DNA of 51,777 nucleotides from Candidatus Yanofskybacteria bacterium RIFCSPHIGHO2_12_FULL_45_19b (GTDB taxonomy: Bacteria; Patescibacteriota; Minisyncoccia; 2-02-FULL-40-12; IGHO2-12-FULL-4): assembly GCA_001794605.1 (NCBI GenBank), contig MGKD01000009.1:1-51777 (forward strand). The letters run 5' to 3'. The position numbers and the translations under genes are program-made. Every line of letters begins with the position of its first letter. Positions within the stretch are counted from its first letter, which is position 1. The notes under the pieces are model-generated. The model searched no databases. It saw only the letters and a program-made list of their open reading frames with translations, and was not told the origin of the DNA. Shown in pieces: positions 1-51,777 of the stretch.

Positions 1-1483
1 CAAATATGGCGACATCGGTTAGTAGATAAAACAAGTTCCAGACTATAAATATCAAACTGGCGCCGAAATAAACCAACAACAATGGGTCGCTCTCCCCTCG
101 AAATCTTTGATAACAACTTTTTAATAATAACCAAAACCAGTAAAGCGCCAGCAATAAGGCCGGAACTCCCATCTCCGCGGCAATATGCAGATATAGATTA
201 TGGGCGGATGAGCCAGCCTTGACTTTAGCTAAATCCTCCCCCACTATCACGGGAAAGTTGCTGATCCCCACTCCCAGTAGTGGGTGCTTAGCGATAGATT
301 TTATTGAGTCACGCCAAATTTCTAAACGACGGCTATTGGAAGTTTCGCCTAGATTTATAATGGAGTGGATGCGCTGGCCCAATAACCCTCCATCTAATTT
401 GGAAACTAAAAACTGGGGTGAGGCAAAAATTGGATAAGCCACAAAAAACAGCAAGAAGAAGACTGCTAAGTAAGAAGAAATGTATTTGAAAACCGATTTT
501 TTGTGCTGATCTACTCCCTGCTTTCTAAAAATATACAGCCAAACCATAATAGTGACAATTGAACCAATCCCTGCCGCCCACATCCCGCGGGTACCAGTAA
601 GAATGATATCTAAAAATAAGAGCGGTATAGCTACGACTAACAATCTCCCACGGGTCTTGAACATCTCGCGCAATGACTCCTTCTGAATTACTTTGTATAG
701 CGCCAAGGCTAATACTGCCGGCAGAGCAAAAATCAAAAACATTGGGAAGGAGTGTGAGTCAGGAAAGATTGAAAACATGCGCAAGGACAACTGCTCACCG
801 AAATAAGCAAACCAGGTGTTGGCCTTGAGAGCGATGTCGGCCCAGGCGTTACCAAACAGATTACGTTCGACCCCATTGCCCCAAATGTCTACAAACTGGT
901 AAATATCCATTAGGTAAGTAGAAGTTAGTTGCCAGAGGCCCAGCAGGGCTACTAGAATAGCTGGGATAACGATATTTTTTACTACTCGTTTGGTAAATTC
1001 AGCATTTTGTATAGCCAGATCGCGCACCACCACGCCAATCAAGGATAAATTAAATAGATAGATTACTCTCTTAATCGCCAGGCTGGTGCTGGGGGCAACT
1101 AAAATCGAAAGTATGGCTATGCCAAGCAGGACTAGGGTGGTGAGATAGATTGGACGCTGTTTAAAGACAAAAAAGTTTTTTATTTTTTGCCAGATAAGCT
1201 CGCTTTGACCTTGGAGCAACCAACGGAGAAATATCACTACTGCCAGCACCCGCCCAAAACTTAGTGAGTCAAAGTTGGTGGTTAATGGTAGCGCCACAAA
1301 AAACGGAATAGAGCGGATAAAAAATAAAGTGGCGTTTTCTAGGCTGGTAAACAAACAGAAGAGTAGAGCTATTCCGGCCAATGGCAAAATAAACCAGCGC
1401 GGCAAATAACTGAAAGCCACTGCCAACACTCCAACCGTGTGAATGGCAAAGATTATATTCAGGCGTAGATTTCCTTTTTTCAT
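1..1483 (-). CDS. O-antigen ligase/polymerase-type (Wzy_C/WaaL-like) polytopic membrane protein; C-terminus cut by window edge
   Basis: The frame opened by ATG at 1483 (MKKGNLRLNIIFAIHTVGVLAVAFSYLPRWF...) stays open to the window edge, which explains its absence from the ORF track. It has many hydrophobic spans and GSSAHNLYLHIAAEMGVPALL, as in O-antigen ligase domains. ATGA overlap with the upstream GT stop. Confidence 0.7.
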   Translation of the reverse strand, partial: MKKGNLRLNIIFAIHTVGVLAVAFSYLPRWFILPLAGIALLFCLFTSLENATLFFIRSIPFFVALPLTTNFDSLSFGRVLAVVIFLRWLLQGQSELIWQKIKNFFVFKQRPIYLTTLVLLGIAILSILVAPSTSLAIKRVIYLFNLSLIGVVVRDLAIQNAEFTKRVVKNIVIPAILVALLGLWQLTSTYLMDIYQFVDIWGNGVERNLFGNAWADIALKANTWFAYFGEQLSLRMFSIFPDSHSFPMFLIFALPAVLALALYKVIQKESLREMFKTRGRLLVVAIPLLFLDIILTGTRGMWAAGIGSIVTIMVWLYIFRKQGVDQHKKSVFKYISSYLAVFFLLFFVAYPIFASPQFLVSKLDGGLLGQRIHSIINLGETSNSRRLEIWRDSIKSIAKHPLLGVGISNFPVIVGEDLAKVKAGSSAHNLYLHIAAEMGVPALLLALYWFWLLLKSCYQRFRGESDPLLLVYFGASLIFIVWNLFYLLTDVAIF

Positions 1484-2610
1484 ACAATTTCTCGCACTAG
1501 TTTCAGCCAGCGCGTGGCGTGTTTCTGCCAGGTGAATTTTTCAGTAATAGCTTTACTTTGGGCTTCGATGGCAGAACGCTTAGCTTGGTTCTCAAGCGCA
1601 TCAGTTAGTGTACTGGCCACCGCTTCAATGTCGTAGGGGTCTTTCACAAAAATTGCCCCCTGCTCGCCATAGATTTCTTGGTTGAGAGGTTCATCCACCA
1701 CGACTGGAATGGTGCCGTTGGCCAGGCCCTCTAGTGGTGGCAAACCAAACGCCTCGCTATCTGATAAATATATTACTAAGCGGGCGTGTTGGTACAAATT
1801 AACTAGCTCGGCTTCACTCACTCGATTGCGATGTATAATCCGCTCACTGCCCAGGCGTTGGTTGATAGTTTGACGCAGTGACTCGATAATGGCCGGCCGA
1901 TATTTATCCTGGCCAACGGTAAAGAGTTTTAAATTCGGAAAACGCGGGGCAATTTTTTCAAAAGCTAGCATTGTTTCCCGTAAGTGCCGGCGCGGAAAAG
2001 CCTGGCCGACATAGAGCAGGTAGGAATCAGGTATAAGGAATAAGGTATCATTATTTATAATTCCTAATTCCGGTTTTTTGACTGCTAAGTAGTTTACGCT
2101 GATCCGTTCTGGCTTGATTTTGAATAGCTGAGCAATTTCAGTTTTGGCCGCTGTGGAGATGGTCATTAGGCGGGTGGCTTGCTTGGCCGCCCAGGTGGCA
2201 AATATGCGATAAGCCAAGCGATAGCGCCAGGGCAGGTCTTTATTGTGCATCTCACGATAAACGTCATTAGTAGTAACAACTAATGATTTACGGCCAAAAA
2301 ATAGTGGCAACATATAATTCGGAAAGTACATTAGGTCTAGTTTTTGAAACCAAGATAAAATCGGTAGGTAGAGGTAGTAGTAGAGACTGAAAGAGTTTGG
2401 TAAAAACGGAATGCGTACCAGGTGTTTAATAAAAAGTGGACTATTCAAATAGTCGTAATCTGGGATACTTGATTTAAAATAGAGATGAAAACGATAAGCT
2501 CTCTGTAATTCTGGACGATTAGCTAGTTCACGCAATAACTCATTAGTAATGCGTCCTACCCCCCAGGAATCACCCTCGATTGATTCGCATTCAATGCCGA
2601 TTTGATACAT
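1480..2610 (-). CDS. glycosyltransferase, GT-B fold (family 4 / GT1-type)
   Basis: 376-aa ORF with C-terminal sugar-nucleotide motif YLSDSEAFGLPPLEGLANGTIPVVVDEP, within a GT/O-antigen cluster. Confidence 0.85.
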   Translation of the reverse strand: MYQIGIECESIEGDSWGVGRITNELLRELANRPELQRAYRFHLYFKSSIPDYDYLNSPLFIKHLVRIPFLPNSFSLYYYLYLPILSWFQKLDLMYFPNYMLPLFFGRKSLVVTTNDVYREMHNKDLPWRYRLAYRIFATWAAKQATRLMTISTAAKTEIAQLFKIKPERISVNYLAVKKPELGIINNDTLFLIPDSYLLYVGQAFPRRHLRETMLAFEKIAPRFPNLKLFTVGQDKYRPAIIESLRQTINQRLGSERIIHRNRVSEAELVNLYQHARLVIYLSDSEAFGLPPLEGLANGTIPVVVDEPLNQEIYGEQGAIFVKDPYDIEAVASTLTDALENQAKRSAIEAQSKAITEKFTWQKHATRWLKLVREIV

Positions 2611-2735
2611 GAGACAAATTTACCGTATACCGTTTAACATTTTCCATTTATTTACCATTGTGCTATTTCTACATTTTCCGAAAATGAGAAAATGTTTAAA
2701 TGAACAAATTGATGGTAATTGGGAAATGGTATATG
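2611..2735 (-). repeat. GAAAATG-rich imperfect palindromic intergenic repeat, copy A
   Basis: Block 2681-2730 matches 14515-14564 at about 45/50 positions (aaaatgagaaaatgt.taaatg.a.aaattga.ggtaattgg.aaatggt). It fills the whole spacer directly 5' of the GT start codon. Confidence 0.8.
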
Positions 2736-3650
2736 TTAATTTATTCTTCCTCCCTTGTTGTTATAAAAATCCCCTACCCCATTAAGAATTGCTTCGCTCT
2801 TGGCCAGTGTAGTCGGATTGGTTAGCAAGGATAATTTTGCCCACTGCTTAAGCGCTACCCAACCAGCCCAACCAATAATTAATCCTCGGATATACCAAGG
2901 AGCATTCAGGCTGTTGAATATCAAGGCGTTTCTCATATGGTAACGCATAACTAAAGGTGAACCAAGTTGGCTAGTGGAGGCGCCCACTAGGTGTTCAATT
3001 ATTGCTTCCGGGACAACTTTTAATCTAAGACCAGCCCGCTGGAGCCGTTGCGACAGGTCCGCATCCTCAAAATATAAGAAGTAAGCTTCCGAAAACCCTT
3101 CAACTTTTTCCAGAGCGGAACGTTTTATTAAAATGGCCGCGCCAATTAGATACTCTTTGTTGTTTAAATATTTTTGTGTCGGCTTAGTGGTCGAATGTTT
3201 GAGCTCGCTTTTTAGCCAACTAACCTTGCCGTAATAAACTGTTTCACCAGTAGATTCTTTGATGGCGGGCGAAACTGCACCAATGTTTGGATCAGATTCC
3301 GCAACGGCAACTAACTTATCAAGCAGATCAGGTGAAATAACAGTGTCGTTGTTTAAGATCAAGACATATTCTGCCCCCTGCTCTAGGGCGTACTTAATCC
3401 CAAGATTATTCCCTCCAGCATAGCCAAGGTTTTCTTTACTCTCGATTAGTGTGAACTTGTCCTGAGTCTGGCCGAAGGATTGACTGTTTACCCAATTTCT
3501 GGTATTATCTAAATGGTTTTTTTGTGAGTTATTGTCGACCACTATGGTATAAAGATCATGGTGGTCAAGTTCTTTAACGGAATTCAAACAGCCGATCGTT
3601 GACTCGGATCGGTTGTACTGGAGGACGACTATGAATGAGTTGGCTGGCAT
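2736..3650 (-). CDS. glycosyltransferase family 2
   Basis: Motifs FIVVLQYNRSE, VVDNNSQ, YAGGNNLG, ILNNDT and FLYFEDADL. Start moved from 3728 to ATG 3650 (MPANSFIVVL) because the upstream 26 codons are basic read-through of a GC-rich spacer. Confidence 0.85.
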   Translation of the reverse strand: MPANSFIVVLQYNRSESTIGCLNSVKELDHHDLYTIVVDNNSQKNHLDNTRNWVNSQSFGQTQDKFTLIESKENLGYAGGNNLGIKYALEQGAEYVLILNNDTVISPDLLDKLVAVAESDPNIGAVSPAIKESTGETVYYGKVSWLKSELKHSTTKPTQKYLNNKEYLIGAAILIKRSALEKVEGFSEAYFLYFEDADLSQRLQRAGLRLKVVPEAIIEHLVGASTSQLGSPLVMRYHMRNALIFNSLNAPWYIRGLIIGWAGWVALKQWAKLSLLTNPTTLAKSEAILNGVGDFYNNKGGRIN

Positions 3651-3915
3651 GTTTTTGAGGTTAAACCTGTTTTTCCAAACAGCAATCGTTCTTGTGGTGA
3701 TCTTCCTGGTCTTCTTTATCGGCCTCAACTTGATTGAGGACTACCTCGAGTGGAGGGGCACAAAACTGTCTCGAATGAGTTCCGAAGACAGAAGGCTCTG
3801 GATTAGCCGGACCTGGCCTCAGGGATTGTTCCACTGGGCAGATCAGAAGATCCAGAGGGTCTGGGACAAGATCCTCTTCCTTATTTTCACGAAGTCGTAT
3901 TGGTGGGGATGCTAG
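3631..3915 (+). CDS. possible small single-pass membrane protein encoded antisense in the GC-rich spacer between two GT genes
   Basis: GGAGG at 3620-3624 lies 6 nt before ATG 3631. The 94 codons include a clear TM helix (LFFQTAIVLVVIFLVFFIGLNLI). No recognisable family; overlaps both neighbours' ends. Confidence 0.35.
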   Translation: MNELAGMFLRLNLFFQTAIVLVVIFLVFFIGLNLIEDYLEWRGTKLSRMSSEDRRLWISRTWPQGLFHWADQKIQRVWDKILFLIFTKSYWWGC

Positions 3916-5077
3916 AAGAAACCAACTCCCCAATCTCTTTTTCGAAGCGGCGGCGAGAAAACCTCTCGACCGCCTTTTTTATTACCAAAGGGCTGTAATT
4001 TTTATAATTCTCGTTCAAACGTCGAACTCCATCGGCTAAAATCTCCGGCAACGGATCGTCAAAATACTCGCCATTTATTCCCGGCATAATATACTCCAAG
4101 GTTCCCCCACGACGCAATGCCAGCACTGGTTTACCAAAATCCATAGCTTCAATGGCAGTAAGGCCAAAATCCTCCTCCTGGGGCATTATAAACGCTCTGG
4201 CGGCTTGGTAATAGGCACTCAACTCACTGTCCGGCACAAAGCCTAATAGTTGGATTAGGTTCGGATCAGCAATCAGTTTTTTTAGCTTTTTATATTGTGG
4301 TCCTTGGCCGATGATTACTAGGGGTAATTTTAGCTTATTAAACGCCTCAATAGCAATGGCAATATTTTTGAAGGAATAGAGCCGACTGACTATTAAAAAA
4401 TAAGAATTAGGTATAAGGAATAAGGAATCATGGTCAGGATTTTTTTTCTGAATCCCTAATTCATAATTCATAATTCCTGATTCTAGTCTGTCGACCGGCG
4501 GATAAATGACTTTTGCCTCGGCTTGATAATATTTTTTAATGCGTTCACGGGCGGTTTTTGAAATCGCTATAAACTGATCCACCCGGCCAGCGGCAGAGTG
4601 ATCCCACAGACGTAGGAAGTGTTGCAAAATCGCCACGCCCCAACCCGGGTGTTCTTTCCGATACTCACTCTGCCAATCCCACAACCAGCGCGTGGGGCTA
4701 TAGCAGTAACAGATATGTTTGGTTTGGGGTTTGGTGATTAACCCTTTAGAAAAACCCACGGAAGAAGAGATTACTAAATCGTAAGCGCTTAAATCAAAAG
4801 ACTCGATGGCGATGGGCAAGAATGGTAATAACCAACGATGGCGGCGAGTAAACTGATAGTATTTCTGTAAAAACGATGGGCGAATGTCGGCACCCGGCAA
4901 AAACTCTTTGGTGAATTTAGGATTATGAAAAAAAGTATAGATCGGCGCTTCTGGGTAAAGCTCATGCAAAACTTTGAGAGTCTTTTCCGCACCCCCAGTA
5001 TTTAGTAGCCAGTCATGGACCAAACATATTTTCCATTTACCAATTTCCATTGATTTGGCCATTGTTTCATTTAGCAT
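3887..5077 (-). CDS. glycosyltransferase, GT-B fold (family 4)
   Basis: KICLVHDWLLNTGGAEK N-terminus and EDFGLTAIEAMDFGKPVLALRRGG C-terminal motif. The start is ambiguous (ATG at 5077, 5062 or 5050) because the first ~10 codons lie inside repeat copy C. Confidence 0.85.
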   Translation of the reverse strand: MLNETMAKSMEIGKWKICLVHDWLLNTGGAEKTLKVLHELYPEAPIYTFFHNPKFTKEFLPGADIRPSFLQKYYQFTRRHRWLLPFLPIAIESFDLSAYDLVISSSVGFSKGLITKPQTKHICYCYSPTRWLWDWQSEYRKEHPGWGVAILQHFLRLWDHSAAGRVDQFIAISKTARERIKKYYQAEAKVIYPPVDRLESGIMNYELGIQKKNPDHDSLFLIPNSYFLIVSRLYSFKNIAIAIEAFNKLKLPLVIIGQGPQYKKLKKLIADPNLIQLLGFVPDSELSAYYQAARAFIMPQEEDFGLTAIEAMDFGKPVLALRRGGTLEYIMPGINGEYFDDPLPEILADGVRRLNENYKNYSPLVIKKAVERFSRRRFEKEIGELVSSSIPTNTTS

Positions 5078-5115
5078 GGTATAAAAATGAATGAATGTTA
5101 AATGTCTAATGATGC
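5043..5115 (-). repeat. GAAAATG-rich intergenic repeat, partial copy C
   Basis: 5043-5072 (atttccattgatttggccattgtttcattt) matches 14474-14503 at about 26/29 positions. The rest aligns to the central part of copies A and B. It overlaps the annotated GT N-terminus. Confidence 0.65.
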
Positions 5116-6123
5116 TTATCTTTTAGTCATCACATTCTTTTTATAAACATCCAGGTTGTTCAATACTACGCCGGCGCCTTTGGCCACGCAGAGCAAAGGT
5201 TCGTCGGCAATGTGGCAAGGTACACCGGTAATACGCGTAACTAGGGTGTCGATATTTTTTAGTAACGCTCCTCCGCCGGAAATCATGATGCCTTTGTCTA
5301 TAATATCGGAGCAGAGTTCGGGTGGCGTGTCTTGTAAAACATTGCGGACAGTTTGAATAATCTCACGTAACTGCTCCTGAATTGCCTCAGTCACATCGTT
5401 ACTACCCAGTTCAATGGTTTTTGGATAACCGGAAGCAAGATCGCGACCGCGCACACTGATTTTTTCCTCGGTGCTTTGTTTCACGGCGCTACCGATGGCG
5501 ATTTTAATTAACTCCGCGGTGCGGTCGCCAATCGCTAAACCAAACTTCTTTTTAATATAGTCAACGATCGCACTGTCAATTTTGTTGCCACCAATGCGCG
5601 CCGAGGAAGAGTTAACAATACCACCCAGACTAATTACCGCTACTTCAGTAGTGCCGCCACCGATATTTAGAATCATACTGCCGGAAGGGTTGTTGATCGG
5701 GATTTTGGCGCCGATGGCGGCCAGTACTGGCTCCTTCACTAAATAAGCGGCCTTGGCACCGGCGTTCATGGAGGCTTCGATTACCGCCCGCCGTTCGGTT
5801 GAGGTAATACCCGCCGGGACCGAGATTAAAACCTCCGGTTTAAATATACCAATCCGGCCGATCGCCTTGCGGATGAAATAGCGTAGCATCGCCTCGGTAA
5901 CGCGGTAGTCGGCAATCACCCCATCCTTTAGTGGTTTGGCGACGATAATACTGTCTGGCGCTCGGCCGAGCATTTCTTTGGCCGCATTACCGACGGCGAT
6001 AATTTTACTATCCAAAACTGAAATGGCGACGACCGAGGGCTCGTTAATAATGATTCCCTTTTTGGGAATAAAAACCAAAGTATTAGTAGTGCCCAAATCA
6101 ATACCGATTTTCTTCACAAACAT
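5116..6123 (-). CDS. mreB: rod shape-determining protein MreB
   Basis: IGIDLGTTNTLVF, NIGGGTTEVAVISLGG and actin-like ATPase layout; 335 aa. Confidence 0.95.
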   Translation of the reverse strand: MFVKKIGIDLGTTNTLVFIPKKGIIINEPSVVAISVLDSKIIAVGNAAKEMLGRAPDSIIVAKPLKDGVIADYRVTEAMLRYFIRKAIGRIGIFKPEVLISVPAGITSTERRAVIEASMNAGAKAAYLVKEPVLAAIGAKIPINNPSGSMILNIGGGTTEVAVISLGGIVNSSSARIGGNKIDSAIVDYIKKKFGLAIGDRTAELIKIAIGSAVKQSTEEKISVRGRDLASGYPKTIELGSNDVTEAIQEQLREIIQTVRNVLQDTPPELCSDIIDKGIMISGGGALLKNIDTLVTRITGVPCHIADEPLLCVAKGAGVVLNNLDVYKKNVMTKR

Positions 6124-6160
6124 ATGCTACACAGTAAAACTTAAAGTCACTTATCGCAAC

Positions 6161-6189
6161 TTTACAAATAACCAATTTTTAGCCATAAT
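6161..6189 (+). promoter_or_regulatory. sigma70-like promoter placing the TSS at or near the ATG (leaderless candidate)
   Basis: TTTACA, 17-nt spacer, CATAAT; 8 nt between the -10 and ATG 6198; no SD. Confidence 0.5.
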
Positions 6190-6197
6190 ACACCTCG

Positions 6198-7541
6198 ATG
6201 AAGCGTAGCACGCGGCGGAAAATCCTTTATGGCAGTATCGTCTTTTTTCTCTTAGCCTGTGTCGGGGTTTTGTTTTATGCCCAAGGCTATGATTTTGATC
6301 CCAGCAATGGCCATGTCTCTAAAACTGGTGGGGTTAACTTGGTTAGCAATACTTCGGCTGAGATCTATTTAGACGGCAAGCTGGCTGGTAATACCTCACT
6401 CTTACAGCACGGTTTTAGTCAGTCCCGCCTCTTGCCTGGCAAACATCGGATTGAGTTGCGTAAAACCGACTACCAAACCTGGAGTAAGGAGTTTGTGGTT
6501 AGCGCGGGCTTTGTGTTTGATTTGGGTGAGGCATTTTTGCCACGTAGCCAGGCGGTCATCCAGACTTTATTACCGGACATTAAACCAGTTAGTTATTCCT
6601 CCAATAATAATTACTTAGTTGGTTGGGTAGGCGATGATTTAGTTTTTTATGATTTAAATCGACAACAGATATCGGTAACACTGGCCCAAAAAGAAAATAT
6701 CGATTCAACGAAATTAAATATTATTTGGGCGACGGACAATCAAACCGCTGTGCTATACGATAGCAAACTAGCTTGGGCGGTAGATTTAGGCGGGCAAACT
6801 TACCAAGCCGTAAATCTTCCGCGCAGTTTTTTACGTAGCGATGCCCAACTTTTAGCTGGCCGAGTTTATGCTTTAAGTACCCAAAAAAGTACTCCCAAGA
6901 ATCTAGTCTATTTCGATTTTAATAAGACTAGTAGTGGAACCTTGGCCAATGGCGTCAATTCATTCCTGGTTAACAATGGCTCAGTATTTTTCACCAGTAT
7001 CGCTAGTAGCACTATTTGGCAAATTAAACCTAATCAGACTAATCCGGTACAACTCAGTGAAACCGCTCTACCAGCCAAGGCTAGTTTAATTAACATTATT
7101 ATTACAGAGGAAGCCACAGTCATCTCAACTGATGTTGGCTTATTCACTTTGAACGCCGAGAAAAAATTACTGAAAATATCCGCTACCGTAGATAATCTTG
7201 TTCTTTCTTCAGATAAATCAATTTTGGCCTGGAGCGTGGACAAAGAGTTGTGGATGTTGTTATTGAAATCCAACCCCCTGCGTTCGGAGCTGGTTACCGG
7301 TAAGCCAATATTTTTATTACATAAAGGCGAACGCATTGATGACTTGTTTTGGCTTAATAATCAGTATCTATATTTAGCTAGCGTGGCTAGTCTAGACTTA
7401 GTTGAAGTAGTATCCCAAACTCAGCCAGTCACCTATCGACTAATTGATAAAAATAGTGAGATTAACTCAATTGTTTTTCCAACTAACCGCGAAAAACTTA
7501 TCTGGCTGAACGAAGCTCGGCTAGAAAGCGCAGAGTTCTAA
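6198..7541 (+). CDS. membrane-anchored PEGA-domain protein
   Basis: N-terminal TM (ILYGSIVFFLLACVGVLFYA) followed by a PEGA-like segment (AEIYLDGKLAGNTSLL...LPGKHRIELRKTDYQTWSKEFVV). The rest is beta-rich and unassigned. Confidence 0.6.
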   Translation: MKRSTRRKILYGSIVFFLLACVGVLFYAQGYDFDPSNGHVSKTGGVNLVSNTSAEIYLDGKLAGNTSLLQHGFSQSRLLPGKHRIELRKTDYQTWSKEFVVSAGFVFDLGEAFLPRSQAVIQTLLPDIKPVSYSSNNNYLVGWVGDDLVFYDLNRQQISVTLAQKENIDSTKLNIIWATDNQTAVLYDSKLAWAVDLGGQTYQAVNLPRSFLRSDAQLLAGRVYALSTQKSTPKNLVYFDFNKTSSGTLANGVNSFLVNNGSVFFTSIASSTIWQIKPNQTNPVQLSETALPAKASLINIIITEEATVISTDVGLFTLNAEKKLLKISATVDNLVLSSDKSILAWSVDKELWMLLLKSNPLRSELVTGKPIFLLHKGERIDDLFWLNNQYLYLASVASLDLVEVVSQTQPVTYRLIDKNSEINSIVFPTNREKLIWLNEARLESAEF

Positions 7542-10500
7542 TGTCCGCTCATTCCGCGAGCATGTAAATAGGTTACTACTGCCGTGGCACTACGCAGCTC
7601 AACCGGATTTAGATGCTCTCTACTCAAGTCAAATATTCTTTGAATAATATCCAGCGCTGCCAACTCACCTCCAAAATAACCATCCTTGCTGTAACGTTGA
7701 GTAAACTCTTCAATGGTGTTTAGTAAGTCCCCTCCCTTAAAAGCTGCTTCACTTTTTTCGGTCTTTCTTTCTTTAGCTATTTCTTCCACTAAAAATCTTT
7801 GAAAAGCTTGTTCTTGAGCATTATCACCATGTGCCATCATTACCAAGTCAAAACCAGCATAACGTGAAGCATTTAGTGCTCGTCTAATGATGTTTAAGTG
7901 CGATTCTTTTACTTCTTTCAGGATTATATTTAATGCTTTTTCTAATTTACCATTCTGCAATTTTTTTATTTCTTCCACGTCTAAACTAGCGACCAATCTT
8001 TCTAACGCTGTTAGTTCTCTCTCGGCCTCGTTGTTTAAGCTTACTAGCTGTTCTTTAAACGCCTGACTACGTTCTGATAAACTGGGGAAACGCACGTTAG
8101 CTAACAGTTTCTCTTCCTCATCATCTGTACCACTTGGAGTACCATCCAAAACAATTACCTGCGCCTTGTAGCTTTCCGCTGGCCAAAGTGCAAAGGATAC
8201 ACCATGGGAATTTTTATCGGTAAGGACGGTTTCCCCTGGACCAGGTTGTAACCCTTGGATCATTCCAGACACAAACCCACATTCACGCAATAGCGCGGTG
8301 GTGAGTTTGGCAAAATCGGCACACACCCCAGCATATTTTTTATTAGTAAAATTGTTTCTTTCTTCTGGTTTAGCAGTGCGTTTTAAATCTTTTAAGCGTT
8401 GCGTCATTACGCTAATTATTTCCGTGATATTTTTGCCAGACTTTTCTGCTTGTACCGTTCGATTATCAAAATCATAGTGAGCAATGGAACGTACAAAGCT
8501 TTCGATAGCTTCTAGTTTTTCTACCGGACTAAGGCCAACGATAGATTTCACAAAAACCTTTAATTCAGTTGGTAATTTGGCAATCGGTTGGCTTACTTCT
8601 AAACCAAAATTTTTCTCACAGCGCATTTTAAATTTTTGATATTCATCTGCGCCTATCGTCTCCGGCACTAGTGGTAAGTCCTGAATAGTTTGTGAGTAAA
8701 TAACTCGCTCAATATCTTCGCCATCTTCATCTTCTTTCAGCTTAACCCGTGCTTCACCCATAGTGTTAAACTCTGGTGTAAGCGCCACTTCTATTCCACC
8801 CGCCTTTATCCCAATGACCCGTTCCGGAATAATGCTGGCATTGATACCTTTGGGTAAGATTACTGATTTCTTTCCTTTGGTTTTTTGTATTTCCGCTGTG
8901 ACTTCTCGCGTTGACCCGATATGGTTAGTTGCTAATGGAAAAGGGGCTTGTTCCCAGAGATTTCTCTTGGAATCGTAGCGTCCATAAATACCAGTGGAAA
9001 GCATTTCATTCATTGGCTCACGCAAATGCAACAATTCGGTGTTGACTGATTGCTTAGGATCGCCATCACGAAATTCAGTCGTATTTTGTCTGCCATCGAA
9101 TATGCCCGAGCCGTCACTGCGACTATGACCAGAACCACGATCAAAAAATGATCGTCTCTTTCGCCACTCAATCTCTCTCTGTAGGTCTGGGAATAAAGAA
9201 AAAATCAAATGATCAATGGCTTGGTTAGTGGTGTCATCTGATTTGGCTTTAATCAAATCCAGGAAAAGACTGGGCGATGCTTTAATTAATTCACTGATTG
9301 TGCCGGCCACCTTTTTAGAACGCTTTAGGTAGTTTTTTAGCTTATTCAAAGGCTCCACCTCTCTTTCCGGGTGATATTTGGCTAGATAGTCTTTGATTGG
9401 CTCAACTTCTTCTAACATTAACGCATTCAATAATTCCAGCTTTCTTTGCTCCGAATCAGTTAGTGTAAATTCTGGCGAGTAAAACAGGTAACGATGAACC
9501 TTACCATCATAATAAATTGGAATCCCCAGCTGGTCATTGTTAAGTGTTATATCTTCTGGATTTACCTGTTCTATCCCCAGGTCCACTGTCTCTCTACCCA
9601 GCAGTTTAAGTCGTAAATTTTTTACCTTACCATCGGACATTTTTGTGTATAATAAACGTCCGTTAAGAATGCCCACCGGATACAGTAAGCCACCCCCCTC
9701 AATCACCCGATCGCCAAAATGTATCGTTTCCGCCATTCTATCGGCAGAACGAACAGTATCAGTATTGGTGCTGTAAGTTAACTTGCCGTCAAAGGAGGGG
9801 AAAAGATTTAACTGCCGGTGTATGTCTGAAACTACCTCTCCTTGCTGGTTAATGATGTTACGATACTCTCGAGTCATTGGGCCAGACCCTACTTTCACTT
9901 CCGTTGTTACCACTAAAAAAACCTCGTCACCCGCTTTGGTGATTTCTTGTACTTCCCCAGTCAAATTAATAGGCAACTCTTCTCCGTTGTTATAAATTAT
10001 CTTTTCACCACTGTCTTTTTCTGCATAAAAATAATCAGTACTTTTACCGCTGGCCGTTACAAGATCGCGGTAGGGACCAAACTCTCTTTCGCCAGTAAAA
10101 AGTGATTGTTTAATTTCGTGTCCAACAAAGCCACGTGATATACGATATGAAACTACCCCATTTTTAACGGCTAGGTTGCTAAACCGGCCCTTGCTGATAG
10201 TGTTACCCTTTATTATCCTGCCGTTTTTAAAAATAACACTTTGGTACTCTGTATTTGCGTCATGCATGCCGGGTCTAACTAATTGTTTAGTTCCAATCCA
10301 ATAAATATCATCCCCCTCAACCACACATTCATTCGCTGATGTTCCAAAAGAATTGTCAGAGTTAACAAATTCTCCATCTACCACAACCTGTTGCGAATTA
10401 TCCTCAGGTTGACGAGACTCCAACACAGCCGTAAATAGTATTTTATCACCCTCCTTTTTTATATCCTCTATGAGTTTATACATTTTTGAACGCTTACCAT

Positions 10501-11698
10501 TAGGATAAAGAAAAAATGCATTTCCAGCGCGATCATGAATCTTTTCCCAAACTTCGTCTCCAGCCTCTACAAATTTTCTCCACAATCTAAGTTTTTTTGT
10601 GTTAATATCTATCTCTTCCGGACAATCCTCAGCCATTTTCTCGTAATACGGATCGTCTGGGGACATTTCATAGATAGCCGGCACCTCTTTGGCTAGGCGT
10701 AGATTTTCTTTGGTAAAGCCTTTCTCTTGCTTGCCGGTCTTATCAATTACTTCATATTTTTTAATAGTTTTGTTAAAGCGCAGTTCAAAATCTTCTGGTT
10801 TATAACCACGGTTGCGTAAACTAATTTCTAGTTCGGCCTTTAGCTCTTTCTGAGCAGATTGATTTTCAATATTAAAAACTTGGCCAAGCGGTCGGAAGCG
10901 TGCTTTTTCTAGCATGACTTCCAGTGAAGTTTTTTCAACATTAATAAGCATAGCTAATATCTCTCTTGCTACCTCCTCACCAACAAGATTTGAACTAAAC
11001 ATAGTTGTTAGGTCTAGGACTACTTCCAGTACATCGGGGTTTTTATCGTTGGCTCGTAAGTATTCTACTATCGGAGCAGTATAGTAATGTGGCTCTAAAG
11101 CTAGCCGAGCTTGTTCAATGTTAGTTTCCCCTAATTGCTCACCCAAAGATAAACCAGTCAGTGGAGTTTCTTGTTCGACCACTTGTCGTAAACGAATAAA
11201 ATTTTCGTAGTAGTGGTCTATCTCTTCAGCTAAGTCTTTGGTGGGTAAACTAAACCTACGATCGCCGATCTTAAACACCGCCGGCGTTCTTAGGCCAGAC
11301 TCCCTATCTTTTAGATGGCCCTCCACAAACATTTCTAAACTCAAGAAGTCTGCCTCATCTGCGTCGTTCCTATCATCTAAAAAGGGTTTGTATTCTTTTA
11401 TTTTGTTATTTAATTTTATCGCAAAATCTGGATGTTTGCTCAAAAAATCTGGAGAGTAAATACCAACCAGTCGTTCTGTCCGGCCCAAACTAAGCGCATC
11501 TGCTAATTCTAAGCCATCCTCTAGGGAGTGCTCGAATACTCTGTTAATCAAACAGTCACGCTCCATTACTGGTAGAGTTGGGCCAGTGTCTTTTAGTTTT
11601 TCAAACAAAACTTCTTTCTGTTTTTCTAAATCAAAATAGTCAACCTTTTCTGGGGTACTAGTAGTTGACAGATTTGGGGTTTCTTTTGGGTTTGGCAT
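7538..11698 (-). CDS. giant (~1386 aa) protein with C-terminal transglutaminase-like cysteine protease core
   Basis: Cys-His-Asp core pattern: YAGVCADFAKLTTALLRECGFVSGMIQG ... NSHGVSFALWP ... VLDGTP. Start set to ATG 11698 (MPNPKETPNL), because the tracked start 11770 runs through the rpsI terminator. Confidence 0.7.
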   Translation of the reverse strand: MPNPKETPNLSTTSTPEKVDYFDLEKQKEVLFEKLKDTGPTLPVMERDCLINRVFEHSLEDGLELADALSLGRTERLVGIYSPDFLSKHPDFAIKLNNKIKEYKPFLDDRNDADEADFLSLEMFVEGHLKDRESGLRTPAVFKIGDRRFSLPTKDLAEEIDHYYENFIRLRQVVEQETPLTGLSLGEQLGETNIEQARLALEPHYYTAPIVEYLRANDKNPDVLEVVLDLTTMFSSNLVGEEVAREILAMLINVEKTSLEVMLEKARFRPLGQVFNIENQSAQKELKAELEISLRNRGYKPEDFELRFNKTIKKYEVIDKTGKQEKGFTKENLRLAKEVPAIYEMSPDDPYYEKMAEDCPEEIDINTKKLRLWRKFVEAGDEVWEKIHDRAGNAFFLYPNGKRSKMYKLIEDIKKEGDKILFTAVLESRQPEDNSQQVVVDGEFVNSDNSFGTSANECVVEGDDIYWIGTKQLVRPGMHDANTEYQSVIFKNGRIIKGNTISKGRFSNLAVKNGVVSYRISRGFVGHEIKQSLFTGEREFGPYRDLVTASGKSTDYFYAEKDSGEKIIYNNGEELPINLTGEVQEITKAGDEVFLVVTTEVKVGSGPMTREYRNIINQQGEVVSDIHRQLNLFPSFDGKLTYSTNTDTVRSADRMAETIHFGDRVIEGGGLLYPVGILNGRLLYTKMSDGKVKNLRLKLLGRETVDLGIEQVNPEDITLNNDQLGIPIYYDGKVHRYLFYSPEFTLTDSEQRKLELLNALMLEEVEPIKDYLAKYHPEREVEPLNKLKNYLKRSKKVAGTISELIKASPSLFLDLIKAKSDDTTNQAIDHLIFSLFPDLQREIEWRKRRSFFDRGSGHSRSDGSGIFDGRQNTTEFRDGDPKQSVNTELLHLREPMNEMLSTGIYGRYDSKRNLWEQAPFPLATNHIGSTREVTAEIQKTKGKKSVILPKGINASIIPERVIGIKAGGIEVALTPEFNTMGEARVKLKEDEDGEDIERVIYSQTIQDLPLVPETIGADEYQKFKMRCEKNFGLEVSQPIAKLPTELKVFVKSIVGLSPVEKLEAIESFVRSIAHYDFDNRTVQAEKSGKNITEIISVMTQRLKDLKRTAKPEERNNFTNKKYAGVCADFAKLTTALLRECGFVSGMIQGLQPGPGETVLTDKNSHGVSFALWPAESYKAQVIVLDGTPSGTDDEEEKLLANVRFPSLSERSQAFKEQLVSLNNEAERELTALERLVASLDVEEIKKLQNGKLEKALNIILKEVKESHLNIIRRALNASRYAGFDLVMMAHGDNAQEQAFQRFLVEEIAKERKTEKSEAAFKGGDLLNTIEEFTQRYSKDGYFGGELAALDIIQRIFDLSREHLNPVELRSATAVVTYLHARGMSGH

Positions 11699-11730
11699 CT
11701 GTCTTAATTTAATCACAAAAATACCCAACC

Positions 11731-11755
11731 AAAAAGCACCCGAAGGTGCTTTTTG
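11731..11755 (-). terminator. rho-independent terminator after rpsI
   Basis: aaaaaGCACCcgaaGGTGCttttt: a perfect 5-bp GC stem with a tetraloop and U-runs on both strands. Confidence 0.7.
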
Positions 11756-11776
11756 GTGAGATAAGTACACAAAAGT

Positions 11777-12256
11777 TTATCTTTTGGCCCATTGCGGGGC
11801 TTTGCGAGCTTTCTTGAGGCCGTACTTACGGCGCTCTTTTTCGCGCGGGTCGCGGGTGAGGTAGCCAGCCTTACGTAGTTTCTTGGAAAAGTTTCCATCA
11901 AATAAAGTTAGGGCACGAGACAAACCATGCCGTACGGCTTCGGCCTGACCAGTAACACCACCACCACTGACTTTGGTAATCGCCTTGAAACGATTGATGG
12001 ATTTGAGTTTTTTGAAAGGTGACTCGATAGTTTCCCACAGCTCCTGATCTTTAAAGTAATCGGTATAGTTTTTACCATTGACTTGCACCAAGGCGCGAGT
12101 TTCATCGCCAGTTTCGTCCACTGATTTCTTAGTATAAATACGGACTTGAGCAATGGCACTTTTGCGACGACCGACGGCATAAAAATACTTAGCCTCTTCG
12201 GCTTTAGTGACCTCCTTTTTTGTGGCTTCTTTTTCTTTAGTAGCTTTGGTAGCCAT
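11777..12256 (-). CDS. rpsI: 30S ribosomal protein S9
   Basis: AVGRRKSAIAQVRI, GGGVTGQAEAVRHGLSRAL and a C-terminal KKARKAPQWAKR. Lys/Glu-rich N-terminal extension. Confidence 0.95.
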   Translation of the reverse strand: MATKATKEKEATKKEVTKAEEAKYFYAVGRRKSAIAQVRIYTKKSVDETGDETRALVQVNGKNYTDYFKDQELWETIESPFKKLKSINRFKAITKVSGGGVTGQAEAVRHGLSRALTLFDGNFSKKLRKAGYLTRDPREKERRKYGLKKARKAPQWAKR

Positions 12257-12260
12257 GGGT

Positions 12261-12602
12261 CTAGTTAAAAATTAAATTTTTGATGATGTGATCGCGCTGG
12301 CGATTCTTAGGCAACATGCGATAGACGCTGGAACGAAACACCTTAGCTGGAGCCTTGGCCCACTCGGTCTCTAGGGTGCGAGCGCGCATACCACCCGGAT
12401 AACCGGAATAGTGGTAATAGGTGCGCTGTTCCATTTTATGACCAGTAAACTTGATCTTAGCGACATTACTAATCACTACCTTGTTAGTCGGTAAAACATT
12501 GGGTAACCAAGCCGCCTCGTCTTTGCCACGCAAAAGGACGGCCACCTCGCTGGCTAAACGGCCGAAAACTTTATCAGTTGCATCGATATGATGTTCTTTC
12601 AT
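12261..12602 (-). CDS. rplM: 50S ribosomal protein L13 (short form, 113 aa)
   Basis: DATDKVFGRLASEVAVLLRGK and YYHYSGYPGGMR. Confidence 0.9.
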   Translation of the reverse strand: MKEHHIDATDKVFGRLASEVAVLLRGKDEAAWLPNVLPTNKVVISNVAKIKFTGHKMEQRTYYHYSGYPGGMRARTLETEWAKAPAKVFRSSVYRMLPKNRQRDHIIKNLIFN

Positions 12603-12606
12603 GCTT

Positions 12607-12957
12607 TTATTTCACAAATTCTATTACCGCCATGGGCGAGGCATCGCTTTTGCGCGGTGATAGTTTGGTAATTCTAGTGTAACCACCCGGGCGGGTTTTA
12701 TAGCGGGGGCCCAACTCGGCGCATAATTTATTGGCCATGGTAACATCTAGGCGAGAAGCAAGCAAACGGCGGTTAGCGATGGTATCAACCTTACTTTTGG
12801 TGACCAGCTTTTCGATATAGGGGCGTAAACTCTTCGCTTTCGCCTCAGTGGTAGTAATTTTTTCGTGTTTAATCAACGCGCGCAACAAACTAACCAGCAA
12901 GGCGGAGCGCTGTTTGTTGGTACGACCAAACTTTCGATTTTTCTTTAAATGTTGCAT
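12607..12957 (-). CDS. rplQ: 50S ribosomal protein L17
   Basis: MQHLKKNRKFGRTNKQRSALLVSLLRALIKHEKITTTEAKAK. Confidence 0.95.
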   Translation of the reverse strand: MQHLKKNRKFGRTNKQRSALLVSLLRALIKHEKITTTEAKAKSLRPYIEKLVTKSKVDTIANRRLLASRLDVTMANKLCAELGPRYKTRPGGYTRITKLSPRKSDASPMAVIEFVK

Positions 12958-12963
12958 GGATGA

Positions 12964-13743
12964 TTACTTTTTTTTCTTGGCCTTCAATTTTGGTTTGGCT
13001 TCATTGTTTTCGTCAACCAATTCAGACTCCTCTTCATCAATTGATTCATCGGTTTTCTCACCCACAAAGGCGTCGCTCAAAACTCGGAAATTGTCGTTTA
13101 ATAACTCAACGGCTTTTAGCAAAGCTTCGCGTGGAGCAATCGTGCCGTCGGTACTAATATCCATCACTAATTTGTTGTAGTCAGTGCGCTGACCAACCCG
13201 GATATTTTCCACGGCAAAGTTTACATTGGTAATCGGTGAGAAGATGGCATCAACCGCAATGGTACCAACGGAGATTTTTTCTTTCTGGCGCTGTTCCACT
13301 GGCATATAGCCGATACCACGCTCAGCAGTAAGTTCTATTTCTAACGTAGTCTTTTTATCGGTAATAGTAGCGATGTGTTGGTCCTTACTGATTATCTCGA
13401 TATTGCTGGGAGCTTTAATGTCTTTACCAGTGATAGTCTTAGCCCCGCTGGCGTTAATGGTTAAAATTACTGGATCATCGGTAAACATTTTTAAGCGCAA
13501 GCGTTTAACGTTTAAGATAATTTGGATGACATCTTCTAATACGCCGGGGATAACAGAGAACTCATGACTAACGTCTTTAATTTTTACCGTAGTAATAGCG
13601 GCGCCACCAATTGAAGATAAGAGCACACGGCGCAGAGCGTTACCAATAGTAACACCATAACCCGGGTGTAGTGGCGTTAAAGCGAAATTTAACTGGTGGT
13701 CGTTTTCGCTGATTATTTTTACTTCTTCTGGTAGCTGGATCAT
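12964..13743 (-). CDS. rpoA: DNA-directed RNA polymerase alpha subunit, N-terminal domain only (259 aa)
   Basis: TPLHPGYGVTIGNALRRVLLSSIGGAAITTVKI and the alpha-NTD layout. It ends in an acidic then Lys-rich tail (DESIDEEESELVDENNEAKPKLKAKKKK) with no recognisable alpha-CTD. Confidence 0.9.
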   Translation of the reverse strand: MIQLPEEVKIISENDHQLNFALTPLHPGYGVTIGNALRRVLLSSIGGAAITTVKIKDVSHEFSVIPGVLEDVIQIILNVKRLRLKMFTDDPVILTINASGAKTITGKDIKAPSNIEIISKDQHIATITDKKTTLEIELTAERGIGYMPVEQRQKEKISVGTIAVDAIFSPITNVNFAVENIRVGQRTDYNKLVMDISTDGTIAPREALLKAVELLNDNFRVLSDAFVGEKTDESIDEEESELVDENNEAKPKLKAKKKK

Positions 13744-13815
13744 ATTTTTGTCTTAGACTCTGATCTACGGGGCCGCCTTTTGGTGGCACACGCGATCAGC
13801 TGAATAAGCTTTTAA

Positions 13816-14451
13816 TTACCTGGAATAATATTCGATAATTGACTGAATATCTTTAAAAGCTAGGCCACTGTCGGCAAAAGTCGGGCGGCGCAAGACTTTT
13901 ACTAAAACGGTATCACGATTTACCTCAAGCCAATCCGGTGACTGGGCCTTTTTAAACCAGTCGGTGATGTAGGTGGTAAAATACTTACCCTTGGCACTAC
14001 CGGGGCGTACTTTAATTTCGTCGTTTTTCTTAACCTGGAAGGACGGGATGTTGGTCTTTATTCCATTTACCAAAATGTGCCCGTGGGTAACGAGTTGTCG
14101 GGCTTGATCACGCGATTGCGCTAAGCCGGCCTTATAAATCGTATTATCAAGACGCTGTTCCAGTTTTTGTACCAAGGCATTACCGGTTTCATCTTTTGAT
14201 TCAATGGCGGCTTTGGCATAAGACTTAAACTGTTTCTCCATCATGCGATAAGTGAATTTAATCTTCTGTTTGGCACTCAACTGGGCGCCAAATTCAGAAA
14301 CTTTTTTAAACTGATTTTTGCCATGCATACCCGGCGGGTAGGGCTTGCGCACGGTAGCTGATTTAGGGGAAAGCGAACGCTCTCCTTTCAAAAAGAGCTT
14401 AACTCCCAAGCGACGCTCCAGCTTTTCTTTTGGTCCAGTATATCGTGCCAT
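13816..14451 (-). CDS. rpsD: 30S ribosomal protein S4
   Basis: MARYTGPKEKLERRLG and an S4 RNA-binding domain (LDNTIYKAGLAQSRDQARQLVTHGHILVNG). Confidence 0.95.
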   Translation of the reverse strand: MARYTGPKEKLERRLGVKLFLKGERSLSPKSATVRKPYPPGMHGKNQFKKVSEFGAQLSAKQKIKFTYRMMEKQFKSYAKAAIESKDETGNALVQKLEQRLDNTIYKAGLAQSRDQARQLVTHGHILVNGIKTNIPSFQVKKNDEIKVRPGSAKGKYFTTYITDWFKKAQSPDWLEVNRDTVLVKVLRRPTFADSGLAFKDIQSIIEYYSR

Positions 14452-14574
14452 GTAAATTAATTATCACTTACCGTTTTCCATTGATTTATCATTGTTTCAT
14501 TTCCCCTTTGTCTAAAAATGAGAAAATGTCTAAATGGATAAATTGACGGTAATTGGAAAATGGTCATTTGTTTG
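14452..14574 (-). repeat. GAAAATG-rich imperfect palindromic intergenic repeat, copy B
   Basis: Fills the rpsK-rpsD spacer. Arms cttaccgttttccattgatttatc / gataaattgacggtaattggaaaatggt are imperfectly inverted. High identity to copy A (2611-2735) and partial copy C. Confidence 0.8.
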
Positions 14575-15018
14575 TTATACGCGGCGTGGTTTAGGTGGAC
14601 GGACGCCGTTATGCGCTACCGGGGTGTTGTCAACAATACTATTAACATTAAAACCCGCCCCAATTAAGGCGCGAATGGCCGCCTCGCGACCAGGCCCAAT
14701 TCCACTGACGGAAATGGCTAGGTCTACCATACCAACGCGCTTAGCTTTCTCACCCACCTCCTTAGCTACCATAGTAGCGGCGTAAGGGGTTGATTTACGC
14801 GCACCCTTGAAGCCCAGTGAGCCGGCTGAGGTCCAAGCAATGACATTGCCATCGGCATCGGAAATCGAAACAATGGTGTTGTTGTAAGAGGAAGTAATAT
14901 GCGCCTGACCTTTGAGCACAGCTTGGTGCTGTTTCTTTTTGCCCGTGCCAGTCTTAGCGACATCGGTTGAGTCGGTTGGCGTAGTCTCAGTTTTGGTAAC
15001 TATTTTTTTCTTACCCAT
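14575..15018 (-). CDS. rpsK: 30S ribosomal protein S11
   Basis: HITSSYNNTIVSISDADGNVIAWTSAGSLGFKGARKSTPYAA. Confidence 0.95.
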   Translation of the reverse strand: MGKKKIVTKTETTPTDSTDVAKTGTGKKKQHQAVLKGQAHITSSYNNTIVSISDADGNVIAWTSAGSLGFKGARKSTPYAATMVAKEVGEKAKRVGMVDLAISVSGIGPGREAAIRALIGAGFNVNSIVDNTPVAHNGVRPPKPRRV

Positions 15019-15128
15019 CGTCCCAGTGCCGATATTGTCCCTTTGGTTGAAATCTATCCCCTCGTCACAGTCTTTTGGTTATCAGACTACCGAGGTTGGA
15101 TCAACTACGGCTTGCAATATCGGAATTA
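15019..15128 (-). repeat. structured operon spacer, paralogue 1 (rod-like hairpin with conserved flanks) directly 5' of rpsK
   Basis: Shares TAATTCCGATATTGC (5') and TCGGCACTGGGAC (3', abutting the start codon) with 15664-15775. CCGATATTG/CAATATCGG closes nested stems (GTTGA/TCAAC, CCTCG/CGAGG, AGTCT/AGACT). Confidence 0.6.
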
Positions 15129-15160
15129 TGATTGATTTACTTATTCTAAGCTTTATTTAA

Positions 15161-15547
15161 CTAAGTCTTTTCGTTAGCCGATTTTTTCCCAGAGCCCATG
15201 GTCTTGCGCTGGTTGCCGCGATTGGTACGAGAGTTGGTCTTACTGCGACCGTGGACTGGTAGGTGACGAGCATGGCGTAATCCCCGCCAAGAGCTGATTT
15301 CTTTTAGACGTTGGATGTTTGCCCCTACTTCACGTTTTAAATCACCACTGACGCGGAAATTCTTATCAATCACTCCCTGGATCTTGTTCACCTCTTCGGT
15401 GGTCAGTTCCTTGGTCGATTTGTCAAATTTTATACCAGCAGAATCCAACACTAACTTACTGGCATGCGGACCAATCCCAAAAATATAGGTTAAAGAAATG
15501 CCGATCTTCTTGTTGTCTGGGATGACTATCCCGGAAATTCTTGCCAT
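15161..15547 (-). CDS. rpsM: 30S ribosomal protein S13
   Basis: MARISGIVIPDNKKIGISLTYIFGIG and a basic C-terminus. Confidence 0.95.
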   Translation of the reverse strand: MARISGIVIPDNKKIGISLTYIFGIGPHASKLVLDSAGIKFDKSTKELTTEEVNKIQGVIDKNFRVSGDLKREVGANIQRLKEISSWRGLRHARHLPVHGRSKTNSRTNRGNQRKTMGSGKKSANEKT

Positions 15548-15550
15548 GAA

Positions 15551-15664
15551 TTAACCCTGCCGTTGCTTATGCTTTTTTATTTTGCAAATACAAAAAATTA
15601 CACCCTCGCGCTTAACGATCTTGCAATGCCGACACATCTTTTTTACGGAAGCTCTTACCTTCAC
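15551..15664 (-). CDS. rpmJ: 50S ribosomal protein L36 (37 aa, GTG start; too short for the ORF track)
   Basis: Hand translation gives (M)[36 protein letters not shown] with the CxxC...C...H zinc pattern. It occupies the canonical infA-rpmJ-rpsM position. Confidence 0.9.
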
Positions 15665-15775
15665 GTCCCAGTGCCGACGTTGTCTTGCCTTGAAACCCGC
15701 GCGTTGAGCTTATCCCAGTCTTCCGGTGATACCTCTTCCTTAGTGCGCAAGCTCGGCAGTGCAATATCGGAATTA
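15664..15775 (-). repeat. structured operon spacer, paralogue 2, directly 5' of rpmJ
   Basis: Same conserved flanks as 15019-15128. The closing stem has one wobble and one mismatch. The interior differs but still folds as a rod (GAGCTT/AAGCTC, TGCC/GGCA). Confidence 0.6.
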
Positions 15776-15923
15776 AAACCGATAACCTTATTCCTCGTTC
15801 CTTCGGTAATCTGTCCCTGCGTGCTCAACGCACGGCTCAACTTCGGCCTGCGCAACGCCGGAGGCTGCCTCCTACGCCGAAGTGGCTACGAAGGCCGAGT
15901 CGGCGAGGCGAGCAGCGGGACGG

Positions 15924-16139
15924 CTAATTACGAAAAACTATTCTACCACGCTCACCATCCGGACTGAGTTCGAGTACTACTCGATCACCAATCATCACCT
16001 TAATATAGTTAAGGCGCATTTTGCCAGCGAGATAGGCTAGCACTTCTTTACCATCGTCGAGTTTAACACGGAAATTAGTATCCGGCAATGCCTCACTGAT
16101 TACTCCTTCGACACGGTTTTTCTTCTCTAATTCTGACAA
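15924..16139 (-). CDS. infA: translation initiation factor IF-1
   Basis: GVISEALPDTNFRVKLDDGKEVLAYLAGKMRLNYIKVMIGDRVVLELSPDGERGRIVFR. The tracked start codon is TTG, so the exact start is uncertain. Confidence 0.9.
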   Translation of the reverse strand: MSELEKKNRVEGVISEALPDTNFRVKLDDGKEVLAYLAGKMRLNYIKVMIGDRVVLELSPDGERGRIVFRN

Positions 16140-16210
16140 TAGAGTGGGAAGTTAGTTGTCTTAATGACTCTGAAATGGTAACAAAATCGTTATTTTTAGT
16201 CAACCCCCTA

Positions 16211-18133
16211 CTACTGGTAGATTAGCTCCAACTTAATATCGGCCTGGTTCTTTGGGATACTGCGCACCCAGAAGGGCGAAAGCAGTACCTTAACGGACTC
16301 AATTTCTTTGATTCCGAGGAAGTATTCTTTGATTTTGTCCTGGCCTAGCCCAGAGATGTCCTTGAGGATTTTATCTCCGTCTATCCGTGAAGCCGCCTGG
16401 CCAGAAACCCGCATGGTAAAGTCTAGTTGGTGTTTGGCGGTATCTAATTTGGGTTCCCCGTACTCTACATTAATGGTGCCTTTTAGTGGTGTTACTTGAC
16501 CATTTTTGCCAACATAAAGTTCAATCAGTTTATCAATATCTTCGGTGCGAAAGACCACAGTGGCCGATTCGGCTTTGGCCGAGACGGAAAAAGTATCAAC
16601 CGCGTCATCGCTTTGGGCAGTGCTGACAATCGGGAGCGGGTTAACATCGATTGGTTCAATAATGTGCAGTCCGTTGACCTGGTTCAGTAGGCCGGTTTTG
16701 GCTTGTTCGATCACCAACTGGCTAACCGCCGCTTTGGCGTCAATAATATCTTTTTCTGTCACCACCTTGGCTTGTCCAACCTTGCCACCAATCGTCGAGG
16801 TGGTAGATTCGCCGTAAAAACCAGCAAACTTTGGACTACCCTTAAAACCCGGGATAGTGAATTTGCCGGCGGGGATGTTGTACTCCTCACCCGGTTTGTC
16901 GGCGATAATTTCTACCCTAACTGATCCTGGTGTAGTTTTGCCATTAATTAATCTGGTTCCGGGGACAGTGATAGAGCGTTGGATGCGAAAGATTAAGCCC
17001 TTAGCTGATTCAAAGCGAGTGGTGGTAATTAAGTTTTGTGGTTCAGAGTTGTAGTTATTATAAACCGTGATTTCGCCCCGGGCTTTTTTTACTACCATTT
17101 GCTGGCCACTGGCCGGAAAGTCTTTTTTGACCTCACCAGTGTAGGAAAGAAACTGTCCAGGAATACGGTAAGTGACGGCATCAACCTGAGTGTAGCTGTC
17201 GGCCGTGGAAGCGCTTAATTTAAAATCAATTGGTTGACGCTGGGGTTTAATTTGCACGGTGGCTTTACCAAAAAACAAGTAGATGGCTACTAAAAATACT
17301 ACTATCCCGGCGATGCTGAAAATTAATTTACCATGCCGACCAATTCTTTTTGCTTTGGTTTTGGTTGACTTGATGTTTGACCAGATGCTATCTTTTGCTC
17401 CGACGGTGCCGTCACTACGGCGTAACCACATATTCTCTAGCTCCTCTTGATCGTTAGTTTCCGGATTTCGGTCGTGTCTAATTTCAACTCGTTCGCTTAG
17501 AGAGGGTTCTTTTCTGACTTTTAGGTTGCTTGCCTCACCAGGAGCTTTAATATCATCCATTTGGCGCGGGTTAATCCGCGCCATGGTTAAATCTGCCAAA
17601 GTGTCGGCGTCTTCTTTTTCTTCATCAAAACGTGGGCGATCACTCTCGTCCTCTTCTTCTTTATCTTCTTTTTCATTCTCATCCACCGCTTTTTCGTCGT
17701 CGCCGGTCTCTATGTCGATGAGCTCTTCATCATCAGCGTCGTCTTTTACATTATCTTCATCGGGATCAATTACAATTGCCACATCATCAGAGTCTCTATC
17801 ATTATCATCGTCAGTGCTGGCCCTTCGGTTTATACTGGCAAAACTGACCACTCCGCTACTTGATGAGCGTGGTTTATTGGGTACAGTTAGTAACTTAAAC
17901 CCATATTTACCCGCCCAATGACAGACCTTTTCATCAGCACTCATCACACTGATAGTTTTGCTTTGTGATTTGGCGGTTTCCGCTAGGCTAGAAAAGCTCT
18001 CTTCTAAGCGAGCGGCTTTACTGCTTTTGGGAAAGATTAAAATTATTTCCTCAGCCGTTGAGCTTTTTATGACTGACAATAGATCGGCTAGCTCATCGTC
18101 TTTTTGGACGTTAACAATTTTGGTGGAAGCCAT
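16211..18133 (-). CDS. hypothetical single-pass membrane protein with long acidic disordered linker
   Basis: 640-aa ORF with a D/E-rich low-complexity stretch, then a TM (LIFSIAGIVVFLVAIYLFF), then a beta-rich extracellular region. No motif recognised. Confidence 0.6.
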   Translation of the reverse strand: MASTKIVNVQKDDELADLLSVIKSSTAEEIILIFPKSSKAARLEESFSSLAETAKSQSKTISVMSADEKVCHWAGKYGFKLLTVPNKPRSSSSGVVSFASINRRASTDDDNDRDSDDVAIVIDPDEDNVKDDADDEELIDIETGDDEKAVDENEKEDKEEEDESDRPRFDEEKEDADTLADLTMARINPRQMDDIKAPGEASNLKVRKEPSLSERVEIRHDRNPETNDQEELENMWLRRSDGTVGAKDSIWSNIKSTKTKAKRIGRHGKLIFSIAGIVVFLVAIYLFFGKATVQIKPQRQPIDFKLSASTADSYTQVDAVTYRIPGQFLSYTGEVKKDFPASGQQMVVKKARGEITVYNNYNSEPQNLITTTRFESAKGLIFRIQRSITVPGTRLINGKTTPGSVRVEIIADKPGEEYNIPAGKFTIPGFKGSPKFAGFYGESTTSTIGGKVGQAKVVTEKDIIDAKAAVSQLVIEQAKTGLLNQVNGLHIIEPIDVNPLPIVSTAQSDDAVDTFSVSAKAESATVVFRTEDIDKLIELYVGKNGQVTPLKGTINVEYGEPKLDTAKHQLDFTMRVSGQAASRIDGDKILKDISGLGQDKIKEYFLGIKEIESVKVLLSPFWVRSIPKNQADIKLELIYQ

Positions 18134-18141
18134 TACGAATA

Positions 18142-19914
18142 TTATAACACAACCGCTTTGATTCTACGCACACCAGCTGAGACAGATTCTTCTTTAATGA
18201 TTTTAAATTGACCTAACTCGTTGGTATTAGAAACGTGTGGCCCGCCACAAATCTCTTTGGAATAGTAATTGTCAGAGTTGCCAATAAAATAGACTTTTAC
18301 TTTGTCGCCATATTTGTGTTCAAACACACCAGTGGCGCCAACCGCGCGTGCCTCTTCCAGCGGTAACTCCTCAAAATGTACCGGCAACTTTTTTTGGATT
18401 TGCTCGTTGACGATTTTTTCTACTTCGGCAATTTGCTCCGGGGTGACTTTTTCGCCGTGCGAAAAATCAAAACGTAAACGCTCGGCAGTGATGTTGCTCC
18501 CCTTTTGCTGAATATGATCGCCCAGCACGCGCCGTAGCGCTTCTAGCATCAAGTGAGCAGCGGTATGTAAGCGTACCGTCTCGGTGCTAGCATCAGCTAA
18601 TCCGCCCTTAAACATGCCAGCGGAGGCAGTGCGCGATAAATCTTGGTGTTTTTGAAATTCATTCTTAAACTCCTCCTCGTTAACAACTAAGTCGCTTTCT
18701 TTGGCTAACTCTTGTGACATTTCAATCGGAAAGCCGTAGGTTTGATATAGATTAAAGGCATCTTTCCCGGTGACCGCCTTTAGTTTACTGAACTCACGCA
18801 GGCCTTGTTCTAGGGTTTTTCTGAACTTTTTTTCCTCTTTTTCCAGTTCAGAAACAACGCGTTTCCAACTGGCATTAAATTCGGTATAAACCAATTCGAA
18901 GTTATCAATCACCACACTAGCCAGCTTGGTAGTAAAATTTTCTTTAATTCCTAATAAATTACCATGGCGAATGGCCCGTCTTAATAAGCGCCTTAAAACA
19001 TAGCCTTGGCCGACGTTAGACGGGGCAATACCTCTTTCATCACCGATGATAAAAACCGCAGCGCGTAAATGGTCGGCAATAATGCGCATGGAACGAGTGA
19101 CTATTTCGCTTTCGCCATATTTTTTGCCAGACAACTCTTCTATCTTTTGAATGATTGGCCAAAATAGTTCAGTACGATAATTATCATCCAGACCATTAAC
19201 CACTGCCAAAGTGCGCTCTAATCCCATGCCAGTATCAACATTCGGCTTCGCTAGTGGGGTCAATTTATTATCGTTACCCTTGTTAAATTGCATAAAGACG
19301 TCATTCCAAATTTCCACCCAGAGCGAGTCACTGTCATCAAATTTTTCTGGAACTTGTCCTGAGCTTGCCGAAGGACCTACCCAATAAAACATCTCTGAAT
19401 CTGGTCCGCAGGGCCCGGTTTCCATTCCCCACCAGTTATTTTTCTTGGGCAACTTGGCAATGCGTTCTTTTGGAATACCCGAATCCACCCAAGCATCATA
19501 GGCCTCTTGATCAAGTGGCGCGTCTTCGTCACCGGCAAAGACAGAAATCGCTAAACGGTTTTTATCTAAACCCAGCCATTCCGAGCTGGTTAAAAATTCA
19601 TAACTCCACTCGATCGCTTCTTTTTTAAAATAGTCACCCAACGACCAATTGCCCAGCATTTCAAAAAAGGTGTGATGGAAACTATCGCCTACTTCATCAA
19701 TATCGCCGGTACGAATGCATTTTTGCACATTCACCAAGCGTTGCCCGCCCGGATGTTTCTCACCGAGCAAAAAGGGTACTAGTGGATGCATGCCCGCGGT
19801 AGTAAAAAGTACCGATGGGTCGTTTTCCGGAATTAAAGAGGCACTGGGGATTACTGTGTGCCCTTTAGCTTTAAAGAAGTTTAGAAATTTTTCCCTAATC
19901 TCTATAGATGTCAT
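18142..19914 (-). CDS. alaS: alanine--tRNA ligase, short form lacking the C-Ala domain
   Basis: FTTAGMHP and HHTFFEMLGNWS, editing-domain HTAAHLMLEALR, and CGGPHV near the C-terminus. Start set to ATG 19914 (MTSIEIREKF). Confidence 0.9.
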   Translation of the reverse strand: MTSIEIREKFLNFFKAKGHTVIPSASLIPENDPSVLFTTAGMHPLVPFLLGEKHPGGQRLVNVQKCIRTGDIDEVGDSFHHTFFEMLGNWSLGDYFKKEAIEWSYEFLTSSEWLGLDKNRLAISVFAGDEDAPLDQEAYDAWVDSGIPKERIAKLPKKNNWWGMETGPCGPDSEMFYWVGPSASSGQVPEKFDDSDSLWVEIWNDVFMQFNKGNDNKLTPLAKPNVDTGMGLERTLAVVNGLDDNYRTELFWPIIQKIEELSGKKYGESEIVTRSMRIIADHLRAAVFIIGDERGIAPSNVGQGYVLRRLLRRAIRHGNLLGIKENFTTKLASVVIDNFELVYTEFNASWKRVVSELEKEEKKFRKTLEQGLREFSKLKAVTGKDAFNLYQTYGFPIEMSQELAKESDLVVNEEEFKNEFQKHQDLSRTASAGMFKGGLADASTETVRLHTAAHLMLEALRRVLGDHIQQKGSNITAERLRFDFSHGEKVTPEQIAEVEKIVNEQIQKKLPVHFEELPLEEARAVGATGVFEHKYGDKVKVYFIGNSDNYYSKEICGGPHVSNTNELGQFKIIKEESVSAGVRRIKAVVL

Positions 19915-20036
19915 TTGAGAAAATAAATTTTTGCTTGCCCGTCGTAGCTTTAGCGAAGGCGGGGCGTAATTCACTAGCGGTCATGTATGGGAATCTGTGT
20001 GTGCGGACCAACCCCGTTTTATTTTTTAAGAAAAAT

Positions 20037-20369
20037 CTAAACCCTGACTATTTCAAGTATTCTTGATCTTGTTACTGGGCCACCTTGTTCGCTAAATCCC
20101 AATTTGAAACCTAACCCAACCTCCCCCTTCCTAAGTTCACCATTTAAATCAACCCCATAAATAGAAGTTTTGATTGGAGTGGGGCAGTATTCTGGATGGC
20201 CAGAAATATAGAGCCCATCATCTCTGCTTTCAATGCGATAGGTTATTCCGCTTTTGGTCTTAACAATTAATGTTTCGCCAATTTTTAATTCTTCCAGGTC
20301 AAAAACTGGTTCTACTCTCTCTGCTTCTTCTGGTGCTTTTATTTTCCCTAAAATGGGGGCTTTTTCCAT
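20037..20369 (-). CDS. hypothetical protein (110 aa)
   Basis: Clean ORF with ATG start; no recognisable motif. Confidence 0.45.
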   Translation of the reverse strand: MEKAPILGKIKAPEEAERVEPVFDLEELKIGETLIVKTKSGITYRIESRDDGLYISGHPEYCPTPIKTSIYGVDLNGELRKGEVGLGFKLGFSEQGGPVTRSRILEIVRV

Positions 20370-20397
20370 ATTACTTTTGTTTAGTTAACTTTCTCTG

Positions 20398-20469
20398 GGG
20401 GATCTAGGAGATTTGCACTCCTGCTAACAGGACCACAACCTGTTGTGCTGCTGCTACACCAAGATCCCC
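20398..20469 (-). tRNA. tRNA-His (GTG) with encoded G-1
   Basis: Hand-folded cloverleaf: G-1:C73, acceptor GGGATCT/AGATCCC, anticodon arm ACAGG-TTGTGGT-CCTGT, T arm AGGAG-TGCAAAT-CTCCT. The T loop has G at position 55 and the D loop AGCAGCA lacks GG. Confidence 0.75.
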
Positions 20470-20494
20470 ATAAGTTTCTTTTCTTTCCGACCAC

Positions 20495-20731
20495 TTATTT
20501 ACGAACCCTTCTCTTAACTGACGCTAACCGAGTGTCTATCGTTTGAACCTTGGCCTCCAGATGTTCAAAAGATTTTTTGGATGGTATTTCTAAAACCACA
20601 TCGAGGATATTTTTTAGAGCATGATCTATTTTTTCGAAACGAGCATCCACCTTGTCGAAACGCTCTCCCATAACAGAAAACTCATCTTGAGTCATCCGCG
20701 CCAGGCTTTCAATGGTTATTTTTCTCTTCAT
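20495..20731 (-). CDS. small coiled-coil protein (78 aa)
   Basis: Start set to ATG 20731 (MKRKITIESLARMTQDEF). Heptad-like charged sequence, between two tRNA genes. Confidence 0.45.
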   Translation of the reverse strand: MKRKITIESLARMTQDEFSVMGERFDKVDARFEKIDHALKNILDVVLEIPSKKSFEHLEAKVQTIDTRLASVKRRVRK

Positions 20732-20784
20732 GTTCAGGGTTAATATAACAAAAACAAAACAGACAGACAACTGGATATTTCTAG

Positions 20785-20856
20785 TCCCCTCGGAGGGAAT
20801 CGGACCCCCATAAACGCCTTAGAAGAGCGCTGCTCGATCCATTGAGCTACGAGGGG
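20785..20856 (-). tRNA. tRNA-Arg (TCT)
   Basis: Acceptor CCCCTCG/CGAGGGG, D arm GCTC-AATGGATC-GAGC, anticodon loop CTTCTAA, T arm GGGGG-TCCGATT-CCCTC (C at position 55). No encoded CCA. Confidence 0.8.
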
Positions 20857-20906
20857 TTTTCAATTATCAAAAAATAGCATATAATGACCTATTCGTAAAG
20901 AAATTT

Positions 20907-20980
20907 CGGACCGGCGTATGACGGTGGTACGACTGATTTGGGATCAGTTAGACCGGGTTCAACTCCCGGCGGTCCGACCA
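20907..20980 (+). tRNA. tRNA-Pro (TGG), CCA encoded
   Basis: Acceptor CGGACCG/CGGTCCG, anticodon arm ACTGA-TTTGGGA-TCAGT, T arm CCGGG-TTCAACT-CCCGG, then ACCA. G rather than U at position 8. Confidence 0.8.
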
Positions 20981-20992
20981 GTGAGGCTTAAA

Positions 20993-21027
20993 CAATCAAA
21001 ATCCGCCTGGATGGCGGATTTTGATTG
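20993..21027 (+). terminator. rho-independent terminator after tRNA-Pro
   Basis: caatcaaaatccgcc-tgga-tggcggattttgattg long hairpin with a U-run. Confidence 0.65.
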
Positions 21028-21271
21028 GAGAGCGAATATTATCGTTCAATCTCCATTGGGCCAGTTCGAACCGATGCTTCAGGATCTGAATCAAGAAAAC
21101 TCTCTACAAACCAAGTACCAAAATCTCGATCAGTTAAACCATACACATAGACCGTAGTATCCGGGCCGGTTGGATTATTTTGTGCTGATCCCCGGTCACT
21201 TTCACCAGCTTTTGTGTGTTTATTTTTTTGAAAGAGAGTTATCGACCGTTATAATTTAGATTTTAGTATGC

Positions 21272-21835
21272 TTAGAATTCATAGACAAATAATCTCTGCC
21301 CCAGCGCTTTGTGGGGCCGGTTAAGATTAATAATTCTTTGTGGCGTCAGCTCGTTAAACTGAAAATCGCAGGAGACTAGCCTGGTGCCTGGATGAAGTTC
21401 TTGTTTTAGCTTCGGTAGTAACTGATTCATTATTTCCGGGAAAAGATAGGTGAAAACATGGGTAGCAGGAGTAAGGTCTTGTTTGAAAAAACTACCGTGC
21501 GTTAGTTTTATATTCCTAGCTTTACCCAGTCGGATTCGCCAGCGCGCTAAAGTTATCGGTAGCCAAGAGATATCAATTCCAACAAATTTAGCTTTAGGTT
21601 GGCCAGCTTGGGCGGCTAGTAAAACTCGCCCATCACCACAGCCGAGGTCAAACAAAACGCTATTGGGCCGAAGTTCCAAGGCTTTCACAATTTCTCCTAA
21701 AACCGCTTTGGGTATTGGAACAAAAGGGGCGCGACGGGTGATAATTAGATGCCAAACAAAGAAGAAAGCGATAATGATTACGATGATCGGTATAAACAGT
21801 AGCAGAACGGTAATCGCTAGATAAATGATATTCAC
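21272..21835 (-). CDS. membrane-anchored class I SAM-dependent methyltransferase
   Basis: N-terminal TM, then motif I VLFDLGCGDGRVLL. GTG start in the track. Confidence 0.7.
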   Translation of the reverse strand: MNIIYLAITVLLLFIPIIVIIIAFFFVWHLIITRRAPFVPIPKAVLGEIVKALELRPNSVLFDLGCGDGRVLLAAQAGQPKAKFVGIDISWLPITLARWRIRLGKARNIKLTHGSFFKQDLTPATHVFTYLFPEIMNQLLPKLKQELHPGTRLVSCDFQFNELTPQRIINLNRPHKALGQRLFVYEF

Positions 21836-21917
21836 GGTCTTATACTAGCATTATTGCCGAGTGAGAAAAATTGAAAAATTGCGAAGTTATGGCAGAATGA
21901 GAATACAAAATTTACTC

Positions 21918-21991
21918 GCGGGATTGGTATAGTGGCATTACGCTACCCTTCCAAGGTAGAGACGCCAGTTCGACTCTGGTATCCCGCTCCA
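21918..21991 (+). tRNA. tRNA-Gly (TCC), CCA encoded
   Basis: Acceptor GCGGGAT/ATCCCGC, anticodon arm CTACC-CTTCCAA-GGTAG, canonical T arm GCCAG-TTCGACT-CTGGT. Confidence 0.85.
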
Positions 21992-21996
21992 GGATA

Positions 21997-22022
21997 CAAA
22001 ACCCGCCTTGTGGCGGGTTTTG
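21997..22022. terminator. bidirectional terminator between tRNA-Gly and HU gene
   Basis: caaaACCCGCCttgtGGCGGGTtttg. Confidence 0.7.
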
Positions 22023-22048
22023 TAAAAGTGTTAGATTACGAAAACTAA

Positions 22049-22324
22049 TTACTGTACCAATTCTTTCAAGACTTTACTGGCGCGGAACTTTGGAGCTTTG
22101 GAAGCCTTGACATGTACCGTTTCACCAGTCTTAGGATTGCGAGCTTCACGGGCTTTGCGGTCAGCCACTCGGAAGATACCAAAGCCGGAGATGTTTACCT
22201 TGTCTCCACTCTTGATTACCTTAGCAATTTCATCGAAAGTAGCATCCAGCCACTCCACACCCTGCTTCTTCGAGATCTCAAACTTCTCTGCTAATACTTG
22301 GGCTAACTGATTCTTTTTGACCAT
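22049..22324 (-). CDS. hup: DNA-binding protein HU
   Basis: GFGIFRVADRKAREARNPKTGETVHVKASKAPKFRASK. Start set to ATG 22324, preceded by GGAGGTG. Confidence 0.9.
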   Translation of the reverse strand: MVKKNQLAQVLAEKFEISKKQGVEWLDATFDEIAKVIKSGDKVNISGFGIFRVADRKAREARNPKTGETVHVKASKAPKFRASKVLKELVQ

Positions 22325-22443
22325 AAACACCTCCTTCTAGTGATTTGGAAGGGTAAAGTGTCGCTGACAGTGGGCCACTTCAGCCCGGTCCGCGCCACCC
22401 TATCACCAGTCACTAAATTGTTAGTTTATTTCTAAGCACTGGG

Positions 22444-22472
22444 ATGATAGCACTATTGTATAGTATTTCCAA
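22444..22472 (-). promoter_or_regulatory. sigma70-like promoter for hup with ~110-nt GC-rich leader
   Basis: TTGGAA, 17-nt spacer, TATCAT on the minus strand. The leader contains GGGTGGCGCGGACCGGGCTGAAGTGGCCCACTGTCAGCG. Confidence 0.5.
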
Positions 22473-22501
22473 GCTTTTTTATCCACTGAGACAAACTGAC
22501 T

Positions 22502-24034
22502 CTAGCGAGCATATTCAATCGCTCTAGTTTCACGGATTACATTAACTTTAATTTCTCCTGGGTAACGCATCTCCTCTTCGATCTGTTTGGCGATATCTCT
22601 GGCCATTTTCATGGCGGTTAGGTCGTCAATTTTAGTTGGGGTAACAAAGACGCGCAACTCTCTACCGGCTTGTACCGCATAGGTTTTTTCCACCCCAGTA
22701 AAGGAATTAGCAATACGCTCTAAGTCTTCGAGGCGTTTGATATAGATCTCCACCGAGTCTCGGCGCGCCCCCGGGCGGGCACCAGAAATGGCATCAGCGG
22801 TTTGGACAATACGCGACTCTAGCGTGACATAAGGATACTCCTCATGATGCGCTTCCATACCCATAATGACTTTTTCGTCCATGCCAAACTTCTGCAAGAT
22901 TTTGCGGCCAATCTCCACGTGACTACCCTGGACTTCGTGATCAACTGCTTTGCCGATATCGTGGAAAAGGGCGGCTTTTTTAGTTACCGAAACATCCGCT
23001 CCCAACTCTTGCGCCAGCATTCCAGCCAGGTGAGTCATTTCAATCGAGTGCAATAAGACATTTTGGCCGAAACTGGTACGGAAGGCTAAGCGACCAAGCA
23101 AAAAGGTTAGTTTAGGATCGACTGGACTGATACCAACGTCAAACAGCGCCGCCTCGCCGGCTTCTTTAATCTTGTCATTGATTTCTGACTTGGCCTTTTC
23201 TACTACCTCCTCGATTTTAGCCGGGTGAATCCGGCCATCGGCAATTAATTTTTCCAGTGCTAATTTAGCCACCTGACGACGGACCGGATCGAAACCCGAA
23301 AGAATCATCGTTTCTGGAGTATCATCAATAATTACGTCGACACCGGTAAGGCGTTCAATGGTTTTAATATTGCGACCCTCTTTGCCAATAATTTTACCCT
23401 TTAGTTCATCTGAAGGCAGATGTACCACGGTAGTAGTGATATCAGCAATATGACTACCGCCATAACGTTGAATGGCGGTAGTCATAATCTCCTTGGCACG
23501 CTTATCCAGGGCCTCCATATTATTCCCTTCCAGCTTCTTCATGCGTTCGTAGAGTTCATCTTTGTACTCCTCTTCCACACGCTGATTAATTAGCTTGATG
23601 GCATCTTCTTTTTTCAAACCCGAGACTTTCTCTAACTCAATAATCTGTTGTTGGCGCTTAGCCTCTAGCTCTTGCTGTAATTTGGTCACCTCTCCGGTTT
23701 TGCCCTGGAGACTCTTTTTATCTTGGTCGAGTTCCTTAACCTTAGTTTCTAACTCGGCCTCCTTTTTATCTAACATGCCTTCGATACGCAAAAGCTGAGC
23801 ATTGCGCTCATGGATCTCTTTTTTTGACTCATCAATTAACTTGAGGGCCTGGTTCTTCGCCTCGAGTAATAAATCTTGGGACTTGTTCTTGGCCTCGACG
23901 AGGATGTCGTTGGCGTGAGTTTCCGCCGACTGAATGCGCTTATTAGTAATTAAGCGCCGAACCGCGTAACCCAGCCCGATACCAACCAGAAATGCTAAAA
24001 TCGTCACAAAGATGGACGCAATTTGGAAAGTCAT
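22502..24034 (-). CDS. rny: ribonuclease Y
   Basis: N-terminal TM, coiled coil, KH domain (IGKEGRNIKTIERLTGVDVIIDD) and HD domain (LFHDIGKAVDHE). Confidence 0.95.
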   Translation of the reverse strand: MTFQIASIFVTILAFLVGIGLGYAVRRLITNKRIQSAETHANDILVEAKNKSQDLLLEAKNQALKLIDESKKEIHERNAQLLRIEGMLDKKEAELETKVKELDQDKKSLQGKTGEVTKLQQELEAKRQQQIIELEKVSGLKKEDAIKLINQRVEEEYKDELYERMKKLEGNNMEALDKRAKEIMTTAIQRYGGSHIADITTTVVHLPSDELKGKIIGKEGRNIKTIERLTGVDVIIDDTPETMILSGFDPVRRQVAKLALEKLIADGRIHPAKIEEVVEKAKSEINDKIKEAGEAALFDVGISPVDPKLTFLLGRLAFRTSFGQNVLLHSIEMTHLAGMLAQELGADVSVTKKAALFHDIGKAVDHEVQGSHVEIGRKILQKFGMDEKVIMGMEAHHEEYPYVTLESRIVQTADAISGARPGARRDSVEIYIKRLEDLERIANSFTGVEKTYAVQAGRELRVFVTPTKIDDLTAMKMARDIAKQIEEEMRYPGEIKVNVIRETRAIEYAR

Positions 24035-24233
24035 GAATTGTGAGCAAGAAAATCATAGTTTTTGATGACTTTGGTGCTTAATAAATAGTTTCAATCAGTT
24101 TACCACGAGAAGGTTGAGAAGTCTAACTGGTTGTCTCGGCCACATTCTCTCGGGTCACCATTCGAAATCCCAGCGTGATTTCTCATTCCCTCAAAAGCGT
24201 GGGTTTGACTCGCCAACCATGCAACCCACACTT

Positions 24234-24262
24234 TTGTTGTTTATTAAGGAAATTGTTATGAT
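24234..24262 (+). promoter_or_regulatory. extended -10 promoter, leaderless candidate for gpmI
   Basis: TTGTTG, 17-nt spacer, TGtTATGAT; 6 nt to ATG 24269; no SD. Confidence 0.5.
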
Positions 24263-24268
24263 ATCTCC

Positions 24269-25813
24269 ATGCCTGCTCGACCTCTGGTTTTATTGATTAT
24301 TGATGGTTTTGGAGTAAGCGATATTAAGATCGGCAATGCCGTACTGATGGCACGTAAGCCGACTTGGGACACTTTGTTGGCCGACTATCCACATACTTTA
24401 TTACAAGCTTCCGGTGAGGCGGTGGGGATGGATTGGGGTGAGTCAGGCAATTCGGAGGTTGGCCACCTGGCGATTGGCTCCGGACGGATTGTAAAGCATT
24501 ACTCGGCCATCATTAACTCAGCCATAAAGGATGGGTCATTTTCACAGAATCCAGCCCTCCTGGGGGCAATTGAGCACGCTCAGAAGCAAAACTCTAAACT
24601 ACACCTGGCTGGATTATTGACCAGTGGAGCGGTGCACGCCCATTTTGATCATTTGATAGCGCTTTTGGACTTAGTGGAGAAAAGTAATGTCAGCCAAATT
24701 TGTTTGCACCTATTTACTGATGGCAAAGATGGTGCGGCCTTTGAAAGTGAACAGCTACTAAAACATCTCAGTGAACACTTAAAAAACTCGTCTAAAATTA
24801 AGTTAGTTACCATGGTGGGGAGAGATTTTGCCATGGCGCGTAATCTAGATTGGGATCGCACCAAAATTGCTTACGATATGCTAGTTAATGGAGTGGGCGA
24901 AAAGGTGGCTGATTTGGCAGTGGCAGTAGCCGAAAAGCACAAGCAGAATATTAGCGATGCGGTCATGCCGGCGCTGATTTCTGGCCAAGTCGATAGTTTT
25001 ACTATTGCTGAAAATGACGCTATCATCTTTTTCAACTTCCGTGAGGAGCGAATGCGCCAACTAACCCGAGCCTTTGGTGAACCGGGCTTTACGAACTTCC
25101 CAGCGAAGGTTTTTACTAATTTATTTATCACCACTTTCACTCCTTACCTGGAAAACACTAATCATCATGTGGCTTTTTTCCCGCCAGCCGTGGAGAATAA
25201 CCTACCAGAGGTGCTCAGCCTTAACGGCAAAAAGCAGTATCATTTAGCCGAAAGTGAAAAGGCCGCGCATGTTACCCTATTTTTTAATGGTTTGCATAAC
25301 AAGTCCTACACCGGAGAAGAGGATTTTATTATTGATTCGCCCCATGATTTGGCGCAAGAGCCACAAATGCGTTGTGCCGAGATTGCCCAAAAAGCTGTTG
25401 AAATATTAGCCACCGATCAGTACGATTTTATGGTGATTAATCTTGCCAATGCTGACATGCTTTCACATTTAGGCGATGTTAATCTAACGGTCAAAGGGGT
25501 AGAGTTCGTGGATGATGCTCTAAGTACGCTTTACCAGGCGGTAAAAAAAGCCGGCGGCACACTGGTAGTTACCGCTGATCATGGCAATGCTGAAGCGGTG
25601 GTTTATTCCACCAGCGGTGAAAAAGAAACTAAACATAATAACAACCCAGTCCCCTTCTGTTTGGTAGATGAAAATTATCGTGGCCAAGCTTGGCCGGATG
25701 ATGTCAATGGGATTTTGGCCGATGTGGCACCGACTATTTTAGAATTAATGGGACTAGCCACTCCTAATGAAATGACCGGAAAAAGTTTGTTGCGATTGCT
25801 GAAGACAAAATAG
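24269..25813 (+). CDS. gpmI: 2,3-bisphosphoglycerate-independent phosphoglycerate mutase
   Basis: LLIIDGFG, NSEVGHLAIGSGR and TADHGNAE; 514 aa. Confidence 0.95.
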   Translation: MPARPLVLLIIDGFGVSDIKIGNAVLMARKPTWDTLLADYPHTLLQASGEAVGMDWGESGNSEVGHLAIGSGRIVKHYSAIINSAIKDGSFSQNPALLGAIEHAQKQNSKLHLAGLLTSGAVHAHFDHLIALLDLVEKSNVSQICLHLFTDGKDGAAFESEQLLKHLSEHLKNSSKIKLVTMVGRDFAMARNLDWDRTKIAYDMLVNGVGEKVADLAVAVAEKHKQNISDAVMPALISGQVDSFTIAENDAIIFFNFREERMRQLTRAFGEPGFTNFPAKVFTNLFITTFTPYLENTNHHVAFFPPAVENNLPEVLSLNGKKQYHLAESEKAAHVTLFFNGLHNKSYTGEEDFIIDSPHDLAQEPQMRCAEIAQKAVEILATDQYDFMVINLANADMLSHLGDVNLTVKGVEFVDDALSTLYQAVKKAGGTLVVTADHGNAEAVVYSTSGEKETKHNNNPVPFCLVDENYRGQAWPDDVNGILADVAPTILELMGLATPNEMTGKSLLRLLKTK

Positions 25814-25815
25814 GT

Positions 25816-26026
25816 GCTCGGCCACTGTCATTCACCATCTTTCGTCCAGTGCGATAAAACTGATTGCGCTAGTCTCATATTTCTAGATAAAAAATCGAGC
25901 CTCTTCCGTTTCGCCTTGCTAGGCTCTGACTACATCTCCGATTTATTTATCAACGAAACATCTCAACTAGCTCATCATTTTATTAGCACCGTCCTCAACA
26001 TGATGGCTGAATGACAGTGACCTCGC
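25816..26026. repeat. MITE-like element: ~20-bp terminal inverted repeats around an AT-rich ~160-bp core
   Basis: ggccactgtcattcaccatc (25820-25839) versus the reverse complement of gatggctgaatgacagtgacc (26002-26022); they differ by one substitution and a 1-nt indel. Lies between convergent gpmI and mnmA. Confidence 0.5.
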
Positions 26027-26050
26027 TTAACCGGATTGTTTTGAATAAAA

Positions 26051-27118
26051 TTATTCCAGTATTCCTCCACCTAGTAGTTCTTGGCCTTTGTAGAATACTA
26101 TGGATTGGCCAGAGGCCAGAGCGCGGGCGGGTTTGAGAAAATCAACCGCTAGGCCGTTGATTGTTTTGTTGATGGAAACTGGAATTAATTCACCGCGGTA
26201 GCGGATCATGGCGGAAACTTTAGCTGGAAATTTCGGGGCCTCACCTACCCAAGAGACAGTTTTTACTAAAACTTTTTTGCTGAGTTGATCTAGTTTTTTT
26301 GAGTCAGTTGTTACGTAAACAATATTCTTTTTTAAATCCTTGTGGGTGACAAAATATGGCCCTTGGCCGTTGCCGATGTTTAAGCCATGGCGTTGACCGA
26401 TAGTATAGAGTTGAACGCCGTCGTGTTGGCCAACCGCCAGACCGTTGTCGTTGATAATTTTTCCAGTTTTGGCTTTGAGATAGTGTTTTAAAAATTCACG
26501 CAAAACTACTGGGCCAATAAAACAAATCCCCTGGCTATCTTTTTTTGCGTAATTCGGTAATTTAAATTTCTTGGCCAGCTTACGGACATCCGGTTTAGTT
26601 AAATCTCCCACCGGGAAAAGTACGTATTTTAACTGTTTTTGAGTTAATGTCCACAGAAAATAGGACTGGTCTTTGTTTTCATCTATCCCCTTTAATAATT
26701 TGGAATTTGTCATTTCCCGTCCAAGACGGGCGTAGTGTCCCGTCGCAATCAGCTCCGCCCCTTCTTTTAGAGCCCGCTTTAAAAATAAACCAAACTTAAT
26801 CTCTTTGTTGCACATCACGTCTGGGTTAGGCGTCAGGCCGTGCTGGTAGGCATTAATCATATAGTCGGCTACCCAGGTTTTGTACTCTTTAGAAAAGTCC
26901 CAGGTTTTAAATGGTATGTCCAAGGCCGTAGCGGCGGCTAAAGCCACCTGACGTTCTTCTTTCCAATTACAAAACGCCCCGCGTTCTGGTTGCCAGGGTT
27001 TAAAAAATACTCCCGTTACTTGATAACCAGCTTGTTTGAGTAGGGCGGCGGCGACAGAAGAGTCCACTCCACCCGATAGCGCCACAAAAACTTTTATCAC
27101 TGTGTGAAACAATTTCAA
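26051..27118 (-). CDS. mnmA: tRNA 2-thiouridine(34) synthase MnmA
   Basis: PP-loop ALSGGVDSSVAA; conserved DSQGICFIG. Confidence 0.9.
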   Translation of the reverse strand: MKLFHTVIKVFVALSGGVDSSVAAALLKQAGYQVTGVFFKPWQPERGAFCNWKEERQVALAAATALDIPFKTWDFSKEYKTWVADYMINAYQHGLTPNPDVMCNKEIKFGLFLKRALKEGAELIATGHYARLGREMTNSKLLKGIDENKDQSYFLWTLTQKQLKYVLFPVGDLTKPDVRKLAKKFKLPNYAKKDSQGICFIGPVVLREFLKHYLKAKTGKIINDNGLAVGQHDGVQLYTIGQRHGLNIGNGQGPYFVTHKDLKKNIVYVTTDSKKLDQLSKKVLVKTVSWVGEAPKFPAKVSAMIRYRGELIPVSINKTINGLAVDFLKPARALASGQSIVFYKGQELLGGGILE

Positions 27119-27129
27119 TGGGAGATAAT

Positions 27130-28455
27130 CTACAATAATGGTGCGATCGCACTATTATTGTAGAAACTAAAAAGCTTTAAATCCCTAATTAACTTGAATT
27201 TACGCACAAAATCCACTGTTTCGTTAATGGCAACACTAATGGTACCAGTAAGTACTTTATACTTACCTGGGCCACCATTATAAATTGCCGCGCGCACTTC
27301 TTCAAGCTTGCTGGAGTTGTCTTCTATCGCCTGCCAATACTTATCACCTTGAGTGGATTTAGCATTAGCTACGCGATCTTTAACTGATTGGAGGTGATCA
27401 TCAAATACTAGGATTGAGGCAATAATAGCATTATCAATATCTACTCGACCCATGCCGGAATCTTTTATCAATTTGGCGTTGGGGTAGCGTTTGGCAACAC
27501 TGTCGTAAGTACCGGGCATAATCTGTCCTAAACCCAGCGCCCCGGTTTTAGAATAAGTATAACGGAAAGCCGTCTCGCCATTAGTAGCCAGGCGGACCAT
27601 GACGCGTTCCGCTAATTTTTGGCCACCATCTCCGGCTAGCATGATCAATTTTGGATCAGTCTGTTCGGTCAAAAAAATGTTTTTTATAAATTGAGGAGTA
27701 ATCGTTTGCACTACCAGTTGATTGGGGAAAGCGTGCGATTTAATTTTTAATTCTGCCAAACGGACGAAAGCCTTAGCAACATGTTCATCTAAAAACTGCT
27801 TGCCAGCGCTGACAATTTCTGGTTGATGTACTAAAGCGGAATACGGTGCGTAAACGATATCGGAGTATTTTTTGCCGGTGCGATCTTCCGGGTAAGCCAG
27901 ATCGTCGTTGGGGATACCATATTTCATGGCTACTACAATATAGCGATCAGCGGTGTTGGTGTCGCCTACTTTGTTGATGCGCAAATCAGAGTTAAAATAG
28001 TTCCACCATTTGACCGTCACCTTGAAATCTTCTGAACTGGTAGTGGGGCGAAAGTTGGGAATATTATCAAAATTTTCTAAATAAGTACGACGGATAAAAT
28101 TAGCGTCAGTGATTTCCTCTTCATCTAGCCAATAACGCTTCTCCACAATATTGTTGGTTTTAGTATCTAAAATTGCTAGGGCCACTTCTTGTTTGGTTAG
28201 GTGATTTTTTTTATTAACAGTGATTTCGGTAAAACCAAGTGGAGCGGAATGGCGCAAAAGCTCTTTTCCAGAATCAATACTGGTTAAAAGGTCTTTGGGT
28301 ACATTGGTGGTAGGCAAAGCCTGGTTAACTTGGGCTTGTGAATAGGCCACTTCGATTACTCGATCTTTGGGCCAAAACAAAAACAGGCTGCCGGCCAGTA
28401 AAACACCCAGCAATGGTAATACCAACCAATAAATTATTTTACTGCGAGTTAACAC
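27130..28455 (-). CDS. membrane-anchored protein with SLT-type lytic transglycosylase domain
   Basis: N-terminal TM; ETAFRYTYSKTGALGLGQIMPGTY matches the E-S...S..GA.GLMQ SLT pattern. Confidence 0.65.
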   Translation of the reverse strand: MLTRSKIIYWLVLPLLGVLLAGSLFLFWPKDRVIEVAYSQAQVNQALPTTNVPKDLLTSIDSGKELLRHSAPLGFTEITVNKKNHLTKQEVALAILDTKTNNIVEKRYWLDEEEITDANFIRRTYLENFDNIPNFRPTTSSEDFKVTVKWWNYFNSDLRINKVGDTNTADRYIVVAMKYGIPNDDLAYPEDRTGKKYSDIVYAPYSALVHQPEIVSAGKQFLDEHVAKAFVRLAELKIKSHAFPNQLVVQTITPQFIKNIFLTEQTDPKLIMLAGDGGQKLAERVMVRLATNGETAFRYTYSKTGALGLGQIMPGTYDSVAKRYPNAKLIKDSGMGRVDIDNAIIASILVFDDHLQSVKDRVANAKSTQGDKYWQAIEDNSSKLEEVRAAIYNGGPGKYKVLTGTISVAINETVDFVRKFKLIRDLKLFSFYNNSAIAPLL

Positions 28456-28467
28456 AACCTAATTATA

Positions 28468-29787
28468 TCACAAATCCTGTTCAATTTGAGCGGCCTTATT
28501 TTGAATAGCATTGGCGTAAGAGTTGCAGGAGGCGGTAGCACAACGCGAGTTACCACTATAGTAGGCTTTGGAGGCGGCTACTTCGGCGGCACGAGTTTTG
28601 GCACCAGCACCGGCATTAGCTAATTTGGTAGCGGAAGCGGTGAAAGCATCCTCAATATTCCACGGATTAGCGGGGTTGTGGCCAGTGATGCGCGCCACTT
28701 GGTCGCGGTAAGCAATCCAGGTAGATGGAATGAATTGGGCTGGGCCCATGGCGCCACCCCAACCATTACGTTTACCATTAACGAATTGCGGACAAGAGAC
28801 CGCTGTGGTGTCTGGATTTAGGCCAAGCTGAGCGGTAATGTCCAAAAAGGGCTGGTGGTCACGTACGTGCATAATCTTGCGCCAGTTCTTTTCTGGTGGA
28901 TCTTCGGGGCGGTTGCAACGGCCGACGTTACGACCAAGCCCAGATTCGATTTCCAGTACCGCAATTAGGTAGGCTGGACGAATTCCCGCTCGAATGGCGG
29001 CTAACTCGCCAAATTTTACGGCGTCTTCGGCCGTAACACCATTTTGTTGTAAGTAATAAATCTGCGCGCGGATTTTTTCGATATCTGCTTTGGATTGTTT
29101 TACTAAATTTTGGAATTTTGACTCCTCGCCCTTGGTAACCTTGAGCAGGTTGTTTTTATTGTTTTTGGTCTGTTCGGCGGAACGGCGTTGGATTTCTTGA
29201 ATACTCTTGAGGTTTTCTAGCTCACTGCGTTGGTCTTCCAGTTTATCTTGTTCTGTTTCCAGGTCAGTCTTAAGGGATTTTATCTCGTCAATATTGATGC
29301 GCAGATTATCTTGAGTCGAAGTTAAGTCATTTACCTGATTAAAGAAATCCGACAGACTGTTATTTTTTAAGACAACCTCTACCAAATTATCCTGTTCAAG
29401 ATGATTAAGTAAACGTAAAGCGTTGGCTAGGGCTCCCTTGCGCATTAAGATTTTTTCTTCCGCTATGGCGATAGACTGTTGCGTGGTGAATATTTCATCG
29501 TTAGTTTTTCCAATTGAAAGTGCCAGACTACGAATTTCCAGTTGAACACTATTGATTCGAGCGTTGAGAATACCGATTTCGTTGCTCAAGCTCTTAGCCG
29601 CGCCTTGACGTTGGTCAATTTGGGTTTGGTACTCAGCGATCTGGCGTTCTAGTTCTTGGATTTGAAGATTTTTGGAGGCAATATCGTCTTGTGTAGTGGC
29701 CTGGGTTGGCTGGGTGAACAAAAACAGACCGGCAAAGAGGCCGACTAATAAGTTAGCAGACAAAATGCTAAGATGTTTTGTTGGCAT
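28468..29787 (-). CDS. secreted coiled-coil protein with MltB-like lytic transglycosylase domain
   Basis: Signal/TM, about 230 aa of coiled coil, then LEIESGLGRNVG and GAMGPAQFIPSTW. Confidence 0.6.
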   Translation of the reverse strand: MPTKHLSILSANLLVGLFAGLFLFTQPTQATTQDDIASKNLQIQELERQIAEYQTQIDQRQGAAKSLSNEIGILNARINSVQLEIRSLALSIGKTNDEIFTTQQSIAIAEEKILMRKGALANALRLLNHLEQDNLVEVVLKNNSLSDFFNQVNDLTSTQDNLRINIDEIKSLKTDLETEQDKLEDQRSELENLKSIQEIQRRSAEQTKNNKNNLLKVTKGEESKFQNLVKQSKADIEKIRAQIYYLQQNGVTAEDAVKFGELAAIRAGIRPAYLIAVLEIESGLGRNVGRCNRPEDPPEKNWRKIMHVRDHQPFLDITAQLGLNPDTTAVSCPQFVNGKRNGWGGAMGPAQFIPSTWIAYRDQVARITGHNPANPWNIEDAFTASATKLANAGAGAKTRAAEVAASKAYYSGNSRCATASCNSYANAIQNKAAQIEQDL

Positions 29788-29918
29788 TACTTAATTATGG
29801 TGACGTTGGGCGTCGGAGAAATTGACCATTCTGGTGCTTGGGTGGTTTCACTCCGCCATAGAAAAAAGATGGCGATAATCACTAACAAAACAACGAGGAT
29901 TAGAACACTCTTTTTCAT
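29787..29918 (-). CDS. small single-pass membrane protein (43 aa)
   Basis: Start set to ATG 29918 (MKKSVLILVVLLVIIAIFFLW). Its stop overlaps the next gene's start. Confidence 0.45.
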   Translation of the reverse strand: MKKSVLILVVLLVIIAIFFLWRSETTQAPEWSISPTPNVTIIK

Positions 29919-29975
29919 GTCTAGATTATCCCGCAATTGAGTAAGTAGTTCAAGTCTTTCTAAGTGGACTGACAA

Positions 29976-29984
29976 TGCTATAAT
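29976..29984 (+). promoter_or_regulatory. extended -10 element, leaderless candidate
   Basis: TGcTATAAT with 6 nt to ATG 29991. Confidence 0.5.
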
Positions 29985-29990
29985 ATAGTC

Positions 29991-30359
29991 ATGCTTAGAC
30001 TTCTAGGTTTAGCGGTTTTGGTCGGGGGTGGATTTTTATTGCTCAGTAGAACTAATGTAGTAGATGTCTCTGGTGTAAAACAAAAGGCCATTGAGGCAGT
30101 TAATCCTTCGGCTAAGGAAAGCCGTTTATTGGGCGAGGCTAATGATAAATTGGCAGAAGTGAAAAAAACGCTAGACAACAATCCAACCGGCTTAGGAGCA
30201 AACGAGGTAAAAAACCTAACGACTACCATTACCGAAACTCAGGCAGTTATTAATGAAGCCAGTATTCAGAATGAAAAAGGTGGGGTACTGGCTAGTATGG
30301 GACAACTAGTAAGCAAATTTGCTGGCACCGCCTCTTCGAGTAACTCTTGTATAAAATGA
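29991..30359 (+). CDS. small membrane-anchored/secreted helical protein
   Basis: N-terminal hydrophobic segment LLGLAVLVGGGFLLL, followed by the terminator at 30364. Confidence 0.55.
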   Translation: MLRLLGLAVLVGGGFLLLSRTNVVDVSGVKQKAIEAVNPSAKESRLLGEANDKLAEVKKTLDNNPTGLGANEVKNLTTTITETQAVINEASIQNEKGGVLASMGQLVSKFAGTASSSNSCIK

Positions 30360-30363
30360 ATTA

Positions 30364-30395
30364 CCCCACCGCGGTCATGTTTGCGGTGGGGTTTT
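30364..30395 (+). terminator. rho-independent terminator
   Basis: CCCCACCGCggtcatgtttGCGGTGGGGtttt. Confidence 0.8.
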
Positions 30396-30599
30396 GAGGG
30401 CGAATAGTCCCTCGATGAGTCCGGTCGGAGGCGGGTCGCACAACCAACGATGGCTGGCGCGACGATGGCTGGCGCGACGTTTGGAGCGGAGCCTTAGTTG
30501 TACTCCGCCTCCGACACTGCAAAAAAAGGAAAGAACGGCTAGCCGGTGTTATCTCGAGGTCTCCGCATTTGGAGGCCTCCTTTCTTTTTTGGGAGGAAA

Positions 30600-30711
30600 A
30601 AGAATAAAAATTTAGGGGCGCTCCGGCCAATTTGGTGACAGCCTTTTCACGGCTGTGCCTGTCTGGCCGATCGGAGCGCCCCGGCCTTTGGACCCTTTCG
30701 AAAGGTTCACA
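30600..30711 (-). ncRNA. candidate ~110-nt small RNA with own promoter and terminator-like 3' hairpin (family unassigned)
   Basis: A consensus promoter lies just upstream. The transcript would contain the GAACCTTTCGAAAGGGTCC hairpin. It also has a 68-nt rod: GGGGCGCTCCG...GGCCA...ACAGCC-GTGAAAA-GGCTGT...TGGCC-GGAGCGCCCC, followed by TAAATTTTTATT. Confidence 0.4.
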
Positions 30712-30717
30712 TATATA

Positions 30718-30746
30718 ATCATAGCGCATTGGGTACTAAGTGTCAA
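30718..30746 (-). promoter_or_regulatory. near-consensus sigma70 promoter
   Basis: TTGACA (30741-30746), 17-nt spacer, TATGAT (30718-23) on the minus strand, with no protein-like ORF downstream. Confidence 0.6.
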
Positions 30747-30823
30747 TGGCTAGTAAAGCTTACGCAGGAAAAGGCTTGATTTATATATAAAAAGGGGTAT
30801 TATGGATAACGCTGACGAGTGAT

Positions 30824-31072
30824 CTAGGAAGTTAACAAAAACAAAGAACGAAAAGTCCCCGTTGGCCCAGAAATCCTGGGCCAGCGGGGCAATTCATTTT
30901 TAGATTTAAAAACGGCCTCACCCAGCGAGACCGTTTTCCAACTACCACTGGCGCCAGCTCCGCCCGATGATCCCCCACCAGGAACAAAGCGAACAGACTT
31001 TTTACCAGTGGCACTGATAATCGCACACACCATCAGAAGTACCAAGAGAAGCTTGATTGTCTTTTTTAGCAT
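30824..31072 (-). CDS. small secreted Gly/Ser-rich protein
   Basis: GGAGG 7 nt before ATG 31072 and a signal-like MLKKTIKLLLVLLMVCAIISA. The 3' codons run through a terminator hairpin. Confidence 0.5.
   Translation of the reverse strand: MLKKTIKLLLVLLMVCAIISATGKKSVRFVPGGGSSGGAGASGSWKTVSLGEAVFKSKNELPRWPRISGPTGTFRSLFLLTS
30841..30889 (-). terminator. rho-independent terminator
   Basis: CCCCGCTGGCCCAGgatttCTGGGCCAACGGGG followed by a T-rich run on the minus strand. Confidence 0.65.
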
Positions 31073-31117
31073 CACTTAGCCTCCGGAGAAAATACTAAGC
31101 AGACTATAGCACAGAGT

Positions 31118-31624
31118 TTATTCGACAATCAATAAGCCTTTCATGCCCATGGCACGATGACCAGTGACGGAGCAGTAGTACTCGAATTGGCCGATCTTAT
31201 CAGCCACAAACTCCACGGTAGCGGTTTCTCCGCTCTTGATGCGTGGAGTCCGCACATTAAATTCGTCAATTACTAAATCGTGTGTTCCGCCGGTATTCTG
31301 GAGAGTAATTTTTACGGTATCGCCTTTTTTGACTTTGATTTCAGTTGGAGAAAAAGAGAAGTTTTTGCCAATTACCGTGAAAGTCTTAGCCGTGGGAGTG
31401 GGTGCCTCTGTCCCAGGAGTGACCACACTAGGTGGAGTCGGACTAGCGGTGCTTACACTAACTGTGGGGGTTGGTGTGGTTATCTCGTCTGAAGCGTTTC
31501 GATTTTTACCCCAAAAGACATAGACCACTATTAAAACTACAATTATTAAACCAACTGATAGCCAAAGGCCTTTGCCACTGTTTTTTTTCATTTCTGACAT
31601 ACTTTGCACTGGCTCGTTTTCCAT
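31118..31624 (-). CDS. membrane-anchored cupredoxin (azurin/plastocyanin-family blue copper protein)
   Basis: TM anchor, Pro/Thr linker, His ligand GGTHDLVI and YYCSVTGHRAMGM (C-x4-H-x3-M, azurin-like spacing). Confidence 0.8.
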   Translation of the reverse strand: MENEPVQSMSEMKKNSGKGLWLSVGLIIVVLIVVYVFWGKNRNASDEITTPTPTVSVSTASPTPPSVVTPGTEAPTPTAKTFTVIGKNFSFSPTEIKVKKGDTVKITLQNTGGTHDLVIDEFNVRTPRIKSGETATVEFVADKIGQFEYYCSVTGHRAMGMKGLLIVE

Positions 31625-31697
31625 AGATTTGTGAATTTAAAAACTTCCTTTTTGGTGATTGTATCGGATTAGGTAAAAACTGGCTAGGGATAACTTT

Positions 31698-32831
31698 TTA
31701 ACTAGATTTAGTCTCTATTCCAACGGCTTGCGCGACATTGTTAAAACCACCTTGTTTAAGTAATTTTATTAAACCCAAATTAATTTGCGCTGGTAACTGC
31801 GGGCCGACATAGACCATGCCAGTGATCATTTCTATCAAGGAAGCGCCGAGTTTAACTTTTTTGTAAGCGTCTTCGGCGCTAAATACACCACCGCAACCGA
31901 TGATTGTTAATTTGGAGCCGAATTCTTTGTAAGCTAGAGCAATCAACTCGTTGGAACGCTTTTCCACTGGCTTACCACTAAAAAAACCCTGCTCGTAACG
32001 CTTCACTTCCGTTTGATTTAGTGAAGGATCATTGCGGTTAGTTTGTAAGTTGGAAAAAATTACTCCAGCCACTGGATGATCGGCAATTATCGAGAGCATG
32101 GCGCGAGTTTCATCGTCTGATTTGTTAATCGGCATTTTAATAAAAAGTGGTTTGGAAAGATTGAGTGCCGTTACGACGGTCAATAAGTCCTGCAAGTGCT
32201 CCGGTGAATAAAACTCCACATCGCCATAAAGATTAGGGCAACTGATGTTTAACTCGTAATAACTAAACGATACAGCGGTGCGATTGGTTTCAGCGATCTG
32301 AAAAGTCGTTACCACATCAGCTACGGCTTCGGCCTGGGTCATCTCCTTTTGGCCATTGGTTTTGCCAATACTGATACCAACGGGAATGGCAAACTTAGCA
32401 CCAGTCAACTTTTTAATTATCACGCGAATCCCTTCGTTTTTAAAACCTTTATTAACCAATAATGAGCGTGATTTAACTAAACGGCCGAGACGTGGATACG
32501 GATTTCCTTCGTAGGCATTGTTAGTAATAGTACCGACTGTGCCGAAACCAAAACCAATCGCTGGCAAAACTTGCGTGAGGCGAGCTTCATAATCAAAACC
32601 GGCTGATAGACCGATCGGATTAGAAAATTTGATGCCATGAAAAGTTTGCTCTAGTATTGGGCTTTCCACGCGCCACATGGCCTGCAGAGTTGAACGTAAA
32701 ATCTTAGAACGTCCAATCCGCTCACCGATAGCGGTTAGCCAGTTGTGGACCCGTTCTGAATCAAATTGAAATAGTAGCGGGCGTTTAATACGATAGATAA
32801 TCTGGCCGGTTTTGAGAAAAAAATTAGACAT
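31698..32831 (-). CDS. pyrD: dihydroorotate dehydrogenase, class-2-like scaffold
   Basis: N-terminal LLFQFDSERVH extension, GLSAGFD and GFGFGTVGTIT...YPRLGRL as in the quinone-type enzyme, but the active-site loop reads LNISCPN (Cys where class 2 has Ser). Confidence 0.85.
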   Translation of the reverse strand: MSNFFLKTGQIIYRIKRPLLFQFDSERVHNWLTAIGERIGRSKILRSTLQAMWRVESPILEQTFHGIKFSNPIGLSAGFDYEARLTQVLPAIGFGFGTVGTITNNAYEGNPYPRLGRLVKSRSLLVNKGFKNEGIRVIIKKLTGAKFAIPVGISIGKTNGQKEMTQAEAVADVVTTFQIAETNRTAVSFSYYELNISCPNLYGDVEFYSPEHLQDLLTVVTALNLSKPLFIKMPINKSDDETRAMLSIIADHPVAGVIFSNLQTNRNDPSLNQTEVKRYEQGFFSGKPVEKRSNELIALAYKEFGSKLTIIGCGGVFSAEDAYKKVKLGASLIEMITGMVYVGPQLPAQINLGLIKLLKQGGFNNVAQAVGIETKSS

Positions 32832-34671
32832 TTATGCCAACTTTTCTAGATAACTCCTCAGCTTCAGTTATGGCCTCACCCAAGGCAGAATTTAAAGATT
32901 TCGTCCAGAAATCTTTAACTGTCGGATCAAGCCCAAAGGGTTTAACTAAATCCCCGACCTTTTTAGTAGAGCCGGATCGTAACATCTCAAGATATAGTGG
33001 CTCAAATTTTTCTCTCAGACGGGTCTGTTGGCTATAAATGGCCTCGGTCAATAGTTCCCCAAACGCATAGCCATAAACATAGAAAGGACGATGGAAGTGG
33101 CTAATGTATGTCCAAAGATTTTCTGTGTTTTCGTAGGTGAATACCCCACCTTCTTCACCATAAAATTCTTTTAGAGTTTCCAACCAGATCTGGCTGATTT
33201 CTTCAGCTGACAACTTGGTGGGTTCACCCCAGTGAGTGTAATTTTTGTCCATACCGTGCAGGCGTCGTTCAAAGTTAGAGAGTGCCATTTGGCGAACAGT
33301 GGTGTTAATAGTGTCGTCTAGTTTACTCATTAGTAACGCCAATAAAGATTTTTCGTCACCAGATTTAAGCAAGCGTTGTTTGAGTAAATTAAAAGTGGTT
33401 TTCTCCCCAAAAACCGAGGCGGTTTCAGCATAAGCAATCGGAGCTTGACTCATCAATACCCCTTGGGCTTCTCCTGCCAACAAACCATGGACACCATGCC
33501 CTAATTCATGTGCCAATGTGGCAACATCACGATTTGAACCAAGATAATTTAAGAAAGTAAAAGATGTCGGTTTATTCCCGGGTAAAACCAGAGAATAATT
33601 AAAAGCCCCACCCCGACGACCCTTGGTTACCGGAGCATCAACTCTTTGTTTGGTAATAGTATTTCGTATTAAGTCAGCCAGAGTTGGGCTGAAGCTCTCA
33701 TAGGCTTCTAGTACGGTTTTGATTGCGTCGCTAAAAGGAATTACCGTAGTATCGGTAAAGGGCATGGGCGCATTACGATCACTCCAGCGCAATATTTTTA
33801 AGCCCAGATGAGCTGCTTTTAATTTATAGAATCTTTCAGTAAAACTTCTAGCCAAAGAGGTGAAAGATTGGTGCAATGCCTCCACTACAGTATCGGGTAT
33901 ACGATTTGACTTGTTGCGAGCTGTCATAGGGTTCGCATATGAACGCTCACGTCTTTCCACTGCTTCTGAACCACTGGTAATATACAAGGTTTGTGCGGAA
34001 TATTTAGCAAATGCTCCGCCTAAGCCAGTATTGATTAGTTTCATTATGGTCGCCCTTTCTTCGGCATTTTTGGATTCTGTTAACAAATGTAATAGCTCGG
34101 TTAAACTTTTTGCTTCACCGTTGTAACTAAACCGTAAATCAGATCCCAACTCGTCGAATAGTTCACTCCAGGCGTTAGAACCAAAAGGAGAGCGTTTAGT
34201 CAGAGCTGATTCTACCGCTTCGCTAAGCAGGTGGGGTTTAAAAATTCTAATATGTTCTAACCAGGGTCGGTGCTTGGCCACTACCGGATCGGCCGTGTAA
34301 AATTTTTCTAGAGTAGCATCGTCAAGGGCAACCACCTCAATGTCAAAAAAAGATAGATACTCACCCGAAGCCGTGCTAATAATTCGATCAGCCTCGGCAA
34401 TTTTTGCCTTCACCTGGGCATCACCAGTGTTTAAACTCTGTTTCAAAAACAGATAGACACTAATTTTACTTTCTAACATTCTGATTTCGGCCAGATCAGT
34501 GATGGCCTGACTGAGAGTTTCTTTTAACTTGCCCTGATGGTTAAGATTGAAAGTCTTAACCATCTCCGCCAAGGTCGTAATATCAGTATCTAAACGCGGG
34601 TCGTCTAGATCCGAATAAAACACGCTTAAATCCCAACTAAATTTTTCTGTACCAAGATTATCCAAAGTCAT
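32824..34671 (-). CDS. pepF: oligoendopeptidase F (M3B family)
   Basis: HELGHGVH zinc motif; 615 aa. Confidence 0.85.
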   Translation of the reverse strand: MTLDNLGTEKFSWDLSVFYSDLDDPRLDTDITTLAEMVKTFNLNHQGKLKETLSQAITDLAEIRMLESKISVYLFLKQSLNTGDAQVKAKIAEADRIISTASGEYLSFFDIEVVALDDATLEKFYTADPVVAKHRPWLEHIRIFKPHLLSEAVESALTKRSPFGSNAWSELFDELGSDLRFSYNGEAKSLTELLHLLTESKNAEERATIMKLINTGLGGAFAKYSAQTLYITSGSEAVERRERSYANPMTARNKSNRIPDTVVEALHQSFTSLARSFTERFYKLKAAHLGLKILRWSDRNAPMPFTDTTVIPFSDAIKTVLEAYESFSPTLADLIRNTITKQRVDAPVTKGRRGGAFNYSLVLPGNKPTSFTFLNYLGSNRDVATLAHELGHGVHGLLAGEAQGVLMSQAPIAYAETASVFGEKTTFNLLKQRLLKSGDEKSLLALLMSKLDDTINTTVRQMALSNFERRLHGMDKNYTHWGEPTKLSAEEISQIWLETLKEFYGEEGGVFTYENTENLWTYISHFHRPFYVYGYAFGELLTEAIYSQQTRLREKFEPLYLEMLRSGSTKKVGDLVKPFGLDPTVKDFWTKSLNSALGEAITEAEELSRKVGINV

Positions 34672-34712
34672 TGGGTAATTGTAGCTGGTTTAACAAAAAT
34701 TTCCAGAGTTTA

Positions 34713-35924
34713 CTAACTGATAAACGTGAGGGCTTTGCCGCGCTTATTGCCACGGCCGGTACGACCGATACGGTGGACGTAATCGTCGTAAGTAGCGGGG
34801 ATATCGTAGTTGATGACGTGGCTAACATCAGCGATATCCAGACCACGAGCGGCGACGTCGGTGGCGACTAAAACTTGGATATGACTGGCACGGAAAAGAT
34901 TTAAGGCGCGCTGACGCTGGGCTTGATTTTTGTTGCCATGAATAGAGGCAGACTTAAAACCTCGATCACTGAGAATATTTGACAGTTTTTCGACACTGAA
35001 TTTGGTACGCGCGAAAATTAAGACCTTTTTGAAGTCTTCTTGACGCAGTAAGTCGTGCAAGTGATCGAGTTTATCGCTACCGTGCGGAACGCGAATGACA
35101 TCTTGTTCTACATTGCTCGCGGTATCACGAGTTTTAACTGAGATACGCACTGGCTCTTTCAAGAATTCTTTGATCAAACGCTCAATATCCGATGACAAAG
35201 TCGCTGAAAAGAATAAAGTATGGCGCTCGGTTGGCATGCTCGACATCACTAGGCGCATGTCATGCACGAAGCCCATGTCTAACATCCGATCGGCTTCGTC
35301 AAGCACCAAGGTTTTGAATTTGTTCAATTGAATAGCCCGACGATTGGTTAAGTCTTTAATGCGACCGGGAGTACCAATAATAAAGTTGTAGCGATAACGC
35401 AGTTCGCTCATCTGATGACCAATGCTCATACCACCCACGCAACAAACTGAATTAATACCACTACCACGCGCAAAAGCGTGTAGCTCTTCATCAATCTGTA
35501 ACGCCAACTCACGGGTCGGCACCAAAATCAAAACTCGCTCCTCTCGGTTAAGTACCACTTTGTTGAGCAATGGGATTAAGAAGGCGGCGGTTTTACCAGT
35601 GCCAGTGTTGGCAATACCAACTAGGTCTTGCCTAGTCAGGATGTGTGGAATAGCGCGATCTTGAATTGGGGTAGGGGTGGTGTAACCCTTGGCAATAATC
35701 GCTTTTTTAAGACCATCGGCAATCAAAAAATCCGCGAACTTATGTTCGGGCACAAAATGCTCTACTTCCTCGGTTATGACTGCTTTGTTGACGAAACGGC
35801 TGGGATCGATGCGCTCGCCCTGGCCAAAACGGCCACGACTGCCACCACCAAAACCACCACCACGGCGGGGTGGAAAACCCCTACCAGCGGGTCGTTTTGA
35901 CCCGGTAGATCTACTATAATGCAT
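34713..35924 (-). CDS. DEAD-box ATP-dependent RNA helicase with N-terminal RGG-rich tail
   Basis: GTGKTAAF, VLDEADRMLDMGF, SAT and HRIGRTGRG. Confidence 0.95.
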   Translation of the reverse strand: MHYSRSTGSKRPAGRGFPPRRGGGFGGGSRGRFGQGERIDPSRFVNKAVITEEVEHFVPEHKFADFLIADGLKKAIIAKGYTTPTPIQDRAIPHILTRQDLVGIANTGTGKTAAFLIPLLNKVVLNREERVLILVPTRELALQIDEELHAFARGSGINSVCCVGGMSIGHQMSELRYRYNFIIGTPGRIKDLTNRRAIQLNKFKTLVLDEADRMLDMGFVHDMRLVMSSMPTERHTLFFSATLSSDIERLIKEFLKEPVRISVKTRDTASNVEQDVIRVPHGSDKLDHLHDLLRQEDFKKVLIFARTKFSVEKLSNILSDRGFKSASIHGNKNQAQRQRALNLFRASHIQVLVATDVAARGLDIADVSHVINYDIPATYDDYVHRIGRTGRGNKRGKALTFIS

Positions 35925-36052
35925 AGCTCACTTGATGAGTCTCGCCAGTTTTTAGATAAAGCGACAGCGCTTTGATGCACCGCTTCGGTGCACGAGGGTT
36001 AACAAAAGAAAAACCAATGAGAATCAATATTTAGTTATAGAGACAGTATATA

Positions 36053-36200
36053 TTAATTTGATGCACCTGTCAAATTTATAGTGCTAGTCAACATACCCTT
36101 TCGCTTGTTTTTCGAACATAGTGGCGTAGAGACCATATTCCCTTCCTCGGCAATCTGGCCGTTCTTTAGCATAATAATTTTGTCGGCGTAAAGCGTCGCC
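36053..36200 (-). pseudogene. probable remnant of the 3' end of an ABC-transporter ATPase gene
   Basis: The translation ATLYADKIIMLKNGQIAEEGN... resembles the post-H-loop ADKIIVLKDGKIVEEG segment of ABC exporters. No upstream part remains, because the SPFH gene ends at 36201. Confidence 0.4.
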
Positions 36201-36962
36201 CTACTTTTGTTTTTCTTCGGCGAGGAAGCGATGGATGTCAGCAATCGTACCCATCAGTTGAGCGGGGAAGATAATGGTGGAGTTCTTTTCGGTGGCGATT
36301 TCGGCGAGGGTTTGCAGATTACGCAATTGCAGAGCGATTGGATGTGCCATCATAATGTCGGCCGTGTCAGCCAACTTTTGCGCGGAAAGAAACTCGCCTT
36401 CCGCTGAGATAATCTTAGCCCGCTTCTCACGCTCGGCTTCGGCCTGCTTGGCAATGGCGCGTTGCATATCGTCTGGTAGCTGAATATCTTTTATCTCCAC
36501 CGAACTAACCACGACGCCCCAAGACTCAGTAAAAGAGTCAAGAATTTTAGTAATCTCAGCATTAATAGTCTCGCGTTCTGACAAGATTTCATCTAACTGA
36601 AACTTGCCGACAATATTACGGAGAGAGGTTTGCGCGATTTGATCGATCGCGGCCTGCACATCCTGAATGGCCACAATACTCTTTACCACATTCACTATGC
36701 GATAGTAGGCCACAGCAGAAACATCCACTGAGACATTGTCCTTGGTGATAATCTTCTGGGCTGGCACCGGCAAAGTTACCGTGCGTAAATCCACCTTCCG
36801 CAAGCTCTCAAAATACGGAATAATCATATTCAAACCTGGCCCGCGTAAACCAACAATTTTACCAAAACGAAATACCACCCCTTGCTGATACTGCTGAACG
36901 GTGCGCAGCCCTGGCAAGACCAAGAAGACGAAAGCCCCGACGAGATATAGAAAAATATCCAT
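36201..36962 (-). CDS. SPFH/band-7 (stomatin/prohibitin-like) membrane protein
   Basis: N-terminal TM, SPFH core and a C-terminal AEAEREKRAKIISAEGE coiled coil. Confidence 0.9.
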   Translation of the reverse strand: MDIFLYLVGAFVFLVLPGLRTVQQYQQGVVFRFGKIVGLRGPGLNMIIPYFESLRKVDLRTVTLPVPAQKIITKDNVSVDVSAVAYYRIVNVVKSIVAIQDVQAAIDQIAQTSLRNIVGKFQLDEILSERETINAEITKILDSFTESWGVVVSSVEIKDIQLPDDMQRAIAKQAEAEREKRAKIISAEGEFLSAQKLADTADIMMAHPIALQLRNLQTLAEIATEKNSTIIFPAQLMGTIADIHRFLAEEKQK

Positions 36963-37381
36963 ATTGAGTAGTTACCCGACTTTATGCTGAAACAATACAC
37001 CGGAAGATTGTAATAATCAACAAGCTTACGGTTTCGCCTCACCAACCACTTCCGCTTGTGACGTCAGTTTTCCTCCCACGGGACTTCCCAGGGTCGCAGC
37101 GAGAAAACTGACTCGCTCTCGGCTGTGGATTTGGTGCGCGGTGTTTTACTATTATACCGCTTCCCAACCATGCAATCACACAACCGAGAGTGCACCGCGG
37201 AAGGATTGGCAAGGCTCAACTGAAGTGTTTCCATTTTGCCTCGGCTAGCTGTCGGAGGAGATGCAAGCTTGGTCTCTGCCCTGGGCAGAGTTGCGCTCCG
37301 AGAGAGCAGTGAGCGCGAGCCGCAGGAGCGAGCGATTCACGGTAGCAAGAGGCAGAATGGGAACGCTGAGGGCGGAGTGCC
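36963..37381. other. 419-nt GC-rich, stem-rich non-coding spacer between obg and the SPFH gene
   Basis: No credible ORF. Inverted pair CTCTCGGCTGTGG / CACAACCGAGAG, hairpin CTCTGCC-cag-GGCAGAG, and a TTGCATGGTTGG block shared with 24195-24225. Confidence 0.5.
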
Positions 37382-38344
37382 CTATTTAACCTCTTTGATC
37401 TTATTCAGAATAGATTTTAGTTCTGTGAGAGTGGTCTCATCAATTACCGAAATTGGCATCACTGGTTTGCCGATTGCTTTGAGAGCAGATAACCTGGTTT
37501 GCAACTCCTCGACTGAAACCATGTCGCTTTTACTTAAGAAGATATATTCAGTTTTCTCGGCTAGCTTGGCGCTATAGGTCTCCAGTTCTTTTCTCACTAT
37601 TTTATAACCTGCCAGCGGATCGACTGATTCTGCCGAAATCAAATGAAACAATGTCTTAGTACGTTCAATGTGTTGGAGAAATTTAACCCCCAAACCCTTA
37701 CCAGCTGAAGCACCTTCAATAATTCCCGGAATATCGGCCAAGACCAGCTCGTAATAAACGCCGAGGTTGGGCTCAAGAGTAGTAAAGGGATAATTGGCCA
37801 CTTTGCTTTTAGCGCGAGTCAGCTCGTTCAGTAGACTCGATTTGCCGACATTGGGCAAGCCGATCAAGCCAACATCAGCAATTAGTTTTAACTCCAGTTT
37901 AACCGTAAACTCCTCACCCGCTTTGCCATATTCAAAATCTTTGGGACTAGTATTGGTAGGCGAACGGAATTGAAAGTTGCCACGCCCGCCTTTACCACCA
38001 CGGGCAATCAAAGTTTGTTCGCCAATTTTTATTACTTCAGTGGTTTCGCCATTATCTAAATCAGTTATCACCGTGCCGATCGGTAGTTTAATAATAGTAT
38101 TTTTACCCCCTGGGCCATCTACCGATTGGCCACTACCATTACCACCATCGCCGGCTTTAACTGATTTAATGTTCCTGAATTGGACCAGCGCGCTTAAATC
38201 GGAGACGCCTTCGGCATAAATATCACCACCCTTGCCGCCATCGCCACCGACTGGGCCAAGACTCATTAGGTTAGAATTGAAAGCGACTTTGCCGCCGCCG
38301 CCCTTACCCGCCTTAACTTTAATTGTGACATTGTCGATTAACAT
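37382..38344 (-). CDS. obg: GTPase Obg (short, no C-terminal domain)
   Basis: Gly-rich Obg fold (GGKGGGGKV, GGDGGKGGD) and G1 GLPNVGKSSLL. Confidence 0.95.
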   Translation of the reverse strand: MLIDNVTIKVKAGKGGGGKVAFNSNLMSLGPVGGDGGKGGDIYAEGVSDLSALVQFRNIKSVKAGDGGNGSGQSVDGPGGKNTIIKLPIGTVITDLDNGETTEVIKIGEQTLIARGGKGGRGNFQFRSPTNTSPKDFEYGKAGEEFTVKLELKLIADVGLIGLPNVGKSSLLNELTRAKSKVANYPFTTLEPNLGVYYELVLADIPGIIEGASAGKGLGVKFLQHIERTKTLFHLISAESVDPLAGYKIVRKELETYSAKLAEKTEYIFLSKSDMVSVEELQTRLSALKAIGKPVMPISVIDETTLTELKSILNKIKEVK

Positions 38345-38371
38345 ACGAGGTCATTATACCTTATTTAAAAT

Positions 38372-38419
38372 AAAAAGCGGGGGAGCCCCACACCTCTTGT
38401 GAGATGCGAGGACTCCCCC
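38372..38419 (-). terminator. rho-independent terminator upstream of the obg promoter
   Basis: GGGGGAGTCCTCGCATCTCACAAGAGGTGTGGGGCTCCCCC then GCTTTTTATTTT, followed by TATAAT 8 nt before the obg ATG. Confidence 0.65.
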
Positions 38420-38530
38420 AACCGCCGGCGCGGCGGATCAGTCCATCCAATAGATCGGCAAGTATCATACCTACTAAGATTAAGCACTCCATGGCTTACT
38501 CCTTTCTTTGTCCGATGGTGAATTCGTATT

Positions 38531-39572
38531 TGAATCCGAACACTTGTATTCTGATGGTATGAAAAAAGCGGTCGCATCTCTCCAAATCTGAACGCATTGA
38601 AATCGCTCTCCTGAAGCGGAAGCGGTATTCGATCAGAGGCGTTGCTGACGCATTAGGCCGCTCGATCTCAACGATCAGCGATGAGCTAAAGCGTAATCGG
38701 GTGCGGGGGCGCTACATCGCTGACAAAGCCCACCACAAAGCATATGTCCGAAGACATGAAGCAAAGTATCAGGGTATGAAGATCGTGTAGCATCGGAAAC
38801 TTCAAGCGTATGTGGAGCAGGAACTCTACGATGACCAATCACCGGAGGCCATCGCGGGGTTCTTGCAAATACGGCAACGAAAGTTGCCGTATTTATCCAA
38901 GGACAGCATCCGCAGATACATTACGAGTCCCTATGGTAGATGGGTCGAATATCATCGGAGCAAGGTCAAGCGAAATCGAAGAAGAACGAAGCCACGAACC
39001 AAGCCCTGGAAAGACCGGGTATTCATTGATCGAAGACCCGCATCTATCAATGCTCGCAGACAGATTGGGCATGCAGAAGCGGATTTCATCGTCTCGGGAA
39101 AGTTCAGGTAGTGGTATCCTGCTGGTGATTGTAGACCGGAAGCTACGTGTTGCATTTCTCGAGCAGATACTCAGGCCTTCGGTTGTAAATGTCACCACGG
39201 CCATGCTCAAAATCAAAGAGCGATATCCGGAATGGAAGAGTATGACCACGGACAACGACATCCTGTTTTCAGACCACCCTGTCATGGCTCAGAAGCTTGG
39301 AGTCACCAGCTACTTCTGTTTCCCCGGCCATGCGTGGGAGAAGGGATCAATCGAGAATGCAAACAAATGGATACGGAGATACATTGCTAAAAGCAGTGAT
39401 ATTTCCCGCTACTCAAAACGGTTTGTTAGAAACCTGGAGGAGAAGATGAATCGCAGAATCATGAAAACACTGAACTACTATCGACCAGGAGAATTGCTAA
39501 AACAATACCGAAAACGCAAACAGCGCTTACGCGCTGTTGAGAGTTAGAAGAAAAGAAGTGTTCGGATTGAGG
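38531..39572 (+). mobile_element. IS30-family insertion sequence, decayed copy
   Basis: Inverted ends TGAATCCGAACACTT (38531-45) and AAGTGTTCGGATTGA (39558-72) match 14/15. Size about 1.04 kb. The internal transposase carries IS30-type motifs. Confidence 0.8.
38559..39547 (+). pseudogene. IS30-type DDE transposase, disrupted three times
   Basis: HTH part HLSKSERIEIALLKRKRYSIRGVADALGRSISTISDELKRN, then GHAEADFIV, MTTDNDILF and HAWEKGSIENANKWIRRY. Disrupted by a frameshift in the A6 run after the ATG (38559), an in-frame TAG at 38788-38790 and a frameshift near 39100. Confidence 0.8.
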
Positions 39573-39664
39573 CCTGTATGTGCCGATTGATTTAAGTTAT
39601 TATCCTAGCACACAAAACCCTGTCTAGTCAACAGTCTGGGGGTAAATTCGGTAAAGCTTGCCGA

Positions 39665-39826
39665 CTAAAGAAAACCTAGCAGTTTGTAGATGATAATGGC
39701 TGGCCAGACGAGCGCCTTGAGAAAACCAATTAATATTGCTAACAGCGAGCCAGCGGTTTGGACGTAATAAATTAACGCACCGATAAATCCTAACCCGTAC
39801 ACTGCACTAGAAGTTCCATTGCCCAT
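39665..39826 (-). CDS. small two-TM membrane protein (53 aa; below ORF-track cutoff)
   Basis: MGNGTSSAVYGLGFIGALIYYVQTAGSLLAILIGFLKALVWPAIIIYKLLGFL. The YGLGFIGA...KA.VWPA pattern recalls a widespread small membrane protein family. Confidence 0.55.
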   Translation of the reverse strand: MGNGTSSAVYGLGFIGALIYYVQTAGSLLAILIGFLKALVWPAIIIYKLLGFL

Positions 39827-39872
39827 ATGTTTTTTAATTTAGTTATTTACCGACATGAATATCTTACGAAAA

Positions 39873-40397
39873 CTACTTTTTAATTTCAACTAGCTGTCTG
39901 CCTTGAACTTGGAAATATTTAGAAACGCCCACTGATGGATCGACCGAAAATGTTTCGTCTGGTTTGCGGTCAGCATAATTCAGAATAATTTCGTCATTAC
40001 GCCATTCCGTACTCTGTGGAGCAACTCGATCACCGAAAGCAAGCCCGTTGGTACCGACGTAGCCGTCTGCAGTTTTTAGCGCTACCACCAGATAGTAAAA
40101 TACACCGGTGCCTCCCCCGCCCTGCGTTAAAATAAAAGCGGCGTCTTGCGTGCCATCGTTGTTAAAATCCCCAGTTACATCATTGCCAAAATACTCAGTA
40201 GTTACTATCTCCACTGAATCCGGTGCGGCTTCGGTTTCATAACTACCATCTTTCAGCGGAATTGACTCGCCTTCAATTTCGTAGGCAATATTTTTGGGAT
40301 CATTTATCACCGTAGCCACTGGGGTAGATTTTTTAAACCAAAGCCACCCAGCGATTAGTACTAAAATTAGAGCGAACAATAAAATAAATTTTTTCAT
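39873..40397 (-). CDS. secreted/anchored hypothetical protein with FG-GAP-like Ca-binding loop
   Basis: Signal/TM MKKFILLFALILVLIAGWLWF and DVTGDFNNDGTQDAAF. Confidence 0.5.
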   Translation of the reverse strand: MKKFILLFALILVLIAGWLWFKKSTPVATVINDPKNIAYEIEGESIPLKDGSYETEAAPDSVEIVTTEYFGNDVTGDFNNDGTQDAAFILTQGGGGTGVFYYLVVALKTADGYVGTNGLAFGDRVAPQSTEWRNDEIILNYADRKPDETFSVDPSVGVSKYFQVQGRQLVEIKK

Positions 40398-40400
40398 ACT

Positions 40401-41318
40401 TTAGTCTGTTACTTTCCTACTAACTAACTTTAACAAAGCCATACGAATTAACAAGCCGTAGCGAGCCTGTTTGAAGTAAGCGGCCTGGGGTAGCGCATCT
40501 ACTTCTTCTAAAATTTCATCGACCCGTGGCAGGGGATGCATAATGATTGCGTTCGGACGCATTCGCTTGGCTAATTTGACATCTATTTGGTAACAACCCT
40601 TAAACTTTTTGTACTCTTGCTCGCTGGTAAACCGCTCTTTCTGAATACGGGTCTGGTACAGCACATCAATCTTGTTGATAATAGATTCTAAATCTTCAAT
40701 CTCCTCGTAGGCGATGTGGTGTTTATCTAAATGTTCCTTGATATCATCCCCTACTTTTAGTTCGAGCGGCGAGACAAAATATATTTTTACTTTTTCATAC
40801 TTACCTAATAAATAAGCGAGAGAACGAATGGTGCGGCCATGTTTCAAATCCCCTACTAAAGCAATTTTTACGCCAACAATTTTACCCAGCTCGCGCTTAA
40901 TGGTGTACAGGTCTAATAAAGCTTGGGTCGGGTGTTGGCCGGTACCATCACCGGCATTAATAATTGGCACTTTGGATATTAGCGCCGCTCGTTCCGAGGC
41001 ACCTTTTTCGTAATGACGCAAAACAATAATATCCGCATAGTTATTAATCACGCGAATTGAATCTTCCAAAGTTTCACCCTTAGCGGCGGAGGAAAACTCT
41101 CTAGCATTCTCGGTAGTAATCACGCTACCACCCAAACGCAACATCGCCGACTCAAAAGAAAACCGAGTTCTGGTACTCGGTTCGTAGAATAGCGATGCCA
41201 TGATCTTTCCTTTCATGGACTGGTCGGTTTTCTTTTCTAATTTATCCGCCAGTGAAAAAATTTGGCTAAGTAACTTTTGGTCAAACTGTTGCGATTCGAG
41301 CACGTGTTTCAATTTCAT
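40401..41318 (-). CDS. pyrB: aspartate carbamoyltransferase catalytic subunit
   Basis: EPSTRTRFSFE, HPTQALLD and HPLPRV. Confidence 0.95.
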   Translation of the reverse strand: MKLKHVLESQQFDQKLLSQIFSLADKLEKKTDQSMKGKIMASLFYEPSTRTRFSFESAMLRLGGSVITTENAREFSSAAKGETLEDSIRVINNYADIIVLRHYEKGASERAALISKVPIINAGDGTGQHPTQALLDLYTIKRELGKIVGVKIALVGDLKHGRTIRSLAYLLGKYEKVKIYFVSPLELKVGDDIKEHLDKHHIAYEEIEDLESIINKIDVLYQTRIQKERFTSEQEYKKFKGCYQIDVKLAKRMRPNAIIMHPLPRVDEILEEVDALPQAAYFKQARYGLLIRMALLKLVSRKVTD

Positions 41319-41401
41319 ATATTTTCAATATAGAAAATAAGCGGGTGTGGGTCAAATAGGTATCCCACCTGGCCAGCGTATTACTAAAAATCGATAAGGA
41401 C

Positions 41402-41440
41402 AAAAAAAAAGAGGCCTGTTCGGATTTCCAAACAGGCCCT
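41402..41440 (-). terminator. rho-independent terminator after purB
   Basis: GGCCTGTTTGGaaatCCGAACAGGCC followed by T9 on the minus strand. Confidence 0.8.
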
Positions 41441-41458
41441 GGTGGCTTTTCGCCAACC

Positions 41459-42934
41459 CTAACGTGTTGACTGACTCTTGAGGTAAGCCTCAGCACTATC
41501 GGCGACCTCGCGAGCTTTCGCCGTAGCGGCACCGGTATAATTCTCTGGTCGATACAGCATGAAAAGCATCTCCGGTGGAATATTGCTCCACACCTGGTCT
41601 GCCGACTCCTGCTGAAGCGCCCACTGTGTTGCATTAAGAAGCGAAACTCCGTTCTGCCTTGAGTGTGGTATGGCGATATGATTTACCAACTCATGGGCAT
41701 CGCCATTGTAGCCGGCCATCTGTAGTGCGATATAGATTGGTTCAGCAAGGATGGTGTCACCTTGGGCTTCGAAGTTGCGTTTGAGCGCCACTTCATCAAG
41801 CGAAATGCGCGAGATGAACGGCTTACCGCCTACTTCCCGCAGTAAGGTGTTAAGCTGGCTAACTAGGTTGACTACAATCGTCGGAAAGTCCCGCATGATT
41901 GGACTACCAACCAAGTCGCGTTGATGCTCACTCGTCATGCACTCGAGTACCTTACCAAACTCGATCTTGTTCTTTTTCCATGTCCCTTCAAGGTTTTCGA
42001 AATTAATCGGGTTCCGTTTGTGAGCCATGGTTGATGAGCCAACCTGTCCTTTCTCAAATGGTTCGCCAAGCTCCGCGATCTCTGTCCGCATCAAGTTCCG
42101 GCCATCCAGACCAAATTGGCCGAAAACGGCAGAGAGTTTGATGCAAGAGAACAAGTAATCGGCGAGCGGTTCCGGCGGAAGAATCTGGGTGCTAATCGGT
42201 GCAGCTTTGAGACCGAGTCTGCGGAGCACAAGTCCTTCGAACGTCTGCGGAACAGTATAACCGATTTCTTCACCCTGCTCTTTGTTGATGGCCAATTTGG
42301 CAAGTTTTTCGAATCCCAAGCCAATCTGCGCATTGTATGCACCAACTGCTCCAGAGATTTTCCCCACCAATTTATCCGCAGCACTGCTGGCACTTTGGAT
42401 GTCGGTAAGGATTCGGCTGAGGATCGTTGCGAACCAGAAGCCAACAGTGATGGGCAGCGCGTGCTGGCCATGAGTTCGGCCAATCTGAGGCTGAAGCGCG
42501 AACAAGTTGACTTCTTCGATAAAATGGCCGATCACCTTGTCGGTGAGTCGCTTCACCACTTCGTGTCCACGCACGAACTGTAGAGCTCGAGCGGTGTCGA
42601 GTGCATCGTAGCTTGTAAGCGGAACGTGGATCCAGCGGCGAAGAATTGGATCCATCTTGCTTTGAGCAATCCGCACCCAGGCACGAATGTCATGCTTGGT
42701 CACTTTGCGTTCCACATCATCAACATCAGTTGTTGAAATGGTGAGGAGTTCTTGTTCAACAGCAGAAGTGAGTGACGCAATGTCGGCTTCAGCAATGACT
42801 CCAATTTCAGCCAACGTTTTCATCGTTGCGATTTCGACTTCAGCAACAGTCCGAAACAAATTGTCGTATCCAAAGACTGGTTGCAGATCCTTCGGCTGAT
42901 ACCGAGGATTTCCCGGAAGTGACAAATTTCCCAT
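41459..42934 (-). CDS. purB: adenylosuccinate lyase
   Basis: Fumarate-lyase signature GSSTMAHKRNPINFEN; 491 aa, longer than the typical enzyme. Confidence 0.85.
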   Translation of the reverse strand: MGNLSLPGNPRYQPKDLQPVFGYDNLFRTVAEVEIATMKTLAEIGVIAEADIASLTSAVEQELLTISTTDVDDVERKVTKHDIRAWVRIAQSKMDPILRRWIHVPLTSYDALDTARALQFVRGHEVVKRLTDKVIGHFIEEVNLFALQPQIGRTHGQHALPITVGFWFATILSRILTDIQSASSAADKLVGKISGAVGAYNAQIGLGFEKLAKLAINKEQGEEIGYTVPQTFEGLVLRRLGLKAAPISTQILPPEPLADYLFSCIKLSAVFGQFGLDGRNLMRTEIAELGEPFEKGQVGSSTMAHKRNPINFENLEGTWKKNKIEFGKVLECMTSEHQRDLVGSPIMRDFPTIVVNLVSQLNTLLREVGGKPFISRISLDEVALKRNFEAQGDTILAEPIYIALQMAGYNGDAHELVNHIAIPHSRQNGVSLLNATQWALQQESADQVWSNIPPEMLFMLYRPENYTGAATAKAREVADSAEAYLKSQSTR

Positions 42935-43017
42935 AGCTTGCTCCTTTTGTTTTTAAGTTAAAGATCTTTCATGTGTCTAGGCCATACTAGGCAAAAATAC
43001 AGAAAAAGCAACTTTAT

Positions 43018-43070
43018 AAAAACAAAGGCCCCGGCCAAACGGAAGCGTGGGGCTTCCGTTTGGCCGGGGC
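43018..43070 (-). terminator. strong rho-independent terminator (19-bp GC-rich stem)
   Basis: GCCCCGGCCAAACGGAAGC-cccac-GCTTCCGTTTGGCCGGGGC then CTTTGTTTTT. Confidence 0.8.
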
Positions 43071-43074
43071 AAAA

Positions 43075-43668
43075 CTAGAATCCGAGTGGTGGAGGGGCGT
43101 TAAGATCCCACAGCATCGCTGGCTGGTGCCAGGCCTTATGGAGAACGGTGTAGAAAATCGCACCGTCCCGAATCAGCTGTTCTGCGAAAGCCTGGAAGTT
43201 TTCCTCCGCTTCCGGTTGGGCCAATGGCCCGTACTCACGTAGCAGTTCCACCACTGGAACTGCTACCTCCATCCCATCGTGAGGAACCGAATGCCCCCAA
43301 ATGGGGTGTATCTCTCCATCCACCTCAACATCAACCCGGATGTTGGGGGAGTTAACGTGATGACCAGCTAAGGCCATTTCCACCAGGAGCGGTCGCACGG
43401 TTATCTTCCGCCGACCCACGGCCTGTCCACCGATCGGCCCTTCAATTGAGTTCTCAGTGGCGCCCTCGGTTAAACTTCCGAAGGCAAGACCAAAAACTCC
43501 CCCGTCTTTCTCCAGCGTCACCATGACGCCAGACTCAATGACTCGCAACGATTTGCAAACCCCGAGTGCGTCCTCCAGCCCAGGGTTATCTTTGTGAGTA
43601 ATGTGTACTAATCTACCCACAAAGATGTTGGACAACTTATTTTGAAAAACAAGCTTCGACTGAGGCAT
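43075..43668 (-). CDS. hypothetical protein (GC-rich gene, ~197 aa)
   Basis: Start set to ATG 43668, preceded by AAAGGAAG. His-rich patches (GHHVNSPN, WGHSVPHDG); no family recognised. Confidence 0.5.
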   Translation of the reverse strand: MPQSKLVFQNKLSNIFVGRLVHITHKDNPGLEDALGVCKSLRVIESGVMVTLEKDGGVFGLAFGSLTEGATENSIEGPIGGQAVGRRKITVRPLLVEMALAGHHVNSPNIRVDVEVDGEIHPIWGHSVPHDGMEVAVPVVELLREYGPLAQPEAEENFQAFAEQLIRDGAIFYTVLHKAWHQPAMLWDLNAPPPLGF

Positions 43669-43722
43669 GGATTCTTCCTTTCTTTTATCATTTTCATTCA
43701 AAGATCTGGTTAGACCAAATTT

Positions 43723-43989
43723 TCAAATTCCTTCCTTTGGCAACCAGCCTCGTCTTTCCATACGTTCGCAGGGAGTGCACAGCCGGGGGCGGGGTGGTTG
43801 ATAATCTTCAGGAAGAACGATCTCCCCTTTGCAGACGTCGCACTGAAAGTACATCGACGAACCCGCCCGGAGAGAGGAGTTGTCTACCGGCTTTTTGTTT
43901 TTGTTCTCCTCCTTCCTTTTTGCCAGAGCAGCAAGCGCGGTTTTCTTTTCTCTCTGCTCGTCACTCACGGGACTCACTGGTTTGGTCAT
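43723..43989 (-). CDS. small zinc-ribbon protein (88 aa)
   Basis: AGGAGG 4 nt before ATG 43989. C-terminal CDVCKGE...LCTPCERM (CxxC-x18-CxxC). Confidence 0.5.
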   Translation of the reverse strand: MTKPVSPVSDEQREKKTALAALAKRKEENKNKKPVDNSSLRAGSSMYFQCDVCKGEIVLPEDYQPPRPRLCTPCERMERRGWLPKEGI

Positions 43990-44128
43990 GTGACCTCCTG
44001 GGTTAGTAATGTGCTTGAAGCTGTGACAATACCATGCGACAAAGGAACAGTCAATCGGCTCAATTCCTGCCATTTGAGCTGATGGGTTACTGAGTGGTGG
44101 GTGTGATTTGTATTTCGTCAATCATAAA

Positions 44129-44332
44129 TTAAGCCGCTATCTTTTTGGCCGTATACTCTTCGTGAATCTTCTTAATCAACAAGTAAACCTGATCCACCAT
44201 TTTGGCCAACTCTTCTGCCGTCAGCTTTTTGGCTCCTGGACTTAACTCTAACGCCATCAGAATTTTCTGCTTATCCTTAACGACCTCGGCCGACTCATCC
44301 TCTACCCAGGTAAATTTTTCTGATTTGTTCAT
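44129..44332 (-). CDS. hypothetical small helical protein (67 aa)
   Basis: Clean ORF upstream of the zinc-ribbon gene. Confidence 0.4.
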   Translation of the reverse strand: MNKSEKFTWVEDESAEVVKDKQKILMALELSPGAKKLTAEELAKMVDQVYLLIKKIHEEYTAKKIAA

Positions 44333-44356
44333 AATAAAAGGTTTTTAGTCTGATTT

Positions 44357-45184
44357 TTACCAGCAGATTTCGGGATCCTCGCCAATCTTTTCTTTTAGAT
44401 ATCTTTTAACTTCAGTTTGACCGCCGATTTTATCAATTAATTTATTCTGCAATGCCATCGTGCCGAGCATTGAAGAGCCATCGGCTAATTTTCTAACCTC
44501 CTCCAATGGAATACTCCGATTATGGGCCACGTCACTAATAAAATTATCCAGCATAATATCTAAATCTCTTTGGAAAAGTTTCCGCTCTTCAGCCGTCAAT
44601 GGCTTATTGGGATCGCCAGCATTTTTGAATTTACCGGTATTAAGTTCGATAAATTCTAGGCCATTTTGGGTGTTCTGGTTAACATTCTGCAGATAAGACA
44701 TGGTGACACCAATTCCACCAACATCCGAATTGGCTGAAGCAAAGATGGTTTTAGCACCAGTGGCTGACCAGTAGGCCGCCGACACTCCGCTCTCTCTAAT
44801 CTGGGCAACAGTGGGCTTGGTAGAATATTTAAGGGCATTGGCAATCTCTTCAGCCGCCACTCCTGAACCACCAGGAGAATCAACCTCTAAGAGTATCGCC
44901 TTAACCTTGGGATCGCTTTCGGCCTCTTGGATGGTGTTGACGATTTCCTCGGATGAAGTTTGATCTACCGGCTCTTCTTCGGTTTCACCCCCTAACCGAT
45001 AGGTCACGAGTTCCCCACGCAGTTCAATCCCCCAGACATTACAGCCATAGTCAGCTGAGGTTGAATCGGACCCGGGTTTAGCGGACTCGGACGGCTCATC
45101 GGGATAAAGTACCACCCAAAATAACACCGCCAGCAAAAACAGCGCGATGAAAAGCTTAAACCAGTTTTCTTTTAGCCAAGACAT
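44357..45184 (-). CDS. sppA: signal peptide peptidase SppA, 36K type (S49)
   Basis: N-terminal TM; LLEVDSPGGSGVAAEEI, SGVSAAYW, GGIGV. Confidence 0.85.
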   Translation of the reverse strand: MSWLKENWFKLFIALFLLAVLFWVVLYPDEPSESAKPGSDSTSADYGCNVWGIELRGELVTYRLGGETEEEPVDQTSSEEIVNTIQEAESDPKVKAILLEVDSPGGSGVAAEEIANALKYSTKPTVAQIRESGVSAAYWSATGAKTIFASANSDVGGIGVTMSYLQNVNQNTQNGLEFIELNTGKFKNAGDPNKPLTAEERKLFQRDLDIMLDNFISDVAHNRSIPLEEVRKLADGSSMLGTMALQNKLIDKIGGQTEVKRYLKEKIGEDPEICW

Positions 45185-45205
45185 AGTATTAACTAATAAA
45201 TACTC

Positions 45206-45481
45206 CTAATGAATCGCAACAATACATCTATTGCCCGACCCGTGTCGAGATTCTTGGGTACTGGCAATTTTAAATTCTGTCTTACAGATAATAATACTCG
45301 CTCTTTTGTCAGTAATATATTCGGCGATATTTTTTAAGAACAAAATATCAATTTTTCCAAACTCTTCAATTATAGCCTCTAGCGTAAGCTCCCAAGCACC
45401 TTTATACTTCTTCAAAAAAGTTCTAATGAAATGTCTTTCGGTAAAAAATTCAAAAATAACCTGATACCTAGTACAGCTCAT
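45206..45481 (-). CDS. 91-aa ORF translationally coupled to the HTH-Panacea gene; candidate toxin (unclassified, RelE/HigB-like tail)
   Basis: Its ATG (45479-81) lies inside the last codons of the upstream gene, a 14-nt overlap. KTEFKIASTQESRHGSGNRCIVAIH loosely resembles the GKSGGYRVIY strand of RelE/HigB toxins. Confidence 0.5.
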   Translation of the reverse strand: MSCTRYQVIFEFFTERHFIRTFLKKYKGAWELTLEAIIEEFGKIDILFLKNIAEYITDKRASIIICKTEFKIASTQESRHGSGNRCIVAIH

Positions 45482-46151
45482 GAGGATCTTCCTGGGTTAT
45501 AAGGGCATAGGAGATAATCGCCTCATCATCAGCCATCAAGTATGGTAGTTGATTATGAGTAAAATTAACTATTTCAGCGGTTTTCTTTCCATCCCATTTT
45601 TTATGGATAGCTTTCATTAGGAATGCCTCATCATCAGAAATAGTATTGAGTTTTTGTTTTTTATTGCTCTCTGATTCACTAATAATAAGCATTTCTTTCC
45701 CGTCAGCGTTTTTACGATTAATTATGATTTTGCCTTCTTCTTCAAGTTCGTCAATGATTCTAAAATATGCATCCGGGACTGGGCCATATTTGATTTTTCT
45801 ATATTGCATGCCACTCATACTTTGGAGATGGCTATAAAACCAAGCAAAATCGGAAAGATATACAAGTTTGGCTAACTTAGTCTTGGTAATACTTTTGCCC
45901 ATCCTTAAAAAAGCTACAATCATCTGCTTATACTTATCATGATTAGGAGATTCGCCGCTTTCAAGCTCTTCAAAAGAAACCCCTAAAACACTAGATATTT
46001 TTTCAAATTCTCCCATGGTCAATTCCCGCCTACCTTGTTCGATGGCCATATATGACTGACGAGAAAGACCCAACTTTTCTGCCATGGAGAGTTGCGAAAA
46101 ACCACCTTTTATACGAAGGTTTTTGATAATGGAAGCATATTTAGTACCCAT
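45468..46151 (-). CDS. XRE-family HTH fused to a SocA/PanA (DUF4065, Panacea)-like antitoxin domain
   Basis: HTH GGFSQLSMAEKLGLSRQSYMAIEQGRRELT, then ITKTKLAKLVYLSDFAWFY...YRKIKYGPVPDAYFRIIDEL, the pattern typical of DUF4065. Confidence 0.65.
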   Translation of the reverse strand: MGTKYASIIKNLRIKGGFSQLSMAEKLGLSRQSYMAIEQGRRELTMGEFEKISSVLGVSFEELESGESPNHDKYKQMIVAFLRMGKSITKTKLAKLVYLSDFAWFYSHLQSMSGMQYRKIKYGPVPDAYFRIIDELEEEGKIIINRKNADGKEMLIISESESNKKQKLNTISDDEAFLMKAIHKKWDGKKTAEIVNFTHNQLPYLMADDEAIISYALITQEDPHELY

Positions 46152-46157
46152 AGTGTA

Positions 46158-46186
46158 ACTATATCAAATTGATGTATATAATACAA
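46158..46186 (-). promoter_or_regulatory. promoter of the HTH-Panacea operon, leaderless candidate
   Basis: TTGTAT, 17-nt spacer, TATAGT; 6 nt to ATG 46151. Confidence 0.5.
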
Positions 46187-46205
46187 ACATGCAGTGTTGA
46201 TAAGT

Positions 46206-46233
46206 TTGACATGCTCTACGGAAAGAGTAAAAT
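46206..46233 (+). promoter_or_regulatory. divergent promoter, leaderless candidate
   Basis: TTGACA, 16-nt spacer, TAAAAT; 6 nt to ATG 46240. Confidence 0.55.
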
Positions 46234-46239
46234 AAAAAA

Positions 46240-46374
46240 ATGAACAAACAAAGAAAAACAAGTGCTGGGGTAGCTAGGGTTGCATCTCGTGTCTTAAAAG
46301 ACAAGAGAACAAGCCGTAGAAACAAGATACCGGCCGCAAGTGCACTTTCTCAAAGAGCACCAAAGAGAAAGTAG
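46240..46374 (+). CDS. 44-aa extremely basic peptide (below ORF-track cutoff)
   Basis: MNKQRKTSAGVARVASRVLKDKRTSRRNKIPAASALSQRAPKRK. Consensus-like promoter upstream and a GAGAGC...GCTCTC-TTTG hairpin downstream. Confidence 0.4.
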   Translation: MNKQRKTSAGVARVASRVLKDKRTSRRNKIPAASALSQRAPKRK

Positions 46375-46460
46375 CCACAAGGAGAGCGGGTCAGAACCTT
46401 GCTCTCTTTGCAGGGTCGCTATTCACCAACCATTTTAGAACTAATATAATCGTCTCCATA

Positions 46461-47629
46461 TTATTTTTTCTTATGTCTTATAAATATTCTTTGGTAAGCA
46501 GACTGAATTATCCTACCTTCTTTATTTATAAAATAATTCTTTTCCCCATCATTGCCAACTAAATTTGCATTTTCATTCGTTTTTCCACCAGAAGAACCTG
46601 TCTTTTGTCCATTTTGTTTTACTTCCCAATAGCCATCATATTTTTTCGTGTCAGGCACTTCATCATGACAACCCCTCTGGGTAGCACCCAAAATTTCAAA
46701 CTGATCAGGACTGTGTTTACCAAGAAAACTAATTGGCACACCCATTACTCCGTCGCAATCGCTGGGGATATATTTAACCAACGGAACCTCTACTGCGTCA
46801 TAGTTATCATACTTTCTAAATGGCTTTTTGTGCCAAATTTAATTATCTCTGCTTCGGTCATTATTGGTAAAAGTTTGTGACGTCGTCCATGATCAATATT
46901 TGTAAACCAGATTGTTCCGGCAACAAATGCGTATTTTTTGCCACCCTCCTCCTTGTGATAATTTTCAAAATTATCAGGGACTTGATACCACACATTTCGT
47001 CCATCGTTTTTACCAGCTCCGAGCCATATTCTATTATTCTTAATTAGAGGGAAGACTTCTTTATAGGTAATCGCGTTCATATTACTGATAATCACGAACT
47101 TCTTATTAGCTTCCATGATCCACGCCAAAAAATCACGGAAAAGCGAAAACGGTGGATTGGTAATAATAATATCTGCTTCATCGCGCAACTTTTTAATCTC
47201 GTCGCTACAAAAATCCCCGTCACCCTTAAGATAACACCACTCTAGGTCATTCACATCTATCTTGCCATCACCAGACTTATCACGAGACAGAGTGAATATT
47301 TTGCCGTTTTTAGTTGTTTTGTTTTTATCATATTGCGGGTCACTTGTTTCAAACAGTGTTGGTTGGTAGTTACTTTTGTAGCTTTTGCTATCCACAGCAT
47401 AACTGGTGCTAATAAGCTTTTTTAGCCCAAGCTCAGCAAACTTTTGGGCAAAAAACTTGGTAAAATTGCTCCACTCTGGATCATCGCACGGTAACAATAG
47501 CGTTTTACCTCGAAAGACATCGGGGTTGTATTCAATATAGGCAGCGATTTCTTTCTCAATATCGTGATATTGAGTATAAAACTCGTCATTCTTTGCCTTT
47601 TTAGTGTTACTGAGATTGCTATTTGCCAT
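46461..47629 (-). pseudogene. EcoRI-methylase-like N6-adenine DNA methyltransferase split by one frameshift
   Basis: N-terminus KNDEFYTQYHDIEKEI...LLLPCDDPEWSNF...GLKKLISTSY and IIITNPPF. The downstream frame continues the family pattern (KYDNYDAVEVPLVKYIPSDCDGVMGVPISFL). The frame change lies within 46790-46838, which includes an A5 run. Confidence 0.75.
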
Positions 47630-47681
47630 AAATTTATTTCACCCCACAGTTACTAAAAGTTTCTTTACCGTGTCGCGGTTA

Positions 47682-48554
47682 TTACTTCGCGATCTTCCAA
47701 ACACTCTTTTCTAGAAAGGCTTCGATGGTTTGACGGTTGGCTTTATTGATTAGGTTAGAGTGAGAAAGCTTGTTATTCTTGGCATATTCTACCAAGGTAA
47801 TAATGGTTTTACCTTCTAAATAGGCTAGGCGTTTATGATAGCTATTGGTGAGCGCTCGGCCGACCATTTCTTCCATAACATTAGTAGCATTTTTTTCGTC
47901 AAACTCCTTGAATGCTTCGTAATATTTATTTTTATCGATAAATTTTATGTTAATGGGAACAAACCCCTCTCGAATCAGTAGGTAATTGTTAATCACTCGT
48001 CCAATCCGGCCATTCCCGTCGACAAATGGGTGAATGTATTCAAAAGTGAGATGCAGTAACGCAATGCGCTTAATAATATTTTCATGGCTCGACGCATTGT
48101 ATTCTGCTAACATTTTGCCAAGACGATCTAATACTGCTTTTGGATCAGGAGCAATATGATTTCCGACGCGAACATACTCACCGTCTTTTCTAAATCTTCC
48201 CGCCACATCGTCGCGAATATTGGCAAGCAACAGCTGATGGAGTGATAAAATGACCTCCAGCGTAAGCTCTTGCTCTTTGGCTTTTTTATCTATGTATGAG
48301 ACAACGCGCGCTAAATTCTTAGCTTCAAAAATCTCTCGCTCAGTAATAAATCTATCCAGATCAATTTGCAGTAGGATCTTTTCTGTTTCTTCGAGTGTAA
48401 GTGTGCTATTTTCAATAGCATTTGAGTTATAGACCTGTTCAGCTACTTCATTTTCAGCGATAAGTTTGATTAGAGCCTCTTTACCAGTAGACGCCTTATA
48501 GTAGCGCTCGCGCAGAGAACTGATTTTATTGAAGATATTGAGGGTCTTTGCCAT
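47682..48554 (-). CDS. fic: Fic-domain protein, class II (N-terminal inhibitory motif), with C-terminal winged-helix-like tail
   Basis: Active site HPFVDGNGRIGR; inhibitory S-x-x-x-E-N motif SNAIEN upstream of it. Confidence 0.85.
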   Translation of the reverse strand: MAKTLNIFNKISSLRERYYKASTGKEALIKLIAENEVAEQVYNSNAIENSTLTLEETEKILLQIDLDRFITEREIFEAKNLARVVSYIDKKAKEQELTLEVILSLHQLLLANIRDDVAGRFRKDGEYVRVGNHIAPDPKAVLDRLGKMLAEYNASSHENIIKRIALLHLTFEYIHPFVDGNGRIGRVINNYLLIREGFVPINIKFIDKNKYYEAFKEFDEKNATNVMEEMVGRALTNSYHKRLAYLEGKTIITLVEYAKNNKLSHSNLINKANRQTIEAFLEKSVWKIAK

Positions 48555-48563
48555 ATGTTGTTA

Positions 48564-48634
48564 ATTGTAGGCCTTTTCACGCTTTTGTCAACTAAACCGT
48601 GAAAATCGGTGTTTTTATCGGGTTTTTCACGGTT
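48564..48634 (-). promoter_or_regulatory. fic promoter with three CGTGAAAA operator half-sites
   Basis: TTGACA (48586-91), 16-nt spacer, TACAAT (48564-69); 9 nt to the ATG. One half-site sits in the spacer (48574-81). A perfect 11-bp inverted pair, AACCGTGAAAA (48595-605) and TTTTCACGGTT (48624-34), is 18 nt apart. Confidence 0.6.
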
Positions 48635-48736
48635 ATGGGTGTAATTCTCCGTCGCTGACTCCCTCGATTCCGAAAAGAATTTTAACCTTCTTCACCCCTA
48701 AACTCTACGCCGATTTAGGGAATTTGGGAAGTGATT

Positions 48737-48781
48737 CAAAAAACAAAGCAACTATTACCTCCTGTGGATAATAGTTGCTTT
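48737..48781 (-). terminator. rho-independent terminator (second of two after the 155-aa gene)
   Basis: AAAGCAACTATTAtccacaggaggTAATAGTTGCTTT then GTTTTTTG. Confidence 0.65.
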
Positions 48782-48871
48782 TCAGCCCAGAATCTGTTAA
48801 ATTGGTAATGGCGCTTGGATGGGCTTGCCCTCTCACGGTCAATGTTTATCCAAACCGTAGCCAAGTGCCAA

Positions 48872-48897
48872 CAAAAAGCACCATTTAATTGGCGCTT
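48872..48897 (-). terminator. rho-independent terminator directly after the 155-aa gene
   Basis: AGCGCCAattaaaTGGTGCT then TTTTGT. It pairs better on the minus strand (G-U) than on the plus strand (A/C mismatch). Confidence 0.55.
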
Positions 48898-48904
48898 TTT
48901 GTTT

Positions 48905-49372
48905 TTAATCTAATTCGGGATTGCCATAATTCATTTTCCAACGATTATTATTTTTATCAATCTTCCAAAATGGTATGACGCTCCAAAAGAATTTTGGGCC
49001 ATTACTGATTTGTTTAACTACTACCCGAACACGTTTTTCATTCAAAATTGCTACAAATTCATAATATGAAACCGGCAAAAGTTTTGTCTCACTACGCTGG
49101 TTAGTACGCTCTACTTCAAAGTGGTGGGTGTGGCTAATTCCCTGGATGGTTCTGGTTGTATTAATAATTTCCTGAGCGAGAGGAAAAAGTTTGATCCGGA
49201 CGGTTTGTTCTTCAATCGTACGAGCATGGTGTTTACGCATAAATTTAAGGTGCTCCAAACCCTTCGCATTAAATATCACTGGCTCTTGAAAATACGGACA
49301 CCTGATTTCCCCGATTAGTTTATATCTAGCCTCGAACTCCAACTTGAATTTATCAAATTCTTCGTTAGTCAT
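48905..49372 (-). CDS. hypothetical protein (155 aa), own promoter and terminator
   Basis: Clean ORF MTNEEFDKFKLEFEARYKLIGEIRCPYFQEPVIFNAKGLEHLKF...; no family recognised by eye. Confidence 0.55.
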   Translation of the reverse strand: MTNEEFDKFKLEFEARYKLIGEIRCPYFQEPVIFNAKGLEHLKFMRKHHARTIEEQTVRIKLFPLAQEIINTTRTIQGISHTHHFEVERTNQRSETKLLPVSYYEFVAILNEKRVRVVVKQISNGPKFFWSVIPFWKIDKNNNRWKMNYGNPELD

Positions 49373-49406
49373 CTAGAAAAACCCTTTCTTTGTTTTCTAT
49401 ATTGAA

Positions 49407-49458
49407 ATTGTAGAGTAAATACGGCATTTCTTCAATAGTTTACAATTGTAAACTATTG
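49407..49458 (-). promoter_or_regulatory. promoter plus 26-bp perfect palindrome operator
   Basis: TTGAAG (49430-35), 17-nt spacer, TACAAT (49407-12). The palindrome CAATAGTTTACAATTGTAAACTATTG (49433-58) overlaps the -35. Confidence 0.55.
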
Positions 49459-49482
49459 AGTTTAGGGATCGATTCCATAAAT

Positions 49483-50463
49483 TTATCTTAACATCTGTGT
49501 CACGAGTGCCACCACTTGATCTTTCTTCTTTGGATCACTCTCGGCAATCAAAAGTGTCAACGCGGTAAGTGCATTCGGATTAATACTTCGCATTGTCTTA
49601 ATTTTTGTCTTTCGTAAAAACCAAATGAAAGCAAAAGCACCTGAGCGTTTATTGCCATCCGTAAAGGGATGATTCTTCACCATGAAATACAAAAGGTGCG
49701 CTGCTTTTTCCTCGAGTGTTTTATACACCGGCTTACCTCTAAATGATTGCATTACGTTTCCCACTATTCCTTCGACGCTTCCAGGTTGTTTTTCTTCTGC
49801 AAAAATATTCGTTGTTTCACCCTTACTTAAGAGTTCATTACGCAGATTTGAAATAGCTTCAGTCAGCTCTACTCCGCTTAATTCTATTGATTTTTTAGTA
49901 ACGCCGATTGGCTGTAAGGACTCCCTATCATACGCACCAAGTGATACCCAAGTGCTCGAGAATTCTTTGATAAGCTCAAGAATTGTTTTTGGATCAAGTG
50001 CAACATGTTCAGGTAATAAAGTTTGAATATCACTCACCGATTTCATAAAAGCATCATAGTTTCTCACAATCTGTTTGCGGTTTATGGTGTAGCCTTTTGT
50101 AATGTGCTCTCGAAGAGTTTTAGTGGCCCACTGGCGAAATAGTGTGGCTGTTTTACTATTCACTCGATAACCAACGGAAAGAATCATGTCGAGATTATAA
50201 TGTTTAACATCACGTTCAACTTGGCGCTTACCCTCATTTTGAACTATCCGGAAATTCCGGATAGTTGAAACTTCCGTAAGTTCTTTAGTTTTTAAAATGT
50301 TCTGGATATGTTCATTTATTGTTCTTACATCAACATTAAAAGCTCCAGCAATTTGGGCCTGAGATGCCCAAATTGTTTCGCGTGAATTATCCCCTCGTAA
50401 TTCAATTGCACCAGATTCCGCCTGGTAAATAACAATATTATTTTTTATTTGTTTCTTTTTCAT
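49483..50463 (-). CDS. RhuM-family N-terminal domain fused to Doc-type Fic domain
   Basis: N-terminus IVIYQAESGAIELRGD...HYNLDMILSVGYRVNSKTATLFRQWATKTLREHITKGY (RhuM pattern). C-terminus HPFTDGNKRSGAFAFIWFL (Doc variant HxFxDGNKR). Confidence 0.8.
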   Translation of the reverse strand: MKKKQIKNNIVIYQAESGAIELRGDNSRETIWASQAQIAGAFNVDVRTINEHIQNILKTKELTEVSTIRNFRIVQNEGKRQVERDVKHYNLDMILSVGYRVNSKTATLFRQWATKTLREHITKGYTINRKQIVRNYDAFMKSVSDIQTLLPEHVALDPKTILELIKEFSSTWVSLGAYDRESLQPIGVTKKSIELSGVELTEAISNLRNELLSKGETTNIFAEEKQPGSVEGIVGNVMQSFRGKPVYKTLEEKAAHLLYFMVKNHPFTDGNKRSGAFAFIWFLRKTKIKTMRSINPNALTALTLLIAESDPKKKDQVVALVTQMLR

Positions 50464-50507
50464 ATTAAAATCCTACCACTCCTTCAGTGATGAAGGCTAG
50501 GGTGTTT

Positions 50508-51026
50508 TTATTCTCCGTAAAAAATCTTCACCAATCTCGGCAAATCGTCCTTGCATTTATCACCAGTGGCAAGTTTTTCTAATAAGGCCTGTGGAGTGAG
50601 CCAGAAGTATTCAACAAAATCATCTTGATTGTAATCCGGCACCGTATCCATTTTGATTTCATACACATTCATATTACATGAAACACCATCTTGTTGGGGA
50701 CTGAGATGGCCGAGCAAACGAATTTGAATTTTATCGGTATCGAGATTCAACTCCTCCTGGGTTTCACGTTTAAGAGTAGCTTCATAGGTTTCAGCACTTT
50801 CTACGTGGCCGCCCATACTCATGTCTAAACATAACGGAAAACCTCTTTTACTCGCTGTGCGCCGCGGTATCCAGATTTCACCCTTGGAATTTACAATAAA
50901 AGCATTGACTACGCGGAAATTGGAAAGACCCTCGGCATAGACCTCCGAGCGTTTCTTTTTGCCGATCACCTGATCGTTGGTATCGACTAAATCTAGGTAT
51001 TCGTCTTGTGGCGCCGGATGATCCAT
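50508..51026 (-). CDS. NUDIX hydrolase
   Basis: Nudix box GGHVESAETYEATLKRETQEELNL. Confidence 0.85.
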   Translation of the reverse strand: MDHPAPQDEYLDLVDTNDQVIGKKKRSEVYAEGLSNFRVVNAFIVNSKGEIWIPRRTASKRGFPLCLDMSMGGHVESAETYEATLKRETQEELNLDTDKIQIRLLGHLSPQQDGVSCNMNVYEIKMDTVPDYNQDDFVEYFWLTPQALLEKLATGDKCKDDLPRLVKIFYGE

Positions 51027-51095
51027 TAGCCTAAACTATACACCGATTTAAAGAGTTTAGGAAGCCCTGAACCACGTAGATTCAGGGTTTTAAGC

Positions 51096-51134
51096 AAACA
51101 AAAAACCGCCTCCGAGAAGTGGGCCACGAAGGCG
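51096..51134 (-). terminator. rho-independent terminator
   Basis: CGCCTTCGtggcccacttctCGGAGGCG then GTTTTTTGTTTG on the minus strand. Confidence 0.6.
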
Positions 51135-51176
51135 ACCTCTTGTTAAGACGGTTAGAAAATGGGGGACGAGATCTGG

Positions 51177-51701
51177 CTAAACCAGAAAATTCTTATTGAG
51201 TATCTTATCTGGGCCTCTTTCATACTCCTCATAGGCCAAACCGATGAGCATCTCGGCAATAATGCCGGAGAGCATCCGATCGATCCAGCACTCAAAGCCA
51301 GAACCGGCCACGACAATTTCTTGACGCTTCACCCCACCCCAATACAGCGTATCACCAGAAAAGAGCAGGTGTGGTTGGATGTCCGAACCACCACCGTTGC
51401 GACCCTGCCAAAGCTGACGCGCTTTACCCCTAGCAATCTCGTCGAAGGGGTAGGGCCAGGTTGATTTATCACCGAAACTGTCATCGTAAATCGCCTCAGG
51501 GTGGAGCGGTGAATCCCACCATCGTGGAGAGTTGCCGGCAGGACGGTTTTCCATCGCCGGAACCAAAACAATGAAATGACACTGCAACTCTTCCACACGC
51601 GAACCTGGCAGAATCCCCCAGCTTTTCTGAGCAGAGGACAAAACGTTGAGCACAACCCGTGCAACCAAGCTTCTTGTTAAGAACTTCGGAATTATCAGCA
51701 T
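51177..51701 (-). CDS. hypothetical protein (GC-rich gene, ~174 aa)
   Basis: GGAGG 9 nt before ATG 51701. GDTLYWGGVKRQEIVVAGSGFECWIDRML loosely recalls GlcG/DUF336-type proteins, but this is not assignable by eye. Confidence 0.45.
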   Translation of the reverse strand: MLIIPKFLTRSLVARVVLNVLSSAQKSWGILPGSRVEELQCHFIVLVPAMENRPAGNSPRWWDSPLHPEAIYDDSFGDKSTWPYPFDEIARGKARQLWQGRNGGGSDIQPHLLFSGDTLYWGGVKRQEIVVAGSGFECWIDRMLSGIIAEMLIGLAYEEYERGPDKILNKNFLV

Positions 51702-51777
51702 TATCAATCACCTCCTGGGAAATCCTTCATTCCGTTCTGAAGTGCATAACTTCTGCAGTAGAATTAAGCCATGAAAG

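Follow-up and report, generated by a model that had tools for sequence, protein, structure and literature searches.

The A+T-rich island at positions 45205-50463 of the window (the whole 51,777-nucleotide stretch analysed) is in all likelihood a horizontally acquired defence and toxin-antitoxin (TA) hotspot of six autonomous cassettes and not one system. The cassettes would be a PanA-type antitoxin with a cut toxin, a 44-aa protein, a methylase relic, a Fic protein, an LPD3-like protein with a highly conserved and previously undescribed small RNA, and a RhuM-Doc fusion (PDC-S23). The word defence denotes a predicted role, drawn from HMM matches to candidate systems and from gene neighbourhoods.

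Location and composition of the island

The island is flanked by sppA (44357-45184) and a NUDIX gene (50508-51026). Its G+C content is 37.8% vs 44.5% for the rest of the window, and 799 segments of the same length taken outside the island all had a GC of at least 0.404 (mean 0.443, SD 0.015). By tetranucleotide composition the island stands at an L1 distance of 0.260, vs 0.134 ± 0.019 elsewhere (maximum 0.195, rank 0 of 160), a deviation of 6.6 SD from the rest, and GC3 is 0.26-0.40 for island genes vs 0.35-0.57 for other genes. The island is compositionally foreign, as a sequence-only reading of this DNA had held in calling it richer in A+T than its flanks. That reading also described an accessory island of only TA, defence and modification-type genes in a host-dependent bacterium, which is supported for this member of the Patescibacteria, and all of its domain calls were reproduced using Pfam and PADLOC. 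Exact contigs derive from groundwater metagenomes, and the relatives of SppA are Patescibacteria MAGs throughout, the closest at 61% identity. The following features were annotated.

45206-45481, - strand: truncated PanT toxin, 91-aa ORF, Patescibacteria family of predicted RelE/ParE fold
45468-46151, - strand: PanA-type antitoxin, 227 aa, with N-terminal Xre HTH and SocA/Panacea domain
46206-46233, + strand: promoter of the 44-aa gene, TTGACA-16-TAAAAT, 11/12 match
46240-46374, + strand: gene for 44-aa basic protein, phrog_5079 match over the full length (E 1.7e-11)
46461-47629, - strand: EcoRI-family N6-adenine methyltransferase pseudogene, EcoRI_methylase profile in two frames
47682-48554, - strand: class II Fic AMPylase-type protein, 290 aa, Pfam Fic (E 6.7e-23)
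48564-48634, - strand: Fic promoter TTGACA-16-TACAAT within an operator-like site, 11/12 match
48745-48781, - strand: second strong terminator, on the gene strand, 15-bp stem and T run
48763-48771, + strand: DnaA-box-like TGTGGATAA in the small RNA promoter, motif match
48763-48802, + strand: small RNA promoter, -35 TTGCTT (48775-48780) and -10 TTAAAT (48797-48802)
48804-48904, + strand: structured small RNA gene, ~100 nt, by RNAalifold, covariation and covariance model (CM)
48905-49372, - strand: 155-aa solo LPD3-like protein, by LPD3 similarity, with small RNA partner
49407-49459, - strand: promoter-like site and palindrome of the 155-aa gene, TTGAAG-17-TACAAT, 9/12 match
49483-50463, - strand: RhuM N-domain and Doc-type Fic fusion, 326 aa, by Pfam and PADLOC PDC-S23

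Protein-coding cassettes

The PanA-type protein (Pfam HTH_3, E 5.8e-13; SocA_Panacea, E 3.8e-12) is overlapped by the PanT ORF by 14 nt, and the same 227-aa and 132-aa pair with the same overlap is found at five other loci (L082-L086). The 91-aa ORF reported earlier beside the HTH-Panacea gene is present and is now read as a truncated toxin, given a family of 570 homologous clusters, all of 129-133 aa, and its AF2-predicted fold. Residues 1-91 of ~132 are kept, whereas 41 aa, including the last beta-strand and the C-terminal helix, are lost exactly where the island meets sppA; homology to an intact copy (L085, 90.6% identical) ends at window position 45204. The model of an intact family member (AF2 pLDDT 84.5) matches RelE, HigB, YoeB, YafQ and ParE (best match E 1.7e-3, prob 1.0, TMt 0.70), and the family, which has no Pfam or CDD match, is RelE/ParE-like as recognised by predicted fold alone. 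Published Panacea antitoxins include some that carry an HTH at the N-terminus, and their toxins are diverse (PMC8832971). The island pair resembles these PanAT type II TA systems (Kurata et al. 2022, PMC8832971) in the translational coupling of an HTH and Panacea antitoxin to a downstream toxin, and PanAT toxin families vary freely and include mRNA-interferase-type toxins. Unlike PanAT, its toxin is assigned by predicted fold only and is without its C-terminal third. The pair is now probably an antitoxin-only relic. The 44-aa protein is, judging from its phage family match, of a small basic phage type, and its transcript is probably leaderless.

The methylase gene is read in two frames, as a 279-aa part covering profile positions 1-251 and a 106-aa part covering 269-345. 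The frameshift, already proposed earlier, is real and not a sequencing error because all ~20 independent Illumina assemblies carry it. If the A5 run (46825-46829) is lengthened by one A, a reading frame of 389 aa is regained, and its product aligns over the entire length with intact homologues of 389-405 aa (70-79% identity); by this comparison the lesion is a one-base deletion in the A run. Intact homologues are followed, in 3/3 contexts, by an overlapping 387-aa GmrSD_N+HNH gene (PADLOC REase_II, E 7.6e-83). This cognate restriction gene, the DUF262-HNH partner carried by the intact relatives, is absent beside the window methylase, which is no deliberate orphan. It would be the methylase left over from a type II R-M pair with a DUF262-HNH nuclease, first deprived of that nuclease and then frameshifted. 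In its similarity to the M subunit it resembles the pairs of an EcoRI-family methylase with DUF262(GmrSD_N)-HNH (PADLOC MTase_II/REase_II); unlike them it is a relic and not a working R-M system.

The earlier reading placed two Fic-fold enzymes in the island, one AMPylase-type (GNGR) and one kinase-type (GNKR), and both motifs were confirmed, in the Fic protein (H175PFVDGNGRIGR186) and the RhuM-Doc fusion (H265PFTDGNKR273), respectively. Both genes were recognised in the PADLOC scan, Fic by PDC-S04 (E 8.5e-35) and SoFic (E 2.6e-29) and RhuM-Doc by PDC-S23 (E 2.1e-109, covering 3-325 of 327); Pfam further assigned Virulence_RhuM (E 1.3e-25) and Fic (E 4.4e-11) to the latter. With an inhibitory motif (S44NAIEN49) at its N-terminus and a C-terminal extension, Fic is by sequence a self-inhibited class II protein of the SoFic/PDC-S04 type. 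Its promoter is embedded in three copies of CGTGAAAA set as inverted repeats, and the palindromic operator-like repeats span 48574-48634; the AMPylase would thus be under its own operator-controlled promoter. A promoter scan gave RhuM-Doc no recognisable promoter of its own, and it may be co-transcribed with the NUDIX gene. RhuM-Doc is a single-gene candidate defence protein, and the two enzymes would serve as single-gene abortive-infection-type effectors through AMPylation (Fic) and Doc-type phosphorylation (RhuM-Doc). A RhuM-domain gene of the PDC-S05 type protected E. coli from T7, T5 and T4 (bioRxiv 10.1101/2024.09.26.614923).

Every unit had been credited with its own promoter, which holds for Fic, the 44-aa ORF and the 155-aa gene but not for RhuM-Doc or the methylase, for which no well-placed promoter-like site was found. 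Promoter-like sites are not enriched in the island overall (22 found vs 18.8 ± 4.8 expected). Of the dedicated palindromic operators, those of Fic and the 155-aa gene stood, as operator-like repeats, and those of all other units did not. The repeat of the 155-aa gene is a perfect 28-bp palindrome (14+14; TCAATAGTTTACAA and TTGTAAACTATTGA, 49432-49459) that overlaps its promoter-like site.

The LPD3-like protein and its small RNA

The 155-aa ORF itself has no Pfam, PADLOC or NCBIfam match. Although located in the island as described, it is no orphan: it belongs to a family of 73 close clusters, or 1158 clusters at 50% identity and E≤1e-3, nearly all of 150-165 aa, and has a dedicated RNA partner. 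Pfam LPD3 is matched by 10 of 27 family members (best 5.7e-6), and the AF2 model (pLDDT 87.6) has no fold match in the PDB and weak matches in BFVD to LPD3 polyvalent proteins.

The small RNA gene had been overlooked in the earlier reading. The RNA is predicted to fold into a three-way junction (P1 of 9 bp, P3, and P2 of 5 bp), after which comes an intrinsic terminator that the 155-aa gene uses in the opposite sense. It is present in 80/80 155-aa loci with room for it, always convergent, on the opposite strand and directly after the 155-aa stop codon; a tandem divergent paralogue has a copy of its own, and a CM search did not find the RNA in 660 kb of Patescibacteria DNA without the 155-aa gene. 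The CM match in the window (R1, 108.6 bits, E 5.8e-21) is the only one there, and Rfam gave no match. The alignment shows covariation: 94% of its cells are paired, a figure that drops to 40-53% on sliding, and none of 500 shuffles attained the observed values. The RNA is assigned to the + strand by its MFE and by G.U pairs that hold on this strand alone. Comparative sequence analysis establishes that the RNA exists, on which strand, and that it is strictly linked to the 155-aa gene.

Across 61 loci the RNA promoter has a -10 in 55, a TG extension in 47 and a -35 in 53, the window's own elements being weaker than consensus. A DnaA box is exact in 18 of these loci and within one mismatch in 37, vs a background of 0.45% and 2.3%, respectively. 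The second terminator overlaps this promoter and holds the DnaA box in its loop. DnaA status would feed into RNA expression.

That the element is instead a DNA-level or coding feature is very improbable. Candidates would be a site with DnaA boxes that binds protein or resembles an origin, a recombination site of folded ssDNA (integron attC, IS200-type end), or a short ORF, which reads MALGWACPLTVNVYPNRSQVPTKSTI in the window. In favour of such a reading, the core of the element is 88-100% identical where the protein is 43-70% identical, the DnaA-box motif adjoins it, its P2 loop has a box-like TTATCCAAA, and an ORF is readable through it in some loci. Such a feature is contradicted by the compensatory changes in P1, P2 and the terminator, by the single-strand validity of the G.U pairs, and by a sigma-70 extended -10 promoter at a fixed upstream distance with a U-tract terminator downstream on the same strand; no recombinase or transposase is associated with the element. 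It is not coding because the start codon is unconserved and the indels in its loops have lengths not divisible by three.

The RNA and the solo LPD3-like protein form a putative two-component module of convergent genes, and our best guess from sequence is an RNA-controlled toxin or defence module. In type I TA systems such as fst/RNAII of pAD1, txpA/RatA and bsrG/SR4, a convergent antisense RNA shares a bidirectional terminator with the toxin gene. For Fst-Sm/srSm the antitoxin is reported to be a cis-encoded antisense sRNA (PMC3543317). The island genes likewise converge and overlap at the 3' terminator hairpin only, but one of them encodes a soluble alpha/beta protein of 155 aa in place of a small hydrophobic peptide, and the near-invariant three-way-junction core lies outside the overlap, with no conserved pairing site in the 155-aa mRNA. 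The pairing is strictly one-to-one, between a structured RNA and a protein of ~150-170 aa, and occurs in defence contexts, as in type III TA (ToxIN, AbiQ/antiQ, CptIN), where the antitoxin is an RNA bound to the toxin protein; a protein-binding role, if true, would explain the invariant loops. Type III RNAs are upstream arrays of tandem repeats, whereas this RNA is single-copy and lies downstream, on the opposite strand, and the PDB fold search gave the protein no ToxN/AbiQ-like fold. The RNA would restrain or regulate the LPD3-like protein by type III-like binding, type I-like 3'-end antisense overlap, or both. A PADLOC scan found the cassette in no defence catalogue.

Separate cassettes in a probable shared hotspot

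A composite system, as the earlier reading suggested, in which the Panacea module and the methylase would act together with both Fic-fold enzymes in defence or abortive infection, is exceedingly unlikely, and the modules' independent distribution already goes far to refute it. In its favour, the genes are closely packed on one strand, Fic genes lie ≤6 kb from 155-aa homologues in 3/4 contexts and beside the Panacea pair in L082, and Fic directly precedes the methylase here and HsdM in L080. Blocks nevertheless come apart within the same population. In a 99.4%-identical strain (L002) the Fic, methylase, PanA and sppA block is joined at 48638 to a host-like (GC 0.47) GSDH gene, and two further assemblies end at this point. 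A 99.98%-identical strain (L016) diverges at 46458, everything past the methylase stop being replaced by an HEPN-like gene and a PDC-S05 RhuM gene (GC 0.326). Every module is found without the others elsewhere, in other defence islands, the Panacea module and the 155-aa gene included; RhuM-Doc and 155-aa homologues were never neighbours in the contexts compared, and clustering of 70 loci gave the 155-aa gene no conserved protein neighbour. Fic genes that occur as neighbours elsewhere share just 24-29% identity and differ in architecture, intact methylase relatives pair with a restriction enzyme and not with Fic, and two of the six modules are decayed (toxin truncated, methylase frameshifted).

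Nor is the island likely to be what decay has left of one integrated mobile element (prophage, integrative plasmid or ICE), namely its addiction and anti-restriction genes. Low GC is uniform across the cassettes, the 44-aa protein and Fic match phage families, LPD3 domains occur in polyvalent proteins of phages and conjugative elements (PMC5512222), and the edge truncation and pseudogenes fit decay. Against such an origin, domain annotation and a repeat search revealed no integrase, transposase, flanking direct repeat or att-like repeat in the island, and no gene for replication, structural proteins or transfer. Neither the 155-aa family nor its RNA occurs in IMG/VR, among the phages of INPHARED or among the plasmids of PLSDB, and the strain variants reflect cassette-wise turnover and not presence or absence of one element.

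A hotspot of separate cassettes resembles known defence islands (R-M, TA and Abi clusters; PADLOC, DefenseFinder; single-gene candidates SoFic, PDC-S04, PDC-S05, PDC-S23) in its foreign composition, its density of Fic, Doc, R-M and TA genes, its matches to the SoFic/PDC-S04 and PDC-S23 HMMs, and its turnover of cassettes between strains. It differs from the usual ones in its reduced Patescibacteria genome, its two relic cassettes and its uncatalogued LPD3-like protein and RNA. The boundary of the L002 block (48638) lies just upstream of the Fic promoter.

Island composition and gene content

The stretch between sppA and a NUDIX hydrolase gene (45205-50463) has a G+C content of 0.378 vs 0.445 in the remaining window, and all 799 equal-length windows outside it are at or above 0.404 (mean 0.443, SD=0.015). 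By tetranucleotide usage it is removed from the rest by an L1 distance of 0.260, compared with a background of 0.134 +/- 0.019 (maximum 0.195), and the GC3 of its genes is 0.26-0.40. The A+T-rich deviation proposed in the sequence-only reading is thus real by both windowed GC and tetranucleotide distance, and every domain call made there was reproduced by Pfam, PADLOC and NCBIfam scans and by motifs. All island genes lie on the minus strand except the 44-aa ORF:

44357-45184, sppA, island flank (TIGR00706, E 1.8e-45)
45206-45481, minus strand, truncated 91-aa toxin gene (PanT), overlapping the Panacea gene
45468-46151, minus strand, HTH_3 + SocA_Panacea antitoxin gene (PanA), 227 aa
plus strand, 44-aa basic ORF; promoter TTGACA-16-TAAAAT, ending 7 nt before the ATG
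minus strand, EcoRI-family methylase, broken into fragments of 279 and 106 aa that lie in different frames
minus strand, Fic gene, 290 aa, motif HPFVDGNGRIGR; promoter TTGACA-16-TACAAT
48574-48634, operator-like inverted repeats flanking the Fic promoter, three CGTGAAAA copies
48905-49372, minus strand, 155-aa ORF without a match in Pfam, PADLOC or NCBIfam; promoter-like site TTGAAG-17-TACAAT
minus strand, RhuM + Doc gene, 326 aa, motif HPFTDGNKR
50508-51026, NUDIX hydrolase gene, other island flank

Promoter-like sites are not in excess in the island (22 found vs 18.8 +/- 4.8 expected from shuffled sequence). Three of them are strong and well placed, so the earlier view that every unit has its own promoter holds for Fic, the 44-aa ORF and the 155-aa gene, but not for RhuM-Doc and the methylase, for which the island scan gave no recognisable promoter. 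Of the palindromic operators proposed for several units, two were seen: the operator-like repeats at the Fic promoter and a perfect 28-bp palindrome overlapping the -35 of the 155-aa gene. The short distance between the -10 and the ATG of the 44-aa gene (46206-46242, plus strand) suggests a leaderless mRNA, and by eye the same spacing may hold for the Panacea gene (46152-46190, minus strand), suggesting the same there. SppA relatives above 39% identity are from Patescibacteria MAGs without exception, contigs identical to that of the window were recovered from many groundwater metagenomes, and the source organism is, on sequence grounds, a Patescibacteria (Parcubacteria-type) bacterium.

A structured RNA convergent with the 155-aa gene

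The 155-aa gene had been described as an orphan, which it is not: an RNA partner, overlooked in that description, lies beside it in 80/80 loci. The first clue came from intergenic DNA blasted against fetched loci, where the 67 nt past the stop codon were 100% identical and the proteins 53%. Eighty further 155-aa loci were fetched from metagenomes, and the element lies directly 3' of the stop codon wherever space allows. A covariance model of the RNA (R1) finds it in each of the 80 loci with room for it, always on the strand opposite the 155-aa gene; the model has a single match in the window (108.6 bits, E 5.8e-21) and none over 660 kb of Patescibacteria DNA that lacks the 155-aa gene. The RNA and the 155-aa gene are a strictly linked protein-RNA gene pair, with no representative of either in the viruses, phages and plasmids of IMG/VR, INPHARED and PLSDB. 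In the window the RNA is laid out as follows:

48763-48771, plus strand, DnaA-box-like TGTGGATAA upstream of the RNA
48763-48802, plus strand, RNA promoter of the extended -10 type (-35 TTGCTT, -10 TTAAAT)
48804-48904, plus strand, RNA, convergent with the 155-aa gene; predicted three-way junction with helices P1 (9 bp), P3 (GGG/CCC closing a CUUG loop) and P2 (5 bp, loop of 14 nt)
terminator hairpin of the RNA followed by U6-7, abutting the stop codon of the 155-aa gene

Covariation statistics were computed on 61 non-redundant sequences, with slid pairing partners and 500 shuffles as the null. Standard pairs fill 94% of pair cells (40-53% with slid partners), changes on both sides occur in 15 pairs (5-9 when slid), and the covariation score is 0.322 (0.06-0.14 when slid); 0/500 shuffles reach any observed value. 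The strand is indicated by G.U pairs (columns 11-69, 37-59 and 13-67) that become A.C mismatches if read on the gene strand, and by the minimum free energy, which is lower on the antisense (RNA) strand in 49/61 sequences (p 4e-7). Upstream elements stand at fixed distance across the 61 loci, with a -10 in 55, a TG extension in 47 and a -35 in 53. Just upstream of or over the -35, an exact TTATCCACA in either orientation is present in 18/61 loci (background 0.45%, p about 1e-28), and one with a single mismatch in 37/61 (background 2.3%, p about 1e-45). Taken as a gene, the RNA is very probably real and transcribed.

Several other identities for the element were considered. Rfam gave no match over 45100-51100 at the gathering threshold or at E<=1, a hammerhead core is a poor fit by eye, and there is no conserved riboswitch-type alternative pairing with the terminator, which argues against a known RNA family. 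A small ORF is ruled out by a start codon that is not conserved and by loop indels of lengths not divisible by three. Antisense regulation of the mRNA body or 5' region was rejected since no pairing site is conserved: duplex energies with the coding region and 5' UTR equal those of shuffled controls, with no consistent site, and no conserved 5' UTR or Shine-Dalgarno sequence of the 155-aa gene was found.

In Patescibacteria, 73 clusters are close to the 155-aa protein, and a profile search gathered 1158 clusters (50% identity, E<=1e-3), 487 of them with E<=1e-10 and almost all solo proteins of 150-165 aa. Pfam LPD3 (PF18798) does not match the copy in the window and gives weak matches in 10/27 relatives (best E 5.7e-6). 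Its AlphaFold2 model (pLDDT 87.6) has only weak matches in BFVD, to LPD3 polyvalent proteins (probability 0.6-0.98, E 0.07-0.23), and sequence, profile and Foldseek searches of the PDB gave nothing. Homologues occupy defence islands, where they lie within type I R-M operons and beside PemK, Zeta, Fic, PIF1/AEP helicases and SNase/TaqI. Neighbour clustering over 70 loci gave no conserved protein partner; the commonest neighbour is HsdM directly upstream, in 9 of the 70. At one homologous locus (L108, 5505-6307) a divergent tandem paralogue directly follows the first copy and is accompanied by a convergent RNA of its own (53.7 bits); protein and RNA thus duplicate and diverge together.

Functional coupling of the RNA to the LPD3-like protein is likely, and the form it takes may be weighed against known RNA-controlled toxin-antitoxin systems. 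In the type I loci fst/RNAII and bsrG/SR4, two transcripts converge on one hairpin. The 155-aa mRNA and the RNA would converge in the same way, so their 3' ends could pair; judging by the predicted ends, the RNA shares only the terminator hairpin with the mRNA. Type I toxins are small hydrophobic or membrane proteins, whereas the 155-aa product is modelled as a soluble alpha/beta protein. The RNAs of type III (ToxIN-like) systems consist of tandem repeats encoded upstream on the same strand, whereas here a single copy of the RNA lies downstream of the gene, on the other strand. Because the invariant junction and loops fall outside the overlap and no RNA target was found for them, binding of the LPD3-like protein is the most economical reading; the RNA would then follow a type III-like antitoxin or cofactor logic, and DnaA may modulate its supply.

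A toxin or immunity role for the pair is possible, if somewhat doubtful. We tentatively put forward the fuller proposal, which may well prove wrong, that a solo LPD3-like protein and a DnaA-box-associated small RNA form a new two-component, RNA-controlled toxin/immunity module of Patescibacteria defence islands, in which the near-invariant three-way-junction RNA would bind or gate the protein and would be synthesised according to DnaA (replication) status. If this were true, phage takeover or replication stress would release the LPD3-like protein. Searches of Rfam, PADLOC, Pfam and the literature turned up no description of the protein-RNA cassette, which to that extent is undescribed. It provides a first entry point into the function of LPD3, a domain found in polyvalent proteins of phages and plasmids, and a well-supported new class of structured RNA whose protein partner is clear (61 non-redundant examples, covariation, and a defined promoter and terminator). 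The pair also hints that DnaA is linked to a module of an immunity island, and at about 0.7 kb it is small enough to synthesise and try in a model host.

Fic, RhuM-Doc, methylase and Panacea cassettes

The Fic protein carries the catalytic motif HxFx(D/E)GNGRxxR (H175PFVDGNGRIGR186) and the inhibitory motif (S/T)xxxE(G/N) (S44NAIEN49). Fic proteins with the inhibitory motif in the same chain, N-terminal to the core, form class II; this one is therefore predicted to be a class II, self-inhibited AMPylase-type Fic that would act by AMPylation after release from auto-inhibition. It matches PADLOC PDC-S04 (E 8.5e-35) and SoFic (E 2.6e-29), and its NCBIfam SoFic score of 43.9 bits is far under the 550-bit cut-off, so it is not a SoFic orthologue. 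RhuM-Doc has the Doc motif HxFx(D/N)(A/G)NKR (H265PFTDGNKR273) and aligns with PDC-S23 almost end to end (E 2.1e-109; residues 3-325 align to positions 3-323 of the 327-position profile). Phd-Doc systems have an adjacent Phd antitoxin, whereas no Phd-like ORF was found near this gene and its Doc domain is instead fused to a RhuM N-domain. Its activity would be Doc-type phosphorylation, of which EF-Tu is the classical target, gated by the RhuM domain.

Adding one A to the A5 run at 46825-46829 restores a 389-aa methylase that aligns over 100% of its length with intact proteins of 389-405 aa (70-79% identity). The frameshift is present in all assemblies of the population, which accordingly lack the intact methyltransferase of a type II R-M system. 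In 3/3 contexts, intact relatives are followed by an overlapping gene for a GmrSD_N + HNH protein of ~387 aa (PADLOC REase_II, E 7.6e-83). No such cognate restriction gene is present at the window locus, and the match of one strain variant (L016) breaks off at the exact position where it would start. The frameshift and the missing nuclease, set against the paired relatives, thus indicate that the methylase is one half of a type II R-M pair and is decaying. A functional Fic-methylase pair was ruled out because Fic does not precede the methylase in any of the intact relatives; the methylase has no conserved relation to the upstream Fic gene. The EcoRI-family methylase with its GmrSD_N(DUF262)+HNH partner, seen in three fetched loci (L087 3309-4472, L089 5203-6363 and L090 6056-7219), is apparently a widespread restriction pair.

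The antitoxin of the Panacea cassette carries a SocA/Panacea (DUF4065) domain (PF13274, E 3.8e-12, residues 93-202), and HTH-Panacea antitoxins are known to be paired with many unrelated toxins (PMC8832971). The bicistronic arrangement of PanAT systems is present, as a pair of 227-aa and 132-aa genes with a 14-nt overlap recurs in five fetched loci (L082-L086), and the intact 132-aa toxin family is always behind an HTH-Panacea gene with this overlap. PanAT systems have an intact toxin, whereas the window copy retains 91 of 132 residues. Its family has at least 570 clusters, all of 129-133 aa, and in the family alignment (A2) the window copy ends after residue 91, with the last strand and C-terminal helix missing. 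Homology to an intact copy (L085, 90.6% identical DNA) is lost at window position 45204, at a distance of 21 nt from the start of sppA, which places the cut in the toxin gene at the edge of the island.

The AlphaFold model of the intact toxin (pLDDT 84.5) has a RelE/ParE alpha-beta fold by Foldseek (1wmi_A, E 1.7e-3, probability 1.0, TMt 0.70), and its top 30 matches are mostly RelE, HigB, YoeB, YafQ or ParE. The family was recognised by fold search alone, sequence profiles being blank: Pfam models, including RelE, ParE, HigB and Gp49, matched none of 25 members, and PDB profiles gave no match. Given the missing strand and helix, the PanT toxin is probably inactive and PanA probably either a relic or an 'anti-addiction' gene. 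The whole of the 44-aa basic protein aligns with phrog_5079 (E 1.7e-11), and despite this a tblastn search for it in phages gave no match.

Strain variants and exchange of blocks

Exact-protein look-ups gave about 20 assemblies of the same population, and BLAST against the window revealed two recombination points. In a 99.4% identical strain (L002) the match ends at 48638, just upstream of the Fic operator, and beyond it is a host-like (GC 0.47) glucose/sorbosone dehydrogenase (GSDH) gene; two more contigs terminate at 48637-48654. In L002 (1-1923) the Fic promoter is joined directly to GSDH, and this position lacks NUDIX, RhuM-Doc, the 155-aa gene and the RNA. In L016, 99.98% identical, the match reaches down only to 46458, the methylase stop codon, past which are a 159-aa HEPN-like gene, with an RNAMAH motif and weak matches to Pfam HEPN models, and a PDC-S05 RhuM gene (E 1.1e-88), at GC 0.326. 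These two genes (L016 5408-6562), the second RhuM gene included, are alternative cargo replacing the 44-aa/PanA/PanT block; a PDC-S05 (RhuM-domain) gene is reported to protect E. coli against T7, T5 and T4 (bioRxiv 10.1101/2024.09.26.614923).

The two breakpoints therefore define at least three independently exchanged blocks (50463-48639, 48638-46459 and 46458-45205). A composite single system, as had been suggested, does not agree with blocks that are exchanged separately between strains; the island is a mosaic. What stands of the original interpretation is an accessory defence/TA island, partly decayed. As such it is an ordinary island of a kind already known, and the locus documents strain-level cassette turnover and immunity-gene decay in an ultra-small, host-dependent bacterium. 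No integrase or recombinase was found at the island, and its flanks have only short direct repeats at chance level in place of att sites. A search for an empty site by an SppA scan of GTDB genomes gave 54 loci (best identity 61%) with no shared synteny, and the only NUDIX gene adjoining sppA among them (L021) is on the opposite side of sppA.

RhuM-Doc homologues, 62-64% identical and one of them split, are located ~7 kb or less from sppA in two distant Patescibacteria MAGs (L030 2458-3402; L050 14292-14875), which may be due to chance or mark a recurrent hotspot. Downstream of sppA, the gene at 43075-44121 appears in the window as two ORFs (132 + 208 aa), whereas L001, L002 and L012 have a single 332-aa call and other assemblies have 88 + 197 aa; it probably carries a polymorphic stop or frameshift in the population. 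Outside the island, GC3 is lowest (0.349) in a 1410-aa ORF (7538-11770, minus strand), which has a weak transglutaminase-core match only and may be another foreign or fast-evolving surface gene. Many independent assemblies (L001, L003, L008, L011, L013, L016 and L018) stop at one point ~87 nt past the window end at 51777, which suggests a repeat or a strain-variable junction.

Follow-up and report, generated by a model that had tools for sequence, protein, structure and literature searches.

In the 51,777 nt contig analyzed here (the window), which is from an ultra-small groundwater bacterium of the Patescibacteria, the locus at positions 45206 to 46151 is probably a decayed PanAT type II toxin-antitoxin module, in which an intact panA antitoxin gene sits beside the truncated remnant of a RelE/HigB2-like toxin gene whose product is most likely non-toxic. 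The panA gene (45468..46151, minus strand) starts with ATG and encodes 227 amino acids, and both its Pfam domains and its homolog-like length mark it as intact. The toxin gene (45206..45481, minus strand) also starts with ATG, and consists of codons 1-91 of a family of 132 amino acids followed by a TAG stop codon. An appropriate annotation for the 91-aa ORF is therefore that of a truncated toxin next to an orphan PanA antitoxin.

The original prediction had described the product of the 227-codon gene as an antitoxin with an XRE-type helix-turn-helix (HTH) domain and a Panacea (SocA/DUF4065) domain, and this was correct, as both domains exceed the Pfam cut-offs. The HTH domain occupies residues 9-63 (45963..46127, minus strand) and matched HTH_3 (PF01381; E 5.8e-13, 49.1 bits, cut-off 23) as well as PF12844 (E 1.4e-8). 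The Panacea domain occupies residues 93-202 (45546..45875, minus strand) and matched SocA_Panacea (PF13274; E 3.8e-12) over profile positions 1-110 of 113, with 47.5 bits against a gathering score of 25.7. Searches with NCBIfam and PADLOC gave only sub-threshold HTH-type matches, together with weak matches to DarG/SocA antitoxins over the Panacea part. The C-terminus of the protein (...ITQEDPHELY) is identical to that of a relative at locus L003, its length is as in its homologs, and the identical protein was present in 49 blocks of the sequence collection searched. A Panacea domain above the Pfam gathering score and conserved adjacency to a small partner gene on the same strand together place the protein among the PanA antitoxins, for 343 of which an N-terminal HTH has been reported (Kurata et al. 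2022, PMC8832971; Ernits et al. 2023, PMC10440598). The HTH domain would autoregulate the operon, and the Panacea domain would bind and neutralize the partner protein.

The two genes overlap by 14 nt (45468..45481, minus strand). The overlap reads ...CAT GAG CTG TAC TAG, with the ATG of the toxin gene embedded in the last codons of panA, and the coupled two-gene architecture that had been proposed for the antitoxin and the 91-aa ORF is thus present. The same 14-nt overlap was found in the related loci L001-L005 and in many others, while the remaining loci had overlaps of either 4 or 11 nt, or 2-6 nt between the two genes. The intergenic region upstream of panA (46152..46239) is the presumed promoter and operator by its position only. 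No clear inverted repeat of an operator-like kind was found in this region, and its sole strong sigma-70-like match (46206, 11 of 12 positions) faces away from panA, towards a divergent ORF of 44 amino acids.

Searches of the 91-aa ORF against Pfam and PADLOC gave no match, and NCBIfam gave only a chance-level match to RodZ (E 0.14). A search of a large protein collection identified 570 homologs at E <= 0.01, so that the ORF is clearly a real coding sequence. The best 120 of these 570 homologs were 64-89% identical over 93-100% of the 91-aa query and were 119-148 aa long, with 102 of them between 129 and 133 aa. In alignments with the 132-aa homologs, the ORF corresponded to residues 1-91 at 67-89% identity and ended at H91, while the homologs ran on for a further 41 residues with a conserved tail (...K..NKV.VLLVYHKNDLGG.NET..WK.L.K.NYPEY..LL). 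The antitoxin at this locus is complete, but the toxin gene lacks 41 of its 132 codons. The window copy keeps K67, K71 and R85 and lacks Y103, K105, E113 and T114, the last strand of the sheet (96-104) and the C-terminal helices.

Comparison with intact genes located the break. In DNA alignments with L003 and L004, the closest intact relative, whose toxin protein is 89% identical, and with L001 and L002, codon 92 is AAG in L003 and TAG in the window, and DNA similarity to the intact toxin genes is lost within about 15 nt of this stop codon. The GC content across the junction steps from 0.48-0.52 to 0.33-0.37 exactly at this point, and the break therefore falls at the border of a low-GC accessory region reaching to the end of the window. 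Beyond the premature TAG, a junction of 21 nt (45185..45205) leads to the ATG (45184) of a gene for an SppA-like peptidase S49 (44357..45184, minus strand; PF01343, E 6e-30), which lies outside the module on the higher-GC side of the junction. These features are consistent with a deletion at the edge of the low-GC island that would have removed the last 41 codons of the toxin gene, so that codon 92 now reads TAG. The missing 41 C-terminal residues were not encoded anywhere in the 51.8-kb window (best tblastn E 1.4). We also considered recoding or read-through of the stop codon, and rejected this as no frame of the sequence beyond the TAG shows homology to the family.

Chimeric joins do occur in metagenome assemblies, and a stop codon at a compositional boundary could suggest a sequencing or assembly artifact, with the real genome carrying an intact 132-aa gene. 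However, six independent assemblies, made from different samples with different assemblers (ENA, JGI and NCBI GCA_000998305.1), share the 91-aa ORF with the S49 gene behind it; these are the contigs displayed among the 49 blocks with the exact PanA protein. Over 2.1 kb, five of the six contigs showed between 0 and 3 differences from the window, and the sixth, L089, carried identical toxin and antitoxin DNA and diverged only further on, inside the S49 gene. The shared junction excludes an assembly artifact, and together with the lack of the missing part elsewhere in the window it makes this explanation extremely improbable. The near-identity of the sister contigs indicates that they represent one population, and they are thus uninformative on the long-term retention of the truncated gene.

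We characterized the parent family to establish what had been lost. An exhaustive profile search yielded 209 clusters (50% identity), with lengths mostly of 125-145 aa. The family is almost entirely from Patescibacteria; the source names of its homologs, where given, were Paceibacterota, Nomurabacteria, Parcubacteria and Minisyncoccia. Full-length homologs gave nothing above the cut-offs of Pfam, NCBIfam and PHROGs; three distant family members weakly matched phrog_5869, a family of unknown function, and one of 103 divergent members touched PF06296 at E 0.014, below the cut-off. Neither the window ORF, nor its close homologs, nor the 103 divergent members could be placed in the Pfam RelE/ParE clan by sequence. 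A literature search found no paper describing this toxin family.

The AF2 model of a full-length homolog (P0001; 89% identical to the window copy, alignment of 120 homologs) had a pLDDT of 92 and a pTM of 0.86, and showed the order beta-alpha-alpha-alpha-beta-beta-beta-beta-alpha, with a first strand at 7-10, helices at 12-26, 28-42 and 44-49, strands at 53-55, 63-70, 84-91 and 96-104, and helices at 113-124 and 126-129. This is the RelE/ParE fold, with N-terminal helices on an antiparallel beta-sheet. The top 25 Foldseek matches in the PDB were all toxins of the RelE/ParE superfamily (aRelE, HigB2, RelE, RelE2, YoeB, YafQ, HigB, PfiT (9w3a) and HP0892 (2otr)). The best of them was 1wmi_A (E 2.9e-3, probability 1.00), with a TM-score of 0.75 normalized by target; normalized by query, the TM-scores were about 0.5. 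Foldseek against viral structures (BFVD) gave only weak matches, to uncharacterized proteins.

The model also clarified the segment GSGNRCIVAIH, in which a faint RelE/HigB-like C-terminal strand had been recognized. This element is real and is the last before the stop codon, but in the full-length homolog it forms the penultimate beta-strand (84-91) rather than the C-terminal one. The AF2 model of the 91-aa fragment was a confident partial fold that retained the N-terminal helices and one hairpin and lost beta-1 and beta-4; its pLDDT of 89 mostly reflects the alignment and says little about real stability.

Sequence comparisons pointed in the same direction as the fold. A PDB sequence search with a shallow family profile of 12 sequences returned no matches. 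With a profile of 103 representatives, the five best PDB matches were all Vibrio cholerae HigB2, at a weak E of 0.026, and family positions 71-113 were aligned to HigB2 residues 51-92. In this alignment K71, R85, Y103 and K105 correspond to HigB2 R51, R64, Y82 and K84, whose substitution with alanine reduced activity by 170-, 350-, 1200- and 3000-fold, respectively (Hadzi et al., PMC5416850). The most conserved positions of the divergent set were K67 (99%), R85 (98%), Y103 (97%), K105 (99%) and E113 (99%); position 71 was K in 33% and K or R in 51% of sequences. Alignment of the family with a single E. coli RelE sequence using hhalign detected no signal (probability 0.3, Neff 1.9). The individual RelE and HigB2 signals are weak, yet structure, sequence and conservation agree. 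The intact family is most likely a very divergent ribosome-dependent mRNA endonuclease of the RelE/HigB2 type, with K67/K71, R85, Y103, K105 and possibly E113 as predicted active-site residues that can be tested.

Some proteins with the RelE/ParE fold are gyrase poisons and not RNases. The targets of this fold are divergent (PMC11980606), ParE structures (5ceg_B and 5cw7_F) appeared lower in the Foldseek list, and no RNase-type Pfam family was matched, so that the parent family could conceivably inhibit gyrase in the manner of ParE, or have some other activity on this fold. However, the ParE structures reached a probability of only 0.33-0.38, whereas the best structural matches and the only sequence-level ones are ribosome-dependent RNases (aRelE, HigB2, RelE, YoeB and YafQ), and of the four K/R-R-Y-K positions that match the HigB2 active site, three show 97-99% conservation. 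We therefore regard a ParE-like activity as unlikely, and the conclusion that the window copy is truncated would be the same with either activity.

The consequences of the truncation follow from these assignments. Of the residues equivalent to HigB2 R51, R64, Y82 and K84, the window copy has only the first two, and the equivalents of Y103 and K105 are those whose loss cost HigB2 most activity, so that the copy lacks the two most important catalytic positions. With the final strand, the C-terminal helix, Y103, K105 and E113 lost, the 91-aa product is most likely non-toxic, which would leave panA as an orphan antitoxin or regulator. The original prediction had offered two descriptions of the 91-aa ORF. 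A truncated mRNA interferase is supported, since homologs are 128-135 aa long and have a RelE/HigB2-like fold in full length, while the window copy ends at residue 91. A candidate new PanT toxin fails for the window copy, because that copy has lost its conserved C-terminal third and with it two of the four active-site residues that correspond to those of HigB2; the description applies only to the intact parent family in other genomes. An intact ATG, a classic overlap with the antitoxin gene and the lack of a match in curated libraries might be taken to indicate that the 91-aa ORF is itself a complete and active short toxin, a new minimal PanT. This is very improbable, as the ORF is co-linear with residues 1-91 of the 132-aa family, homologs go on for 41 conserved residues, Y103, K105 and E113, which are among the seven most conserved positions, are absent, and the downstream DNA is unrelated to the family and leads straight into another gene.

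We then considered whether the remnant is still maintained. The dN/dS of the 91 retained codons against L003 was 0.088 (dS 0.54), compared with 0.083 for panA and 0.10-0.11 between intact copies, and no family-conserved position was changed within residues 1-91. The fragment thus shows no positive evidence of decay. This suggests either that the truncation is recent, or that the fragment is still useful and under selection. Under the latter possibility, the fragment would be a non-toxic partner of PanA kept by selection, and the locus a domesticated functional two-gene unit, in which the fragment might serve in conditional cooperativity as a co-repressor, or in anti-addiction protection against incoming homologous PanAT modules. 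The low dN/dS and the retained positions fit such a role, as do the preserved overlap and start codon, the occurrence of the arrangement on many contigs from several samples, and the N-terminal helices and beta-hairpin that still model confidently. However, the contigs are from one population, as noted above, and the dS to L003 may for the most part have accumulated before the deletion. Truncation is also rare in the family, as among the best 120 of 570 matches none is shorter than 119 aa, and half of the beta-sheet is missing. Domestication of the fragment is on balance rather unlikely, and a decayed module remains the preferred interpretation. If domestication were true, the locus would be a natural case in which a genome-reduced Patescibacterium has repurposed what remains of a toxin.

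The peptidase S49 gene lies only 21 nt from the truncated toxin gene and may now be co-transcribed from the panA promoter. No terminator-like site was detected between the truncated toxin ORF and the S49 gene (45124..45206, minus strand), and because of this and the short distance the promoter controlled by PanA may also drive the S49 gene. An extended proposal, in which the fragment is a PanA-binding regulatory or anti-addiction partner and the PanA-controlled promoter may also serve the S49 gene, is decidedly unlikely in our estimation. Among 79 loci with relatives of the S49 peptidase, none had panA or the toxin gene adjoining, and the closest relatives were 62% identical without synteny. 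The peptidase is therefore not a conserved third component of the module.

Further genes were noted on the other side of the junction. A frameshift divides the gene for an EcoRI-like adenine methyltransferase (PF13651) into a part of 279 aa (46790..47629, minus strand; profile positions 1-251) and one of 106 aa (46461..46781, minus strand; profile positions 269-345). The 279-aa part had the same end in all six sister contigs, followed by a separate short ORF in five of them. No endonuclease gene was evident beside the split gene, which is probably a decaying orphan methylase. Further along, a Fic-domain protein of 290 aa (47682..48554, minus strand) and an ORF of 326 aa (49483..50463, minus strand) were identified; the latter matched the RhuM profile over its first 69 positions and the Fic profile over its last 36 positions only, and may represent a Fic/RhuM protein that has diverged or been rearranged. 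The truncated toxin, the split methylase and the Fic and RhuM ORFs jointly suggest a decaying low-GC accessory or defense island that starts near 45200 and continues to the end of the window. The content of this island varies between strains of the same population, as in L088, compared with L085-L087, a 155-aa ORF, the RhuM/Fic ORF and a NUDIX gene upstream of Fic (window positions about 48600..51700) are replaced by other genes, including one of the GSDH family.

The ORF of 44 amino acids mentioned above (46240..46374, plus strand) is very basic (MNKQRKTSAGVARVASRVLKDKRTSRRNKIPAASALSQRAPKRK) and divergent from panA at a distance of 88 nt. Of the sigma-70-like sites in the region, the best (46206, TTGACA-16-TAAAAT, 11 of 12 positions) lies in front of it. 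A tblastn search identified it upstream of the module and on the opposite strand in 2 of 84 related loci, at 70% identity in L058 and 55% identity in L079, where about 136 nt separate it from panA. The ORF probably represents a genuine small gene that accompanies the module at some loci.

The pairing of the two genes was examined across genomes. A scan of about 185,000 genomes, one per species, identified the parent family at 139 loci, 80 of which were fetched for neighborhood analysis. An HTH-Panacea homolog was located immediately upstream and on the same strand in 78 of these 80 loci (phmmer E 1e-21 to 1e-117), and the remaining two were cut by contig ends. Both features on which the original prediction depended, a DUF4065 match in the antitoxin and a partner gene conserved next to homologous antitoxins, are present. 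The family is a widespread companion of HTH-Panacea antitoxins. The flanking genes differed between loci and were often restriction-modification, GmrSD/SLFN_AlbA_2 or Fic genes. The variable flanks around a constant pair indicate that the two-gene pair is a conserved, mobile unit, and it tends to sit in defense-type neighborhoods. At two loci, L017 (3947..4396) and L076 (4001..4399), the toxin gene was split into two ORFs downstream of an intact panA. Decay of the toxin gene thus happens elsewhere too, and toxin loss with antitoxin retention may be recurrent.

The parent family is thus an uncatalogued, putative RelE-fold PanT and a divergent branch of the RelE/ParE superfamily; it is covered by no curated library, but is conceptually ordinary and challenges no current concept. 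PanA pairs with toxins of the RelE/ParE superfamily were already known, including MqsR-like toxins, ParE and the YoeB/ParE-like cluster T28 (PMC8832971; PMC10440598). The part of the PanAT dataset covered here contained no Patescibacteria entries (PMC8832971), and the intact family would extend the catalog of Panacea-neutralized toxins into the Candidate Phyla Radiation.

In comparison with known PanAT systems, the locus shares a PF13274 antitoxin with an N-terminal HTH and a bicistronic, overlapping arrangement with a small partner. It differs in that the toxin family has no match in Pfam, NCBIfam or PADLOC, and in that the module in the window is not intact, its toxin being truncated. Among the mRNases of the HigB2/PF06296 type, HigB2 provided the only sequence-level PDB matches of the family profile, and the family resembles it in the beta-sheet core and in the presence of a C-terminal helix. 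However, this profile match is marginal, all family members fall short of the PF06296 cut-off, and the catalytic Y and K have no equivalents in the window copy. The family proteins are also longer (132 against about 110 aa), with an additional helix at the N-terminus. The genetic context also differs, as higBA is arranged with the toxin first and HigA2 as antitoxin, whereas the pair described here has the antitoxin first and an HTH-Panacea protein in this role. With the RelE proteins (1wmi_A, Pyrococcus aRelE; E. coli RelE; Mycobacterium tuberculosis RelE2), the family shares the order of secondary-structure elements, but its identity to them is 10-18% and its partner antitoxin is different.
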